Shown here: piece after piece, positions 1-64,000 of the stretch | Numbering within the stretch: the stretch's first letter is position 1 | Layout: every line of letters begins with the position of its first letter | Sequence record: OQ025076.1 | Length of the DNA stretch: 64,000 nt | Source of the DNA: Escherichia phage vB_EcoP_YF01 | Strand: one strand, 5' to 3' | Translations under genes and position numbers: made by a program | The notes under the pieces: generated by a model | Database searches by the model: none | Seen by the model: only the letters and a program-made list of their open reading frames with translations | Told to the model about the DNA's origin: nothing

Positions 1-1020
1 TACATATCCACAAACTTTGACGCATCACGTTCCAGTCCTATTTATGGTCGCTCCACTGAGGAGATTCTGACCCGTAACTTTGTAGGTGTTTGGACTATCC
101 GTGCTCATGGTGGTTTTGTAGCAGCTAATACTTCTTGGTCTGTTATCAACAGTGGCAGCGCAGCTCCGGCTTTAAACACTTCTGTAGTTGGTGGTAAGGT
201 GGAATCTAAATACACTAACCCAACCTCTTCCCAATATGCTCGTATGTATATTTCCTCTTCTTGGGGAAGTGTTTGCTCTGCCGTGATTGAAGCACAAGGT
301 GCAAGTACTCACGCTTATAAGTTTTATGAGGATGGCACTGTTGATTTTAGGCAGTCTGGTAAGACAAACCCATTCCGCATGTACACACCAACTGGAATTT
401 GGACTGGACTGACGGATGCGGGGCCAAACAATTTAACCACCAATGGAATGGATAGGGTGGCGATTTCTAGTGGCTCTGACACAGTGGTGCGTGGGTACTC
501 TATTGGAGGGTCTAAACCTAATGGTTATCCAACCAAGGTTGGGTATCATATGTATTTGCCGGGAAATGACGCCTTCGGTATCGCCTGTACAATTATTGGA
601 GGAGACAACGGAAGGTTCTGTCGATATTTTTACGACATAGACGGGCAGATGTATGGCTCAACTAATTATGGAAACTTTAGCTATACAAAGAGTGGTGTCT
701 CGGATGAAAACCTGAAACATAACATTGTTGATATTGATGCAGAAAGAGCTATTGAAGTAATAAAAGGACTGAAGTTCAAATCCTTTGTTTACAACGATGA
801 TGAGAAGAATCGATCTCGTCGTGGTATCATTGCACAGCAGGCAGAGATGGTAGAACCTCTGTATGTTAAGACTCGCAAATACCCAGGAATGGAGAAAGGT
901 TCTCCAGAAATTGAGCAGAAAGAGCTAGACACTACTCCAATGCTCCTTGACACTATGCAAGTAGTTCAAGATCTTCTGAAGCGTATTGAAGTTCTGGAAT
1001 CGAAGTTAGCAGAGAAGTAA
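1..1020 (+). CDS. Tail fibre/tailspike protein, C-terminal part (5' end cut by window edge) with S74-type intramolecular chaperone domain
   Basis: Frame 1 is open from nt 1 to stop at 1018-1020. C-terminus has the motif SDENLKHNIVDID...GIIAQQAE typical of the self-cleaving chaperone domain of phage tail fibres/endosialidases. Confidence 0.6.
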   Translation, partial: YISTNFDASRSSPIYGRSTEEILTRNFVGVWTIRAHGGFVAANTSWSVINSGSAAPALNTSVVGGKVESKYTNPTSSQYARMYISSSWGSVCSAVIEAQGASTHAYKFYEDGTVDFRQSGKTNPFRMYTPTGIWTGLTDAGPNNLTTNGMDRVAISSGSDTVVRGYSIGGSKPNGYPTKVGYHMYLPGNDAFGIACTIIGGDNGRFCRYFYDIDGQMYGSTNYGNFSYTKSGVSDENLKHNIVDIDAERAIEVIKGLKFKSFVYNDDEKNRSRRGIIAQQAEMVEPLYVKTRKYPGMEKGSPEIEQKELDTTPMLLDTMQVVQDLLKRIEVLESKLAEK

Positions 1021-1023
1021 GAT

Positions 1024-1046
1024 AAGCCCCTTCGGGGGGCTTTAGT
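1024..1046 (+). terminator. Rho-independent terminator-like hairpin after tail fibre gene
   Basis: AAGCCCC-TTCG-GGGGCTT stem-loop followed by a short T tract. Confidence 0.45.
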
Positions 1047-1113
1047 AGTAAGTACCCTTAGTAAGTAATGAAACTAATATATCCCAAGAGGTTAATATAT
1101 AGGAGACACTCAA

Positions 1114-1332
1114 ATGAAAATGATGAAACAAGCTGCATATGGTTTAATATGTTTAGGCGCAGGTGTTGTGGTATCCACCGCAGTTCCTGTAGGCGCAGTT
1201 CATCCATTAGTAACTGTCCCTGCTCCAGTAGAGAAGCTCAGCTCTCAATGTAAGCAGAGAACAATTCAAAATAACTTAGTTGTTATTTGCCCTGATGCTG
1301 AATCTAACGCTCTGAGAAAGATACTACCTTAA
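1114..1332 (+). CDS. Small secreted/membrane protein (possible holin or lysis accessory protein)
   Basis: AGGAGA SD 8 nt upstream of ATG; N-terminal hydrophobic segment AAYGLICLGAGVVVSTAV; sits immediately upstream of the lysozyme gene. Confidence 0.35.
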   Translation: MKMMKQAAYGLICLGAGVVVSTAVPVGAVHPLVTVPAPVEKLSSQCKQRTIQNNLVVICPDAESNALRKILP

Positions 1333-1361
1333 TTTAAAGGGACTACAAAAGGAGGTTAGAA

Positions 1362-1853
1362 ATGGATAACGTCGCATTGCCACCTGTACAACTAAACTTA
1401 AGCCCAGCTGGAATGGAATTCATCATGAAGCATGAGGGTATGAGAACAAAGGCTTATAAAGATTCCGCGGGTATCTGGACGATATGTGTAGGGGCTACGC
1501 GCGATATGAATGGTTATCCGGTTAGACAAGGATTAACGTATTCTATAGAGGATTGTCTAGCTCTGCTAGATAGAGACACACAAGACTCTGTTCGTGCTAC
1601 TCAGAAGAACATAAAGGTTCCTTTACTAGTTCATGAGTTTGATGCACTCACTTCTTTCAACTTCAATGTTGGCAGTGGGGCTTTGAGCACATCTAAGTTA
1701 AGGAAGGTAATCAATGGAGATGTTAAGGGGGATGTTTATTCCGAATTTCTTCGTTGGGATAAAATAACGGTCAAGGGAGAGAAGCAGAGAAGTCAGGGTC
1801 TTCATAATAGAAGAGTTGCAGAAGCTAATCTTTACACCGAAGGTAAATATTAA
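1362..1853 (+). CDS. Endolysin, GH24 (T4-type) lysozyme
   Basis: GGAGG SD; motif EGMRTKAYKDSAGIWTICVGAT and overall phage lysozyme-family pattern; 163 aa. Confidence 0.8.
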   Translation: MDNVALPPVQLNLSPAGMEFIMKHEGMRTKAYKDSAGIWTICVGATRDMNGYPVRQGLTYSIEDCLALLDRDTQDSVRATQKNIKVPLLVHEFDALTSFNFNVGSGALSTSKLRKVINGDVKGDVYSEFLRWDKITVKGEKQRSQGLHNRRVAEANLYTEGKY

Positions 1854-1865
1854 TGGAGGTGCCTT

Positions 1866-2669
1866 TTGGCTATCGAAACTAATGCGGTAGTTATTACCGA
1901 CTTAAACCCGCTCTATCCTAGAGACAGGGATTACATCTACGAAGGGGCGGCTCAAATCCGCCTCATTAAACAAACGTTACAGAACACATTCCCCAATGTT
2001 ACAGAACCAGTTGATATAGATTCTGACACCTTTAAGATTATGTCAGAGAAGCTCAAGTTTACTGGTGATTCAATGGATGTTGGTGGTCTTATGATCAAGA
2101 ACGTTACTCCGGGAACTGGTGACAAGGATGTTGTTACTAAAGGCCAGATGGAAGCGTTCATGAAGAACTGGATGGAAAACAAGGTATTCCGTATTGGTGC
2201 TTACTATATCACTGAAGAGGATGTTAACCCCGGTGATTCTATCTCCTTAGGGTTTGGCTCTTGGGCTAAAGTGACTGGTGTTATCATGGGTACTGGTGTA
2301 GTAAACCCTGATGGTTCTGTCCCTAATGCTCAGAGGGTTGAGTTCCAAGCAGGTGGTACTGGTGGTCGTGTCTTCAATACCATTCGAACTGAGAACGTAC
2401 CTTTGATGACAGTTAATGGCTCCAGCTTCTCTCTATCCAGTAACACTCACAGTCACAATATGGTGTTTGGTCGTGGAGATGCTAGTGGTCATAACAGCTC
2501 ACCAAACTGGTATAGCCCGGGTGGTGGTTACAGCCAGAGAACTGATAATGACACACATACTCATACAATCTCTGGTAGTGTAAGTCTTGGTCGTGATGAT
2601 ATCTCTCGTCAACCTATTAACACTTTGCCACCATTCAGAGCAGCTCACATTTGGAGACGTATTAGCTAA
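1866..2669 (+). CDS. Virion structural protein, tail fibre-like (His-rich C-terminus)
   Basis: TTG start preceded by GGAGG; C-terminal HSHN/HTHT motifs resembling metal-binding tips of phage fibres. Confidence 0.45.
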   Translation: MAIETNAVVITDLNPLYPRDRDYIYEGAAQIRLIKQTLQNTFPNVTEPVDIDSDTFKIMSEKLKFTGDSMDVGGLMIKNVTPGTGDKDVVTKGQMEAFMKNWMENKVFRIGAYYITEEDVNPGDSISLGFGSWAKVTGVIMGTGVVNPDGSVPNAQRVEFQAGGTGGRVFNTIRTENVPLMTVNGSSFSLSSNTHSHNMVFGRGDASGHNSSPNWYSPGGGYSQRTDNDTHTHTISGSVSLGRDDISRQPINTLPPFRAAHIWRRIS

Positions 2670-2678
2670 GGAGGAATT

Positions 2679-5600
2679 ATGGCGCTGTATCCAATAAAGT
2701 CACTAGGTGCTGTAGGCGTTATCGCTGATCAGGCTCCGACAGACTTAGCTCCTAATGCTTTCACTAATGCTATAAATGCTCGATTTGTTGAGCAGAGAGT
2801 ATTTAAGACGGGGGGCAATGCCCCTCTTTCTTATGTAGATGAAGATAAGGATTTAACCCCTCTGTCTTTCGTTTCTATGCCTTTCGATTATTATAGCGCA
2901 GGTAATAGCTTTCTTGTTGTAGGTACGGATAAGAAGTTATATAAACTGACAGATGAAAGCTTGACTGATATTAGCCGTAAGGTTGCTACAGTCACTAAGA
3001 AGGCTTCTGCCTCAATTAAGATTTATCCAGTTGTTTCTCAAATCGTTCCTAAAGAATCAACTATTTCAATGAACTTCAATCAGACTAAGAATCTAGAAGT
3101 TTCTCTTCTTCCTGCTGATGCTAACAATACCGATCTTGTTTGGGAGGTTAGTAATTCATCTTATGGAAGTATTACAGTAGACCCTAGTGATTCTAAACTT
3201 GCTACTCTAACATCTTTTGAGAGAGAGGGTAATCTTGTAGTAACCATCTCTACTGCTGATGATTCTGTAGTGGCTCAGATTGCTGTGAACATTATAGACG
3301 GTGATTCGGGAATCTTCTTAAGTCAGGACACTGTTACTATCCGTAAAGGAGGGACTACCACCCTCACGGCTGTTACTGGCAAGACTCCTGTAACTTGGTC
3401 CAGCAGCAATGCTTCTATTGTATCTGTAACTCCTAACGCCAATTCCCTGACTGCTGTTATTACTGCTAATGGCGAGGGCAATGTAACAATCACTGCTGAC
3501 AATGGAACGAAGACTGCTTCTTGTGAGGTTGTTTCCATACCTCAGATTGACAGTATCACCTTAAGCCAGTCAGATGTGATAGTTAGTAGAGGTTCTCAGT
3601 ACATCTTAACCGCTACCATTTCTCCTGCTAACGCCCCTAATCAAAACATTACTTGGACCTCTTCTAATCCAAATATTGCAACAGTATCAGGGACTAGTAC
3701 ACAAGGGACAGTAAATGCTTTACTCGCTGGCTTTACTGAGATTACAGCTACCACTGAAGAAGGTAACAGGGTTGCTGTCTGTACTGTACGTGTAGATTTA
3801 GCTGGAAGGACGATGAGAACAAGTGCTATGGCATTTGCCGACCCTGCATCAGAACCAACGGAGACACAAGAGGAAGAAGTAGTAACCCCTATTGAAAGTG
3901 AAGAAGTGGTTTATTTTGCTGAGCCTAAGTCCAGTATTGATACGTCAGGAATGTACGAAGGTAATAGCTTCTACGACTATTCTAACGTAAATGATATTGA
4001 AGGTTTTGCAAGAGCTTCTTTACTAGCAACTCCTTTGTCATCCGTAACTTTAGATGTTGTCAGCGCCTCTCTCGATGTTGGTGAGGAAATAGTTATCACA
4101 GCTACAGCTTCTCCAGAAGGTGATTATTCTTATCAGTGGTCTGTTGATAAGACTGGTTATGTTTCTACAACTTCAGTTACTGGTAAATCTATCAAACTGG
4201 TTGCTCTTCGTAAAGGAGAGATTAACGTAACATGTACTGTTAGTCAGATGACTCAGAAGGATTATGATGCTTTTGATGATTACCCTTGGTATCACGCTGT
4301 TATCTCTAACTGTGCGGTTGCTACAACTCACTATGAAACTCCTCAGGTAAAAGAGTTCGAATCAGAATACTTTGTAGACCTTCCGGGGTGGGGTGAGCAA
4401 ACAGTTGTTGATAATGATGGAAACCCTTCAGTTAAGAAGTTTAACTGGAAATGTGAAAGAGTAAGATCTTTTAACAACCGTCTTTTTGCTCTGAATATGA
4501 GAGAGGCTAATGCTTCTGGTGTTACCACTAACTACCCGCTTCGTCTTCGTTGGTCTAACTTTGCCAATGAGAACAAGGCTCCTACACTGTGGGATGACTT
4601 TGCCTATGATCGAGTTGTGTCTTCGGACTTAGCTTCTAACATCGTAGGGCAGACTCAGGCTCTAGAGAATGGGTATGCTGGTTACATTGACTTAGCTGAC
4701 TCTAATGGTAGCTTGATTGATATCCTGCCTCTTAAAGATTACTTGTTCGTTTACACAGAGTTTGAAACGTATATTGGTTCTCCGACTAATAACACGTACC
4801 AACCTCTAATGTTCAAGAAGCTCTTTAACGACTCTGGTATCCTTGCTCCTGAGTGTGTGGTTGAAGTAGAAGGTAGCCACTTCGTAGTTACTCAGAACGA
4901 TGTAATCTTACACAACGGTGCAACCAAGAAGTCAATTGCATCTAACCGTGTTAAGAACATGTTGATTAACGAGGTGTGTCTGGTTAACCCTCTAGCAACT
5001 CGAGTACACTTGCATCAGGATAAGAAAGAAGTTTGGGTTCTGTACGTAGGTCCGGGAGAACCAAAAGAAAGCTTCGCTTGTACTAAAGCTGCTGTATGGA
5101 ATTATGAGTTTGATACTTGGTCTTTCCGTACTATCCCATATGCTCAGTGTATCGGTCTGGTTGATCCTCCTGTTTTAGAAAGAGGCCCAATCTGGTCTGA
5201 CTTCCAAGAAATCACTTGGGATGACCCATCTATTAAAGAACTCGTTTGGAGAAAGGATGCAACAAACTTTAGACAGAGGGTTACTATAGTAGGTTCATTC
5301 TTGAAGGGATTCTATCAAGTGGATGTAGGTGCTCTTGATTACTTCTATGACAGGCTAAATGATGTTGTTATAGAGAAGCCTCTGGAAATGAGGTTGGAGA
5401 GGACTGGTATAGATTTTGATAATGTGACGAATGAGTGGAATCAGAAGCATATTAACAGGTTCCGACCTCAGACAACTGGCTCAGGTACTTACATATTTGA
5501 AGCTGGTGGTAGTCAATTCTCGAATGAATATGGACACCCACACACATCTAAGACATATACGATCGGTGTTGACAGGCATGTCTCTGTGAGACTGAACCAT

Positions 5601-5696
5601 CCATACCTTTTCTATAATGTTATAGATAATGATGTTAACAGTAATGCTGCTATCAATGGTTTAACGATAGAGTTTGCTGTTGGCGGGCGGAGATAA
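2679..5696 (+). CDS. Large structural protein with tandem bacterial Ig-like (Big_2) domains
   Basis: AGGAGG SD; repeated ~80-aa units with the pattern ...T-[AV]-T-[IV]-SP.NA.NQ/...VTA...G.A.ITA, typical of Big_2 domains; 1005 aa. Confidence 0.6.
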   Translation: MALYPIKSLGAVGVIADQAPTDLAPNAFTNAINARFVEQRVFKTGGNAPLSYVDEDKDLTPLSFVSMPFDYYSAGNSFLVVGTDKKLYKLTDESLTDISRKVATVTKKASASIKIYPVVSQIVPKESTISMNFNQTKNLEVSLLPADANNTDLVWEVSNSSYGSITVDPSDSKLATLTSFEREGNLVVTISTADDSVVAQIAVNIIDGDSGIFLSQDTVTIRKGGTTTLTAVTGKTPVTWSSSNASIVSVTPNANSLTAVITANGEGNVTITADNGTKTASCEVVSIPQIDSITLSQSDVIVSRGSQYILTATISPANAPNQNITWTSSNPNIATVSGTSTQGTVNALLAGFTEITATTEEGNRVAVCTVRVDLAGRTMRTSAMAFADPASEPTETQEEEVVTPIESEEVVYFAEPKSSIDTSGMYEGNSFYDYSNVNDIEGFARASLLATPLSSVTLDVVSASLDVGEEIVITATASPEGDYSYQWSVDKTGYVSTTSVTGKSIKLVALRKGEINVTCTVSQMTQKDYDAFDDYPWYHAVISNCAVATTHYETPQVKEFESEYFVDLPGWGEQTVVDNDGNPSVKKFNWKCERVRSFNNRLFALNMREANASGVTTNYPLRLRWSNFANENKAPTLWDDFAYDRVVSSDLASNIVGQTQALENGYAGYIDLADSNGSLIDILPLKDYLFVYTEFETYIGSPTNNTYQPLMFKKLFNDSGILAPECVVEVEGSHFVVTQNDVILHNGATKKSIASNRVKNMLINEVCLVNPLATRVHLHQDKKEVWVLYVGPGEPKESFACTKAAVWNYEFDTWSFRTIPYAQCIGLVDPPVLERGPIWSDFQEITWDDPSIKELVWRKDATNFRQRVTIVGSFLKGFYQVDVGALDYFYDRLNDVVIEKPLEMRLERTGIDFDNVTNEWNQKHINRFRPQTTGSGTYIFEAGGSQFSNEYGHPHTSKTYTIGVDRHVSVRLNHPYLFYNVIDNDVNSNAAINGLTIEFAVGGRR

Positions 5697-5700
5697 CAAC

Positions 5701-5729
5701 AAGGGGCTTCGTGCCCCTTTTATTGTTTT
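5701..5729 (+). terminator. Rho-independent terminator
   Basis: GGGGC-TTCGT-GCCCC hairpin followed by TTTTATTGTTTT. Confidence 0.55.
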
Positions 5730-5739
5730 GGAGGAACTT

Positions 5740-6708
5740 ATGGGTGCAGGTGGTTTTCGTAAGAACACTGGTCGCAATAACACCACACTCCCGTACAACG
5801 TTGGGTTTCTCAATAATGTACAGGACACAGAAACATATAACGTAGCCGTATATGATGAGCTACAAAAAGTCAGTACAGCTACTAACCAAATGTTCCAAGC
5901 TATTGACGAGATTCACGATGAGATTGATGTTCGTATCAAAGCTCTTCATGCGATGAACTTACAATTCGATGAGCTTGAGAATAGAATTACTACAGAGATA
6001 GAGACAGCTATTGCCGATATCCAAACACAGATGGGGAACCTCTCCACTGAAGATATTTGGGATAATTCTGTTCAACCCCCTGTAAAATTAGAAAGCACTG
6101 TATCTGGCTTTAAAACAAGTATTGAGGGTAACACAACTAAGATTCAAACGGTAGAAGGTATTGTCAACGACCAAGGTCAAGAGATTGCTTTAGTTCAGAC
6201 AGAGATTCAAAATATTAACGGAAGCCTCTCTCAGTATATGAAGCTTTCTGAGTATGAAGCTACATGGGGAGTTAACTCTACAGTCAACGGAAGATATGCT
6301 GGGGTCAAGCTAACCAACAACGGAACAAACAGTCAATTCCAAGTAACAGCTAACAAGTTTATTGTTGGTGATGGTAGCTCTGGTAACACTCCTTTTGTGT
6401 TTGAGGGTGGAAGAGCTAGGATGGAGTTTGCTGATATAAAGAACGTCAATATCACAACAGCTCAGATTGCCAACGCTAGAATCCAATGGGCACAGATTGA
6501 TAACGTATCTATCTCCAATGCTCAGATTCAGAACTTATCAGCGGATAAAATTACTGCTGGTTCTATGTGGGGTTCTAACTGGAGACTTACCGTTGGGGGT
6601 GACTTTGTTATGGGTGGTACAGGTGGAGCACAATTGTGGATGAATGGAAACAGGATAGACTTCTATGATGGAAGTGGTGCTCTAAGAATTAGAATAGGGA
6701 GTTGGTAA
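5740..6708 (+). CDS. Tail fibre-like structural protein
   Basis: ATG at 5740 with GGAGG SD, downstream of terminator (track start 5674 lies inside the previous gene); N-terminal coiled-coil, C-terminal repeats NVNITTAQIANARIQWAQIDNVSISNAQIQNLSADKITAG. Confidence 0.5.
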   Translation: MGAGGFRKNTGRNNTTLPYNVGFLNNVQDTETYNVAVYDELQKVSTATNQMFQAIDEIHDEIDVRIKALHAMNLQFDELENRITTEIETAIADIQTQMGNLSTEDIWDNSVQPPVKLESTVSGFKTSIEGNTTKIQTVEGIVNDQGQEIALVQTEIQNINGSLSQYMKLSEYEATWGVNSTVNGRYAGVKLTNNGTNSQFQVTANKFIVGDGSSGNTPFVFEGGRARMEFADIKNVNITTAQIANARIQWAQIDNVSISNAQIQNLSADKITAGSMWGSNWRLTVGGDFVMGGTGGAQLWMNGNRIDFYDGSGALRIRIGSW

Positions 6709-6709
6709 T

Positions 6710-7741
6710 ATGGCATATGGAATATGGACGCAACCAGTAGGGCCGGGGCCAGCAACCCCCGCTCCCTTGTTTATTGATAGTGGAAGCACTTTCCCTCAGT
6801 TCAAGAATAGCATAAGAGGAAGTTTTAACTTTAATGGAGCTGGGAGATCTTTCCCTATTAGTGGATGGGATGGTAGTGGTCAGATAATTATTGTTCCCAC
6901 TGGTTCTCTGTGCTGGCAATGGGAAGTCCCTCCTAACTTAGTCCCTGATGTTTATTGTGTAAATAACATCTATGTAGAAAATGCCTCATCTTTTAGGGTT
7001 ACCCTGAACCAGAATCCTGGCAGTAACCCCCTGTTTGATTGTGGGTTCAACGTGTATCAAATTTGGCCTAGAGCTGATAGGAATTACGGAATCACTTTCT
7101 CAAATACAGCAGACTATTTTTCCATATCAGATGCTGGGGTTGTTGGTCAATGTATTTGGGCTTGGCAGGGGGTCATAAACAATGCCCTTCAGATACCAAA
7201 TATCGGTGGGTTCAATATGACCAATGCTGTTGTATTTGCTAATTGGTCTGATGGAGGGCTCGGACTGTCTTATACCTCTGATGACAGAGTTATTCGTGTC
7301 TACCAGAACAGACCTTACGTAAACGGCAACACTAATGAGGGTGGTTCAGTGTTTGCTAGAGTTGCAGTATTCTGCAATGGGGCAGGGGTTCCGGAACATA
7401 ATGGAGGTTTGAATATCTATTCTCCGGGTACCACTCAGTGTGTCTTCTCTACTAACAGAACACCTTTCACTGTGGATACTTTTATAGGCTCAGGGGGTGG
7501 TAACACGGGAATGGCATACCCTATGATACCTCTTACTTCTGGAATAGGTGCAATAAAAGGCCAAGGTAGTGGGTGGAGATACCAGCAAATGAGATCTCAC
7601 ACAATGAGTGGTTCTAGCATAGGAACTGGCTATGGAAGGTATCTATTTCAGTGGGATCAAAATTACGATCTAGGAGCTGGCACTGTAGTTAATTTATCAG
7701 TTCCTGTAATAAATGCAGCTAAGGTTTTTGCTGGACTATAA
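6710..7741 (+). CDS. Virion structural protein (Gly-rich, fibre/baseplate-like)
   Basis: Tightly coupled to upstream gene; Gly/Asn-rich beta-type composition. Confidence 0.45.
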   Translation: MAYGIWTQPVGPGPATPAPLFIDSGSTFPQFKNSIRGSFNFNGAGRSFPISGWDGSGQIIIVPTGSLCWQWEVPPNLVPDVYCVNNIYVENASSFRVTLNQNPGSNPLFDCGFNVYQIWPRADRNYGITFSNTADYFSISDAGVVGQCIWAWQGVINNALQIPNIGGFNMTNAVVFANWSDGGLGLSYTSDDRVIRVYQNRPYVNGNTNEGGSVFARVAVFCNGAGVPEHNGGLNIYSPGTTQCVFSTNRTPFTVDTFIGSGGGNTGMAYPMIPLTSGIGAIKGQGSGWRYQQMRSHTMSGSSIGTGYGRYLFQWDQNYDLGAGTVVNLSVPVINAAKVFAGL

Positions 7742-7753
7742 TAAGGAGATATT

Positions 7754-8536
7754 ATGGCAATTAAAATGGGTATTGAAGAACTAGACCCAATGGTTCAACA
7801 GGCTTCAAAGAAGTATGGAATACCAGCTGCTTTGATTCATGCTGTCATCCAAAGGGAATCTAGTGGACGTCCTACAGTGGCTTCCGGAACCGGTCCTGTA
7901 GGTTTAATGCAGATCAGTAAAGGGTTGGCTAAAGATTATGGTTATAAATTGGAAGATAGATTAGACCCAGCAAAGAATATTGACATGGGTGCTCGGTATA
8001 TCAGAGACAACCTAAAAGCTTTTAACGGTGACGTCAAGAAGGCAATGGTTGGTTACTCTGAAGGAATAGGTGGTGCTAAACAAATGTTTGCTGGTAAGAA
8101 AGGGTTTACTCCTCAAGCTCTTGACTCAATGAACAACAAACACTTCCTCCCGTTCTATGGCGATGCAGCTTCTCAGATTGCTAATCCTATTGGTGCTTTG
8201 CAAGCTGTCCAACCAGTTAACCAGTTTAATCCTGATACGCTGGATAGGGAGAAGGCTGCTCAAGCTCCTACTCAAGCTGAAATTGCTGCTTCTAAGACAG
8301 GTGCTTTAGGTGGCAACCCAGTAGAATTTTACTCTGATGAAGTTCAAGAAGGAGAAGACCAGAAGCCTCAGCAGAATTTTGGTAATGCAGTATTAGGAGT
8401 AGCTGCTATGCTTGCTGGTAAACCTCCTACCTCTCAAACAGTTCAGAGAGTGAGCACACCTCATGCAGCAGGTTCTCAGTACAGCCCACAAACACAAGCA
8501 GTGCTTAGACGTTTGGCTAGCATTGGTATTAAGTAA
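7754..8536 (+). CDS. Lytic transglycosylase (SLT domain) virion protein
   Basis: AAGGAG SD; motif IQRESSGRPTVASGTGPVGLMQIS (catalytic E-S plus GLMQ). Confidence 0.7.
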   Translation: MAIKMGIEELDPMVQQASKKYGIPAALIHAVIQRESSGRPTVASGTGPVGLMQISKGLAKDYGYKLEDRLDPAKNIDMGARYIRDNLKAFNGDVKKAMVGYSEGIGGAKQMFAGKKGFTPQALDSMNNKHFLPFYGDAASQIANPIGALQAVQPVNQFNPDTLDREKAAQAPTQAEIAASKTGALGGNPVEFYSDEVQEGEDQKPQQNFGNAVLGVAAMLAGKPPTSQTVQRVSTPHAAGSQYSPQTQAVLRRLASIGIK

Positions 8537-8555
8537 TAATCGTTAAGGAGGACTT

Positions 8556-9608
8556 ATGTCTTTATTTGGAAAATCAGCTTCTAGCAAAACCACAGTGGCT
8601 CCTTCCTCTCAGGTTGATGCCCTGCTGAAGCAGATTGTTGCTAATGCTCAGAATATGCAGAACAACGATCAGGGATTTATTTCCCAACAGCTGGCTGGGT
8701 TTAATGGCAACCAACAAGGTGCTCTGAATAACTTAGCAGCTTCTACAACTCAAAAACAATTGGCTGATATGTACACACCTCGTACACAGCAAGGTTTGGA
8801 CCAACTGAACTCCCTTGCTCAACAGTATCAGAATATTGTCAATGGTGGTGGAGTTACGGCTGAAGGGGTTAACAACTTTAGTAAAGGTTTGAATAACTCA
8901 GCTCTTGCACAAGCTACTAGCAAAGCAGCTTCTAATGTCTCTCTTGGCAATGGCTCTGATTCTGGTTCTCTCCGTAGGGCTGCGGCTCAAGGGGCTGCTT
9001 TGAATGGTGCTAATACAAACTTGTCTCGTACTGTCAGTGGCAAGAATATGGGTGTAAGTGCTCTTCAACAAGATCAGAACTTCCAGAGAGGGTTACTTGG
9101 TGCTCAATCCGGTCTAGCTGGACAGAACCTCAACCTAGGTGCTCAAGGTGTTCAGGCAACTCAACAGGCCATTCAGAATCAACTCATGGCTGGCAATCTG
9201 CAACAGCAACAAGCCCAAGCTCAGGCTGATATTAATTGGCAGAATGCTATCGGCTCTCAGCAGTATGGATGGAATCAGCTTAACAATCAGCTTAATGTAC
9301 TAAATAGTGTAAGTCCGATGGCTGGATACACGATTAAGAATGCTGCTCCGGGGATTAATACTGGACAACAGCTCCTAGGTGCTGGTATCACTGGTTTGGG
9401 TATTGCAGGTCGTATGGGAGCTTTCTCTCCTAACCAACAGACTCAGAATGCTTGGAGTTCCTATAACAACTCAGGTGGGCAATCTGGAATGGCTGGTCCT
9501 ATGATTGGAGGTTCTAATCTTTCTCAACAGAAAGGTCAGTCTAACTGGTTATCCACAACGGGTAATAATATCTTAGGTGGGGTCTTAGGGGCATTCGGAG
9601 CAAACTAA
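8556..9608 (+). CDS. Q/N/G-rich internal virion protein
   Basis: AAGGAGG SD; strongly Gln/Asn/Gly/Ala-biased, low-complexity composition. Confidence 0.5.
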   Translation: MSLFGKSASSKTTVAPSSQVDALLKQIVANAQNMQNNDQGFISQQLAGFNGNQQGALNNLAASTTQKQLADMYTPRTQQGLDQLNSLAQQYQNIVNGGGVTAEGVNNFSKGLNNSALAQATSKAASNVSLGNGSDSGSLRRAAAQGAALNGANTNLSRTVSGKNMGVSALQQDQNFQRGLLGAQSGLAGQNLNLGAQGVQATQQAIQNQLMAGNLQQQQAQAQADINWQNAIGSQQYGWNQLNNQLNVLNSVSPMAGYTIKNAAPGINTGQQLLGAGITGLGIAGRMGAFSPNQQTQNAWSSYNNSGGQSGMAGPMIGGSNLSQQKGQSNWLSTTGNNILGGVLGAFGAN

Positions 9609-9620
9609 AGGAGATTTAAT

Positions 9621-10589
9621 ATGGGACTTTTCGGAGGCGGGGGTAGTAAGACTACTTCTCAAATGATTCGCCCTGAATACATTCAACAGTATATTGACCA
9701 GCTTAATCAACAGATTGGTAATACTAGTTCAGGGGATTATGTTTATCGTGACAATGTAGGGTTTAATAACAACCAGACAGAAGCTCTTAATAACTTGGCA
9801 CAATCTGGCGCCTTAGGGACTCTCTCACAGCAATACATGGATGCAGCAGGTCAGGGGCTAGGTTATCTAGATAATGCCTATAAAGGCTATCAGAGCCTCT
9901 CTGGGCAAGGTGGTATTACTGGAGAACAGATTGGTGCTCTCGCTGGTCAACTGTATGATAATGACGCTGTGCAAGCAGCCATTACAGCTAATAATGAACA
10001 GGTTCAACAGAACTTGGCACGTAATGCTCTTCCTCAGTTAGCTCAACAGTATGCTGGTCAGCAAGGTTCAGGTGCTCGTATGGCTAAGTCTTTTGCCCAA
10101 GGTGATGCTCTGAATCAGATGCAAGGCCAAGCAACAGATATTACCAATAGTGCCTATAACTCGGCTATTAGCCAAGCTGAAAGCATCCTCTCTGGTAATA
10201 GACAGAATCAGGCAGCTGCTCTCTCTGGTCTTTCTAATATTGGTTCTAACCTTTCTAACCTAGGTCAGCAGGGTGCTAATTTGTCTCAACAGCAAATAAT
10301 GAATCAATGGAATGCAGGGTTGCAGCAACAACAGCAACAACAGAATGAATATGATAATGCCTACCAGAATGCTCAGAACGCAGCTAATTGGGGATGGCAA
10401 GATATCAATAACCAACTCGGTGCAGCAGGTGTACTTAACGGCGCTCTCGGACAAACTACAACTACTAAAACATCTGGTGGCAAAGGTGGTTTCCTTGGTG
10501 GAGCTATGAGTGGTGCAGCAGCTGGCTCTTCCTTTGGGCCTTGGGGTGCATTAGCTGGGGGTGTAATCGGTGGGTTGGCTAGTACTTAA
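9621..10589 (+). CDS. Q/N/G-rich internal virion protein (paralogous in composition to 8556-9608)
   Basis: AAGGAG SD; Q/N-rich with poly-Q stretch; similar N-terminus (M.LFGG..SKTT). Confidence 0.5.
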   Translation: MGLFGGGGSKTTSQMIRPEYIQQYIDQLNQQIGNTSSGDYVYRDNVGFNNNQTEALNNLAQSGALGTLSQQYMDAAGQGLGYLDNAYKGYQSLSGQGGITGEQIGALAGQLYDNDAVQAAITANNEQVQQNLARNALPQLAQQYAGQQGSGARMAKSFAQGDALNQMQGQATDITNSAYNSAISQAESILSGNRQNQAAALSGLSNIGSNLSNLGQQGANLSQQQIMNQWNAGLQQQQQQQNEYDNAYQNAQNAANWGWQDINNQLGAAGVLNGALGQTTTTKTSGGKGGFLGGAMSGAAAGSSFGPWGALAGGVIGGLAST

Positions 10590-10602
10590 TTAGGAGATAA
10601 AT

Positions 10603-12252
10603 ATGCAACAGACAACTTACGCTCAGGTCAGAAGTCGTGACCCGAGAAATACTTTCTATGGTGTTAATCCGGGAGCGGCTTCGGCCTCTCCTTATATGGC
10701 TAGACCAACTCAGACAGCAGATATTTCTATGTATCAACGTCCTGCTATACCTGCTGGGCTTTCCTCTCTTGTAGGTCAAACTTCAGTAGATTATCAGAAT
10801 ATGTTGAATCCTGTTCAGAGTAATGGTCTTCCTTCTGATATCCCAAATGATGTACAACCTCAAGCACAACAGGCTGTAACTCTTCCTGAGTTTGAGAATC
10901 AAGAAACCATGCAAGCTGCTGGACTTTCTCCTTCTTCTATTCCTCCAGAATCAGAACCTCTTCCGGTAACACCTCCTACTAAACCGTTAGAAGCTGGTCC
11001 TATGGAGTTTACTCCTTCTCAGGTGGAACAGGCACAAGGTGTGATTAATACTCTTGCCCAAGGACAAGACGCTGGTGATGGAATGACTGCTGCTACTCGT
11101 GCTAAAGATCAGGAACGTGTTAACAACGATATCTTGCAAGTTGCGAAAGCTAAAGACCCTTCGGAAGCTTGGAACAAACTACAGAAAGAACCATTCTACC
11201 AAAACTCCAGTTTCTACACAGGTTTGATGGGTGTAGGTCTTTCCATTATGTCAGGTAAGTCTCCTATTGAAGCTTTCCAGATTGGTCAGGGAATGGCTAA
11301 TCAAGATGAGACTAAGAAGCAACTGGAAGCTAACCGTGATGCTCTGATTGAACAAGGCTTCTCTCAAGACTCGATCGCAGCTGCTATTGCTAACGGAGAC
11401 CCGTCTCTACTGAAGATGAGAGCTGTAGACCCTGCTCAGAAAGAAGCGCTGTATGCTGCTCGTGAAGAACGACAAAATGCTGAATGGGATAGACGTCAAC
11501 AGATTCAAGAGCAAACTATGCGTGAGCGTGCTGATGAAACTCGTCGTGCCGCTGAAGAAAGAGCTAACATGAACTTTGAACGTCAGAAAGAGTTGATTGG
11601 TTATCGTGATAAGGTTAAGGCTGAACGTGCTGAACAAGCTGCTCAGAGTTTTAACTTTAACCCGAAAGAAGTTCGTCTTGCTCAGAATACAGCTGAAGGT
11701 ACGGTTGCTAAGCAGTGGGCAGAGAAAGGTGGCCTGTTTAACCAGTCTAACAAAGACTTGGATTTGGCTGACAAAGCAGTTAAAGATAAAGACTACCAGA
11801 CAGCTCGTTCTGCTTACATGCAGGCTATCATGAACTCCGCAAGGGCTGAAATCGGTGCTACTCGTTCTCTTACCGAAGAAGACTTGGGGCACTTTGCAGA
11901 AGACCCATCAATCTTCGTTCGTGTTGGCAACAAGTTTGCACTGAAATCTGGATGGCGTCCTACTGATTCTGCTCTTGCTTATGCTCGTAAGCAAGCTAAC
12001 GTTGGTCACACCTCTGCAATGAAAGGTGTTGCTGATGCTAAGAGAGCTACGATTGAAGCTTACATCGGTTCTGGTATGGATAAGAAGAGAGCTACTGCAT
12101 TGGTTAACCGTGCAATCCCTTCTGGTGGTTTCTATGACCCTCTAGGTGTTTTCTCTGAACAAGCAGAAGAAGCAGTTGGTGGTGCAGCAACCAATCCTAA
12201 GCTTAATGGTGCTTTATCAGCTGTCGAAGACACTAGCTGGTTTACTCAATAA
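10603..12252 (+). CDS. Virion/internal protein
   Basis: TAGGAG SD; Pro/Gln-rich N-terminus, coiled-coil middle; 549 aa. Confidence 0.5.
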   Translation: MQQTTYAQVRSRDPRNTFYGVNPGAASASPYMARPTQTADISMYQRPAIPAGLSSLVGQTSVDYQNMLNPVQSNGLPSDIPNDVQPQAQQAVTLPEFENQETMQAAGLSPSSIPPESEPLPVTPPTKPLEAGPMEFTPSQVEQAQGVINTLAQGQDAGDGMTAATRAKDQERVNNDILQVAKAKDPSEAWNKLQKEPFYQNSSFYTGLMGVGLSIMSGKSPIEAFQIGQGMANQDETKKQLEANRDALIEQGFSQDSIAAAIANGDPSLLKMRAVDPAQKEALYAAREERQNAEWDRRQQIQEQTMRERADETRRAAEERANMNFERQKELIGYRDKVKAERAEQAAQSFNFNPKEVRLAQNTAEGTVAKQWAEKGGLFNQSNKDLDLADKAVKDKDYQTARSAYMQAIMNSARAEIGATRSLTEEDLGHFAEDPSIFVRVGNKFALKSGWRPTDSALAYARKQANVGHTSAMKGVADAKRATIEAYIGSGMDKKRATALVNRAIPSGGFYDPLGVFSEQAEEAVGGAATNPKLNGALSAVEDTSWFTQ

Positions 12253-12272
12253 GACCTAAGTCCTGCCTTCTA

Positions 12273-12281
12273 TAATGTATA
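12273..12281 (+). promoter_or_regulatory. Putative phage-specific promoter element TAATGTATA
   Basis: Exact 9-mer TAATGTATA 39 nt upstream of the SD-supported ATG at 12320; same 9-mer recurs upstream of minus-strand genes at 22451 and 29925. Confidence 0.5.
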
Positions 12282-12319
12282 TAGGGGGTAGGACATTTTT
12301 ATTTATAAAAGGAGACGTT

Positions 12320-15300
12320 ATGGCTAACATTAAACCGTGGGAAGAAGCTTCCAAAGCTCCTGCGTATCTGAATGCCTCTCCGGAGCAACAAGCTCAAATG
12401 AGAGAACAATATAAGGCAGCAGGTGGCTCTATTCCTGAGGAACAACCAGTAGCACAACCACAACAAGAAGAACGTGGTGCTATAGGTGAGTTTGCTCAAG
12501 GTGTGTCAAATGCTCTTCAATCTGGTGGTGCAAATATTGCAGCTAGTGCTGCTAAAGGTATTGGTGGTTTAGTTGAGATTGGTGAGAATCTAGCTGGAGC
12601 ACAAACTAGTTATGGTAAGCGTATCCAAGAGAACTCTCAGAACCTTCTGAAAGAACGTATGGATAAGATTGAGGATGGGATTGGTAAAACTGTCGGTCAG
12701 TATGCTGGTGTTGCTGGTGATATCGGTTTGACAGTTGCTAACCCATTGGCTGCTGCTGCTATCATCGCAGGTCGTGAGACAGGTCGTGCATATGCAGACC
12801 AAACCCCTGAAGAGGGAGAAGATAAGTCTATTCTAGATGCAGCCTTAGTTGGTGGTGCTAACTATGCGGCTCAGAGAATCCTTCCGGGTGCTGTCGGTAC
12901 AGCTGAATCCACACTTGGACGTATTGGTCAGAACGTTGCTAGTAACGCAGTGGCTGGTGCTAAAGGTGGTGCTCTTGTGGGTGCTGCTGAAGCTCAGAAT
13001 AAGCACGGAGATGACACAACCTTTGCTAATGTATTAGAAGGTGCTATCGAAGAAGGTGCTATGGGTGCTGCATTCGGTGGTGCAGTTGGTGGGGTTCATG
13101 GTTTGATTAGCCGTCCGGATTCTGCTGTCTTCAAGAATACTCCAGAGTATGCGAAGACTGATATTGCTGCTGATGATGAACTAATTCGTAGTGCTAAGAA
13201 CATTGATGAACTGAAAGAAGCTTACTCTAAAGCTGAAACTGCTAACGCTGCTTCTGCTCTGAATCTTCTGGATGAGAATGGATTCCGTATTACGGATGCT
13301 GTTGCTGTGGACTCTCCTGCTGCTCAGCGTATTCTTAATACTGACCAAGCTCGTGCTGAGAAAGCTGCTTCTGTTCAGAAAGAACATTCCAACATTCCGG
13401 GCCTTAATCCTTTAGCTTCTCCTGCTAAGACTCGTGGTAAAGCGTTTGCTGATAATGAGCACAACCAGAAGCAGGCTGTTGCTATGAAGGATGCAATGGC
13501 TGACTACACCAAAGACAACACGAAAGCTCTTACAGATGTTCTAGATAACCTAGACCGTGAATTAACTTCTCTCCGAGCTTCTGGTGATTTTACTGGTAGT
13601 CCGATCGATATTAAGAATCGTACACAAGCTGACCGTGATTTCATTGATGCTTACAAGACTTTCTACAATGAAGCAAATCGATTCAAAGCTCGCGAAGGTG
13701 AAGATTTTAATAACTTTGTAGAGAAAGCTACTGAACTACAGAAGATGGCTGATAATGTTTCTCCAGAGATGAAGAAAGCTATCGGTGGGTTGAAGAAACT
13801 GAAAGGTATGCCTGAAGGTTTTAATCCTATCCAAGATGCTTACACTCTGAACAATACGGCTAAGTTTATGAGCAACCAAGATCGTGGTTGGACTTCCCTG
13901 ACTGATGATGGATTCCGTGAAGCTTCTTCACCTAGTCTGGTAATGAACACTCTCGGTGCTGCTAAGTATGCTCTGAATCGCTTCTCTTCTCAGCGTGCTC
14001 GCTCTCAACGTGTTAAGCAACAAGAATCTAACAGTGAAGCTATCCGCTCTCTGGCTCGTGGTGATTTGGAAGTTGCTCGTGCTAAATCTACTGCTGATGA
14101 AGCTCGTGCTAAGATGGAAGAACCAGTTGTTGATGACATTAAATTTAAGACGCAAAATGACGTGGAAACCGAACCGGTTCGGGAGACTTCTTCTAGTACT
14201 GTGACGGAAGAAAATCTTCCTTCTTCTGCTCCTCAAGAAACCCCTCTTACAGCTCGTGATTTAGTTGCGCAAAGACGTGCTATCCGTCAGGCTGAACAGC
14301 GTCGCGCTGAAGAAGAGGCAGCAGCTGCTCAAGAAGCTCCGGTCGAACAAGCTCCACAGGCTGAACCTCTCCCTGCTCGTAACCCTCTAGAGGAGCGTCG
14401 TGCAATGGAACAGCAACGTGCTCAAGAAGAGGCCGTACAGGCTCCAGAACCAACCGTAGAGGAACCAACAGTCAAAGCTGAGCCATTACCTGCTCGTGCT
14501 CCTAAAGCTCCTAAGGAAGCTGTACAGGACGTTAAACCGGCAAGTGGTGTAGAACGTTTAGCTGCTATGTCTAGTGCTGCTCGTCAGGCTACTAAAGATC
14601 GTGCAGAACGTTTTGCTCGTTCTCTGTACTCCAAGGCTACTAAAGCTAAAGCTACTGCTGAAAACTTCTTGGCTTACAAGGGTGATCCTAAAGAGTTGAT
14701 GCGTCGTATTCGTCAGGAAGATAATGCTATCAACACTGAACGTCATGAAGAGATGGCTCGTAATCAGCTAGCTTCTCAGCAAGGTATTGCTACTGCTAAG
14801 AACAACACTGTACGAACTAATTTTGCTGAATGGGTTAAGGAACGTGGTCTGCCAGAAGACGTTGCTACTAAGGCATTACGTGCTGAAGAGAAAGGTTTAG
14901 GTGGGAACGTAACTAACTTGGATAGTCTGAAACGTCGTGCTGAAAGGTTGTATCAGAAGCAGCGTGAGGATGAGTTTGATAGACTGTACCAAGAAGCTCT
15001 GGAAGAGAATAAAGCTTTCGATAAGAAGGATGCTCCTAAACTGGTTGACCAGAAGAAAGAGCTTCAGTCTGAGATTGATACTTTGATTGATTCAGAACCT
15101 TTACGTCCTGCTCAGAAAGATGCTATGCGTAAGCTGATGAATGATTTTGTAGATGGGAAGTTTAAATCTTCAGAGAAGGCTGGTAGAGAAGAGGCTTTGG
15201 AAGTTGGTCAGATGAAGGATGTTTGGGATGGGTTTATTAACACCTATAACAGAGAAGTGAATGCCTTCAATAAAGCTAACAAGAACTCTCAGTACGAAGC

Positions 15301-16738
15301 TGCTGCTAAGCATTTACAGGCTCGTGAAGAACGTCTTGCTACTCTGAGAAATAAAGCTCGGGCTCGTTCAGATGCTAAGGCTGCTGTTGAGAATGAACGT
15401 AAAACTCTAGAGGCTATTGCAGCTCAGAAGAGTGAGATTGAGAAGATGATGGAAGGTTTACCTAAACCTGTTCGTGAGGCTCAGGAATCTCGTACATTGA
15501 AACAGTTGGCTGCTCACCATGACAAGAACTCTCCAGTTCCTCCAGAGAAGTTCCGTAGTTACATTGAACGTATCCACAACGCCGAGTCAGATTACCTTGA
15601 TCGTCAGCGTCGTTTAACTGATGCAGAGGAAGATGCTCGTCAGGCCAAATGGAACAAGATGTATGAGCAAGCGGAAGAGATGAACCGTAAGTTTGATGTG
15701 GACAAGAGAGTTAAGCGCAGTGAAGAGCTTAAAGCGGCCCAAGAGCGTGAGAATGACCTTATGGCAGTACAACGTCAACGTGATGACATTCATCGCCGCC
15801 TGATGCGTACTATGGAAGATAAGGGCATATCTAGAGAGGATGCTGAAGCATTTGCTGGTTCCTATATGGATAACCGTTATGCACTTCTTGAGAAGCCTAT
15901 GACTCCTACTGAACATCAGAATGCTCGTTCTCGTATCGAAGCTGATGTTGAGAAGTTTGCTAAGAAATACGAATCAATGACTCCTATCGAGAAAGAGATT
16001 GTTAAGGTTACTGGAGATACTGAAGGTAAGCTTGATAACTTGGATGCGGATACTAGGAAGGCTATTGAGGAGGCTCAGAAGGTTGACTCTGATATTAAGA
16101 AACTGCAAGAGGAAGAGTTGGAGATGGAGAAGATTCGTTCTGCTCTGCCTGATGATGAAAAATCTCAAGCAAATTCTGATATCTTGGAAAGCATTAAACA
16201 ACAGGAAGAAGTCTTTGCTGATAAAGTAGAGAAAGCTTTCTTGAGTGGGAAAAGCTTGGATGAGTTGGCTAGTGTGGCTGAAGTTTTAGACAGGGTTCAT
16301 GGTGCAGATAAGGCTGGTAACAACCGTCGCTTTGTACGTGCATTGCAGACTGCTGCTGAAAACAAGAAGAAGTATGGTGATAATCCAGTAGCTTGGTTTA
16401 GTGCTGATGATTACTCTGCCATTGCTAAACTTGGTGCTTCTTCCGCAGGTGGTAACAAATCCAGAGCACTGGAGAAGATCTTTGGTTCTACAGCTGAACA
16501 GGCTAAGAGTAAGTTGCTTGGTAGGGATGATGTAGCGAAGATGAGACGTGTGATTGAAGAGAACCCTGATATCAAGATTCCTTCTTACAAGACAACAAAT
16601 CGTACTGAGTACTTGCAGTTCTTGGAGAAGTTTAATGAAGAAGGGAAGCCGAAGATTAAACGTGGCTCATTGTCAGAGAAGCTTGAACGCAGTAAGCGTC
16701 AATCGAGACTCCGTGTAAGAGTTCGACCTAAGGAGTGA
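12320..16738 (+). CDS. Large coiled-coil internal virion/ejection protein (~1470 aa)
   Basis: ATG at 12320 with AAAGGAGA SD (track start 12275 lacks SD); Ala/Glu/Lys/Arg-rich coiled-coil composition. Confidence 0.55.
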   Translation: MANIKPWEEASKAPAYLNASPEQQAQMREQYKAAGGSIPEEQPVAQPQQEERGAIGEFAQGVSNALQSGGANIAASAAKGIGGLVEIGENLAGAQTSYGKRIQENSQNLLKERMDKIEDGIGKTVGQYAGVAGDIGLTVANPLAAAAIIAGRETGRAYADQTPEEGEDKSILDAALVGGANYAAQRILPGAVGTAESTLGRIGQNVASNAVAGAKGGALVGAAEAQNKHGDDTTFANVLEGAIEEGAMGAAFGGAVGGVHGLISRPDSAVFKNTPEYAKTDIAADDELIRSAKNIDELKEAYSKAETANAASALNLLDENGFRITDAVAVDSPAAQRILNTDQARAEKAASVQKEHSNIPGLNPLASPAKTRGKAFADNEHNQKQAVAMKDAMADYTKDNTKALTDVLDNLDRELTSLRASGDFTGSPIDIKNRTQADRDFIDAYKTFYNEANRFKAREGEDFNNFVEKATELQKMADNVSPEMKKAIGGLKKLKGMPEGFNPIQDAYTLNNTAKFMSNQDRGWTSLTDDGFREASSPSLVMNTLGAAKYALNRFSSQRARSQRVKQQESNSEAIRSLARGDLEVARAKSTADEARAKMEEPVVDDIKFKTQNDVETEPVRETSSSTVTEENLPSSAPQETPLTARDLVAQRRAIRQAEQRRAEEEAAAAQEAPVEQAPQAEPLPARNPLEERRAMEQQRAQEEAVQAPEPTVEEPTVKAEPLPARAPKAPKEAVQDVKPASGVERLAAMSSAARQATKDRAERFARSLYSKATKAKATAENFLAYKGDPKELMRRIRQEDNAINTERHEEMARNQLASQQGIATAKNNTVRTNFAEWVKERGLPEDVATKALRAEEKGLGGNVTNLDSLKRRAERLYQKQREDEFDRLYQEALEENKAFDKKDAPKLVDQKKELQSEIDTLIDSEPLRPAQKDAMRKLMNDFVDGKFKSSEKAGREEALEVGQMKDVWDGFINTYNREVNAFNKANKNSQYEAAAKHLQAREERLATLRNKARARSDAKAAVENERKTLEAIAAQKSEIEKMMEGLPKPVREAQESRTLKQLAAHHDKNSPVPPEKFRSYIERIHNAESDYLDRQRRLTDAEEDARQAKWNKMYEQAEEMNRKFDVDKRVKRSEELKAAQERENDLMAVQRQRDDIHRRLMRTMEDKGISREDAEAFAGSYMDNRYALLEKPMTPTEHQNARSRIEADVEKFAKKYESMTPIEKEIVKVTGDTEGKLDNLDADTRKAIEEAQKVDSDIKKLQEEELEMEKIRSALPDDEKSQANSDILESIKQQEEVFADKVEKAFLSGKSLDELASVAEVLDRVHGADKAGNNRRFVRALQTAAENKKKYGDNPVAWFSADDYSAIAKLGASSAGGNKSRALEKIFGSTAEQAKSKLLGRDDVAKMRRVIEENPDIKIPSYKTTNRTEYLQFLEKFNEEGKPKIKRGSLSEKLERSKRQSRLRVRVRPKE

Positions 16739-16744
16739 TAAAAG

Positions 16745-16790
16745 AAAAGCCCCCTTCCTTTCGGTTGGGGGGCTTTATTATTTCTAAGTT
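16745..16790. terminator. Bidirectional rho-independent terminator between convergent plus and minus gene blocks
   Basis: AAAAGCCCCC...GGGGGGCTTT hairpin flanked by A-run and T-run; lies where the plus-strand late block meets the minus-strand block. Confidence 0.6.
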
Positions 16791-16928
16791 TTAAAAACCA
16801 TCAAATTCGTCATACATCCCAATTTTCTTCAGAGGTCTGGGCGTTCATCTTCAAAGCACCCTGAGATGCCTCCATAGAACCAATCTGATTTACTTACAAG
16901 GATAACAACTTCTTCATTCATATCCCCT

Positions 16929-17091
16929 CCTAGATTGTGTTTATAAAATTAGTAAGTTTCTCTTCACTTTCATCAAAAGCTTTTCCAGCTGCTTCCATCT
17001 CCCAAGTATCGGCATTGTCAATAAAGCTCTGAGCTTCTAATAGATCGTGGATTAGGTCGAAGAGTTTATTTTTATCTGCTTGTGTGATCAT
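16929..17091 (-). CDS. Small acidic hypothetical protein (53 aa)
   Basis: ATG with AGGAAC SD; translation MITQADKNKLFDLIHDLLEAQSFIDNADTWEMEAAGKAFDESEEKLTNFINTI; below the ORF-track length cutoff. Confidence 0.3.
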
Positions 17092-17099
17092 GTAAGTTC

Positions 17100-17357
17100 C
17101 TAGATTAAATCATAATACTGAATAATGTCAGAGAGTTTGAATTCTCGAATCTCATCTTTCTCTACATCTATCGCTGTCATAATCCAACAAGGTTTGCCAC
17201 CGTTATGAAAACGGGAGCTAGCAACGGAGGTTCGGAGTGGAATAACGGACCGGTCAGCAACCTCGCCTCTCCAATTGCGATAGCGAAAGCGAAGCACTTG
17301 TTGCGTAGATTTTTGATCATCATTCATTTCCTTTTTTGAATTGTTTTCTTGCATCAT
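17100..17357 (-). CDS. Hypothetical protein
   Basis: ORF 17100-17468 in track; start trimmed to ATG-ATG at 17357 to reduce overlap with the HNH gene; no recognised motif. Confidence 0.35.
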   Translation of the reverse strand: MMQENNSKKEMNDDQKSTQQVLRFRYRNWRGEVADRSVIPLRTSVASSRFHNGGKPCWIMTAIDVEKDEIREFKLSDIIQYYDLI

Positions 17358-17721
17358 TCTCTTCTTTTGTTTTAATCTTATGACAAGGGTCTTTACACAG
17401 AACCTGAAACCCTTCTTTCTCACACAGAGCACGAGAGATGATTTCATCCCAAGTTGCTTCATGGTCAAGAGGAACTATAGGTTCTATGTGGTCAATAGCC
17501 ATATCCTTTACAGGGTGGTCAGAGCCACACATGGCACACTTGAAGTGCATTGCCAGTCTGCCTGTCTTTGGATTAATCTTCTGTTCTGTCTTGGCGTCTG
17601 CTAGTGCATCAAACATGGGCTTCCACTTTCTAGTCAGAGAACGAATCCCTGACTTGATGAAAGAGTTGTAACGAGCTTCAGTCCACATTCCACTACAGCG
17701 AGTCTTCTCAGACTTCGCCAT
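17320..17721 (-). CDS. HNH endonuclease
   Basis: Motif HPVKDMAIDHIEPIVPLDHEATWDE...CKDPCHKIK (HNH with Cys/His zinc ligands). Confidence 0.7.
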   Translation of the reverse strand: MAKSEKTRCSGMWTEARYNSFIKSGIRSLTRKWKPMFDALADAKTEQKINPKTGRLAMHFKCAMCGSDHPVKDMAIDHIEPIVPLDHEATWDEIISRALCEKEGFQVLCKDPCHKIKTKEENDARKQFKKGNE

Positions 17722-17887
17722 AATCAGCTTCTTCCCAAACTCGTTTGTTTACACGATGGCTTACTTTGCCCTCACGAGGAATACGACCAGTCCGCTGATC
17801 AAACAGTTGATGTTTAATCTTTTGGTCTTTACGAGATTCACGATTGGATGAGTTTTCATCATATGAACGATAATCAAATTTACCCAT
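17708..17887 (-). CDS. Small hypothetical protein (59 aa)
   Basis: ATG-initiated ORF MGKFDYRSYDENSSNRES... overlapping the HNH start by 14 nt; not in track (below cutoff). Confidence 0.25.
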   Translation of the reverse strand: MGKFDYRSYDENSSNRESRKDQKIKHQLFDQRTGRIPREGKVSHRVNKRVWEEADYGEV

Positions 17888-17900
17888 TATAATATCCTTA

Positions 17901-18728
17901 TTACCAAGATTTATCTAACCATGTCCAGTCGAACAGGTCTTCCGGAGTCTGACCAACAAAGAGAAGCCGAGCATTCTCGAGCATCTTCTCTTCATCTTCA
18001 GTATCGAACTTCTTATAATATTCCATTCGTACTATATGATACATGGTCCACTTATCTGTAACACCAGCCAACAGTTTAGCTGCTGCTTTCTTCCCTATTC
18101 CTTGACGTCGAAGCTGGAGCTTACCACCCCACATAACTTCTTTACGTTCTCCACATCCGGGGATATTATCTGTATCATCTCCAACCAGCATCTGATAGAA
18201 GAAATTTTGCCATGAAACTAAATCAGACACGTAGTGAGGGGGAACCTCTTTCTGTCTTTCTCCACAAGCCCAACGATAATGCCATCCGGGAGTTATCAAC
18301 AAATCTTTGTCTCTAGTACAGATGATAGTATTCTTATCTCTGCGTTGCCTTTCGGCTAGTGCATCGTCAGCCTCTCTCCCAAATACGTCTATGTATTCAT
18401 ATTTACCTTTAATATAATCGCCAACGTTTTGCCAGTGAAAAGGTCTTTCTCCGGGAGGTCTATTTGCTTTGTAGTCTTGCTGCTTAGCAACATCAAAACG
18501 GAAGTTACCACCTTCGCTGAAGTAGAACACAACCTTACTACAACCTGATCGAGCTATGATTGTATCAATCTTATACTGAAGTCGTTCAATCATGAAATTG
18601 TAATCAACTGGAACACGTCCTGTGTCAAGAAAGAGATGCTCCTGAGTAAGAGCACCCACTTCATATCGAAGAACGTCAGCGTCCACTATAGCAACTTCAG
18701 GGAGCTTAACTTCTTCCATAAATATCAT
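17901..18728 (-). CDS. 5'-3' exonuclease / flap endonuclease (FEN)
   Basis: Motifs LVGDDTDNIPGCG and GIGKKAAAKLL (H3TH); track start 18743 is TTG, ATG at 18728 or 18719 more likely. Confidence 0.8.
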   Translation of the reverse strand: MIFMEEVKLPEVAIVDADVLRYEVGALTQEHLFLDTGRVPVDYNFMIERLQYKIDTIIARSGCSKVVFYFSEGGNFRFDVAKQQDYKANRPPGERPFHWQNVGDYIKGKYEYIDVFGREADDALAERQRRDKNTIICTRDKDLLITPGWHYRWACGERQKEVPPHYVSDLVSWQNFFYQMLVGDDTDNIPGCGERKEVMWGGKLQLRRQGIGKKAAAKLLAGVTDKWTMYHIVRMEYYKKFDTEDEEKMLENARLLFVGQTPEDLFDWTWLDKSW

Positions 18729-19595
18729 CCTGAGCTTGAGCAATAATCCAATCTAGATCTGACACTGCTGATTCAATAGTTGAGTCATTAAACAGTAGAT
18801 ATGTTTTTCTCTGTTCGCCTTCAATATATGAGCGAGAGTCTCCATCAAAAGAGCAACCATCTCTAAGAACTTGGACAACTTGGACATGGAAATTCTTTTC
18901 TAGTTCTCGTACCTCTGCATTAAAACCTCCGTCAGTAAACATGACAATATCATCCTGACCTAGTCCTTCTTGTTTGATGCTTTTTACAGCAAGATTCCCC
19001 ATATGGTTGTTGCCAAACATAGGTTTTAAGAAATCTTCACTTGTAGAAATCATCAAATCTCTTACAGACTTCCCTCCCCATTCTGGTCTAGGTTTTTCTT
19101 TCCATTCACGATCTTCATAGCGTGCTAGAAAGTTTTCTAGAGGTATTCCTAGTGCAGCAGCAGCTACTCTGTACATTGGCTCCTTGAAGGATTTGGTTGA
19201 ATATCCATGGTGGTATGAATGGGCATTGACCCAAGCATTGGCTATCGTATCTTTACCACAACCCGGAGGCCCATTAAGAATTACTACTAAAGGCTTATAG
19301 TGGGAATCTCCCACCATATTGGTCAGTGCTGGATTGCCTTGAGATTCCATTTCTAATTGCTCCGTGTGGTCATGTGAGTAGTCTACTGGAGAAGTTTTGT
19401 TACCAGTAACTTTAGGTAAAATCGCTCTAGTTGTTTCTACGTATTTACCGCCATCAACATTTATTTGAAACTCTACAAGCTCATTCTGTAACTCATACCC
19501 TGATAAGTTGGATAGCTCCTCCAACTCATTTCTGACGAAATTTAAATGTTTGATTTTAATTGCAAGAGCTTTCTTTAAAGCTTTTACCTCTTCAT

Positions 19596-19599
<4 letters not shown>
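18706..19599 (-). CDS. P-loop nucleotide kinase (putative dNMP kinase)
   Basis: Walker A VILNGPPGCGKDT; ATG at 19599 with GGAG SD and ATGA overlap with upstream stop (track start 19605 is GTG). Confidence 0.55.
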
Positions 19600-21091
<1,492 letters not shown>

Positions 21092-21092
<1 letters not shown>

Positions 21093-21352
21093 TATTCTAT
21101 TCCACGCTCTTTCAGAGCTTCTAACAATCCATTGTGATTAGCAGCACATTCTGTGTACTGGTCCTGATACCACTCCAACGTAGTGGCTAGTGCTTTTCCT
21201 TGAGCACTTTCTAAAAGAGGTAGGTCAACCCTACATTCAGCTTTTAGGTTTGTTGGTAAGGGCATTGATTGCCTGCTGTTGTCGCTCGTTGAACAAGCTG
21301 ACATACTCATCACTAGCGCAGACATTATAAAAAACTGGTTTAGTTTTCTCAT
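21092..21352 (-). CDS. Outer-membrane spanin (o-spanin, Rz1-like lipoprotein)
   Basis: Signal peptide MRKLNQFFIMSALVMSMSAC with lipobox-like MSAC, Pro-rich mature part; start taken at internal ATG 21352; overlaps the i-spanin gene in another frame. Confidence 0.5.
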
Positions 21353-21611
21353 AATGCATCTCTTTATAAACGGTTTCCGTGTTCTTCTTCCAGTTAGATA
21401 AACCGGTAAGAACTCTCTGAGCAACTTCATCAGCTGCTCTACTTCTTTCAATCTCTAACTCTTGCTGGTGCTTCTCTTTGTCCAGATTACTGCTGTCTGT
21501 TTGATATTCGTTAAACTTCATACCACCAAAGAATACAAGAGCTGAGAAAACGATAAACCCTAAGTTATCACTTAATGTGTTTTGCATGTTGTCTCCAACG
21601 AAAAAAGCCAC
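21237..21611 (-). CDS. Inner-membrane spanin (i-spanin, Rz-like)
   Basis: N-terminal TM segment GFIVFSALVFFGG followed by charged coiled-coil periplasmic domain. Confidence 0.5.
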   Translation of the reverse strand: MAFFVGDNMQNTLSDNLGFIVFSALVFFGGMKFNEYQTDSSNLDKEKHQQELEIERSRAADEVAQRVLTGLSNWKKNTETVYKEMHYEKTKPVFYNVCASDEYVSLFNERQQQAINALTNKPKS

Positions 21612-21644
21612 CCGGAGGTGGCTAAGCTATAACAAGGAGAGTTA

Positions 21645-22391
21645 TTAGAATGGGCTATCGTTGTCGTCTTCGTAAGTAGAAGCAGGCTCTTTATCAATCG
21701 TAGGGATTGAAGGAGTAGCTTCTTTCTGCTCTGTTTCAGAAGCACGAGTAATTTCACGACCAGCCAGAGGCATGTTCTTAGCGTCATTAGCTTGGGTAAG
21801 CAGGTTGCGCTGGAACGGGAACATCAGTTGATAGGATGCTACGTTCTCATCGGTTTCCGCATATGGTTCGAAGAATACCAGAGGACTGCGAGCTTCACCA
21901 ACTGCTGCACGATATTTGGTTGGGATTGGAGAAATGGTTTTGATGGAGTTTTTAACTTCACCAGCTTTGTTAGTGTAAGAATTAACCAGAATATTAACAG
22001 GCTGACCTAACAGAACATCCTTGAACCAAGACAGATCACCTTTCAGTGCTTGAATACTTGGGTCAATCATCTTGCAAAGATCAAGAATACCAGAGTTCTT
22101 AGCTCGTGGGTTTACATCATAGCTCTTGAACTGGCAAGCCGGACGTGGTTCTAATGCCTTACCATCGGAATCTTTACCAGTAGCATCAACACCAATCAGC
22201 TCGAAAGCCAAATCCATACGGAAAGCTGGGTTCTTAGGAGTTACTGCTTTGGTCTTCGGGTCAATCCAAGGGTCACGATTGTGAACACCCAAACCTACTA
22301 CACGAACGATACGTGCTTCGTACTCACCATCAGGGATTACATCGTAGTTGGATTTACGGGAAGCAGTTGCGATAGTTGGAATCATAGACAT
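21645..22391 (-). CDS. Single-stranded DNA-binding protein (putative)
   Basis: Acidic C-terminal tail ...YEDDNDSPF typical of SSB tails; AAGGAA SD; placed in the replication module. Confidence 0.55.
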   Translation of the reverse strand: MSMIPTIATASRKSNYDVIPDGEYEARIVRVVGLGVHNRDPWIDPKTKAVTPKNPAFRMDLAFELIGVDATGKDSDGKALEPRPACQFKSYDVNPRAKNSGILDLCKMIDPSIQALKGDLSWFKDVLLGQPVNILVNSYTNKAGEVKNSIKTISPIPTKYRAAVGEARSPLVFFEPYAETDENVASYQLMFPFQRNLLTQANDAKNMPLAGREITRASETEQKEATPSIPTIDKEPASTYEDDNDSPF

Positions 22392-22450
22392 ATTTTAATT
22401 TCCTTATTTAATTTGAAAGATTGTTGCTCTCTTTGAGCGGTTATGTATAG

Positions 22451-22459
22451 TATACATTA
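22451..22459 (-). promoter_or_regulatory. Putative phage-specific promoter element TAATGTATA (minus strand)
   Basis: Plus-strand TATACATTA; 60 nt upstream of the SSB start codon in a 415-bp intergenic region. Confidence 0.5.
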
Positions 22460-22807
22460 CGCTTATACCGATAAGAGTACTATATAGTATAAGTATCTTT
22501 GGTAGTAGATATAACACACTAGTAATGTATGTATTGTATAGCTGATAAAGTTATTGCAGGCTTGTATATTGGGCAATTCACAGAATCCCTTGCAAGTACC
22601 GAAGGGCAGGAGCCACCTGCGAGATAAAAATAGAGAATTAAGGAATCCTTGATTTAGGTTGTAGGGACTCCTAGGGACTTTGATTCTCTATTTAAAAGAA
22701 TATTAATTACTTATTACCTAAATAATTAACTAACTTACTTAAACCAAATTCAATGAGAATAGATAAAAAGATTATTCCTAAGAAAGCTAAGAAGTAAAGG
22801 ATGTAAG

Positions 22808-22972
22808 TTACCATTCAAGTAGACCTTTAAAGTTAGTTTGTTCTACTATCCTCTGATAGCGAAGATTAGAATCAGCTTGTTTCTTTAACATCTCATTATA
22901 TTGATCTCTGATAGAGTCTTTATAAACTACAGGTTCTTTAAATAATAAGATCTTGTTCTTTTCTTCTTTCAT
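22808..22972 (-). CDS. Hypothetical protein
   Basis: ORF in track (22808-23056); start trimmed to internal ATG to limit overlap with upstream gene. Confidence 0.3.
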   Translation of the reverse strand: MKEEKNKILLFKEPVVYKDSIRDQYNEMLKKQADSNLRYQRIVEQTNFKGLLEW

Positions 22973-23441
22973 CGAAAACCTTCCTAATCTCTTGCAGAGA
23001 AACAGCTTTATAATTAATTTGCTCCATTGATGTACAGAAATATCTCCAATCATCAATTACATGATTATGGGTATGAGCATAAATATTAAACTTCCCTCTC
23101 ATTTCATCAGCGTGAATAGGAATATGAGTTACCCAAAACTCTTTATATTTATAATCACCAGAGATTCTACGGAAGACTTTCATCATATCAGGGAGAAGTT
23201 CTAATTTGTCATGATTCCCCAAGACCAGATGTTTCTCTCCTTTTACTTCAGCGATGATATCAAGGGCATATTTTTCAAACACCCAATCACCAGTAAAGAA
23301 GATTTTATCTCGCTTAGTTACGTGATCAAATGCAGCTAGAATTGCTTTGTCATGTTCTTCGATGGTTTTAAATTGCTTACGAAAACTACAGATGTTGCGA
23401 TGACCTAAGTGACCATCTCCTGCAAAATAAACTTCAGCCAT
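22938..23441 (-). CDS. Metallophosphoesterase (calcineurin-like phosphatase)
   Basis: Motifs GDGHLGH, GDW, GNHD, HTHNH. Confidence 0.7.
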   Translation of the reverse strand: MAEVYFAGDGHLGHRNICSFRKQFKTIEEHDKAILAAFDHVTKRDKIFFTGDWVFEKYALDIIAEVKGEKHLVLGNHDKLELLPDMMKVFRRISGDYKYKEFWVTHIPIHADEMRGKFNIYAHTHNHVIDDWRYFCTSMEQINYKAVSLQEIRKVFDERRKEQDLII

Positions 23442-23450
23442 AAAGACCTC

Positions 23451-23924
23451 TTAAATTGTTAATTTGTGATCTTCCTCCGCTCTGTTTCTAACAGAGGCGG
23501 CTTCCTTTAGGGTTGAGAAGGTTCCTAGGTATTTAGTTTTACCTTTAATGTGTATATTGGCTATGTACTTCCCTCTTGAATTGAGGTATACACCCTTAGC
23601 CCCGGATGTGTTGTTAGAGTTCAAACCCTTGTTCCAAGAGTTATTCTCGTTGTTAACTTCTCTAAGGTTGCCTATGGAATCATTGGAAGGGTTTCGATCA
23701 ATGTGATCTATTTGATCTTTAGGTAAAACACCATTAGCAAAATACCAAATGATGTGGTATCTGTAAATGGCTCTTCCTTTCAATCGAATAAGCACTCTTC
23801 CATCCTTTTTTGAAGTTCCTGCCTCATCACCCCGCCTGCATTTTGTTCCATTGTGAATCCTCCAGAAAACTTTCCCAGATGATAAATCACAAACAAAGAA
23901 CTCATCCAGAAGATCTTCTATCAT
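23451..23924 (-). CDS. HNH homing endonuclease with AP2 DNA-binding domain
   Basis: HNH_3-type motif IDHIDRNPSNDSIGNLREV plus AP2-like GAKGVYLNSRGKYIANIHIKGKTKYLGTF; ATG 23924 in ATGA overlap with upstream stop. Confidence 0.7.
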   Translation of the reverse strand: MIEDLLDEFFVCDLSSGKVFWRIHNGTKCRRGDEAGTSKKDGRVLIRLKGRAIYRYHIIWYFANGVLPKDQIDHIDRNPSNDSIGNLREVNNENNSWNKGLNSNNTSGAKGVYLNSRGKYIANIHIKGKTKYLGTFSTLKEAASVRNRAEEDHKLTI

Positions 23925-24136
23925 ATCATGCAACCATCACAAGTTAAATCTCCGAGAAGGGACAGTGATAACAAACGAGACTGCTCATCGCTATACAGTT
24001 GATCAATCTCTTCTTTAAGTTTTGCCAACTCAATGAAATTGATAAGTTGACCATGTTCAAGACAGTCTGTTTTTAGTATAAATAAAACTTCAGCGTCTGT
24101 TGAATCTTCACTTGAATATTTATCAATGTATTCCAT
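23921..24136 (-). CDS. Hypothetical acidic protein
   Basis: ATG with AGGAG SD; translationally coupled to downstream HNH gene. Confidence 0.45.
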   Translation of the reverse strand: MEYIDKYSSEDSTDAEVLFILKTDCLEHGQLINFIELAKLKEEIDQLYSDEQSRLLSLSLLGDLTCDGCMI

Positions 24137-24291
24137 TTTTACTCCTATTAATTATGACCAAGATTTAACTTTTACTTCGACGTATGTTTTAACTTCACCT
24201 TTCAAGACTTCCTGAGAAGCATTTGCACTTTCCTCAGAGTGATGTACAACGGTGATCTCTTTCTTTCCAATCTTATAAGTGTGAATCCAAA

Positions 24292-24459
24292 TCATACTTC
24301 TTCCTCATATTCCCAATTTCTTTCATAATACCCAGAGTTGTAGTTTAGGGCGCACTTCTCGGCCTCTTCTATGTCGTCAGTGTTTAGGATATTTACCCAT
24401 CCTCCAACTTCATCAAAACCTTCTTCTACTTCGTTAAACCATACACTATACTTTTTCAT
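24292..24459 (-). CDS. Hypothetical protein
   Basis: ORF in track (24292-24492); start taken at internal ATG. Confidence 0.3.
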   Translation of the reverse strand: MKKYSVWFNEVEEGFDEVGGWVNILNTDDIEEAEKCALNYNSGYYERNWEYEEEV

Positions 24460-24628
24460 CGAGAAGTTCTTCCCCAATCTTTTACATAGCATCGACCGTT
24501 AACCCACTTTGTCTCTGACTTAAATTCCTGAGACAATCTCACTTCACAGTCTTCTCTACTGGCATCTCCTCCGATATCAATCAGATACAGGAATAGAGCT
24601 ATACCTAAAGCCCAAAGAATTATCTTCT

Positions 24629-25021
24629 TCATCGAATCACCAAAGGCTCTTCAGAGTACACAGGAGCGGCTATTTCTACAGGAGGTGCTGCCCTAAGGTC
24701 ATTAAGTCTTACGCCCTTCAGCATACCGTCTAGGTGGTCCTTTTTGGGGATTCCAACAGGGAAGTCGTCAATCCAAATATCGACGAAGAAACCTAGCTGT
24801 CGACAGACCTCATCCTTCTGCACACCATTACAAAAGATAATAGGAATCTGCAAACACTCTGCATCAATCTTAATGTCGTGATTATCGTACCCATTAGGCT
24901 CTGCAAAGCGATAAGTTACAAAGCGTACATCGTAGCCCTTTTCTTGCATTAATGCCACCACAGAGCGCCACAGCTTTTTATCTGAGGTGTAAGTGTCATC
25001 GTAATCTAAACCAATATTCAT
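24629..25021 (-). CDS. HAD-superfamily phosphatase (nucleotidase-like)
   Basis: N-terminal HAD motif I MNIGLDYDDT and later WIDDFP; ATG 25021 with AAAGGA SD (track start 25039 is TTG). Confidence 0.6.
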   Translation of the reverse strand: MNIGLDYDDTYTSDKKLWRSVVALMQEKGYDVRFVTYRFAEPNGYDNHDIKIDAECLQIPIIFCNGVQKDEVCRQLGFFVDIWIDDFPVGIPKKDHLDGMLKGVRLNDLRAAPPVEIAAPVYSEEPLVIR

Positions 25022-25029
25022 GTCAAATC

Positions 25030-25062
25030 CTTTAGACAAGAAAAGCCGCCCGAAGGCAGCTT
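25030..25062 (-). terminator. Rho-independent terminator-like hairpin (minus strand)
   Basis: AAGCUGCC-UUCG-GGCGGCUU hairpin on minus strand followed by U-rich tract. Confidence 0.4.
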
Positions 25063-25253
25063 CTTATTTAACTGTTCACTTTAGCTTCAAGTGTTTCGTT
25101 TTCAATACTCAAGTCAATCACTACACCAGTAAGCTCAACGACTGCTTGGCGAAGGGCATCTTTACCCATAGAGTGTACTTGAGATAAGAAGAAAGCTTTA
25201 CCTTCTTCAGTGGATAGGGTTTCTTTTAATTCAGAAGCAGTCATTGATATTCC

Positions 25254-25448
25254 TTATGTTATGTTATAAATTCGCATGATTGTACCACCATTGGCTTCAA
25301 TAGCAGCAACCATTTGGTTTCGTTCTTCATCCGTGTAAACTAACACACTTCTAAACTCGCCTGTTGCATCAGTATAAAGGATGTTATATTTTGGAGGCGG
25401 TTTACGGTAAATACCTTCCATCACTCTTTCTCCTCTCGTTCTTTCCAC
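25254..25448 (-). CDS. Hypothetical protein
   Basis: ORF in track; compact gene spacing. Confidence 0.4.
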   Translation of the reverse strand: MERTRGERVMEGIYRKPPPKYNILYTDATGEFRSVLVYTDEERNQMVAAIEANGGTIMRIYNIT

Positions 25449-25604
25449 AGTTCGGCTAGCTCTAGATAGAACTCAGCCTCATCAGGACGACCTTGTTCAT
25501 TACAGATGGCGCTCTGACGATAACACCAATCCGATGGCATCTCTTCCACTTCAATCTCCTTGTTACGAACCAATCAATAAGAATAGTTCATTCGTCTTAT
25601 TTAT

Positions 25605-25799
25605 TCACTCTACCAATGCAGGTACTTCTATCCTTTTAACTGTGAATGTCTTGTTTGGAAACTTTCTAACTAACTCTGCTGCTTTGGTTATTGCTAAGTT
25701 CTCTGTCTCAAAGATACACAGTTGACCATTTAATGCTACGAGAGTGGAGCCACCACTGAAGACGGCCCAAGATTCATAATAACCACGAACACTCATCAC
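25605..25799 (-). CDS. Hypothetical protein
   Basis: ORF in track; ATGA-type coupling with upstream gene at 25796-25799. Confidence 0.4.
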   Translation of the reverse strand: MMSVRGYYESWAVFSGGSTLVALNGQLCIFETENLAITKAAELVRKFPNKTFTVKRIEVPALVE

Positions 25800-26164
25800 T
25801 CAACCTCAATACTATATAGAGTTTTCAGTGTATCTTTAATCCAAGCACGTCGTTTTGGATTCTTATGATGTGCCCCGTTTTCCCTATCTCTAAAATATTG
25901 ATCACATCCGAATGGGTATGTTGGGTCCAAAAACTTTTCTTGATTAAACATATTCTTCATGTCGTCAATATCTAAATGCTTTGTGAAATAGTAATACCTC
26001 TTATAACAGCGAAAGTTGAAGCATAATCCTTGATCTTCACTAAACCATTTTGGATAAATTCCAGTCTTAGTTATTTCATAATATTGGAGGAGGAAATCCT
26101 CCATCCCCCTCTCTTTAGCTAAACATCTCAATGTTCTGTAGATGATATTGGTTTCTTTCATCAC
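25796..26164 (-). CDS. Hypothetical protein
   Basis: ORF in track immediately downstream of DNA polymerase gene. Confidence 0.45.
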   Translation of the reverse strand: MMKETNIIYRTLRCLAKERGMEDFLLQYYEITKTGIYPKWFSEDQGLCFNFRCYKRYYYFTKHLDIDDMKNMFNQEKFLDPTYPFGCDQYFRDRENGAHHKNPKRRAWIKDTLKTLYSIEVE

Positions 26165-26169
26165 TCACC

Positions 26170-28014
26170 TTAGTGTGTATGCATCCAGTTAAGTCCAATC
26201 TGACAATCAGATGCCAGAGGACATTCCATATTCAGATACTCGCCAGCTTTCTTAACACAAAGCTCGGTGTGCTCTTTGAGTTTCTGTACATCATTACGGT
26301 TTACTGAGAATTGACCTTCATCGTGCATATCAATTACCTTAGCACAACGAACCTTATCTTTCTCAATCCACTTGTTAAGGAACATCATAGCATATTTCAT
26401 AACAACAGCACCAGCACATTGCAGGAGTGTGTTAAGGGCTTTATGAACCATAACCTTACCAGTGGCATCCCGTCTCATTGTAATCTTACGACCATCAACT
26501 CCAATCAAGTATCCTTGAGCAGCTTTCTCTGTCATACGATCAATGAGGATTGCAATACATGGGTTCTCTGCTAAGAAACGTGCTCTCATCACTGAACCTT
26601 CGTCAGCCCCACCACCTACAATTGAACCAAGCTTAGCATCGCCAGCACCGTAGTTGAATGCATAGATAAACGTTTTAGCGTTGTCACGAGTAGGAAGACC
26701 AGCAAGTTTCTGGTTGTGGGAGTGGATATCACCTTCAAGGAGAATATCACGATACATAATAGCAGAAGCTAAACCACGTTCTGCCAGAGCTTTCTTAGCT
26801 GGGTTGTTCTCTTCAATTGCCTCAGCAAGCATATCCCTACACTCTTTAATGAGGTAGTGAGCGAGCATACGAAGTTCAAGTCCAGAACCATCATACCCTA
26901 AGAATACTTCTTTACCAGCAGGTATGTAATATTTGTAAGCGCCTACAGGTTTGTCTTTCTTCCCAGGCTTACCTTTCTCGTAAATTACGTTAGTACCTTT
27001 TCGTATATAACAACCATCAGGAACAACGTTAGTAATAACGAAAGGACGAGAGTGATCACTGTCTGAGTTATAGTCAGACTCAAACAAACTGCGACACTCG
27101 TGACCAAACAGACCACGGGAGGGAATATTAACCACGATACGATGTTTGAATCGAAAAGTCGGCGTAGCGCAGCTGTTAGCTTCTGCCGAAAGTTTACCAT
27201 CTTCGCGTTCCTTTGCTATGAGTCCACTGATAAGACCTAGCCTGTGAGCCGCTACAACGCGTCTCTTAAGCAAACTTCCGACACTCCCTAGCTCACCCCC
27301 TAACCCTTCTTCAAGAGTCTCCTCGAGGTTTGTAGGAGCTGTAGGCCACTTGTTTGATGTGGCTAGTGCTTTCTTAATCTCATCAAACGTTACAGGATTA
27401 CGGCGATTAGGGTTCAACCCCAAACCAAATACGTAAGCCTTCATGTAATTCTTAGTCTTAAACCTGAAATGCTTTTCTAAGAACTTCTTAATATCAGCGT
27501 CAACCATCTCGGCTGTCTGCTTCTGCTTAGCATTGCCTCGCATCCAAGCAGTATACCATGCTTGGTATGTTCCATACTTTCTCATATCTTTCTTAATTTC
27601 GAAAGTATTCCAAGGCTTCTTAGATACGTTAAACTCTGGAGGAAGAAAGCCCTCATCCATAAGAGCTTCTTTAACTCGTGCATCTTTCGATGGGTCAAAG
27701 TCTACGTATTCGACACAGGTGAAAGCTCCACCAATATCTTCTCTCTTCAGCCCAACCCTATCACAATAGGCTTGAGGCCACTTCTGTAAAGCTCCAGACT
27801 TTTTAAATGGCTTCATGTAAGTAGAGCCATCTAATCTCATCTTAGGTAAGAGAGGAATCAACTCTCTGTCAATATTAACAATAATCTCTTTAAGGAGGTG
27901 AACATACCACCGAGCATTTCTTCGGTTGAAACTCACTCCGTGCTTTGCTTGCTTAGAGATTATATCAGCGACAGTCATCTCTGTCAAAAATGGAAGAGCG
28001 TCCGGGTTGCTCAC
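26170..28014 (-). CDS. DNA polymerase, family A, polymerase domain only (no exonuclease domain)
   Basis: Motif A LGYDGSGLELRMLAHY, motif B RDNAKTFIYAFNYGAG, motif C VIDMHDEGQF; GTG start with AAGGAG SD. Confidence 0.85.
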   Translation of the reverse strand: MSNPDALPFLTEMTVADIISKQAKHGVSFNRRNARWYVHLLKEIIVNIDRELIPLLPKMRLDGSTYMKPFKKSGALQKWPQAYCDRVGLKREDIGGAFTCVEYVDFDPSKDARVKEALMDEGFLPPEFNVSKKPWNTFEIKKDMRKYGTYQAWYTAWMRGNAKQKQTAEMVDADIKKFLEKHFRFKTKNYMKAYVFGLGLNPNRRNPVTFDEIKKALATSNKWPTAPTNLEETLEEGLGGELGSVGSLLKRRVVAAHRLGLISGLIAKEREDGKLSAEANSCATPTFRFKHRIVVNIPSRGLFGHECRSLFESDYNSDSDHSRPFVITNVVPDGCYIRKGTNVIYEKGKPGKKDKPVGAYKYYIPAGKEVFLGYDGSGLELRMLAHYLIKECRDMLAEAIEENNPAKKALAERGLASAIMYRDILLEGDIHSHNQKLAGLPTRDNAKTFIYAFNYGAGDAKLGSIVGGGADEGSVMRARFLAENPCIAILIDRMTEKAAQGYLIGVDGRKITMRRDATGKVMVHKALNTLLQCAGAVVMKYAMMFLNKWIEKDKVRCAKVIDMHDEGQFSVNRNDVQKLKEHTELCVKKAGEYLNMECPLASDCQIGLNWMHTH

Positions 28015-28030
28015 TTTATACTCCTTTAAA

Positions 28031-28453
28031 TTATTGGTAAAGTAAATCTGTAAATGCTTGGTTATCTTCTACTACATTCAACATGGTAGCTTCATCACTA
28101 TAAGCCCTAACCGTCCCGTTGACAACTGTCCAAGGAGGAGGTGGAGGTGGTGTATGGTTAGCCCTAGCTTCACGAGGTTGCTCTCGTACTAAATGAGCCA
28201 CAACCCTTTGGTTAGCGACTTCTTCTCTTTCTCTAATAGCTCTCTGGATGTAGGCCAGCTTCATGCCCCAAGCTTCTTCAAACTCTTGAGGGTGCTTATC
28301 ACTGATAACCACATACTGACGTTCAGGAATACCAGAGCGAATCTCTGATAATAATTCATGGAACAAATCTAGTTCGTGCTCAGTGAGATTCATTTCAATA
28401 TCATCCCACTTTAGAACTAGGAAACGGTTTTGGTGTCTAGCTGGTAATGGCAT
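28031..28453 (-). CDS. Hypothetical protein (poly-Pro segment)
   Basis: ORF in track; PPPPPP run; no recognised catalytic motif. Confidence 0.45.
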   Translation of the reverse strand: MPLPARHQNRFLVLKWDDIEMNLTEHELDLFHELLSEIRSGIPERQYVVISDKHPQEFEEAWGMKLAYIQRAIREREEVANQRVVAHLVREQPREARANHTPPPPPPWTVVNGTVRAYSDEATMLNVVEDNQAFTDLLYQ

Positions 28454-28456
28454 AAC

Positions 28457-28741
28457 TCAACCTCTTGGGAATGGCATCAAAAATTCCACAGCAGATTTAA
28501 TTTCATTATTGATTCTTGAATCACGATAAGAGATAAACTTACCTTTGCTATCACGTAACATCACATTAGTTCTGGCTGTTTTGTGAGGTAGTAATGTGAC
28601 ACTAGTTGGAATAGCATCAATCCCTACAGCGTATTTGTCAATAGTCTTACTTTCAGCCAACAGATAAGACCAAGTACGCGGTTTCTGCTCCGGGCGGTTA
28701 GGGTAGGTGTCCCGAATCTGAACCATAGCTAACTTATTCAT
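28457..28741 (-). CDS. Small protein, tandem paralog A
   Basis: Shares C-terminal pattern TARTNVMLRDSKGKFISY...PFP with 28743-28997. Confidence 0.45.
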   Translation of the reverse strand: MNKLAMVQIRDTYPNRPEQKPRTWSYLLAESKTIDKYAVGIDAIPTSVTLLPHKTARTNVMLRDSKGKFISYRDSRINNEIKSAVEFLMPFPRG

Positions 28742-28742
28742 A

Positions 28743-28997
28743 TTAAACTCCTTTAGGGAATGGGATGAGGTTTTCTACTGCAACACGGAAAGATTTTTCT
28801 ACGTTCTTATTCTTATAAGAGATAAATTTTCCATCAGCTCCGCGAAGGAGTACGTTAGTGCGAGCTGTATTTGGGTTTTGTTGAATCATAGAACGAATGA
28901 TGTTCTCTGAACCTCTGTGCTTATTGGTGAATTTCCAACTGATAATTTTACCGGTACGAGTTACATCAATGATATTTACGATTTTTACAATAGACAT
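28743..28997 (-). CDS. Small protein, tandem paralog B
   Basis: Pattern TARTNVLLRGADGKFISY...PFP; adjacent paralog. Confidence 0.45.
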   Translation of the reverse strand: MSIVKIVNIIDVTRTGKIISWKFTNKHRGSENIIRSMIQQNPNTARTNVLLRGADGKFISYKNKNVEKSFRVAVENLIPFPKGV

Positions 28998-29027
28998 ATT
29001 TATTACCTAAAAAGTTCAACTTGGTTT

Positions 29028-29060
29028 ATATAAAAGAAAAGGCCACCCATTTGGGTAGCC
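29028..29060 (-). terminator. Rho-independent terminator (minus strand)
   Basis: GGCUACCC-AAAU-GGGUGGCC hairpin on minus strand followed by UUUUCUUUUAUAU. Confidence 0.55.
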
Positions 29061-29076
29061 TCATATTACGATGAGC

Positions 29077-29571
29077 TTAAAGCTCCTTTAAAGCGTGAAG
29101 TATTGCTGTGTGGCTGACACCAAACAACTTACCAAGACCTCTAGAGCCGAAATCCCTAGAACCCTTCACATACATTTGTTTAACCTTTACAACATCTTCA
29201 GATGATAGTTTGGTAGCTGCATTATGGTCACGAGGCTTTCCAACATTCAAACCCGTATCAAATGCATGTCTCATATTTTCAGAAGGAGTCACCCATTCAA
29301 GATTCTCTATCCTGTTATCAGACTTAATTCCATTTATATGGTTTATCTCTGGATAGTTGTTAGGGTTGGGTATCAAATGTGTTGCTATAAGTCTGTGAGC
29401 TTTCCAATGCCTGCCCTCGAAAAAGATTCCTATATAACCCTTTCGGTTTATATGACCAGCTTCTTTGCCGGGATGGCTCTTGTTCCACTTACGACCTCTT
29501 TCTGTAGACGAAGTAAAGAAAAGCTTTCCAGATGTTTCATCATAAGAAAGCCAACTTCTAATAGGAATCAC
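29077..29571 (-). CDS. HNH homing endonuclease (HNH_3 type)
   Basis: Motif INHINGIKSDNRIENLEWVTPSENMRHA. Confidence 0.7.
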   Translation of the reverse strand: MIPIRSWLSYDETSGKLFFTSSTERGRKWNKSHPGKEAGHINRKGYIGIFFEGRHWKAHRLIATHLIPNPNNYPEINHINGIKSDNRIENLEWVTPSENMRHAFDTGLNVGKPRDHNAATKLSSEDVVKVKQMYVKGSRDFGSRGLGKLFGVSHTAILHALKEL

Positions 29572-29888
29572 TGACTCAGTGCTCCTTTTCGCTTAGCAGC
29601 TCCAGCTGCTTTTCCAGCTCGATCACCACTTTTGCCGCCGTTTGAACGGTTTGAGCTGACTGATTCAACACGTAAGTTGCTTGACGCATTAGAACCTCCA
29701 GACTTGACAGCTCGTTTGTGTCCAACATCTTTACCTCTGACAGCAGCTTTTCCATCGCGCTTTTCAACGATGCGACGTGCACGGTGGCGCTGAGCATCTC
29801 CGCTCTTGCTCCCAATTCCCGTTTCACCACGCTTGATCGCAGTCCTTCTTTCTTGTGCATAATCTCTCTTTCCTACATGATCTGCCAT
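29568..29888 (-). CDS. Basic low-complexity protein (K/R/G-rich)
   Basis: AAGGAG SD 7 nt upstream of ATG 29888 and TAATGTATA motif 37 nt upstream; ATGA-type overlap with HNH gene start. An alternative frame (29576-29860) also carries an ORF. Confidence 0.5.
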   Translation of the reverse strand: MADHVGKRDYAQERRTAIKRGETGIGSKSGDAQRHRARRIVEKRDGKAAVRGKDVGHKRAVKSGGSNASSNLRVESVSSNRSNGGKSGDRAGKAAGAAKRKGALSQ

Positions 29889-29924
29889 TTAAAACTCCTT
29901 AATATATCAGTGTACACTAAGGAG

Positions 29925-29933
29925 TATACATTA
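29925..29933 (-). promoter_or_regulatory. Putative phage-specific promoter element TAATGTATA (minus strand)
   Basis: Plus-strand TATACATTA at 29925-29933, 37 nt upstream of ATG 29888. Confidence 0.5.
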
Positions 29934-29944
29934 TAAGTTACTGT

Positions 29945-30682
29945 TTAAGCTTTCTTTTCCATTGCTTTAACAATCGCCTTACAGAAACCAGAACGAACAA
30001 TATCATCTGATTCACCATCTACAATCTCAGCAAACTCATACAGATCATGTTCATCAATAAAGTTAGTAGCCCAAGTTAGACCACTCTCGCGACCACGCAT
30101 ATCATGCTGGTTTGTATCACCCATACAGAACAATTGAGAGGTTTCTCCCAATCGAGTCATGATGGAGAAGGCTTCATCCTTAGTTGTGTTCTGGAACTCA
30201 TCTACGATAACAATGGCATCATTGAAAGAGCGACCACGGAGATATTCCAGAGGTACAAATTCAATGTTACCATTTCCGATTTGGCATTCATAGAATCCCT
30301 TACCGTATCGCTGAGTAATAACATCAATGATAGGCATCAGGTATGGTTCAAACTTCTCACGCATTCCTCCCGGAAGTAGCCCAAGAGAATTTCCCATGCC
30401 AACCGAAGGGCGACTCAGAATGATCTTCTGAATCTTACCGCTCTTCAATGCATCAATAACTGTGGAAGTGATTACAAAGGTCTTACCACAGCCCGCAGGA
30501 GCGTCTGTGAACACAACTTGCTTAGTCTTGATAGCGTTGAGTAGCTCAGACTGAAACTGGTTCTGAGGGACTACAGGCTTTGCTAAAACCACCTCTTCAA
30601 ACTCTCGCTTACCCTTACGAGTGACAAGTGCTTCCCGACGAAGGTCTTTCCGTGATTCTTTCCGTGATTGACGACGACTCAT
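29945..30682 (-). CDS. phoH: PhoH-like ATPase
   Basis: Walker A FTDAPAGCGKTFV and overall PhoH-like pattern. Confidence 0.75.
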   Translation of the reverse strand: MSRRQSRKESRKDLRREALVTRKGKREFEEVVLAKPVVPQNQFQSELLNAIKTKQVVFTDAPAGCGKTFVITSTVIDALKSGKIQKIILSRPSVGMGNSLGLLPGGMREKFEPYLMPIIDVITQRYGKGFYECQIGNGNIEFVPLEYLRGRSFNDAIVIVDEFQNTTKDEAFSIMTRLGETSQLFCMGDTNQHDMRGRESGLTWATNFIDEHDLYEFAEIVDGESDDIVRSGFCKAIVKAMEKKA

Positions 30683-30864
30683 TTACGCTCTCCAATTTCT
30701 TCGTAATGACATTCAGTAGTTAAACAATCTTTACAGATTGCTGTATAAACCCTGACGTTAGTAAATCGTTTGTTCTTCCCTTTGGTTGGAGAGCCTTTGG
30801 CAAGCTCTCTGATAACCTTGTTACTTAAGTGAAGGTTTGTTCCTTCACATTTAGAGCACTTCAT
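30679..30864 (-). CDS. Small zinc-ribbon protein
   Basis: CSKCEG...CKDCLTTEC Cys pairs; ATGA coupling. Confidence 0.4.
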   Translation of the reverse strand: MKCSKCEGTNLHLSNKVIRELAKGSPTKGKNKRFTNVRVYTAICKDCLTTECHYEEIGERK

Positions 30865-31180
30865 GGTTCATATCTTTATGAATCCTGTAAACAACTGTCG
30901 CCATACAAGCAACAGCCTCATTGTGTGGGAGATGCATCCCTGTAGAACCGTCCCAATCTTTGAACTCATTATCAAAGACTCCGGTAGGTTCTGGATAGAG
31001 GGCTTGCAACTCAACCAAATCGTTAGCAACTTGTTGCCATTTATCATCAGACCAGATAGGGTCATCCAACCAGTAATACAAATAGGAATGGATGATCAAT
31101 TGCCTTCTATGCCGATTGATTACTTCAGCGGGACTTATCTCACTTCCATTTGAAGTCCTAAATGTATTACTGTCAATCAT
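30851..31180 (-). CDS. Hypothetical protein
   Basis: ORF in track; motif IHSYLYYWLDDPIWSDDKW; no firm assignment. Confidence 0.45.
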   Translation of the reverse strand: MIDSNTFRTSNGSEISPAEVINRHRRQLIIHSYLYYWLDDPIWSDDKWQQVANDLVELQALYPEPTGVFDNEFKDWDGSTGMHLPHNEAVACMATVVYRIHKDMNHEVL

Positions 31181-31362
31181 TTCACAACCTTAAATTTGAA
31201 TGTTGTTGGGTGATAATAATGCAACCTGTTGATGGTGTGCTTGATTTCAAGGTATGTCCTACAGGAGTGGCACATAACATGAGACAAACCAGTAACAGGA
31301 TTGGTCTTAAAATTGATGATAGGCTTCTCTTTCTTACAGAAGCTACAGACTTTCTTTTCCAT
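31177..31362 (-). CDS. Small zinc-ribbon protein
   Basis: CSFCKK...CHSC motifs; start trimmed to internal ATG (track 31177-31431). Confidence 0.35.
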   Translation of the reverse strand: MEKKVCSFCKKEKPIINFKTNPVTGLSHVMCHSCRTYLEIKHTINRLHYYHPTTFKFKVVK

Positions 31363-31576
31363 CTTTTCTCCAGTGGTCAACGAATTGCTGAAACACTTTA
31401 TGGTCGAATGTGAAACCGCGAGCAATCCCACACTCTACGAAAGTAGAAGGCATATAGTCTACATCATCTTTAGATGTATGACCATAAACTTGAATAAGCT
31501 TTTTAATCTTATCCTTCTCTCTTCGAGGAAGCATTCTAAATGCCTCCTGAATATCTGTAATATGTTTGATTTTCAT
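31343..31576 (-). CDS. Hypothetical protein
   Basis: ORF in track. Confidence 0.4.
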   Translation of the reverse strand: MKIKHITDIQEAFRMLPRREKDKIKKLIQVYGHTSKDDVDYMPSTFVECGIARGFTFDHKVFQQFVDHWRKDGKESL

Positions 31577-31592
31577 CAGAAAGCCTCTGATA

Positions 31593-32249
31593 TTAACTCT
31601 CCAAAGTTTTCTTCAGAGCTGCCCACGAGATTGGGTAGAGTTTAGCCATCTCTTCATCTAGAGATTTAGCAAACACTCGAACTTCATATTGAGCGTGAGA
31701 GGAGAGTCGCTGACGACACAACTCAAACCAGCCATACAAAGAACCGGTCCACACCCACTCAGTGATCATCCCCTGAGGAAGAACAAATCGAGCTTGCTCT
31801 GGTGCAATAAATTCAATCAACTTGTCATATGCTGCTAGAGAAGCTTCATATGAATCGTTAATCAGCATTAATGCTTCAGCTCGCTCTCCGTCGATGAGTT
31901 GAACCCCTGAACCTGCATGGAGGTCCGAAGGTCTCGCAAAAATCTCTTTAGGGATGAAGACTTCAACTGCTCCATCTTTATACCGCCGGGACATTTCGTT
32001 CCACGAGAATCCAACCTGATGCTTGCCCAACTGTCTCGCAATTGCAATAGGTGCTTTGCATCGGAAACTGACTTGCGGGTGTCGGAATGGGGTAACATGC
32101 TTCTCTCTTGCGAGAAAGTTGATGAGACGTTCATCACGTTCATTTAAATCACCTTCACGGGTTACGCCAAAGGAAACTCGAGCTGCGTTTACTACGCTAC
32201 GATCACTTCCCATAGCTTCAATTAATGTTGCTTGTAGTTGTTCATTCAT
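31593..32249 (-). CDS. thyX: Flavin-dependent thymidylate synthase (ThyX-like)
   Basis: Motifs VTPFRHPQVSF and ...SRRY resembling the ThyX RHR/S-x-R signature; ~218 aa. Confidence 0.65.
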   Translation of the reverse strand: MNEQLQATLIEAMGSDRSVVNAARVSFGVTREGDLNERDERLINFLAREKHVTPFRHPQVSFRCKAPIAIARQLGKHQVGFSWNEMSRRYKDGAVEVFIPKEIFARPSDLHAGSGVQLIDGERAEALMLINDSYEASLAAYDKLIEFIAPEQARFVLPQGMITEWVWTGSLYGWFELCRQRLSSHAQYEVRVFAKSLDEEMAKLYPISWAALKKTLES

Positions 32250-32264
32250 CCGTGAATATCCTTA

Positions 32265-41560: not shown

Positions 41561-42053
41561 GGTTCACCTCTACATTGTCATTTAATTTAGCAAAAGATTT
41601 ATGATGAATTGGGGCTGCTTTATTATAAGCCATAGCTGCATCTTCTTCAGAACTAAACTTTCCTAGATACAAGAGCTTATTGTCAACCCTAATCCTTGCT
41701 TCCCATTTACCAGCGTTGAAGTATATTCCTTTATACTTGGTATTCTTTCCCTTCATAACTGAACAGTTTCTGCTATTCTCTGCGGCAGTAGCTGCTCTTA
41801 GGTTATCAGGTCGTTGATCATCTCGTATTCCATTTACATGGTCTACATATTCTGGAAGATATCCGTTGTGTATAAAGAAAGCCACCCTGTGTGCTAGGTA
41901 GACCCTTCCTTTATAGTTAATATGGACATATCCACTATTTGCCTTACTTCCTGCAAAGTCTCCAACCTTCTTTCTAGGTGTATCAACTTTCCAGTAAAGA
42001 CTTCCGTCTTTATACTCAAGAAGAGAGGCAAGTTCTTCTGTACCTTCTATCAA
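41547..42053 (-). CDS. HNH homing endonuclease with AP2 domain
   Basis: Motif YVDHVNGIRDDQRPDNLRAATAAEN plus AP2-like KYKGIYFNAGKWEARIRVDNKLLYLGKF; TTG start. Confidence 0.65.
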   Translation of the reverse strand: MIEGTEELASLLEYKDGSLYWKVDTPRKKVGDFAGSKANSGYVHINYKGRVYLAHRVAFFIHNGYLPEYVDHVNGIRDDQRPDNLRAATAAENSRNCSVMKGKNTKYKGIYFNAGKWEARIRVDNKLLYLGKFSSEEDAAMAYNKAAPIHHKSFAKLNDNVEVNLGNS

Positions 42054-42056
42054 AAC

Positions 42057-44087
42057 TTAACCTCTATTCAATGAACATTTAGGAGAATTACAATAAACTT
42101 GATTCATAGAACCAAGCGTACAACTTTCAGCATCGCGCCACGGAATCTGCTTAAAACACTCTGAGCAGTAGCCGAGGGTTGACCACATGGCTTTGGTGAA
42201 GTCAGTGCTTCGGTTTCCGTCGAAGCTGACAACAGTTTTGCGGAGAGCTGTTCGTGATTCAGGAAACACACCTGCTTTCTCAGCAGGTTCCTCCTTTTTT
42301 GGCTTAGTTGAGATTGCAAAAATACTGTTGCTACGTTTCTCAACATAAGCATCAACAACATCCTCCAGAGTGATGCCTGTCTGTTTCGCTGAGGAAGGTA
42401 ATACAGTCATACGACCGATCATATCTTCAGTTACACGTAAAGCAAATTCAGGACGACGGGCGTTTGTTGTATCTGTTGCTTTAATCCAGACATAACCATC
42501 TTTGATCGTAGCATTAGATACCTTCTTCTTTACTTCTACAGCGCAGACTTTACAGATATCTTCACCACGAAGACGACTGAGTTCCTCATCAAACTCGTTC
42601 TCTGTTTTAACTTCACCGCAGATTTCACAAACACCAATAGGAGTCTCCTCCTCTTCTTCATCTTTAGGTTTAGTCAAACCTTCCAGACATTCAGGGTGCC
42701 AGTAGCACTGATATGCGAAGACTGCTTTAGGTGCATCCTTCCAATCAATGTGTTTGTCACAACCACCGCAATCACCATGAGAGTGTGCTTCCCAGAATTT
42801 ACGAGTGATAGTAACGCCATTCTTATTGACGAAACTATCATTCATGTCAAAAGGGATATCATCATCAAAGTCAGCAGTAGTAGACTCAGGCTCCTTTTTC
42901 TCCAGAGATGGGTCAACAAAACGACCTGCTGTGATCACTAAACGAACCATAGCATTAACTTCGGAGATGCAGGATACTGTCCCACGGTAAACAATTTTAG
43001 GGTCTTTCAGGGCATCCTGATAAGCCTTAATGTCTACGTTATGAACATCACCTTCGATATACTCTTGAGATTTCTCATCGTAGATATAACCAATCATCTT
43101 ACCACGAGAAGGAACAGCACCAGCTGTTGCATAAGGAACAAACTCATGTGGTGTGATTTCCACAGTCATATCGCGGCGAATGTCAATGTTTCGATCGCTT
43201 GCGATTTTGTTTTGACTTACCACTGCGTTTCTTCGACGAACGTCTGCCGCTGTCACTCCCGGCTTCGTGTCGTAAGGATTGCTTGTACTGCTTTTTGAGG
43301 AACTTTGATAATTGCTTTGGCTGTAGTTGTTCGAGTAGTAATTGCCCCAACGATTGATTACCGTAAAAACCGGAAGCTCGTGGGCGACCTCTTCAACTAG
43401 AGTCATACTGTTGTTTGACATGTTAAAGATATACTCTGTACCAACTTTACATTCAAAGTGCTCATCAATTCGGTTTTTGTGAGACTTAGAACGCTTCAGA
43501 ATCCACATCAACATGTCTTCTTCAGAAGCACCAAACCAATCTCTGTTACAACGTGCGAGATGGAAAGGACGCTCTTCGTTGCGGATGATATGAAGGCGGT
43601 TATCAGAAGCATCATGCCAGATTAAGGTGAAAGCACCATCCAGCTTTTGAATAGTCTCTGCTGCACCAATAGTGTTAATAGAGTGGCAGATATTCTCACT
43701 ATCTACCTCGAAGTTTTTACTGTCAGGTAACAGGTCTTGGTCCATCAAGGTTCCGTTATGAACCAGAGTGATGTTACCATGTTGGAAAGGATGGGCGTTC
43801 TTGGCGTTAACTGCACCTTTCGTTGCATGACGGCTGTGACCAACAATCCATGAAGGCGCTACAGTGTAAGCTGTTTCACCAGTGGTGTGCTTCTTGTACT
43901 CATCTTGTAGGATGAATGCGAAAGAAGGAAGAGCTTCTTTATAGGTGAAGACTTCCTTAGTGCTCTTACGCTGACCAAAGATACCAGAGGAATGTTGTCC
44001 TCGGAACACTCCAGCATAAAAGAGTTGGTTGAATACGTCTAAATCAGTGCTTGACAGATTACCGCCAGCTAATACGATGCCACAAAT
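42057..44087 (-). CDS. Class-II (Ntn) glutamine amidotransferase fused to a C-terminal Cys-rich zinc-ribbon domain
   Basis: Motif HSRHATKGAVNAKNAHPFQHGNITLVHNG; C-terminal CxxC clusters. Track ORF starts at GTG 44009, but the frame stays open upstream to (ATT)-CGIVLAGG, giving the catalytic N-terminal Cys with a GGTGG SD 8 nt upstream. Confidence 0.65.
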   Translation of the reverse strand: MCGIVLAGGNLSSTDLDVFNQLFYAGVFRGQHSSGIFGQRKSTKEVFTYKEALPSFAFILQDEYKKHTTGETAYTVAPSWIVGHSRHATKGAVNAKNAHPFQHGNITLVHNGTLMDQDLLPDSKNFEVDSENICHSINTIGAAETIQKLDGAFTLIWHDASDNRLHIIRNEERPFHLARCNRDWFGASEEDMLMWILKRSKSHKNRIDEHFECKVGTEYIFNMSNNSMTLVEEVAHELPVFTVINRWGNYYSNNYSQSNYQSSSKSSTSNPYDTKPGVTAADVRRRNAVVSQNKIASDRNIDIRRDMTVEITPHEFVPYATAGAVPSRGKMIGYIYDEKSQEYIEGDVHNVDIKAYQDALKDPKIVYRGTVSCISEVNAMVRLVITAGRFVDPSLEKKEPESTTADFDDDIPFDMNDSFVNKNGVTITRKFWEAHSHGDCGGCDKHIDWKDAPKAVFAYQCYWHPECLEGLTKPKDEEEEETPIGVCEICGEVKTENEFDEELSRLRGEDICKVCAVEVKKKVSNATIKDGYVWIKATDTTNARRPEFALRVTEDMIGRMTVLPSSAKQTGITLEDVVDAYVEKRSNSIFAISTKPKKEEPAEKAGVFPESRTALRKTVVSFDGNRSTDFTKAMWSTLGYCSECFKQIPWRDAESCTLGSMNQVYCNSPKCSLNRG

Positions 44088-44166
44088 TTTCTAATCCACC
44101 TGAAGGGTAAACCCTTTCATCTAATTAACCTTTAAATTGTGCCCCTTTGTCAGAGGCACCCATTGA

Positions 44167-45270
44167 TTACAGCGCTTGCTCTAACTGATTTTCCAGATGA
44201 TCTGGAATGTATCCTGTGATGTTGCTATCACTGTGACCTGACTCACGTAGCAAGTCAAAAATAGCACGGATACGTTGCTCTGGTGCAGATCGTACAGTAG
44301 ATAGGTCAGTTGTACGAAGCATAACCAGAATCTCTTGGTACAAGTTGTTAGCGTTCCCTCGTACATATCCAAGGAATCCGTAGAAGTCTGAGATAAGACG
44401 TAAGTCAACAAGAACTTCTCCGTTGGAGTTGGTTCGACGTAAACGAATACGACCAGACTGCTCTACTCCATGAGAACGGCAATACAAAACATCACGGGCC
44501 ATACAATACCCTGAATGCAAATCCGATTCGTCCAGATTGTAATCCAGAGGAAGGTAAGGAAGCATTGGGGCAAATCGTACAGTATTTAAATGCTCAATAA
44601 ACTGATCATTGCTCATCTCTGCGTTATCTAAAGCCAGCTTCTTCAACATCAAGAAGCGGTTAACCAGATTGAGAAGTTGACCACGTTTCCACTTAGGCTC
44701 ACTGATACGGAACTCAATCGAACCGTATTGGGCAAGTGGCAGAAGGTTCAGAGATGTATATTTATCCCACGAACGAACCAGACGGTTGAAGAACTCTTCA
44801 TCGTCGTAGTTAAATGCGTCAGAGGCATTCATTACCTGTGCTTGTACCACTGCAAACGCAGGGCAGAAGTTGCTACGGTAACGATGATAGCCTGAACACT
44901 TGAACAACACCTTTTCATAGAAGGTCCAAGCGAGAATGGTTTTCTTGAGGATATTACTATCAGCATCCCTCATATCCATATGAACGTGAGTAGAGCAACG
45001 CCAAGTCCCCTCGGCGTGCGATTCAGCTACTGCTTCACTCAGGTTGTTGATAGCGTCTAACAACTCCTGTCCGTTGTAAGGTCGTGAACATACCATTTCA
45101 CAACCATTACGCAGGGAACCATCCTCTGTACAATCCCACATATCTGCTTCGATATGATCGGAACCTTCGAGTTCAAGTTCAATACCGACACCGCACTGAA
45201 GTGCAATTGAACTATGCGCCTCAGTTAAACGACCTTCTCGATATCCAAAAGTTTGCGCTACAGTTGTCAT
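44167..45270 (-). CDS. Glutamine-synthetase-like amidoligase (carboxylate-amine ligase family)
   Basis: Motifs GVGIELELEG and CSTHVHMDMRD (E-x-E and HVH signatures). Confidence 0.6.
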   Translation of the reverse strand: MTTVAQTFGYREGRLTEAHSSIALQCGVGIELELEGSDHIEADMWDCTEDGSLRNGCEMVCSRPYNGQELLDAINNLSEAVAESHAEGTWRCSTHVHMDMRDADSNILKKTILAWTFYEKVLFKCSGYHRYRSNFCPAFAVVQAQVMNASDAFNYDDEEFFNRLVRSWDKYTSLNLLPLAQYGSIEFRISEPKWKRGQLLNLVNRFLMLKKLALDNAEMSNDQFIEHLNTVRFAPMLPYLPLDYNLDESDLHSGYCMARDVLYCRSHGVEQSGRIRLRRTNSNGEVLVDLRLISDFYGFLGYVRGNANNLYQEILVMLRTTDLSTVRSAPEQRIRAIFDLLRESGHSDSNITGYIPDHLENQLEQAL

Positions 45271-45884
45271 AACGAATCCACCAACGTAATATTATAATTG
45301 CTAAGGTTTTCAGAGATGTGATGAAAATGCTCCAGAAGTCGCATCGGTTGTTGACCGTAAGAGTCACGAGGCGCTTCCAGATCTGCCTGACCTACCAGTG
45401 CACCTTTATAATGCACTTTACCATCTGTAGGATTGATGTAAATATAACGAGTAACCAATCCATCAAATTCAGGATTGAACAGACTGTAAACCATTTCACC
45501 AGAGATAGAACGACCAATCCCCGGAGCGTTTCGAATCTTGTTACCCATCAAACCCTTCGCTCTCTGACGAACAGGGTTGATATGAGTCCAGCTTACAGTG
45601 TTACCATTATGGAACAGATAACCAACATCAGGTGATTCAAGAATCAAGGTTGGGTCAAACACTGGAATATTCATCGTAGTGTTTCGGAGATTCCCATGCT
45701 CGTTCTTGTACCACTGCTCTACAACAAAATACAGAGCCTGTTCTGCTTCATGTGAGAAGTCATCGCTGCGGAAGTTACCGCTCTGCTCAACACCAATCAC
45801 AAAACATGGAAGGTTGATATTACCTGCTCGTTTAGCAATCCATGTACCATTATAGTAATGAGAAAAATCAGCTACTAAGCTCAC
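45267..45884 (-). CDS. Hypothetical protein (amidoligase-cluster member)
   Basis: ORF in track; ATGA coupling to upstream amidoligase. Confidence 0.45.
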   Translation of the reverse strand: MSLVADFSHYYNGTWIAKRAGNINLPCFVIGVEQSGNFRSDDFSHEAEQALYFVVEQWYKNEHGNLRNTTMNIPVFDPTLILESPDVGYLFHNGNTVSWTHINPVRQRAKGLMGNKIRNAPGIGRSISGEMVYSLFNPEFDGLVTRYIYINPTDGKVHYKGALVGQADLEAPRDSYGQQPMRLLEHFHHISENLSNYNITLVDSL

Positions 45885-45893
45885 GATAACCTC

Positions 45894-46700
45894 TTATGCT
45901 ACCTGAAGGAGTTTGATCTGCTGGTCAGCTTCTTTAACGTTGTTCCCGTTAATGATTTCATGAAGCTTCTCAATCGGAAGGCGAGAGTGCAATGCCATCA
46001 GAGTGGACATGTCACACTGCTGAACAACCTTGTCAACCTGATCGTAAACAAACTTACGGTTTTCACGATCGCTAATCCAGAAGTTAGACAGTGAACGGTA
46101 TTCGATACCATAGTCTTTATAGCGGATTGCAGACGCTTTACCGTAGAGTTCTTTACGGCGAGTATCTTTGTCCATAATTACTGCTGGGAGTGACAGGAAG
46201 TAGTCACACAGCACACCAAGCATCATCTGAGTTTGCAGAGTGATATCCAAAGCACCAACGACACCAAGATGTACGTGACCACCGGCAGTACGAAGCCCCT
46301 TGTTCTGAGAAGTCGGGGATGGGTTTTTCTGACCAGTGAAAGCGTTGAAGTCAGGAGTGCATCCAAAGATGAACGCTGATTCATTAAAGGTCTTCATCTC
46401 TTCTTCGGTGAAGATGTGAGAGCTGACACCCGGAGCTGTTTCCATATCCAGTTTGTTCAGGACATTGTTAGTAAGATCAATACCACGTTGCATGTTATCG
46501 TTAAACGCTTCAAAACCGCTCTGTGGGTCAATGTCAAACTCAGCCAGTACGTTGTCCTCTTGAAGACGAACATCCTTAGCCAGAGTGATCTTATCGTCCT
46601 TAGAACAGCCTAATAGACCAGCTACAGAGGTGATGATACCGTTGCTAGTACGAACGAACATTTCAGGGTCAGAGCCGATAAGGAATTTGCGCTTAGTCAT
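45894..46700 (-). CDS. Second glutamine-synthetase-like amidoligase
   Basis: Motifs LIGSDPEMF and GGHVHLGV. Confidence 0.55.
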   Translation of the reverse strand: MTKRKFLIGSDPEMFVRTSNGIITSVAGLLGCSKDDKITLAKDVRLQEDNVLAEFDIDPQSGFEAFNDNMQRGIDLTNNVLNKLDMETAPGVSSHIFTEEEMKTFNESAFIFGCTPDFNAFTGQKNPSPTSQNKGLRTAGGHVHLGVVGALDITLQTQMMLGVLCDYFLSLPAVIMDKDTRRKELYGKASAIRYKDYGIEYRSLSNFWISDRENRKFVYDQVDKVVQQCDMSTLMALHSRLPIEKLHEIINGNNVKEADQQIKLLQVA

Positions 46701-47664
46701 TGTAATACTCCACTAGTTCAGAAAAGAGAGATGAGATTGTGTTACCAACTTCTTCAGTAGTAAGGCCAGAGCTTGGGCCAGTACGTTGAATTAGTCGGGC
46801 GGTAAAGTTTTGTACTGTAATGTTTCCCAACTTGTCGTCTATTGATTCACGTTTGTGACCATAACAGTTGGACCAGAGTCTTAACCACTCTGACATTGTT
46901 TCATACTCGTCCGGGTCTTGATCTTTAGCACGAGCAAATCTTCGTAAGGCATCTTGGTTATGGTTACGAACATAACCGTCCTTGTTGTCACCAACACCGA
47001 AGGGGTTTTGAACCCACACTTGCTTCGTATATTCATCAGAGTCTACAACCAAAGGAAGGAATGCTGCTGCTGACATATTGTTGTTAATAACAACAGATGT
47101 ACTCTCGCTACTCCCATTGGCTCTTCCTCGTTGAGACCATCCACCGAAGAAGTCACGACCTAACCCAGCTAACACTAGAGCGATACCGATGCGTTTACGC
47201 TTCAGCCACTCTTCCCTGTCTTCAATTCCTTCTGCTAGGAAATCCATTCCACGATATTGCCCTTCCAGAATACTGCGGAAGAGCATAAGTCCTGTGAAGA
47301 TCTGATCTGCTGGATGCTCACGAAGGTTGACCGCGACACTATTCGCTGAAGTGATCGTAAATACGTCACGATAGCAAGACATAGAGTTCATAATGTCTGC
47401 TGTTTCAACCAAGTTCTTTTCAATTTCAGATGTAACATGACCATGAAAAGAGTGAGTCCAGTAATTCAACATCTCCAATTGCAAGTTGATATCACGGTTG
47501 AAGCGTCTATAACGCCCCTCTTCCGTGATAACTTCGCCATTAATATCGTTTACGCATTGGCCTTGCATGTAGTTGTGGATACCGAAGCATCCACGACCTA
47601 AGAACTTCTGTTCCCCTAAATCCTGTTGAAGATTCAGAGGTACGATCGTTGTGGAGATTGACAT
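46693..47664 (-). CDS. Hypothetical protein (amidoligase-cluster member)
   Basis: ORF in track; overlaps downstream gene start by 8 nt. Confidence 0.45.
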   Translation of the reverse strand: MSISTTIVPLNLQQDLGEQKFLGRGCFGIHNYMQGQCVNDINGEVITEEGRYRRFNRDINLQLEMLNYWTHSFHGHVTSEIEKNLVETADIMNSMSCYRDVFTITSANSVAVNLREHPADQIFTGLMLFRSILEGQYRGMDFLAEGIEDREEWLKRKRIGIALVLAGLGRDFFGGWSQRGRANGSSESTSVVINNNMSAAAFLPLVVDSDEYTKQVWVQNPFGVGDNKDGYVRNHNQDALRRFARAKDQDPDEYETMSEWLRLWSNCYGHKRESIDDKLGNITVQNFTARLIQRTGPSSGLTTEEVGNTISSLFSELVEYYND

Positions 47665-47674
47665 AACTAACCTT

Positions 47675-48871
47675 TTATTTTCCTAAAAATAATCCGCTCA
47701 TAACACCATCCCACTCAGAGGACGGAATCACTGAATACTCCGAACTTTGGTCCAGAGTCCCACTACTAAATCGCTGAACAATGTTGTAGATGTTGAACAG
47801 GTCTTTAGTCTCAGCACGAATGCCGTAGATTAGCCTGTTAGTTGTTCTCTCATTTTTAGACACGCGACGAGTAAAGTTGATCAGAAGGTTGTCACATTTC
47901 AGGATTTCTGATTCACTCTCTACTAAATCAGGGTGCATCACCGGCAAGAACATTGAGTTATTGACTCGTAATTCTGCTGTTTCATCATTCTCATAATGAA
48001 TCCACTTAAAGTCTTCATCACGGAAGTGACCACACCCATCTCTGTATGACTGTTGACGCCAAGGCACTTGAAATGCTTCAGCATATTTATCAGCCATACC
48101 AACCGTAAACAACGACGCTGGGAAGATACAAGCATCCCAATCGTTACCAACCAGAGTTGCTTTCGTTTCACCCAAGAGGTTAGTGTAAGTGCTAACCATT
48201 CGGGAATAAACGTAAGCCTGAAGGATTGTCCAGCCTTCAACCAACCATTTATGAAGGAAGGTTTCAACTTGACTCTCTTCATCTTCACAATAGAAGGTTC
48301 GATCTAACATCAAATAGAACAGACAACGATCAGCAGGAACATTCTCAGTTGCTACCCCCATAAAACCTTTCTCGTGCCAGCGTAAACAGGAGGGACGATC
48401 TTTGTCCACAAATGCTTCCATAGCTTCCAGTACAGCACGAGGTGTAGTTCGATATTCAGGGTTTTTGTCGTTCCAACGTTCGATATTATTTTTAAGCTCG
48501 CCTTCGTAGTCAATAGCACCCCAACCTAAAGCTGCGGATACAGGCTTTTCGTCACGCCAACGTCTAAAACCTAACATCTTCATGTGAGTTCCGGAGTTCC
48601 AGATATGCTTGATTTTACACATATCCATCTCTCGGCTTAACAGGAACTCTTCCCCATCAGCACTACGAACGTTAGCTTCTTCATGCCACACTCGAACGTG
48701 CATATTCCACCCATGAGTTGCCTCATACATGTTAGGGTCGAAGTAGTCATCATATTCGTCATCGTCTTCATCAACGCCACCGTTATAGTTGCGAAGCTGA
48801 AGGAACCCATAACAAGGAGGGTTGACCGTTAAAACATTACCTTCAGTATCTTCTAATGTTACTGGAAACAT
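47675..48871 (-). CDS. Hypothetical protein (amidoligase-cluster member)
   Basis: ORF in track, 398 aa; no recognised motif. Confidence 0.45.
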   Translation of the reverse strand: MFPVTLEDTEGNVLTVNPPCYGFLQLRNYNGGVDEDDDEYDDYFDPNMYEATHGWNMHVRVWHEEANVRSADGEEFLLSREMDMCKIKHIWNSGTHMKMLGFRRWRDEKPVSAALGWGAIDYEGELKNNIERWNDKNPEYRTTPRAVLEAMEAFVDKDRPSCLRWHEKGFMGVATENVPADRCLFYLMLDRTFYCEDEESQVETFLHKWLVEGWTILQAYVYSRMVSTYTNLLGETKATLVGNDWDACIFPASLFTVGMADKYAEAFQVPWRQQSYRDGCGHFRDEDFKWIHYENDETAELRVNNSMFLPVMHPDLVESESEILKCDNLLINFTRRVSKNERTTNRLIYGIRAETKDLFNIYNIVQRFSSGTLDQSSEYSVIPSSEWDGVMSGLFLGK

Positions 48872-48882
48872 TATACCAACCT

Positions 48883-49245
48883 CTATTGGTTTTTAATCAA
48901 CTCAATCGACTTACGGATATAAAGAATATCTCGGAAGTTTCTGTAGTTGTTCATAAATTGGTGCTTCTGGAAAGTAGCTTCTTCCAGAGCTTTCTTTGCT
49001 TCTGCGTAGTTTTTACGGGCAAGATGTACAACCCTCTCTGGTAACACATTTGCACGACGGATGATATACTTGTGAGCTTTCATGTTACTTTGCTCACGAG
49101 TAATCTTACCTTTAGCAACTTTGATACCATTTGCAATCCAAGCAAGTTCTTGCTCAAGCTCGTCGTTGGACATTCCACCGAGATTTGATGCAACCTTGTT
49201 CAGAGTTTCAATATTAACGTTGCCCTTAATGGGACGTGTATTCAT
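48883..49245 (-). CDS. Hypothetical protein
   Basis: ORF in track. Confidence 0.45.
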   Translation of the reverse strand: MNTRPIKGNVNIETLNKVASNLGGMSNDELEQELAWIANGIKVAKGKITREQSNMKAHKYIIRRANVLPERVVHLARKNYAEAKKALEEATFQKHQFMNNYRNFRDILYIRKSIELIKNQ

Positions 49246-49247
49246 AC

Positions 49248-49400
49248 TTACTCCTGTTGTTTACACTCGTCAATAACCCACTGATAAGTGGATTGCCCAG
49301 AAAAGAAACACTGAATAAATCCAGATGTTCTCTGCGTTACCAGTGCTAGTGCACAAATCACTACCGCTGCTGCTAGCAGTTTTAAATCTAATTTAGACAT
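49248..49400 (-). CDS. Small membrane protein (50 aa)
   Basis: ATG-initiated ORF MSKLDLKLLAAAVVICALALV...; below track cutoff. Confidence 0.3.
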   Translation of the reverse strand: MSKLDLKLLAAAVVICALALVTQRTSGFIQCFFSGQSTYQWVIDECKQQE

Positions 49401-49417
49401 ATTTCCTCTCATTGAAT

Positions 49418-49444
49418 TTAAAAAAGGACTCTCCGAAAAGAGTC
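49418..49444 (-). terminator. Rho-independent terminator (minus strand)
   Basis: GACUCU-UUUCGG-AGAGUC hairpin on minus strand followed by CUUUUUU. Confidence 0.55.
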
Positions 49445-49635
49445 AAGCTTTAAATCCAAAAAGATATTACCCAATATCTGTGGATAACCTGCTCTTAAAA
49501 TATCTATCCGACGGATGTTTGAGGAGTATTCCTCGCCCTAGCATCGGCCCCATACGGGAAATATATTAAGATTAGGTTAGTTGAGTCAGAATAACTCACA
49601 TAGCCCTCCGAAGAAGGCTATAGGCGTTACTACAA

Positions 49636-49854
49636 CTAAAAATCACCTGATTTTACAAAATCATCACTAAGAATTTCGTCAATCTCTTTGCTAGTCAAAT
49701 CTTTCCTGAACCAGCAACAAGGAACATTCACCCATTGACCAGAGTTATTCTCTACAGAGCACAGATTCCCTGTCTTACTCTTGCATTTATAGGATTTTCC
49801 TTTATCTAGACGATAGTGTAATCTGTAAACGACAGACACAAGTGTTATCATCAC
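49636..49854 (-). CDS. Hypothetical Cys-rich protein
   Basis: ORF in track. Confidence 0.4.
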   Translation of the reverse strand: MMITLVSVVYRLHYRLDKGKSYKCKSKTGNLCSVENNSGQWVNVPCCWFRKDLTSKEIDEILSDDFVKSGDF

Positions 49855-50315
49855 TCTACCCTAATAGAAGGACAAAACTTCTCTTTCTTGCTGCGATACA
49901 TCACAACAATCCAGTTTGAATCACGACGTTGCTTTTTAAGTCGTTTCTTTTCGGCACGAATTTCGTATGTGCTATCTCGGCGATCTAGGAATTTATCCCG
50001 CGCCTTAGTTGAAAGCCACGTTGTACCAATTATGAAACCGACTAGACTTCCAGCAGCACCTAAACCAACCATAGGAGCAGCAAACCAAGTCCACCATACA
50101 AACGTACCTGCTGTATCATGTCCTAGCAGTGCACCACCAATAAGACTTAACGCTACATATACCATAGCGGATAGCACTATTAATACAGCAAAGTTTTGCA
50201 CTGTTCGCCAGAAGTATTCACAGAAGTTGGTCATATTGTCCCAACGGTAATTGGGTAGGCTTGACATAGCTTTGTTGAACTTGTGCAACCAGCCGTTCTT
50301 GTTAACCTTGATCAT
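49851..50315 (-). CDS. Membrane protein (multi-pass)
   Basis: Hydrophobic segments FAVLIVLSAMVYVALSLIGGALLG and FAAPMVGLGAAGSLVGFIIG. Confidence 0.5.
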   Translation of the reverse strand: MIKVNKNGWLHKFNKAMSSLPNYRWDNMTNFCEYFWRTVQNFAVLIVLSAMVYVALSLIGGALLGHDTAGTFVWWTWFAAPMVGLGAAGSLVGFIIGTTWLSTKARDKFLDRRDSTYEIRAEKKRLKKQRRDSNWIVVMYRSKKEKFCPSIRVE

Positions 50316-50548
50316 TACTCACCTTTCTTGGCACGATCTTTGGCAGTTTTGCCAGTGCGGATACGATGGGAAACGTTAACCAGAGTGCCACCATCAACTA
50401 CGGTAACACTCTTGTTTTTAGCCAGATCGAACACAGTCTTCTCTGTGCCACCCAAGCGAATTTTCTTAGGCTCGCTGAAGGTTTGGGTTGATTTGGATTG
50501 GAACTGGAACGGTTGACGGATTGCATCGATTGCGCTTACTTTAGACAT
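50315..50548 (-). CDS. Hypothetical protein
   Basis: ORF in track. Confidence 0.45.
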   Translation of the reverse strand: MSKVSAIDAIRQPFQFQSKSTQTFSEPKKIRLGGTEKTVFDLAKNKSVTVVDGGTLVNVSHRIRTGKTAKDRAKKGE

Positions 50549-50779
50549 AGGGGAAATTCCTTAAAAAGTCATGGCTGCGTAGAGGGAATTCCCTACGCAA
50601 ATTGGTCCGCCCACAGAGAGGCGTCATAGTACTAAAAGGAGGAGAGAAGAGGGCTTATTTAGCTACCTTTTTCTGTCCGTTTACGAACCAGATAATTGAA
50701 CCGTCAGGCTGTCGTTGACCGAAGCCTTTCTGGTTGATTAGTTCATCATAAGAGTGTGCTTTCAGTCTCATTTGTTTTC

Positions 50780-51028
50780 CTACGGAGTTAAGATCATTTC
50801 AACTTTACTAAACTTCTCACCAACAACCATATCACCAGCGATTGTCCGAAGTTCCCCAGTTCCAAGATTAATAACTACGGCAGGCTTGCAACTTCTGCTA
50901 ATATCTGCTAGCATATAAATCTTGCCTAGTTGACACTCCTTCAAAGTGAATACATCTGATGTTTTCAAGTTGGAGACGCATATAGCCAAGTCTTCATCTT
51001 GCTTTACTTTGATGTGAATGGTACCCAT
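50780..51028 (-). CDS. Small early protein, paralog family member 1
   Basis: ~80 aa; shares hydrophobic/Gly pattern (L..L..G..F ... Y ... VNL.TG) with six other ORFs. Confidence 0.45.
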   Translation of the reverse strand: MGTIHIKVKQDEDLAICVSNLKTSDVFTLKECQLGKIYMLADISRSCKPAVVINLGTGELRTIAGDMVVGEKFSKVEMILTP

Positions 51029-51033
51029 CTAAA

Positions 51034-51279
51034 CTACTCCTGAACTACTGACATACGAATCATTTCTACCTGATCATCAAGGCTTTTAACAGATAGCACA
51101 CCTGTGGAAAGGTTTACCACAGGAACCCAACCACTGGCGATACGGATATTACCAGAAGCATTTTCAACCCTCATATAATACTGAGGGGAGGCACTTCCGA
51201 TCTGAACCACAAAAGGGTTTCCAGGAATGATTGTTTCCAATCGTACCGTATTATCCTTTTTCTTTGGGATGATTTTCAT
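51034..51279 (-). CDS. Small early protein, paralog family member 2
   Basis: As above. Confidence 0.45.
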   Translation of the reverse strand: MKIIPKKKDNTVRLETIIPGNPFVVQIGSASPQYYMRVENASGNIRIASGWVPVVNLSTGVLSVKSLDDQVEMIRMSVVQE

Positions 51280-51527
51280 TATGTGTTATCCACCAAAAGT
51301 TCTGCCGATACAGGGACAACTCGGCACCAGATAGAAGGGGCTGTTACGTTACCATCAGATAGACGAAGAGTGATTGCTCGATCGGAGTTAACGGTTACGT
51401 TAGGACTTTCAGACACAGACCCTTTGACATAGAGAGTAGAACTCTCAGGGAATTTAAATACTGCTCCACTAGGAAGAGAGTTGATATCAACCGTGGACAC
51501 TTCTTCTTTCTTGTGAGTAATCTTCAT
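51279..51527 (-). CDS. Small early protein, paralog family member 3
   Basis: As above. Confidence 0.45.
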   Translation of the reverse strand: MKITHKKEEVSTVDINSLPSGAVFKFPESSTLYVKGSVSESPNVTVNSDRAITLRLSDGNVTAPSIWCRVVPVSAELLVDNT

Positions 51528-51535
51528 TTCAAATC

Positions 51536-51847
51536 CTATTTAAGTTTGAGGCTAATGTTAAGGTGCATACATGCCCTGTTCTGTACAGCAGCATAACTTC
51601 TACCGAGCATGTCAGCCATTCTCTGAATAGACATAAACCCAGCATTACGGATAAGGAACTGGTCTTCTTCTTTAGACCACTTAACTCGGAGTGTGGCTCT
51701 AGAGATACCGAACTTAGTGCAAGCTGTATTAACTGCATTCTCCGTTACATTCATAATCTGAGCAACTTCTTGAACAGAGTACTCTTTGATTAATCTCCGA
51801 AGGTTTTCAACCTGCATCGGAGTCCATATAGTTCTTCGTGCTTTCAT
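51536..51847 (-). CDS. Putative HTH DNA-binding regulator (two Myb/SANT-like or sigma region-4-like repeats)
   Basis: Two repeats W..(E)...L.R.......(E)VA/MA..(L/M)..(T/S)..AV..R; GGAGG SD. Confidence 0.45.
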   Translation of the reverse strand: MKARRTIWTPMQVENLRRLIKEYSVQEVAQIMNVTENAVNTACTKFGISRATLRVKWSKEEDQFLIRNAGFMSIQRMADMLGRSYAAVQNRACMHLNISLKLK

Positions 51848-51894
51848 ACATCCTCCAATTAAATATTTATGTAAGACTTGCTTAGATAAAGATT

Positions 51895-51926
51895 CAATAA
51901 AATAGGGGGAGGGGACGAATCCTCCC
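51895..51926 (-). terminator. Terminator-like hairpin (minus strand)
   Basis: GGGAGG-8nt-CCTCCC stem-loop followed by U-rich tract. Confidence 0.4.
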
Positions 51927-52142
51927 TTATCCTATTAATTAAGTTTGCATGTAAGATCTAACAATCGGTTGCCTTTGTAGGAATAAGCGTTATGCTCATC
52001 CAGCACTAAACTCCCGCCCCCTTAGTGGGCTGGGTTATTAAAGGGTAACGCCCTTATGGGCTAGTTACGTGAATGTTAGTTTGATAGGAGATCTGAAGTC
52101 CTATCTCAAAGGACTCTCGTAAGAATCCTTCACGATAAGCTC

Positions 52143-52316
52143 TTAACAAGACTGGTCACACGGCTGATCACCACATGTTTTACAGATCACTGGTGAGTAA
52201 CTACAGGTAGGATATACTGACACACCATCAAACGTTTCACACCCACAGTCAGGGCATGTACCATTAGATTCCATATCATCGTCATCATATACTTCACCGC
52301 CACCATAACAGCTCAT
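52143..52316 (-). CDS. Small Cys-rich (zinc-binding) protein
   Basis: 57-aa ORF MSCYGGGEVYDDDDMESNGTCPDCGCETFDG...CKTCGDQPCDQSC; below track cutoff. Confidence 0.35.
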   Translation of the reverse strand: MSCYGGGEVYDDDDMESNGTCPDCGCETFDGVSVYPTCSYSPVICKTCGDQPCDQSC

Positions 52317-52325
52317 ATGAACTCC

Positions 52326-52547
52326 TTAATAAACTAAACCTATAGCCTTTGCGTCAGGCTGAGGGACTACTTTTGCATTAGGGCGATAGCCATCCACTGA
52401 GCCATTCCAAAGATTGACACAGGTAATATACCCATCGTTCAAGTAGTCTGTTTTAATCCAGAAGTATTTATCATGACCAAAAATACTTCCGTTTGGCAGC
52501 GTGGACAGTTCAACAGTTTGAAGGGATTGTTTAGAACTTAATTGCAT
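52326..52547 (-). CDS. Small early protein, paralog family member 4
   Basis: Pattern LSTLPNGSIFGHDKYFWIKTDYL...CVNLWNG. Confidence 0.45.
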   Translation of the reverse strand: MQLSSKQSLQTVELSTLPNGSIFGHDKYFWIKTDYLNDGYITCVNLWNGSVDGYRPNAKVVPQPDAKAIGLVY

Positions 52548-52554
52548 AATAACC

Positions 52555-52803
52555 TCAATTATCGTAGCATGTATCCCAATACATGTAGTTAACGTACGTT
52601 CTCGGTTTGATTCCGTACATAATAAAGTGAGTCTTCTTAATTCTTTCCTTCAGTGTGTAATAAAGACCATCACTAAAGTTACCAATCTTTACTTGAAAAC
52701 GTAAAGAGCGAGCATCCATTCGAAGCATAGAGATTAGCTGTACTCTACTACCTCCAGCCATCTCTTCAAGAAGCTTCTTTGTATTCCAATAATGAGCTGC
52801 CAT
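52555..52803 (-). CDS. Hypothetical protein
   Basis: Track ORF 52555-52860; start trimmed to internal ATG abutting the upstream stop. Confidence 0.35.
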   Translation of the reverse strand: MAAHYWNTKKLLEEMAGGSRVQLISMLRMDARSLRFQVKIGNFSDGLYYTLKERIKKTHFIMYGIKPRTYVNYMYWDTCYDN

Positions 52804-52804
52804 A

Positions 52805-53104
52805 TTACCACTCCTTACCGGTTGTAATCGTAGAACCACCACACCATAAGGCTGTATCAATCACAACATTATCCGGTGTAGATTTCTCTTCGTTGATAGA
52901 AGGGTTAGCATTAGAGCAGGTTGCTCCGTTCCAGCGCATATCAATTTCACCAGAAGGAACCTTCTTACCTTTATGCCAGCGAGAAACACAAACACCTTCC
53001 ACTGCTACTGCACACCATCCATCAGGACGGCTCTGTACGCAGCCTGTAAGGGCTATGCAGACAAGGAAGATACAGATTAAGGATATTACACCACCCCAAC
53101 TCAT
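52805..53104 (-). CDS. Lipoprotein (candidate superinfection-exclusion/receptor-blocking protein)
   Basis: Signal peptide with lipobox LTGC (MSWGGVISLICIFLVCIALTGC); AGGAGG SD; Cys-rich mature domain. Confidence 0.5.
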   Translation of the reverse strand: MSWGGVISLICIFLVCIALTGCVQSRPDGWCAVAVEGVCVSRWHKGKKVPSGEIDMRWNGATCSNANPSINEEKSTPDNVVIDTALWCGGSTITTGKEW

Positions 53105-53250
53105 AATTACCTCCTATTAGATTTGGTGGACTATCTGGAATCGAACCAGAAGCTCACTAAGAAAGCAATTCCCACTGTTATAAAAGCACTCGCCTCAACA
53201 GGGATACACTAACTCTGGTGCCGCACCCATACTAGCCCTTGTTTAAAAAT

Positions 53251-53326
53251 TGGCCGGGACGGAAGGATTTGAACCCTCGTAAAGCGAGTTAGAAGCTCGC
53301 TGCCTTATCCACTAGACTACGCCCCG
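53251..53326 (-). tRNA. tRNA-Arg (anticodon UCU)
   Basis: 76 nt folded by hand: 7-bp acceptor stem (one G-U), D arm GUCU/AGGC, anticodon stem GCGAG/CUCGC with loop CUUCUAA (anticodon UCU), T arm GAGGG-UUCAAAU-CCUUC, discriminator G, encoded CCA. Confidence 0.85.
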
Positions 53327-53766
53327 ATAGATTTAAAACCGTTATACTTACCAGCGCAAGATCTGTTGCAAAAAGAATTTGCATACTTAACATTACGCTT
53401 TTCTTTTTCAGAAACTTTCCCACAGTAGGCACAAGTAATCATTACCATAGTCCTTCCTGTTGTTGATTCTGCTGTTGATTTCTTTCTGTGATCTTCTACA
53501 GACAATATCTGAAGGTTTGACAGTTCATCATTCGTTCTGTCCCTATCTACATGATCTACTTCCTCATCCTCGGTGAGATATCTTCCAATATGGCAAGACA
53601 TTAAATATCTAGAATAAGAAACTGTCGACCTGTCTTTATCAGAGTTGTAAAGATCTATAACCCTCCTCCCCTCTCTGTTTTGACGAAGATATCCCCACCT
53701 CCAGTCGTTACAGTAGGGGTAATCTAATTGCATTTTCAAAAAATCACCTCCTACTGCTCTATCCAT
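53317..53766 (-). CDS. HNH endonuclease
   Basis: Motif EVDHVDRDRTNDELSNLQILSVEDH; C-terminal CAYCG...CNRSC zinc ribbon; 3' end overlaps the tRNA 5' end by ~10 nt. Confidence 0.65.
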   Translation of the reverse strand: MDRAVGGDFLKMQLDYPYCNDWRWGYLRQNREGRRVIDLYNSDKDRSTVSYSRYLMSCHIGRYLTEDEEVDHVDRDRTNDELSNLQILSVEDHRKKSTAESTTGRTMVMITCAYCGKVSEKEKRNVKYANSFCNRSCAGKYNGFKSIGA

Positions 53767-53788
53767 TGAGCTAAGAGCGCAGAGTTAT

Positions 53789-53953
53789 TTAGATCATATC
53801 TCGCTTAGTGATATGACCACATGTTTTACATCGAAGTATATAACGAGTACCTGTGTCTTCTATTTGACCGATCTCATTGTATATGTGTAAACGAATTTCT
53901 TTTATTGTCTCCCAATCATGGAGATGGAAGAAACGTTTAAACCACTTTATCAT
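53789..53953 (-). CDS. Small zinc-ribbon protein
   Basis: Track ORF 53789-54013 trimmed to internal ATG; C-terminal RCKTCGH. Confidence 0.3.
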   Translation of the reverse strand: MIKWFKRFFHLHDWETIKEIRLHIYNEIGQIEDTGTRYILRCKTCGHITKRDMI

Positions 53954-53960
53954 ATTAACC

Positions 53961-54212
53961 TCAAGCACAAGCAGGGAGAGTGATGATTTTATAACGACCT
54001 TCAAACTCTCCAAACAAACCTAAGAATGTAGGACTGTAAGTACCAGTGCAAACAAACTCATCAAACAGTTCGTTATAGCTAGGCTTAATCTTCCAAGCCC
54101 ATACATAACCCATCTTGTCAATTGCAATGTAACGAGTGTTCAGAGGAACAGTCATCATCACATCATCAACTTCGATCACTTTAGTTATTGGTGCAGCTTG
54201 GAAGTTTTTCAT
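53961..54212 (-). CDS. Hypothetical protein
   Basis: ATGA coupling with upstream small ORF. Confidence 0.4.
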   Translation of the reverse strand: MKNFQAAPITKVIEVDDVMMTVPLNTRYIAIDKMGYVWAWKIKPSYNELFDEFVCTGTYSPTFLGLFGEFEGRYKIITLPACA

Positions 54213-54385
54213 ACTTTACCTTTGATAAAAATGTCATTACCACAGACACAGCATGAACGAACAACAGTAGCGCCACGCTGAACGATACGAACCTCTTCCT
54301 TAACCAGATTAATACGAGCACCGCAGCAAGGAGAGTTGACATAAGAGTAACCAGCTTGTGTATTCTTGATTGTTTGCTTAGACAT
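54209..54385 (-). CDS. Small zinc-ribbon protein (58 aa)
   Basis: ORF MSKQTIKNTQAGYSYVNSPCCGARINL...RSCCVCGND; start overlaps upstream stop (AATGTCTAA); below track cutoff. Confidence 0.35.
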   Translation of the reverse strand: MSKQTIKNTQAGYSYVNSPCCGARINLVKEEVRIVQRGATVVRSCCVCGNDIFIKGKV

Positions 54386-54629
54386 TTGATTCGAGATCTC
54401 TTAGTTGTTCAGCCAATTGTTCGCATTCATTAACGCAGAACTCTTCTGTTCTTGGTATCCCGTTAGGGTTGAACCGTGTCTTATCACCTGCATGGGCACA
54501 ATCAAATCCGATTGTATTTAAACCACCCATTTCTTCAAGGGTGTCTTGCCATGTGACACCACCATGAACACCAACATCACAAACAACCTTTTCCTCTCCG
54601 TTATATCCGGTGAAGTTTTTATGTTTCAA
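54378..54629 (-). CDS. Hypothetical Cys/His-rich protein, N-terminus possibly disrupted by a frameshift
   Basis: Track ORF begins at TTG; its frame is open a further 24 codons upstream (IGPSCCDYAHEQSHLCGYV...) without a start codon, while a 30-codon ATG ORF (54644-54733) runs in another frame. Confidence 0.4.
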   Translation of the reverse strand: MKHKNFTGYNGEEKVVCDVGVHGGVTWQDTLEEMGGLNTIGFDCAHAGDKTRFNPNGIPRTEEFCVNECEQLAEQLRDLESNV

Positions 54630-54779
54630 ACTATCTGGTAACTCTACATACCCACATAAGTGGGATTGTTCATGTGCATAATCACAGCACGAAGGCCCGA
54701 TTTAGTTTCCCAACTTTTAACTATGCGTCTCATATAAGCACCTCTTGTTAGTTTAAGTAAGAGCTGTCCCTTAATTAAA

Positions 54780-54808
54780 ACAACAAAGGCCACCCAAAGG
54801 CAGCCTTT
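54780..54808 (-). terminator. Terminator-like hairpin (minus strand)
   Basis: GGCUGCC-UUUG-GGUGGCC hairpin followed by U-rich tract. Confidence 0.4.
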
Positions 54809-55314
54809 TTATTTATTAACTGTTATATGTCCAACTACCTTGCTTGTTACGGATGGCTGACATTGCATGAACCCAGAAGCCTTCCAGTTTCAGAGCACCG
54901 TTAGCTACTGCATCCATACGTTCAGGGCGGTTCATACGTTTGGTTGATACTTTCATACCTATCTCTCTTTGTTAGTGGAGGCATTATTGCCAGTTGATAT
55001 AAGGGATAGCTCCAGTCAGGAGGCTAATTCTGACCGCGTACTCATTGCCGACCTTCTCTGCCTAAGAGTTCAGGTTCTAGAGCTATCTCTTATTCCAACT
55101 GGTGAAGACTCCCTACCCCTAGGAAGTCTCCTGAATCCCAAACTAATATGTACCCCTACATATCAGAAAGTCTTTCGAAAATTAACAGGTTTTAGTCTAA
55201 CACCGGATGTTCGAGCAAGCTCTCCCTAGCGGTGTGGCATATGCCTGAATTAATAAGTTAATGAGGAACACCCTCACATAGCCCTCTGATAAACACAAGG
55301 GCTATAAGTCGGTG

Positions 55315-55569
55315 TTACTTTTCTTTGTTTGTAATTACTGCATCATGGATAACTGAAACAGGTAAGTTTGAATCTAGCTTCATTACTTGATTGGTACTTA
55401 AACTAAGCACTACACAACCATTCCGAAGATCAGTCTCTGACACATGTGGTGTATATAACTGAACGATCATGTAATAATCAATACATGTTGCCTTAACTTG
55501 GAAAACATCACCGAGTTTCAAATCACCCACACGCAATTCTTTAGCTTTAAGGTTCAGATCAATCTTCAT
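55315..55569 (-). CDS. Small early protein, paralog family member 5
   Basis: Pattern LRVGDLKLGDVFQV...YYMIV. Confidence 0.45.
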   Translation of the reverse strand: MKIDLNLKAKELRVGDLKLGDVFQVKATCIDYYMIVQLYTPHVSETDLRNGCVVLSLSTNQVMKLDSNLPVSVIHDAVITNKEK

Positions 55570-55795
55570 CTTTAGCCTCTATATTAGTTATGTGGAGATC
55601 ACTGCGTACTTGGCAGACTTCATCCCGCTTAAAAGGCATGAGCTTTCCAGTTACCACATCAACGCAGTTCACATAGTTATCTGCGTACAGGGTGTCGGTT
55701 CTAATGTAAAGAGAGTCTTTACGCTCAAATAGAACGCCCGGCTTCATGTTGTTTAAGCGAAGCATTGTACGATCGGATTTAATATTAACTTTCAC
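55559..55795 (-). CDS. Small early protein, paralog family member 6
   Basis: Pattern MLRLNNMKPGVLFERKD.LYIRTD...CVDVVTG. Confidence 0.45.
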   Translation of the reverse strand: MKVNIKSDRTMLRLNNMKPGVLFERKDSLYIRTDTLYADNYVNCVDVVTGKLMPFKRDEVCQVRSDLHITNIEAKDED

Positions 55796-55797
55796 TG

Positions 55798-56058
55798 TTA
55801 ATCCACCTTATTGGTAAGCCGAGCATTGCTGACCTTCTTGATGACTGTATTACCTTCATCCGTTGCAATAACGCCACAGGAAAGATTGATATAACTTCTC
55901 TTGTCTGTTGTCCCAAACTTCTGACTAGATAACATATAGTAATTCTCCCCATCCAGAGGGAACTGGAATACATCACCTGATTCTAAATCCCCAAGAGTTA
56001 AAACCTTTGGGGCGTTGTTCATATCAATTATCACTGTTAATCTCCTGCTGCTTAGCAA
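55798..56058 (-). CDS. Small early protein, paralog family member 7
   Basis: Pattern LTLGDLESGDVFQF...YYML...INLSCG. Confidence 0.45.
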   Translation of the reverse strand: MLSSRRLTVIIDMNNAPKVLTLGDLESGDVFQFPLDGENYYMLSSQKFGTTDKRSYINLSCGVIATDEGNTVIKKVSNARLTNKVD

Positions 56059-56320
56059 TAGCTACTCGCAAGTCTTCATTAGCACGAGCAAGGCGTAACA
56101 CTTCGTGGTTGAGGCTCTGAAGACGCTTGTTTCTGTCCTCAACTTGCATAATAAGATCGTTGAGTGTTACTTTAACTTTCTCATTATACATCTCATCCAC
56201 TCGAACTAGGGATTTATACATTCTCTCCCAGCTTGCTGCTTTGTTTCTTAGAACAATGAATCCTAGAACGCTGATAGTTAAACAGCTTACAAAAAGGAAT
56301 TTATATACTTCTAAAGTCAT
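56024..56320 (-). CDS. Membrane-anchored coiled-coil protein
   Basis: N-terminal TM FLFVSCLTISVLGFIVL then charged helical region. Confidence 0.45.
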   Translation of the reverse strand: MTLEVYKFLFVSCLTISVLGFIVLRNKAASWERMYKSLVRVDEMYNEKVKVTLNDLIMQVEDRNKRLQSLNHEVLRLARANEDLRVAIAKQQEINSDN

Positions 56321-56519
56321 ATTATTTACCCTTTATCAGAGATTAAAAGTAATATTATTTAAGTAAGTTATATTTAGTAAACTTATTTTCTAAGAAATTT
56401 TCAAAGGGTCTATATACAGAGCATTACCCATAGTCCCAGAATACTACCATCTTTTTCAATAAATTTACTAAGTGGTTGGTTTATAAAGGAATTTAGTTTG
56501 TCAAATCTGGCACTAGTGA

Positions 56520-56909
56520 TTATTCCCTAGAGCTGTTATCGAACACTAAATCACCACAATACATAGGATTGGCATACCATTTTGGCACCCCTTCGCTCTT
56601 ACTCTGAAAGTAAGTCCCACTGTACAGCGGAACATAATTCTTCTTAAGGGCACGTTTAGCAAGTCGCTCGCTTTCTCCAATGGCTTGCTTAGTCATCGGA
56701 TTTTTATCACGAATCAGCTTTACATAACGTTTATAAGGTTTCTCCTGTTTTAATAGTACCGGAATCCACTCAAACTGGTTCTTTTGTCTTATCACCTGTT
56801 CAGCGGTCAGTTTTCGTTGGGCCATTCTATTTATCACGGTATCCGCAACCATAGCTTTACATGCGGTTGGCTGATTCCCTGCCTCATAATAAATAGTCAA
56901 TGTCAACAT
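56520..56909 (-). CDS. Cell-wall hydrolase, SleB/CwlJ-like (Hydrolase_2 family)
   Basis: N-terminal signature LTIYYEAGNQPTACKAMVADTVINRMA resembling the SleB-family YYEA...AV..VVLNR motif. Confidence 0.55.
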   Translation of the reverse strand: MLTLTIYYEAGNQPTACKAMVADTVINRMAQRKLTAEQVIRQKNQFEWIPVLLKQEKPYKRYVKLIRDKNPMTKQAIGESERLAKRALKKNYVPLYSGTYFQSKSEGVPKWYANPMYCGDLVFDNSSRE

Positions 56910-56956
56910 TAGCTGGGCCGTTGTTATCAGAACTTGCTACCTCCTGTTTTACGGGC

Positions 56957-56984
56957 ATAAAAAAGCCCCAGCCGTAGCCGGGGC
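56957..56984 (-). terminator. Rho-independent terminator (minus strand)
   Basis: GCCCC-10nt-GGGGC hairpin followed by UUUUUUAU on the minus strand. Confidence 0.45.
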
Positions 56985-57043
56985 AAACCTGAAAGCAACA
57001 CATGACCGTTGCTATAAATACACTCGCAAATGCACTTACAGCA

Positions 57044-57069
57044 ACGCAAAAAGCCGCTCAAAGGCGGCT
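57044..57069 (-). terminator. Rho-independent terminator (minus strand)
   Basis: AGCCGC-CUUUGA-GCGGCU hairpin followed by UUUUUGCG. Confidence 0.5.
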
Positions 57070-57295
57070 ATGCGGAAGCTTCAAATGGGGAGAGGGAACG
57101 ACGCGACAGAAAGAGCGTCATAGTACTAAAAAGAGAGGCTATTGGAGAGGTTACTTATTGCCTTCCTTAATGCCTTGTTTTCTTGTTTAACCAAATCGTT
57201 TTCTTCTTGCAAGGATGCTACCAAATGAACCAGAACATCAACTACTGCATCACCTTGCCGCATCTCTCTGACTTTATTTAGAATCTCGGAATAAA

Positions 57296-57739
57296 TCATT
57301 TTACCCTCGCCTCTTTGATGGGATCAATGTATTTTTCAACGCCCCACTTGTGTTTACTGTCTGCGTAGAAAACATCAGGTGCGCACTGGCTTGTCTTAGG
57401 AAAAGCCTGCGGGTCTTTCGTGCTACCCTTAAACTTCTGTTTACCACGGGTGCGACCATTACAGAAGATTTCTAACTTCTTCTCCTCTTCTGTTTTTGCT
57501 CCCCCGCTCTTTAACAAAGAACGTTTATGATCGGCTAACAATAACGCATCAGCACGATGGACACGATGGCCTACACGTTTTGCCACACTGGAAGGAACAT
57601 GGGATTCAGCCTCAGCCTTTGCAGCACGACGTTTTAAACTACGCTTACTAACGTGATTAGTTGCCTTCGGTTTCTCTTTCTCTAGTTCAGAGATAGCAAA
57701 ACAACGCCCGCCCTTCATGCTGATTTTAGATTTAGCCAC
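57296..57739 (-). CDS. Hypothetical basic protein
   Basis: ORF in track; Lys/Arg-rich. Confidence 0.45.
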   Translation of the reverse strand: MAKSKISMKGGRCFAISELEKEKPKATNHVSKRSLKRRAAKAEAESHVPSSVAKRVGHRVHRADALLLADHKRSLLKSGGAKTEEEKKLEIFCNGRTRGKQKFKGSTKDPQAFPKTSQCAPDVFYADSKHKWGVEKYIDPIKEARVK

Positions 57740-57808
57740 AATCTTATTCCTTTTAGTGATAAGTTATATCGGGCAAGCCCATCAAGGCGATAGGCTTGAA
57801 CAAATAAC

Positions 57809-58018
57809 TTAATCAAGTAAACTAAACGATTTCCAACTACGTAGAAGGATTGTGCCATCGTCCATAACTACGCTTAATTGCAATAACTTTTTATTGATAC
57901 TACTTACCGTTGTAATTCGTCCGGTTGTACATTTACCTTTATTGCTATAAAGATACACTACACGACGACCTAACAGACGAGAGGGAGCTTTCTTAAACTC
58001 TGAAATATTAGTGATCAT
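57809..58018 (-). CDS. Hypothetical protein
   Basis: ORF in track. Confidence 0.4.
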   Translation of the reverse strand: MITNISEFKKAPSRLLGRRVVYLYSNKGKCTTGRITTVSSINKKLLQLSVVMDDGTILLRSWKSFSLLD

Positions 58019-58239
58019 AATGCTTGATACCTTTGAATATGTTCAATACGGGTGGATTGAGCAAACGACGCTTTAACAGCCATTTTTCTAACTTCTTCTT
58101 TACGCTGGTTAGTGTGTACAGTATCCCAATGACTATTATCACGTTGTCGTTGTAATATCTTACTGCATTTGCGATGGTTTCCCGTGCTGCGATGTTTCTC
58201 ACAAATAGGACACTTGCCAAAATTGCTACTGAATATCAT
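58015..58239 (-). CDS. Small zinc-binding protein
   Basis: GKCPICEKH...HRKCSK motif; alternative frame ORF 58008-58220 rejected. Confidence 0.4.
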   Translation of the reverse strand: MIFSSNFGKCPICEKHRSTGNHRKCSKILQRQRDNSHWDTVHTNQRKEEVRKMAVKASFAQSTRIEHIQRYQAL

Positions 58240-58463
58240 TTTCTTAATCCCATCTTTCTTAAGATACGGCCTAACGTTGTTTCTTGCGTGATAATATAGC
58301 TGATCGCTTCATGTTCCAACGTTTCAATCTTCATTGGTGACGGATACCATTCACCGGTAATAACACATTTACATTCAACGCCATACTTTTTAGATAGGCG
58401 GTAATGTTGACCGTTGACAAGATCCCTATAAATCGTGGTATTCGTAATTAACATGATCATCAC
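58236..58463 (-). CDS. Hypothetical protein
   Basis: ORF in track; ATGA coupling. Confidence 0.45.
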   Translation of the reverse strand: MMIMLITNTTIYRDLVNGQHYRLSKKYGVECKCVITGEWYPSPMKIETLEHEAISYIITQETTLGRILRKMGLRK

Positions 58464-58504
58464 CTTTGATTAAATTCTTTGATTAATGCACTGAATCAAT
58501 GCAC

Positions 58505-58540
58505 TGATAAAAGAAAAGGCGCTACCCGTTAAGATAGCGC
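58505..58540 (-). terminator. Rho-independent terminator (minus strand)
   Basis: GGCGCUA-10nt-UAGCGCC hairpin followed by UUUUCUUUUAU. Confidence 0.5.
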
Positions 58541-58565
58541 CTTATGTTTATTTAAATTGTCTTAC

Positions 58566-59474
58566 TTATGCCGCCTGACGTGCCGCCATAATTTCAGCCG
58601 CTTTACGCAATACTTCTTCCTCTTCTGCTTTCGCCGCTTGTTCGGTACGGGTAGCAACCGTTGAAGAGATACGACCGCGCAGACTCTCTAACTTCTCCTG
58701 CATAGCTGCAACAGTCTTTTCCATTTCATCAGCGTATGAATCGAGTGATTCTAATTCCTTGCTTGATGCGTTCATCAGATAATCATCCGAGATCGCTACC
58801 GTTGAGGCCGTGACTTTCTTGATGAGTGAATCAAAAGATTTCTTAACCTTTCCTACTTCTTCACTCAGGGCGATAGTGTTATCACTAGTTGCGCCGTTGC
58901 GCTCATCAGCCAGTAATTTGGCTTCAATACGGATTGCATTCAAGCGTTCAACTAAAGCGTAAATATCTTGATTAAAGTCTTCCTTGTTTTTCGCCGGGAT
59001 TTGCAGATGTGCCGCCACATTGTCATTGCAACCCTTGTAAAAGTTAGGGTTATCTACTTCAATTTCACGGCCTAAAGCAAAGTTTTCGAAAGCGTTTGAC
59101 CAGCGAGCGCGGTTTTGTTCCATTTTGGCCTTAATTTGCGCTTCTTTCGCGTCTTCTTTAGCTTTCGCCTCACCTTCCAGATTAATCCACTTTTTACGAC
59201 CATTTGCCGCATCGGTGTTAAACTTGATAGGAGTTAAGAAAGTAATTGCAGTGGCAATCACATCCATATCACGGAAACGTTCAGTTAACAAGAAGTCAAC
59301 CGCCGTCTGCAATACTTCCAGCTTTTTACCGTTACTGCGGAAGTGCTGTAAGTGCCCTAACAGGAAGTTAGAAACATCTTGTTTGATCGCCGCGTTATTG
59401 CTACGAATGTTGTTAGCCAGTGCATTAAAACCAGATTCGTTAACCAGAGTAAAAACTTTAGCCATGATATTCAC
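58566..59474 (-). CDS. Hypothetical coiled-coil protein (first gene downstream of the early promoter array)
   Basis: ORF in track, 302 aa, Ala/Lys/Glu-rich. Confidence 0.5.
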   Translation of the reverse strand: MNIMAKVFTLVNESGFNALANNIRSNNAAIKQDVSNFLLGHLQHFRSNGKKLEVLQTAVDFLLTERFRDMDVIATAITFLTPIKFNTDAANGRKKWINLEGEAKAKEDAKEAQIKAKMEQNRARWSNAFENFALGREIEVDNPNFYKGCNDNVAAHLQIPAKNKEDFNQDIYALVERLNAIRIEAKLLADERNGATSDNTIALSEEVGKVKKSFDSLIKKVTASTVAISDDYLMNASSKELESLDSYADEMEKTVAAMQEKLESLRGRISSTVATRTEQAAKAEEEEVLRKAAEIMAARQAA

Positions 59475-60386
59475 CTTTCAATTGTAAGGGCGCTATTGCC
59501 CCGCTCTCTATGAGCTTGTTTAAGTCACTATTAACTTATCTCTAACCACTCACTTTTTAAGTAGTTATAGGTAAGTGGGGCGGTCTTATCAGGAGTTAAC
59601 CTAGCCGCCCCATTATCCGTGATGTTTCATCTGGTATCTTTAATTAGTCGCTATAAACGAAGCCGACCTGATAGCGATGATCAATCATCACAATAAGGCA
59701 GTGCGTCCGACTCTAATTAGTTACTTTATTGTAACCGTCGGCAATATCGTCTACTTTGCTTTCGCTCTCGCCTATCCTTTTATACTAACTCTCAATCACT
59801 AACCATCGCCCACTACGGGAGGTTATTGTGAAAGAGTCATTAGCCGTCTAATATTCCGACGTTTTATATCTTTCGGCAAGTTTACTACATAAACTGATTA
59901 TGTACGCCATCAATAGTGGCCTCAAATCATTCACATCGTAAACGTTCACACTAAACCTTATTGTTAAATAGCAATTTGCTACTCTTTAACCACTCACCGC
60001 CGCTCGCAATTGAGCTTGTATTCGTCGGACTTGTCTACCCTGATTAACTTCTTTCACTGTAGCGCCTTGTTAGCGATGACCGCCGCTACCCTTAACCGTG
60101 GGCGATTAGCTTAAGTCTTTGCGTACACTCAATGAATCCGTTTATCAGTGGTGACGTTTCCAGCAAGGGATTGTAAGATTGTTTTCTCTGATAGTTTAGA
60201 GAATCTTACACCGTTTTATCTGGTATGTTATCCGATGGTTATTATCATCTAACATATTCAACCGATATAGGAGAATGTTTAAATTATTAAAGAGCGGTAA
60301 ATCTATCAGTGTGCTTTCTCACACTATGCAACTGTTAGCCGTTGTTACGCTTTTCACTGAAGCGGTGATTTGCTTAGTGAGTGCTC

Positions 60387-60415
60387 ATTATGAATCATGT
60401 TGTTTTCGCTGTCAA
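60387..60415 (-). promoter_or_regulatory. Sigma-70 consensus-like early promoter (minus strand)
   Basis: -35 TTGACA (60415..60410), 17-nt spacer, -10 CATAAT (60392..60387). Confidence 0.5.
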
Positions 60416-60877
60416 CCACTTTTTAATCTTTTTTCGTCGTTCCCGCTATTGGGAGGATATATCAATCAGCTTTATTTGATTGAAGACTAAGCGGTGATGC
60501 TTATCTTATGATTCATATTGTTAAAGAGCGGTTACTACATTTACAGCTTAACACATCGTGTTAGCTTGTCAAACTCTTTTTATCATCTTCTTTTAATTCC
60601 TTTCCCTTATCTCGCGTGAATCTATGCGAAAGGGCAAGATGATAAGTCTGATTTGTCTTTTAGGGAATCTAGTGCGCTTTCAAGCATTAATCTTTTGAAA
60701 GTATCGAACAAATAAGGCTTATTGATATTGCTTATTGTCCGCCTGCGTCACGTATGAATCAGGAATCAATTCTACCGATTAACTGAGCGCCTTATAGTAA
60801 TGACGTCGCCGCCACCCGTAAGACAAATCATATTTTTAAAGAGCGGGATGTTTTAAGTCATCGCTGACTGAGTGCTT

Positions 60878-60906
60878 ATTATGAATCAGGCTGTTTTCGG
60901 TGTCAA
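60878..60906 (-). promoter_or_regulatory. Sigma-70 consensus-like early promoter (minus strand)
   Basis: -35 TTGACA (60906..60901), 17-nt spacer, -10 CATAAT (60883..60878). Confidence 0.5.
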
Positions 60907-61084
60907 TACTCTTTTTAAGAATATTTTCACTTTCTAGCCTGATTTTTAAAGAGCGTAGCACTTTCATTGTGCGTCTTACTGTCGGTATTCCTACCGCTCC
61001 CCGTTGAAGCCTTTTACCGTGATGCTAATCACCTATCGAGGAGTTTTTACTACTTGTTGTTACTTACTGCTTACTACGGGATTC

Positions 61085-61112
61085 ATATTACTATACAGGA
61101 AAACCCTGTCAA
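61085..61112 (-). promoter_or_regulatory. Sigma-70 consensus-like early promoter (minus strand)
   Basis: -35 TTGACA (61112..61107), 16-nt spacer, -10 TAATAT; conserved block TAAATTCCTTTA 38 nt upstream. Confidence 0.45.
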
Positions 61113-61394
61113 TACCCTTTTTTCAAATTATTTTATATCTCACTGTTTTATAAAGGAATTTATTTTACTGACAGTAAGACACTACAACGGAATCAGGGGA
61201 TAAAGGAACGGGCGCGCGTGATACATCATAGGAAACGGCCTGTAACGCATCACAACGAGCTAAAAGGGAGTAAGGCATACAATCACCTTATAAAAGAGAA
61301 AAGCGCCATAGCGGCGCTTATAGGAAGGATTAGAGCGTAAGATAGATTATGACCATAGGCATGACTACGGCACAATACAGGAGAAAGATTAAGC

Positions 61395-61760
61395 CTATGG
61401 ATTTACACATTGACCTAAACCGGATTCTATTTCATTCATGGACTCATCAAAGAGTGTAAACGATGAGCGCATCAAGTGATCTACCGTGATTTGCTTACCA
61501 GTGGTTTCATTTACCAGTTGAATAGTTTTATCGTATGATTGTACATGTTCGAAATCATTCACATGTAAAATAATAACTTTAGGTGACTTTTTACCAGTAT
61601 CAAAGTTTTCTACAATATAGGTGCACTGTAAACCTTCCACCGTAGCAGGGGAGAATGTTGCAGCCTTTACACTACCCATAGCCGATAGCAGGACACCCAA
61701 CAGAAGAACAACCAGAAAGAAGCCTACAACCGTTTTAATGACGAATTTAATAAACCACAT
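61395..61760 (-). CDS. Membrane-anchored/secreted protein
   Basis: N-terminal hydrophobic segment VVGFFLVVLLLGVLLSAMGS. Confidence 0.45.
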   Translation of the reverse strand: MWFIKFVIKTVVGFFLVVLLLGVLLSAMGSVKAATFSPATVEGLQCTYIVENFDTGKKSPKVIILHVNDFEHVQSYDKTIQLVNETTGKQITVDHLMRSSFTLFDESMNEIESGLGQCVNP

Positions 61761-61859
61761 AGCAATAAACCTTTAGTTAGAGAATGTAAGAATAAATCAT
61801 ATCAGTGACGAATAGCAGGAAGGTCGCACCAAACAAGCAACGCCAAAAATAATCATGAA

Positions 61860-62132
61860 TCATTGGTTGCTATCCTCGCCAAAAAATGATACGCTGATTT
61901 GTTCCACTTCTTCCAGCGACAACAAAATCCCACGTTGGGCTAAATACTTCCCAATAGTTAGATAATCTTGCACTAAGCAGACAATAGGAAAGCGTATATT
62001 TTGTATCTCACCTTTAGAAAGAAAAGACAAATACCCAGCGTCGACTGATTCATCAAAGGATAACGTAACGCCACCGTAATTATGCGTGTCAATTAACGCA
62101 ATAGTTTCATTTCCCATTAATATCACCCTCAA
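61860..62132 (-). CDS. Hypothetical protein
   Basis: ORF in track. Confidence 0.4.
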   Translation of the reverse strand: MRVILMGNETIALIDTHNYGGVTLSFDESVDAGYLSFLSKGEIQNIRFPIVCLVQDYLTIGKYLAQRGILLSLEEVEQISVSFFGEDSNQ

Positions 62133-62373
62133 TTAATCCATGATTGAGCAGGTTAGCCAGTGATAAATCACCGTCAATATAGATTGATTTGAAGTCTTCA
62201 CGGGTAATTTCAAAATCAGCAAAGGCTAGCCAATCTTTAAGAGGCTGATATTCCATCCTGCAAAAAGTGATAACAGGTAACGTTATCTGACCATCAAGTG
62301 TATTAAACATGATAGATTGCTCGCCAACAAAACAAGAAAAGCCGTTTGATAATTTAACTTCTTTAATAGCCAT
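62107..62373 (-). CDS. Hypothetical protein
   Basis: ORF in track. Confidence 0.4.
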   Translation of the reverse strand: MAIKEVKLSNGFSCFVGEQSIMFNTLDGQITLPVITFCRMEYQPLKDWLAFADFEITREDFKSIYIDGDLSLANLLNHGLIEGDINGK

Positions 62374-62399
62374 TTTTACACTCCCAAAAAATAGATTAT

Positions 62400-63272
62400 T
62401 TACTTACTAGCCTTAATGCAGTTGGCTAAATTAACGTGAACGGTATAAACAGCGTTATCAGCGTTATTGTAAACAGTTGTAGCAATCATCGACTCATTGA
62501 TCGGGCCATAGCTCACTAGGTTGGTTACAGCTTTAACGTCTTCGTAACGTTGTACAGTGCCAAATGTCACCATATCCGCATCGTTATCGGTACGCTTGAG
62601 AACTAGATCACTGTTAGGCTGATTATCTAACGTTTTAGATTGAAAGAGAACGCCATCATTAGTAACGTTGCTAAATTTCACCTTTAGCACGATATTATTG
62701 CCGTCACTATCCGCACCGTTGCAAATCATCCAACCCTTATTGATGGAACTAGAGAAGACACTAGCCGCATCAGTTGCAGGAGCAGGACTAGCGATAGCCT
62801 TATCAGAAAGAGATGTGACCAGTGCACTAACACCGATAGCTGCAACCAGTGCATAACTTGCCAGATTAACAGACTTCATAATCTTACTTGCAACAGTAGG
62901 CTTGATTGGCTGTTTCTTGTTTTTCTTGTTCCATGCTTCAACCATGACAGACAAGCGGGATAATTCAGCTTTCACATCACGGCATGACTCAGGCCAATCT
63001 TTCTGATTCCAGCTATCTAAATTTGCCTGAATGTAACAGTTGATAGCGTCCTGCATATCGGTAAAGCCGTTTTCTTTGAACGTGCTTTCATCTTCACACT
63101 GTAAAGCGTTCGCAGTGGAATTAATGATTAAGCAAGCCAACATGATTGAGTTTTTGAATCCTTTACGTGCGCTTTCGTTTTCCATCCACGCATCAGGACT
63201 ACCAACGGATAAGCCTAAAGAGGAAAGACTTTCGTTTGCTTTGTTCAAGTGGTTAATTGCTACTTTAGACAT
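62400..63272 (-). CDS. Hypothetical protein with internal TM segment
   Basis: ATG 63272 with AAGGAA SD lies downstream of the promoter at 63310-63337 (track start 63341 would precede the transcription start); TM segment LASYALVAAIGVSALVTSL. Confidence 0.45.
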   Translation of the reverse strand: MSKVAINHLNKANESLSSLGLSVGSPDAWMENESARKGFKNSIMLACLIINSTANALQCEDESTFKENGFTDMQDAINCYIQANLDSWNQKDWPESCRDVKAELSRLSVMVEAWNKKNKKQPIKPTVASKIMKSVNLASYALVAAIGVSALVTSLSDKAIASPAPATDAASVFSSSINKGWMICNGADSDGNNIVLKVKFSNVTNDGVLFQSKTLDNQPNSDLVLKRTDNDADMVTFGTVQRYEDVKAVTNLVSYGPINESMIATTVYNNADNAVYTVHVNLANCIKASK

Positions 63273-63309
63273 TTGATATTCCTTATGGTTGATGAAAACT
63301 ACAATCGCA

Positions 63310-63337
63310 ACTATATAATAAAGGAAAAACCTGTCAA
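63310..63337 (-). promoter_or_regulatory. Sigma-70 consensus-like early promoter (minus strand)
   Basis: -35 TTGACA (63337..63332), 16-nt spacer, -10 TATAGT; conserved block TAAATTCCTTTA 38 nt upstream, the same spacing as at 61085-61112. Confidence 0.5.
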
Positions 63338-63480
63338 CCATTTATTTTCTAACTTTTTCATAACTCACTGAATACTAAAGGAATTTAATTTACTAAATTT
63401 TCTATACTCAGGGTATCAGCTTACTAGCTATTGTTACTTTATAACACCAATTCTACGGGCAGCAGACCAACAGACCAGGA

Positions 63481-63908
63481 CACGGGGAGAATACAACCGC
63501 AGGACAGACCACGGGGAAACATAGCAAGATAGTGCGGTAATAATATACCACTTAAATAATTAGTTAACTATTAATAGCATTACTCAAACATCAAAGACGT
63601 TCGCTACGCTCACAAAGGCACGCTGAAAAAGAAAAGAATAAAAGAAATAATAAACATCAAACATAATCTTTCCACTTAATTAATACATACATCATTATTG
63701 CACTCATAATCATCACTATTGAAACTATTTACACTCAAACTATGGGGAGCTGAACGGTAACAATACGGTATTATTAGACCTGTTATGATTGTGCCTTATC
63801 AGAGTATAGCCTTTCTCTCACTCTCTAAAGGGGTACTAAATAAACGGGTAGCTAATGAATAGGATGGTATACACGGGGAAAGAATAACGGGGAGTAGGCA
63901 CGGGGAAA
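63481..63908. repeat. Dispersed ACGGGGA(R)A direct repeats in terminal ORF-free region
   Basis: CACGGGGAGA 63481, ACGGGGAAAC 63511, ACACGGGGAA 63871, AACGGGGAG 63886, CACGGGGAAA 63899. Confidence 0.5.
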
Positions 63909-64000
63909 CGCTGGAACGTGGGAGGAGGTGTAAAGGCATTGCCAATAACCCTTTTTTAAATGAGGACTCCCCCTTTTTAGGAAACGCGCGGCGAGCGGCT

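Follow-up and report, generated by a model that had tools for sequence, protein, structure and literature searches.

The ~1.9-kb spacer studied here separates the homologues of phiEco32 genes 125 and 124 in Escherichia phage vB_EcoP_YF01 (record OQ025076.1), a phiEco32-like (Kuravirus) coliphage of which a stretch of 64,000 nt, referred to as the window, was analysed. It shows 90-93% identity to phiEco32 and SU10, contains no genes in annotated relatives and exceeds in length every other gene-free stretch of the loci examined. A spacer of ~2 kb is left blank in about 100 GenBank phage records. All features listed in Table 1 are read from the minus strand. An intrinsic-terminator-like hairpin located directly before the promoter array appears to close the upstream early operon (gene 128-125 homologues), and a terminator is annotated at the equivalent position in SU10. 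At the other end, the gene 124 homologue is predicted to share its transcript with the structured RNA that precedes it. The strong hairpin following the gene probably constitutes, at least partly, the 3′ end of the transcription unit; here it is SU7 in which a terminator is annotated at the equivalent position. The gene product, gp124, is predicted to be mostly helical or coiled coil. A Pfam search returned only sub-threshold coiled-coil matches and the PHROG family carries no functional annotation, while the AlphaFold2 model (pLDDT 71.6) is helical and found no fold match in the PDB (best E 0.27).

Table 1. Features of the spacer and its borders, in the order of transcription
Feature	Position	Strand	Description
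Terminator-like hairpin and T-run	61301-61319	-	8-bp stem, 5 GC pairs, tail TTCTCTTTTA
Promoter P_A	61085-61112	-	TTGACA-16-TAATAT; A-tract GAAAAAAGGGTA upstream; kept in phiEco32, SU10, EK010
BoxA-1	60944-60954	-	GCTCTTTAAAA; perfect GYTCTTTAANA; ~125 nt past inferred P_A start; small hairpin (GCAC...GUGC) just 5′
Promoter P_B	60878-60906	-	TTGACA-17-CATAAT; A-tract TTAAAAAGAGTA upstream
BoxA-2	60834-60844	-	GCTCTTTAAAA; ~27 nt past inferred P_B start
Candidate promoter P_C	60545-60572	-	TTGACA (60572-60567)-16-(TGt)TAAGCT; A-tract ATAAAAAGAGT upstream
BoxA-3	60519-60529	-	GCTCTTTAACA; ~10 nt past inferred P_C start
Promoter P_D	60387-60415	-	TTGACA-17-CATAAT; A-tract TTAAAAAGTGG upstream
Two 5′ hairpins	60308-60344	-	60344-60329 (1 covarying pair) and 60325-60308 (3 covarying pairs); just upstream of BoxA-4
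BoxA-4 with flank	60285-60304	-	11-mer 60295-60285; 18-nt block AGATTTACCGCTCTTTAA at 60304-60287
RNA domain I	59985-60283	-	~300 nt, multi-helix; helices 5-18, many compensatory pairs
Linker hairpin	59966-59984	-	3′ side is the invariant BoxA-like GCTATTTAA
RNA domain II	59690-59964	-	~275 nt; helices 20-32; helix 27 covarying in 6/6 pairs
3′ hairpin array	59487-59689	-	includes GGGGCGG hairpin 59611-59577; invariant loop AGGTTAACTCCTGATAAG
Shine-Dalgarno and gene 124 homologue	58566-59479	-	Shine-Dalgarno AAAGGTGA; ATG at 59465; 299 aa
Strong intrinsic-terminator-like hairpin	58516-58543	-	12-bp stem; directly 3′ of gene 124

We give hardly any credence to the idea that the spacer is decayed or unrecognised coding sequence, be it a pseudogene or a set of small ORFs. 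Short ORFs do exist, and hypothetical proteins are annotated here in some database records. An earlier reading of this DNA, made from the sequence only, had stated that the transcribed strand carries no ORF over 20 codons. Strictly this does not hold, as there are five GTG- or TTG-started ORFs of 21-33 codons, yet none of them is conserved. On the opposite strand we considered and rejected a 71-aa ATG ORF (60275-60490, plus strand), which is not conserved and varies between 28 and 74 aa among relatives via frameshifts. Stop codons are dense in every frame (16-41 per ~310 codons), variable columns are distributed over the three codon positions as 143/126/126, without 3-base periodicity, and substitutions occur as compensating pairs that keep RNA helices. 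Nor did we find a protein gene of the relatives that has become frameshifted here, an outcome which the same reading had allowed for: the spacer is gene-free in annotated relatives and has no conserved ORF.

Promoters and BoxA elements of the spacer

Four TTGACA promoters, one of them a candidate, lie on the minus strand of the spacer. The three given in the sequence-only reading were all found, and its count has to be extended by the fourth TTGACA, that of P_C. At the position of P_C, the phages SU7, NC-B, Bas88 and EK010 carry TTGACA-16-TAGAAT with a TG upstream. P_D is located ~942-959 nt ahead of the gene 124 ATG in 15/15 close relatives scored. Promoter-like sites as such are no more frequent than expected by chance, with 20 observed between 56000 and 64000 versus 21.7 expected; what distinguishes the spacer promoters is their perfect -35 hexamers, their clustering and their conservation. 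Hexamers spaced by 16-18 nt and the published location both agree with sigma-70 early promoters of phiEco32-like phages, and the position is conserved. An early promoter cluster at the equivalent place has already been published for phiEco32 and SU10 (PMC4281155); the strong early promoter cluster of the sequence-only reading matches this description, and the promoters themselves are not new. The direct repeat around two of them, taken earlier for ~85 bp, measures 44-56 nt at 84-86% identity.

The gamma-proteobacterial BoxA consensus is GYTCTTTAANA (Baniulyte 2017, PMC5725501). Four perfect sense-strand matches to it lie within 670 nt of the spacer, and the whole window holds six, against 0.46 expected; at least six were obtained in none of 100 shuffles. 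One BoxA is found downstream of each promoter, ~10-125 nt past the inferred start, on the transcribed strand, where no conserved ORF is present. These are the sequences that had been described as iterons carried inside the promoter repeats. In fact the four copies occur on one strand only, each of them downstream of a promoter and outside the promoter repeat, and their identity as BoxA had been overlooked. BoxA-3 together with its 5′ C reads CGCTCTTTAACAA and agrees with the rrn sequence TGCTCTTTAACAA at 12 of 13 positions, and the extended phage consensus cGCTCTTTAAnAAT likewise resembles rrn TGCTCTTTAACAATTTA. BoxA-4 lies ~825-836 nt ahead of the gene 124 ATG in all 15 close relatives scored, and the 18-nt block around it is the longest invariant run in the entire RNA.

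Promoters and BoxA elements are interleaved in 15/15 of these relatives, in which the number and spacing of the units differ; a spacer contains 4-6 BoxA copies. The sense strand of 23 related spacers (46 kb) carries 93 copies of the core GCTCTTTAA, compared to none in the sense strand of their flanks (113 kb); on the antisense strand, 7 copies are found across the 23 loci. The sequence GCTCTTTAA-N-A is retained in 93/93 copies with variable flanks, and this invariance amid varying surroundings suggests that the motif is under selection. Ten distant metagenomic loci, whose gp124 homologues are 46-70% identical, have one to three perfect BoxA each, on the sense strand only, and the last of them lies 870-971 nt ahead of the ATG in an RNA that is only 48-62% identical. 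In folds of the four nascent 5′ segments, which are thermodynamic predictions only, the U-rich core of BoxA would be mostly unpaired, with the 5′ CCGC paired in some. Neither a BoxA nor a match to the RNA model R1 (see below) was detected at the right ends of phages 7-11 and GAP52. We also noted similar promoter-BoxA units in T5-like phages, and the promoter-BoxA pattern recurs in more than 120 IMG/VR contigs. A full-text literature search (Savalia 2008 and Pavlova 2012 lying outside its coverage) found no work pairing boxA with phiEco32 or, among the matches listed, with T5, none linking Kuravirus with antitermination, and no Kuravirus non-coding RNA.

A conserved structured RNA ahead of gene 124

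The RNA preceding gene 124 is conserved over ~830-850 nt here and over ~870-970 nt in distant relatives. For the alignment of close relatives RNAalifold predicted 239 pairs, with 99.3% of cells paired. Compensatory double changes are seen in 70 pairs, compared to 35.8 ± 3.2 in shuffles (0/500 reach 70) and 4-10 in slid controls, with the qualification that many of the compensatory cells are inherited and not independent events, because the close set is only 73-95% identical. The minimum free energy of the single sequence has a z-score of -5.7. When distant homologues were included, using E-INS-i plus a covariance model for the alignment, 124 pairs remained, 94.7% paired, of which 95 show compensatory changes. 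The model R1, representing the 3′ domain and built on 59483-59617, has a single match in the window and one in each of 10/10 distant loci (E 6e-20 to 4e-3), where the matches lie directly upstream of the gene 124 homologue as expected; 34 of its 35 pairs covary in an alignment that was fitted to its own structure. A non-coding RNA had been one of several options in the sequence-only reading, which had also proposed a covariance analysis across related phages. That analysis now strongly supports this option, since the covariation reveals a conserved structure over ~830 nt.

Domain I is closed by a long-range helix (columns 114-126 with 403-417 of alignment A1) and domain II by helices between columns 438-456 and 706-722 of the same alignment. 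Two hairpins had been proposed previously in the 3′ part. The GGGGCGG...CCGCCCC hairpin was located as described, and three of its pairs covary. In place of the TCGCTAT/ATAGCGA hairpin the alignment supports another helix, at 59668-59646 (GGTCGGC.../...AGCGACT).

No Rfam 15 family, including GOLLD, ROOL, OLE, tRNA, rRNA and riboswitches, was matched: a scan of 8 kb at E ≤ 1 and another of 1.7 kb at E ≤ 10 returned noise only (E 0.3-9, scores far below gathering thresholds). ARAGORN detected no tRNA in the region, and a blastn search with the RNA found nothing similar, either among 5,426 E. coli genomes or in PLSDB. A metagenome scan with the invariant 18-mer yielded 17 stretches, only ~7 of them true relatives.

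A proposed rRNA operon-like early unit and competing explanations

Considering the motifs (with regard to strand, order and conservation), the covarying RNA structure and the lack of coding capacity, we infer that Nus factors bind the transcript, that polymerase becomes resistant to Rho and that the RNA may have a role of its own. The region is probably, though by no means certainly, an early transcription unit organised like an rRNA operon, with BoxA recruiting Nus factors of the host so that polymerase resists Rho and reaches gene 124. The four tandem sigma-70 promoters with their upstream A-tracts would fire on the minus strand early after infection, and a BoxA RNA element, the same as the host consensus, would emerge shortly after each start. 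The nascent BoxA should bind NusB/NusE and, with NusA, NusG and probably SuhB, polymerase would be turned Rho-resistant as on rrn operons and CRISPR arrays. Such a conversion would be needed because Rho could otherwise attack the next 0.85-1.6 kb, which are untranslated. Base composition is uninformative as to Rho avoidance, since the C/G ratio is equal in the RNA (0.80) and the adjoining coding sequence (0.78). The cargo would be an RNA of ~830 nt, consisting of the 5′ hairpins, BoxA, the two closed multi-helix domains and the 3′ hairpin array, which runs into gene 124 and the terminator; the Nus complex may aid formation of its long-range helices, as for 16S rRNA. Complexes of the rrn type are chiefly directed against Rho. 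Given this and the intrinsic terminator predicted after gene 124, anti-termination of the whole 50-kb early region does not follow.

What the RNA might do is a separate matter. Our best guess is that it is abundant early in infection and serves host takeover, as an RNA or a ribonucleoprotein and possibly with gp124. In its most developed form, which we offer tentatively and which could well turn out to be wrong, Kuravirus-type phages would possess a new class of large (0.85-1 kb) multi-domain RNA, highly made in the first minutes from a mimic of an rRNA operon. The hijacked rrn complex would both shield this RNA from Rho and chaperone its folding, and the RNA, possibly together with gp124, would act in trans in takeover or counter-defence, e.g., by sequestering a host RNA-binding factor, a ribosomal component or an immune sensor. 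It is rather unlikely, in our judgement, that the RNA instead acts only in cis, as a 5′ leader for gene 124 and the early genes beyond it, without any function in trans, whether it protects the 5′ end against RNase E, provides RNase III sites like the early leader of T7 or controls gp124 translation. Such a leader would account for the invariable location of the RNA directly upstream of a gp124 homologue, at a fixed distance and without an intervening terminator, and domain II is closed by coaxial helices that sum to ~22 bp, interrupted by internal loops, and have about the size of an RNase III site. RNAalifold also pairs the BoxA flank with the Shine-Dalgarno region; however, we rejected this long-range helix, in which no pair covaries and which is disrupted in TH42 and Bas88. 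An RNA of ~830-970 nt with two closed multi-helix domains and several invariant loops far exceeds what known stabilising leaders need, and the invariance of loop sequences such as AGGTTAACTCCTGATAAG points to specific contacts and not to helices alone.

The BoxA array itself might serve mainly as a sponge on very abundant early transcripts, titrating NusB, NusE(S10) and SuhB off the host rrn operons and thereby shutting down host ribosome synthesis, and not as a protection of phage transcription. The 4-6 copies behind consensus promoters with A-tracts would suit this purpose, as would a copy number that varies among sites that are always perfect, and Nus factors are autoregulated (PMC5725501), which suggests that their levels matter. 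We nevertheless regard titration as improbable: one BoxA per promoter near the 5′ end is exactly what anti-termination in cis predicts, and the conserved 830-nt structure downstream would be left unexplained. It would in any case be compatible with the rrn-like unit and not an alternative to it. Equally improbable is that the region is, or contains, a phage replication origin activated or primed by transcription, as the T7 primary origin or ColE1 RNA II, with the repeats acting as iterons. Its strong promoters and a gene-free length unequalled at the loci examined would make the spacer a natural place for it, we found no mapped origin for these phages in the literature consulted, and GC dips slightly, to 0.36-0.37, at 60150-60750. 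Moreover, the folded primer RNA of ColE1, RNA II, shows that an origin can carry conserved structure. On the other hand, the repeats differ from origin-type iterons in being strand-specific, variable in number, irregularly spaced (110, 315 and 234 nt, and differently in other phages), always placed after a promoter and identical to the perfect host BoxA consensus. In 59475-61394 there are no DnaA boxes with up to one mismatch, and the composition profile shows no pronounced AT-rich unwinding element, GC falling only from ~0.41 to 0.36. RNA pairing is selected across all 830 nt, which no known transcription-activated origin requires, and BoxA implies that read-through by polymerase is intended.

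Relation to known systems and significance

Among the closest parallels to the proposed rrn-like unit is the E. coli rrn leader itself, in which the promoters P1 and P2, the boxB hairpin, boxA and boxC precede 16S rRNA and which is served by a Nus-factor/SuhB anti-termination complex. Common to both are tandem strong sigma-70 promoters preceded by A/T tracts and a hairpin followed by a BoxA that has the same core and 3′ extension (rrnC GCTCTTTAACAATTTA versus phage NC-B ACCGCTCTTTAACAATTTA). The order of boxB hairpin and boxA recurs at BoxA-4, where the hairpin 60325-60308 lies 12 nt ahead, and a small hairpin is also present 5′ of BoxA-1; units B and C are without one. In both systems a long untranslated and highly structured RNA closed by long-range helices lies downstream. 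They differ with respect to boxC: no rrn-type boxC (UGUGUGGG) was found after the phage BoxA sites, and where rrnC continues with ...CAATTTATCAGACAATCTGTGTGGGCAC the phage has ...AATTTAAACATTCTCCTATATCGG, without a GU-rich box. Furthermore, in sequence the phage RNA resembles neither rRNA nor any of the E. coli genomes searched, its BoxA is repeated with each promoter (4-6 copies), and the cargo of ~0.85 kb is phage-encoded and followed by a protein gene.

BoxA elements of CRISPR arrays and of the suhB 5′ UTR (PMC7665894, PMC5725501) likewise stand at the start of a long untranslated transcript and do without lambda N. In these systems BoxA was shown to block premature Rho termination (Stringer 2020, PMC7665894; Baniulyte 2017, PMC5725501). 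It shields long untranslated CRISPR transcripts from Rho (PMC7665894) and acts negatively in the case of suhB. They are, however, single host-encoded sites, in contrast to an array placed before a structured RNA in a virulent phage. With the nut sites of lambdoid phages the spacer shares a phage BoxA near the start of the early transcript that is predicted to use host NusB/NusE. The lambda boxA is a weaker variant, CGCUCUUA, whereas the spacer sites fully match the rrn form and belong to a virulent phage; none of them has a conserved boxB hairpin directly 3′, as a nut site would. The T7 early region comprises the tandem host promoters A1-A3, a short leader processed by RNase III and a transcription-activated origin downstream. 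A strong host-type promoter cluster at the early-gene end of the genome, followed by a leader, is common to both phages, but the origin analogy is not supported at this locus, and we know of no BoxA array or covarying RNA of ~0.85 kb in T7. Finally, in its size of more than 500 nt, its conserved multi-domain structure, its strong covariation and its phage context the RNA is reminiscent of GOLLD and ROOL, the large 'ornate' RNAs of phages and prophages, and of further large non-coding RNAs of bacteria such as OLE. It differs in matching no Rfam 15 model even at E ≤ 10 and in belonging to virulent podophages of enterobacteria, and to our knowledge neither a BoxA/promoter array nor a fixed link to gene 124 has been described for those RNAs.

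Rho is a known barrier to foreign DNA. If the rrn-like unit operates as proposed, a virulent phage would have borrowed rrn anti-termination in its full-strength form without an N protein of the lambda type, and this would explain how long early RNA that is untranslated or poorly translated escapes Rho. According to the authors of the phage 7-11 study, the way in which such phages achieve anti-termination 'remains to be defined'. The spacer also adds a new large structured RNA with unusually clear covariation, which is a far more tractable subject than most orphan large RNAs because the phages grow on E. coli and their transcription programme has been worked out (gp36 sigma factor, gp79). Most of what the early region has in regulatory and RNA content lies in the spacer, which phage engineers should not deem dispensable. 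More generally, virulent phages of enterobacteria may commonly rely on BoxA, acting without an N protein, for their early transcription.

Promoters and BoxA elements of the spacer

The minus strand is the coding strand of all genes around a ~1.9-kb gene-free spacer flanked by homologues of phiEco32 genes 125 and 124. The locus, window 59400-61450 (minus), shares 90-93% identity with phiEco32 72721-74786 and SU10 72495-74562, and ~100 Escherichia/Shigella phage records contain its equivalent. In order of transcription, a terminator, four promoter-BoxA units, a structured RNA, gene 124 and a second terminator follow one another (Table). Three of the promoters lie where the sequence-only reading had placed them. 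An additional TTGACA at 60572-60567 is followed by a 16-nt spacer and TGt-TAAGCT; at this site SU7, NC-B, Bas88 and EK010 carry TTGACA-16-TAGAAT with a TG upstream. A similar A-tract, AAAAAG-N3-5, precedes the -35 hexamer at all four promoters. A region-wide count of promoter-like sites shows no excess over shuffles; the case for these promoters is based on the perfect -35 hexamers, their clustering and their conservation. The promoter cluster is already known from the literature; we found no description of anything else on the spacer in the literature searched, which did not extend to the primary phiEco32 papers.

Table. Features of the gene 125-gene 124 region (window coordinates)
Feature	Position	Strand	Remarks
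Gene 125 homologue	61395-61760	minus	
Upstream terminator	61319-61301	minus	
Promoter P_A	61112-61085	minus	
BoxA-1	60954-60944	minus	perfect consensus match, ~+125 from inferred start
Promoter P_B	60906-60878	minus	
BoxA-2	60844-60834	minus	perfect consensus match, ~+27 from inferred start
Promoter P_C	60572-60545	minus	candidate
BoxA-3	60529-60519	minus	perfect consensus match, ~+10 from inferred start
Promoter P_D	60415-60387	minus	
Two 5′ hairpins	60344-60308	minus	predicted fold
BoxA-4	60295-60285	minus	perfect consensus match, ~+86 from inferred start
Domain I	60283-59985	minus	covarying long-range closing helix
Domain II	59964-59690	minus	covarying closing helices
Row of 3′ hairpins	59689-59487	minus	includes GGGGCGG hairpin
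Gene 124 homologue	ATG at 59465, stop at 58566	minus	
Terminator after gene 124	58543-58516	minus	

The direct repeats around P_B and P_D, taken at first to be ~85 bp long, measure 44-56 nt with 84-86% identity. The supposed iteron, TTAAAGAGCG, reads CGCTCTTTAA when written on the transcribed strand, and all four copies agree perfectly with GYTCTTTAANA, the consensus of functional gamma-proteobacterial BoxA elements (Baniulyte et al., PMC5725501), which identifies them as copies of this anti-termination motif rather than iterons. The 64-kb window contains six matches to the consensus versus 0.46 expected, a number reached in none of 100 shuffles, and a promoter precedes each of the four spacer copies. 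In an rrn leader read from an E. coli chromosome, P2 is followed by the hairpin GCCGCTGAGAAAAAGCGAAGCGGC, then TGCTCTTTAACAATTTATCAG and then TGTGTGGG; BoxA-3 of the window is CGCTCTTTAACAA and BoxA-4 in several relatives is CGCTCTTTAACAATTTA. The U-rich BoxA core is mostly unpaired in predicted folds of the nascent 5′ segments, as it is in the rrn leader, with the 5′ CCGC paired in some of them.

In all 15 close relatives scored, the spacer contains consensus promoters with 4-6 perfect BoxA sites interspersed among them. The number and spacing of the upstream units differ, and the last promoter and the last BoxA stay ~942-959 nt and ~825-836 nt, respectively, before the gene-124 ATG. Over 23 genomes, GCTCTTTAA has 93 sense-strand copies in the spacers (46 kb) versus none in 113 kb of flanking sense strand; its core and a downstream A-A-T are constant while the motif flanks vary. 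The longest invariant run of the whole leader is AGATTTACCGCTCTTTAA. On the antisense strand seven copies of GCTCTTTAA occur in the 23 related loci, and a perfect CGCTCTTTAACAA is present on the non-transcribed strand at 57505-57517 (plus) within the gp120-homologue ORF (57296-57739, minus); these copies may be due to chance or mark an antisense transcript.

Between P_A and the upstream terminator, at 61165-61278 (minus), is a 37-codon ATG ORF with a good Shine–Dalgarno sequence (AAGGTGA). The RefSeq/PHROG names given to small early ORFs, namely 61395-61760 (minus) of the window and phiEco32 genes 125, 127 and 119, look like annotation artefacts: 'terminase' (121 aa), 'polymerase' (87 aa), 'tail protein'; a Pfam search with the 121-aa protein returned one sub-threshold match and nothing more. 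Further along the window there is a tRNA-Arg(TCT) gene (53251-53326, minus), reported likewise for SU10 and SU7, and a weak MicX-like Rfam match (56957-57083, minus; E 0.32, 20.9 bits versus a gathering score of 75) which overlaps with a pair of terminator-like hairpins and probably represents noise.

A large covarying RNA ahead of gene 124

An alignment of 24 close sequences was made for the stretch between P_D and the ATG (mean column identity 89%), and RNAalifold predicted 239 pairs, the covariation term being -25 kcal/mol. Standard pairs occupy 99.3% of the cells, compared with 94.2% after shuffling and 33-46% with the partner slid by 1-3 columns. Both sides have changed in 70 pairs (35.8 ± 3.2 shuffled, 4-10 slid) and 329 cells (87 shuffled, 10-32 slid), and none of 500 shuffles reached the observed value in any of these measures. 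The single-sequence fold of the window RNA has a z-score of -5.7. The covariance analysis across related phages proposed by the sequence-only reading strongly supports one of the options it had listed, a non-coding RNA, here large and structured. No family match was obtained in an Rfam scan of the leader, no tRNA in the spacer region and no match to the RNA in complete E. coli genomes and PLSDB plasmids.

BoxA-4 sits between the two 5′ hairpins and domain I, a linker hairpin lies between domains I and II, and the Shine–Dalgarno sequence and ATG come after the row of 3′ hairpins. The GGGGCGG hairpin noticed earlier has an invariant 18-nt loop, while the second hairpin of that reading gives way to an overlapping covarying pairing at 59668-59646. 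The fold also predicted pairing of the BoxA flank with the Shine–Dalgarno region, a helix discarded because it shows no covariation and is broken in two sequences. A motif seen by eye, C(A/U)GAU(A/G)AA(A)C..GG, recurs in loops and junctions (~60223-60212, 60148-60137, 59632-59617 and 59592-59580, minus) and could serve repeatedly for protein binding or tertiary contacts. An invariant degenerate BoxA-like sequence, GCTATTTAACAATAAGG, with the critical C4 replaced by A, is located at 59972-59956 (minus), where it supplies the 3′ arm of the linker hairpin and the 5′ strand in the closing helix of domain II; distant homologues keep UUUAACAAU. After BoxA-2, 60821-60779 (minus; GGGTGGCGGCGACGTCATTACTATAAGGCGCT) matches a stretch of domain I, 60095-60053 (minus; GGGTAGCGGCGGTCATCGCTAACAAGGCGCT), at 78% identity, and paralogous RNA modules may be present in the variable upstream units.

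Distant homologues

Homologues of gp124, the gene-124 product, with 46-70% identity are encoded on 15-100-kb metagenomic phage contigs, and ten of these loci served as a distant test set. All ten contain 1-3 perfect sense-strand BoxA sites; no perfect site occurs in antisense orientation or past the start of the gene. A TTGACA promoter precedes the last BoxA by ~100 nt in loci L044, L047, L050, L051 and L055, whose gp124 homologues are 49-51% identical, and also in L045 and L052; the last BoxA precedes the ATG by 870-971 nt. The distant RNAs share just 48-62% identity with the window RNA. When 14 close and 10 distant sequences were aligned by sequence only, 124 pairs were kept, with 94.7% pairing versus 35-43% slid and double changes in 95 pairs versus 35-40 slid and 58 ± 4 shuffled.

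A covariance model of the 3′ domain built from close sequences alone has one match in the window (152.8 bits); all ten distant loci also have one match each, directly before the gene (E 6e-20 to 4e-3), and there is no match in 7-11, GAP52, T5 or Stubb. Compensatory changes affect 34 of the 35 pairs of the model alignment, a count flattered by the alignment being fitted to the model. RNA, BoxA array and gp124 co-occur, in the Kuravirus/Suseptimavirus group and its uncultured relatives alone. In L045, L047 and L048 (~1000-4000) a gene-free region of ~3 kb precedes the gp124 homologue and adjoins genes in divergent orientation.

Proposed anti-termination, alternatives and wider occurrence

Untranslated rRNA and long CRISPR transcripts are completed by means of BoxA/Nus Rho resistance (PMC7665894; PMC5725501). 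The phage would face the same problem, 0.85-1.6 kb of untranslated RNA before the first gene, and by analogy BoxA/Nus anti-termination of this RNA is the most likely mechanism. Judging from what is known of BoxA, the nascent element would be bound by NusB/NusE and, with NusA, NusG and SuhB, give rise to a Rho-resistant RNA polymerase. With untranslated RNA ahead of the first gene, one BoxA right after each start is expected, and the presence of BoxA in turn provides independent support for a downstream RNA that is intended to stay untranslated and reach full length. Long-range helices of rRNA also form with help from the rrn complex. Analogously, the two closed RNA domains could gain long-range folding help from the same complex.

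As to the role of the RNA, our guess is an early ribonucleoprotein or decoy rather than a mere stabilising leader, because of its size, its invariant loops and its fixed link to gp124; analyses of gp124 itself gave no functional clue. A leader acting purely in cis is rather unlikely. We give little weight to a BoxA array serving as a Nus-factor sponge, which would be compatible with the anti-termination model. A transcription-primed origin is improbable; the repeats, their spacing and strand specificity, and the absence of a pronounced unwinding element or of any DnaA box in the spacer argue against reading them as iterons. It is most doubtful that the spacer is a cryptic coding sequence: variable leader columns are spread 143/126/126 over the codon positions, and an antisense 71-aa ORF is frameshifted in relatives. 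The leader had been described as having no ORF over 20 codons; GTG/TTG ORFs of 21-33 codons do exist, and none is conserved.

Scanning IMG/VR for TTGACA-N16-18-NATAAT-N15-45-BoxA yielded at least 120 contigs, where by a rough estimate only a few would be expected by chance. No 16S gene starts within 1.5 kb downstream in any of the 118 loci examined, and by a crude measure the distance to the next ATG ORF (60 aa or longer) is at least 500 nt in 30 of 99. In its pre-early terminal repeat near A2, the T5-like Proteus phage Stubb has four perfect BoxA sites (4811-5776, minus), of which three follow consensus TTGACA promoters; T5 has a single perfect one in the pre-early region (4988, minus), after a GC-rich hairpin. 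PM135 displays the Proteus pattern as well, with four perfect sites, three after consensus TTGACA promoters. The literature searched contained no paper that connects BoxA with phiEco32-like or T5-like phages, and neither the BoxA identity of the repeats nor the large covarying ~0.85-kb RNA appears to have been described. Phages may commonly carry untranslated RNAs headed by BoxA. The mechanism proposed here, BoxA/Nus anti-termination of an untranslated RNA, would be of a known kind; its setting and its cargo are new.

Follow-up and report, generated by a model that had tools for sequence, protein, structure and literature searches.

Iteron clusters as predicted packaging sites at the direct terminal repeat and early promoter end of a phiEco32-like podophage genome

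The window, that is, the whole stretch of 64,000 nucleotides analyzed here, almost certainly stems from a Kuravirus (phiEco32-like) podophage and, judged from its sequence, closes with the right-hand end of the genome, the last 690 bases comprising a direct terminal repeat (DTR) and an early promoter. Both the DTR and the early promoter are already known in close relatives. Short same-strand repeats (iterons) in the same region are predicted to be sites for cutting and packaging of concatemers, and to the overall reading, a genome end with DTR and early promoter in which the iterons serve cutting and packaging, we assign a probability of about 0.5.

A megablast search with positions 62300–64000 retrieved 97 phage records, all of them phiEco32-like coliphages (Kuravirus group) and Shigella phages, with identities of 85–94% for the best full-length matches. 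The final base of the window aligns with base 77554 of phiEco32 and base 77327 of SU10, with which these linear records end, and the last 193 bases correspond base for base to the phiEco32 DTR, so that the window stops on the last base of the repeat (Table 1). The ends of the DTR have been mapped by experiment in three phages, by restriction mapping, primer walking and subcloning in phiEco32, by a drop-off in reads, indicating blunt ends, in SU10, and by whole-genome nanopore reads in YF01 (PMC4281155; PMC9965538). The repeat in the window shares the properties of a Kuravirus DTR, namely a length of 192–193 bp, homology to the mapped phiEco32 DTR and identical boundaries. In addition, in junction-spanning assemblies of relatives, unique DNA of the left end follows directly after ...GCGGCT. 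Based on the DTR alignment, the mapped DTRs of relatives and these junction-spanning assemblies, we take the end of the window to be the exact physical right end of the genome, bearing out the suggestion in a preliminary description of this DNA that the region may be a genome end with a terminal repeat. For curators, the result also locates the true ends of Kuravirus assemblies. The terminus resembles those of phiEco32, SU10 and YF01 in DTR length and boundaries, in CCCTTTTTTA repeats, in the region at 130–170 of the repeat (see below), in its promoter and in gene order, but its non-coding part is only 85–93% identical to theirs, and no phage in the collection searched matches a 659-bp non-coding query at 95% or more.

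Table 1. Positions of features at the right-hand genome end and of related elements elsewhere in the window.
Feature	Position	Strand	Remarks
First early gene, homologue of phiEco32 gp128 / SU10 CDS125	62400..63272	-	
Early sigma70 promoter P128	63310..63337	-	TTGACA 63337-63332, 16 nt, TATAGT 63315-63310; 11/12 consensus
UP-element-like A-rich stretch, ~-36 to -57	63338..63359	-	GAAAAAGTTAGAAAATAAATGG; assignment inferred from position and A-tract content
Distal conserved block, ~-73 to -95	63376..63399	-	AATTTAGTAAATTAAATTCCTTTA
Iteron cluster 1, in the unique leader	63445..63517	+	ACGGGCA 63445 (degenerate), ACGGGGA 63482, ACGGGGA 63511
A-rich, low-GC central leader	63520..63740	.	conserved blocks 63540-63559, 63620-63647 (ACGCTGAAAAAGAAAAGAATAAAAGAAA), 63680-63699
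Solitary ATGGGGA	63742..63748	+	present in YW01 and NJ01; absent from several other relatives
Right DTR, 193 bp	63808..64000	+	end-to-end alignment with phiEco32 1-193 and 77362-77554
Iteron cluster 2, inside the DTR	63844..63906	+	ACGGGTA 63844, ACGGGGA 63873, 63887 and 63900
CCCTTTTTTA / CCCCTTTTTA direct repeat (family D10) flanking GAGGACTCCCCC	63949..63979	+	GAGGACTCCCCC at 63962-63973
Cassette copy B	61085..61162	-	TTGACA 61112-61107, 16 nt, TAATAT 61090-61085; block 61151-61162
Third exact copy of the 12-mer	56484..56495	-	directly downstream of a minus-strand TTGACA; conserved in six relatives

A highly conserved region has been described at about 130–170 of the Kuravirus repeat (PMC9965538). 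It is evident in the window as well, where positions 63940–63979 show identities of 0.90–0.97 across 11 phages. The direct repeat located there is of the CCCTTTTTTA type already described for SU10 (PMC4281155). The GGACTCCCC core is invariant even where the small-terminase candidate is only 62–83% identical to phiEco32 gp6. The most deeply conserved element of the DTR is GAGGACTCCCCC and not the iterons, and on the grounds of this conservation GAGGACTCCCCC may be the core recognition site of the terminase, with the iterons being accessory to it or serving something else.

The region between the start codon of the first early gene at 63272 and position 64000 contains only open reading frames (ORFs) of 32–48 amino acids, and an alignment of 11 relatives shows conservation of frame, start or length for none of them, in line with the original view of an ORF-free end region. 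The coding sequences annotated in the leaders of YW01, 1-6bf and E20-1 look spurious, as neither their frame nor their length is conserved, and small ORFs called in the leader should be dropped from annotation. The end region had also been called AT-rich. This is valid for the unique non-coding leader (63342–63807, 466 bp; GC 0.339 versus 0.420 for the whole window), and only for it, because the GC content of the DTR, the last 193 bp, is 0.492 and thus exceeds that of the window. The center of the leader is lowest in GC (0.290, with 44% A). It holds three conserved blocks with footprint scores of 0.90–0.92, and its A-rich block ACGCTGAAAAAGAAAAGAATAAAAGAAA is also found in SU7, E20-1 and KBNP1711.

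The first early gene is preceded by an AAGGAA ribosome-binding site 8 nt upstream of its ATG (63272..63270, minus strand), and the gp128/CDS125 homologues are annotated at 873 nt. PHROG 36409 matches it over its full length and carries no assigned function, and a comparison with Pfam gave no match. Neither Pfam nor PHROGs yielded a function for the neighboring genes; the names "terminase" (gp125) and "polymerase" (gp127) given to two of them are PHROG/RefSeq labels without domain support. A middle/late promoter motif of the gp36 type (tAATGTAtA) is absent from the region.

The TTGACA/TATAGT promoter of the preliminary description, here referred to as P128, was confirmed on the minus strand. 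In the SU10 promoter table, its equivalent is entered as "upstream of CDS125" (PMC4281155 S2 table). Its core is conserved in 12 relatives and conforms to a sigma70 promoter, with hexamers separated by a distance within the 16–18-nt range, homology to a published promoter and a location upstream of the first early gene. Located some 700 bp from the genome end, P128 is directed inward (leftward) into this gene; we infer that transcription starts at about 63303. Such a position would fit a scenario in which the right end enters the cell first, followed by transcription-assisted entry of the remaining DNA.

On the minus strand, an ungapped alignment of ~85 nt connects the promoters at 63337 and 61112, which represent one duplicated cassette. 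Its core reads TTGACAGG.TTTTCCT; farther upstream follow first an A-tract (-36 to -57) and then the distal block AGTAAA(T/A)TAAATTCCTTT (about -73 to -95). The second copy (copy B), which is situated just downstream of a terminator (61319–61301), is found in the window, phiEco32, SU10, EP335, Bas87 and E20-1 and is absent from YW01, ShigP1, 1-6bf, PGN6866, NJ01, XT32, Bas88 and TH42; being present in only some of the phages compared, it is mosaic. It is missing from the SU10 promoter table (PMC4281155).

Upstream of the promoter core, the distal block is the best conserved 20-nt bin (0.95), while the A-rich stretch at 63338–63359 shows a mean identity of 0.89 across 10 aligned relatives. The block is invariant in both promoter copies, in 12/12 cassette-bearing phages and across three genera. 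A 12-mer within it, TAAAGGAATTTA, occurs in exactly three copies (56484, 61151 and 63376); when up to one mismatch is allowed, there are 7 matches versus 0.9 expected, a number reached in none of 100 shuffles. The block and the -35 hexamer are 38 nt apart in both promoters, as had been proposed. The third copy, claimed to lie beside a TTGACA, is indeed exact, but it sits immediately downstream of that hexamer and not 38 nt upstream of one. The distance between block and -35 hexamer is identical in 16 copies, the sole exception being SU7, in which it is exactly 11 bp longer. The fixed spacing together with an insertion of one helical turn fits an element that faces one side of the helix.

The block had been interpreted as a shared UP element or activator site. 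While it is a real, conserved element at a fixed distance, its location at -73 to -95 is outside the UP zone; the 12-mer (about -73 to -84) does not constitute the A/T-rich α-CTD site at -40 to -60 that characterizes UP elements, and by position the A-tracts at -36 to -57 are the UP-like part. Inspection of the block and leader by eye, without a scoring matrix, revealed no convincing match to the consensus sequences of Fis (G-N13-C), IHF (WATCAANNNNTTR), CRP or the DnaA box. We suggest that the block, acting from one side of the helix, may bind a protein or, as curved DNA, wrap around RNA polymerase, giving rise to a very strong early promoter. The cassette could thus be a compact, very strong promoter for host polymerase of use in engineering.

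The iterons are strongly clustered. Five copies of ACGGGGA lie in the last 520 bp of the window, all on the plus strand (Table 1), with one other copy in the entire 64 kb; ~0.02 copies are expected in 555 bp, and the probability of five or more is ~1e-10. All five copies reported initially were thus recovered, but the longer form ACGGGGA(R)A under which they had been reported fits only four of them, as the fourth copy (63887) reads ACGGGGAGT. The ACGGGGA copies belong to a broader AYGGGKA family with seven members in the last 560 bp, all on the plus strand, corresponding to a density of 12.5 per kb versus 0.2 per kb elsewhere on this strand. Two clusters can be distinguished, cluster 1 lying 290–360 bp before and cluster 2 lying 36–98 bp after the DTR boundary at 63807|63808; the copies in cluster 2 are spaced by 29, 14 and 13 nt. 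A hairpin in single-stranded DTR DNA (I8), in which ACGGGGAGT (63887) would pair with ACTCCCC (63966), was also considered and is unsupported, because ACTCCCCC is invariant and its partner is replaced in the ATGGGTA clade (see below) without compensation. The AYGGGKA clusters, their concerted switch (see below) and the distal block are unmentioned in the literature covered, outside which lie the primary phiEco32 papers (Savalia 2008, Pavlova 2012).

We compared the homologous region in 15 relatives from three genera. Absence of the repeats from related phages had been named as an observation that would speak against their significance; they are present in all Kuravirus-group relatives examined, both clusters being found in 15/15 at equivalent places and on the same strand, with 2–5 copies each. 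Cluster 1 comprises 2–4 copies at the homologous place with a spacing of about 28–30 nt. In Bas87, Bas88, TH42, SU7 and E20-1, ACGGGGA is replaced by ATGGGTA in the later copies of both clusters, with 3–5 ATGGGTA copies at the place equivalent to cluster 2, and the opening copy of each cluster is ACGGGTAG in the ACGGGGA and the ATGGGTA groups alike. The Nieuwekanaalvirus members EP335 and KBNP1711 carry a CACGGGG variant, and distant relatives, whose gp6-like candidate is 62–83% identical to phiEco32 gp6, bear repeats of the GGGTAGG type just upstream of an invariant AATGAGGACTCCCCC. Two clusters ~400 bp apart would hardly switch in parallel unless both were read by one trans-acting factor, and the comparison therefore points to a single DNA-binding factor shared by the iterons.

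Tentatively, and at somewhat less than even odds, we regard the iterons as a predicted packaging signal. The motif copies would be binding sites of one phage-specific DNA-binding protein, most likely the small terminase (the gp6 homologue). A concatemer has a single DTR between successive genomes, and the terminase has to cut on both sides of it. The left DTR boundary has one cluster on either side, and between the clusters is an A-rich, probably bent stretch; the protein might assemble there, direct the large terminase to cut the boundaries of the repeat and begin packaging, a role that would parallel those of pacB in T3/T7 and cosB in λ. Repeated motifs beside the cleavage site, as in pac- and cos-type signals, are found here as well, although cluster 1, at 290–360 bp from the boundary, is far away for a packaging site. 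The clusters provide a concrete, mutable candidate for the cis-acting signal behind the cutting and duplication of short terminal repeats.

By position, gp6 of phiEco32, encoded directly upstream of the large terminase, is the candidate small terminase. It contains a basic motif, GNKFGRPKGSR, and 11 of 28 homologues are hit by DUF5681. A profile search against the PDB gave no sequence match. In an AlphaFold model of gp6 (mean pLDDT 67), a three-helix core is confidently predicted, and Foldseek placed the PaP3 small terminase at ranks 2–4 with a weak match (E about 2); profile similarity to this same protein has been reported by the YF01 authors (PMC9965538). The identification of gp6 as the small terminase is thus weak.

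Between the two iteron clades, gp6 is 92% identical, and its few differences fall within the first 40 residues and the acidic tail. Position 36 is occupied by N in all eight phages of the G type that were examined (ACGGGGA or CACGGGG iterons) and by T or S in 10 of 11 other phages, the iterons of which are of the GGGTA type; the eleventh, L036, combines T36 with mixed motifs. When the correlation was extended with 13 IMG/VR loci and five Logan contigs, residue 36 tracked the motif and residue 33 did not. As the correlation amounts to one evolutionary switch, it is a lead and not proof, and shared ancestry explains it equally well. The phiEco32 group cuts its 193-bp repeats without a phage RNA polymerase. 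In a more specific version of our reading, the AYGGGKA clusters would be the packaging signal of this group, a nine-fold small-terminase ring would read them and a T36N exchange would have retargeted it from GGGTA to GGGGA; we consider this version rather doubtful. If it is true, protein and DNA specificities would form a matched pair of natural origin. Two natural motif variants and a co-varying gp6 residue offer a ready specificity-swap experiment.

The iterons could instead mark a replication origin, also a suggestion of the preliminary description, at which a phage or host initiator would bind them and melt the low-GC DNA at 63520–63740. Same-strand direct repeats do adjoin a 220-bp stretch with a GC content of 0.29 in which blocks are conserved, and an array of at least three direct repeats bordering an A/T-rich unwinding region recalls the general layout of λ ori and of iteron origins in theta plasmids. 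However, the units here are much shorter (7–9 bp, compared to the usual 17–22 bp) and irregularly spaced at 13–29 nt, no initiator-like gene is nearby, the neighboring genes lacking a recognized family, and by inspection no conserved TTATCCACA-like DnaA box is present. Moreover, cluster 2 is part of the DTR and hence located at both genome ends, while DTR phages of the T7 type start replication at internal, transcription-activated origins. The Kuravirus group is thought to share the replication strategy of T7-like DTR phages (PMC9965538). We therefore judge an origin to be improbable.

We also think it unlikely that the iterons are upstream regulatory sites of inward-facing early promoters, or sites for a protein dealing with the DNA end, either free or on entry. 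The geometry would suit such a role: cluster 1 lies about 110–180 bp upstream of P128, and the left-end copy of cluster 2 lies about 100–160 bp upstream of the putative gene 1 promoter, a putative sigma70 promoter being located directly after the left DTR (SU10 S2 table, PMC4281155). The distance of P128 from the end, ~700 bp, is likewise comparable to that of T7 A1–A3. Yet all iterons are on the plus strand, giving them opposite orientations with respect to the two promoters; cassette B lacks upstream iterons and nevertheless retains core and block; and no early DNA-binding regulator is known in the group except gp79, the target of which is RNA polymerase and not DNA. Finally, the repeats might be functionless products of local slippage and duplication in fast-evolving non-coding DNA, and the block a relic of the cassette duplication. 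The leader is 85% identical to that of phiEco32 compared to 91% for the 1.7-kb stretch including coding sequence, the copy number of the repeats differs between phages, and the window contains an 8-bp local duplication (CAGACCAA/CAGACCAG). But relics would not be expected to switch in parallel ~400 bp apart or to hold strand and place across three genera, and the block is the best conserved upstream part, with one helical turn as its sole length change; we consider this explanation very unlikely. A function as packaging signal remains our preferred reading of the iterons.

In kind, the end of the window is a T7-style terminus with a different motif. T7, which serves as the model for DTR packaging, carries ACCTAAAG three times inside its 160-bp terminal repeat and, in the unique DNA beside the repeat, as arrays with a spacing of 13 nt, and its E. 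coli promoters A1–A3 are 498–750 bp from the end. To our knowledge, no function has been proven for these short-repeat arrays. The window shares with T7 a short motif on one strand, in the repeat and in adjacent unique DNA and partly at 13-nt spacing, as well as strong, inward-facing host-polymerase promoters 500–750 bp from the end, and packaging from concatemers is assumed for both of these DTR phages. Neither the motif nor the proteins are related to those of T7, however, and the T7 arrays lie on both sides of the repeat, while here the motif lies inside the repeat and on one side only. In addition, T7 has its own RNA polymerase (acting at phiOL and phiOR), which Kuraviruses lack (PMC4281155).

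The iteron clusters can also be compared with terminase recognition sites. Such sites are built from repeats in λ cosB, with R1–R3 and an IHF site, and in SPP1 pacL/pacR. Here, too, short repeats surround a cleavage site with bendable A/T-rich DNA in between, with protein binding only predicted in our case; λ and SPP1 differ in using cohesive ends or headful packaging and not 193-bp direct repeats. P128 in turn resembles rrnB P1: its core is close to consensus, the UP position is taken by an A-tract, and another conserved element lies farther upstream, while an rrn-type boxA follows the sister cassette B. P128 differs in that its distal block lacks a Fis consensus by eye and is centered near -84 rather than -71, and in that P128 itself has no boxA.

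A separate observation, perhaps of greater weight than the genome end itself, concerns the boxA sites and a large structured RNA. An ORF-free stretch of 1.9 kb at 59475–61400 contains four consensus sigma70 promoters on the minus strand and four exact copies of CGCTCTTTAA, compared to one elsewhere in the window. One of the copies reads CCGCTCTTTAACAAT, and CGCTCTTTAACAATTTATC in some relatives; this form corresponds to the rrnB boxA sequence CACTGCTCTTTAACAATTTATCAG (PMC2176067). The boxA motif is present in 3–5 copies in 15/15 phages examined, the window included, and in 8 of 11 distant relatives. This stretch looks like an rRNA-operon-like unit, in which tandem strong promoters and putative boxA antitermination would yield a large structured RNA. 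A permissive Rfam search of 59300–64000 returned no family at E ≤ 1. For the ~826-nt RNA encoded on the minus strand at 59475–60300, 238 pairs in 37 helices were found across nine phages, with 98.2% of the cells paired. Compensatory changes occur at 56 of the pairs versus 21.4 ± 3.0 in shuffles, none of 500 of which reached 56, and slid controls gave only 3–7 compensatory pairs.

The non-coding stretch of the minus strand at 59475-60300 probably constitutes a large structured phage RNA. Its fold comprises 37 helices with 238 pairs and is conserved among the nine phages compared, across which 98% of cells are paired. Compensatory changes were found at 56 pairs of this fold, as opposed to 21 ± 3 pairs when the alignment was shuffled and 3-7 in the slid controls. 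An Rfam search returned no match for the stretch, and its minus strand contains no ORF longer than 43 amino acids.

Four exact copies of CGCTCTTTAA are located on the same strand within window positions 60287-60955, each preceded by a TTGACA -35 hexamer 43-158 nt upstream, while only one further exact copy occurs elsewhere in the 64 kb. When extended, the copies match the boxA antitermination sequence of rrnB (GCTCTTTAACAAT; cf. PMC2176067). This boxA-like motif is maintained at three to five copies in all 15 phages examined, including the one analyzed here, and is also found in distant relatives. In helix 1 of the conserved fold, the last boxA pairs with the 3' end, in a manner reminiscent of the rrn leader/spacer stem. 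We came across no reference to boxA or to antitermination in phages of the phiEco32-like group; the 7-11 paper says of the antitermination strategy that it "remains to be defined".

Coordinates of features in the window and in related phages
Feature	Position	Strand	Remark
Structured non-coding stretch, ~826 nt	59475-60300	minus	covariation across nine phages
CGCTCTTTAA, exact copies	60955-60946, 60845-60836, 60530-60521, 60296-60287	minus	boxA-like
Cassette B (61112) with ~230 bp around it	60969-61201		loci L003, L005-L009, L012, L013
Intrinsic terminator	61301-61319	minus	AAGCGCCGCTATGGCGCTT plus T-run; closes the short P128 operon
Genes with product names unsupported by Pfam	61395-61760, 62107-62373; phiEco32 (L002) 945-1640
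First early gene	62400-63272
Divergent promoter-like site	63292-63319	plus	ATGAAA, 16 nt, TATAAT; 10/12
SU7 promoter with insertion	L015 2969-3029		P128-type
TTACGGGGATGA in phiEco32 gene 1	L002 323-329
phiEco32 gp6	L002 1697-2170		small-terminase candidate

Cassette B, the second copy of the early promoter cassette, is present or absent together with its surroundings in a mosaic that cuts across clades, which suggests that it moves by recombination. Among 17 cassette copies, the sole length change is found in SU7, where an insertion of exactly 11 bp moves the distal block away from the -35 element of a promoter of the P128 type, P128 being the early sigma70 promoter of the first early gene. 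The terminator of the P128 operon is the counterpart of one annotated in SU10. A divergent promoter-like site overlaps P128 and is directed toward the genome end; in several relatives, its -10 element is weakened to TATATT.

The first early gene encodes 290 amino acids here and in phiEco32 compared to about 163 in 1-6bf, PGN6866, NJ01 and XT32, and the N- and C-terminal halves of its product are each matched by separate PHROGs. This protein seems modular and fast-changing. The product names "terminase", "polymerase" and "ABC transporter", which RefSeq and PHROG give to proteins of 121, 88 and 231 aa, respectively, found no support in Pfam; they resemble mis-annotations of small early proteins that have been propagated.

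At the left genome end, TTACGGGGATGA is conserved inside the first gene of all phages with ACGGGGA-type iterons, lying +128 to +170 past the direct terminal repeat in ShigP1, 1-6bf, PGN6866, NJ01, XT32 and SGF2, and is absent from the ATGGGTA-type phages. It could represent a further iteron, or its retention could simply reflect coding conservation. Among gp6 homologues, residue 33 does not track the iteron type; residue 36 is N with GGGGA-type and T or S with GGGTA-type iterons.
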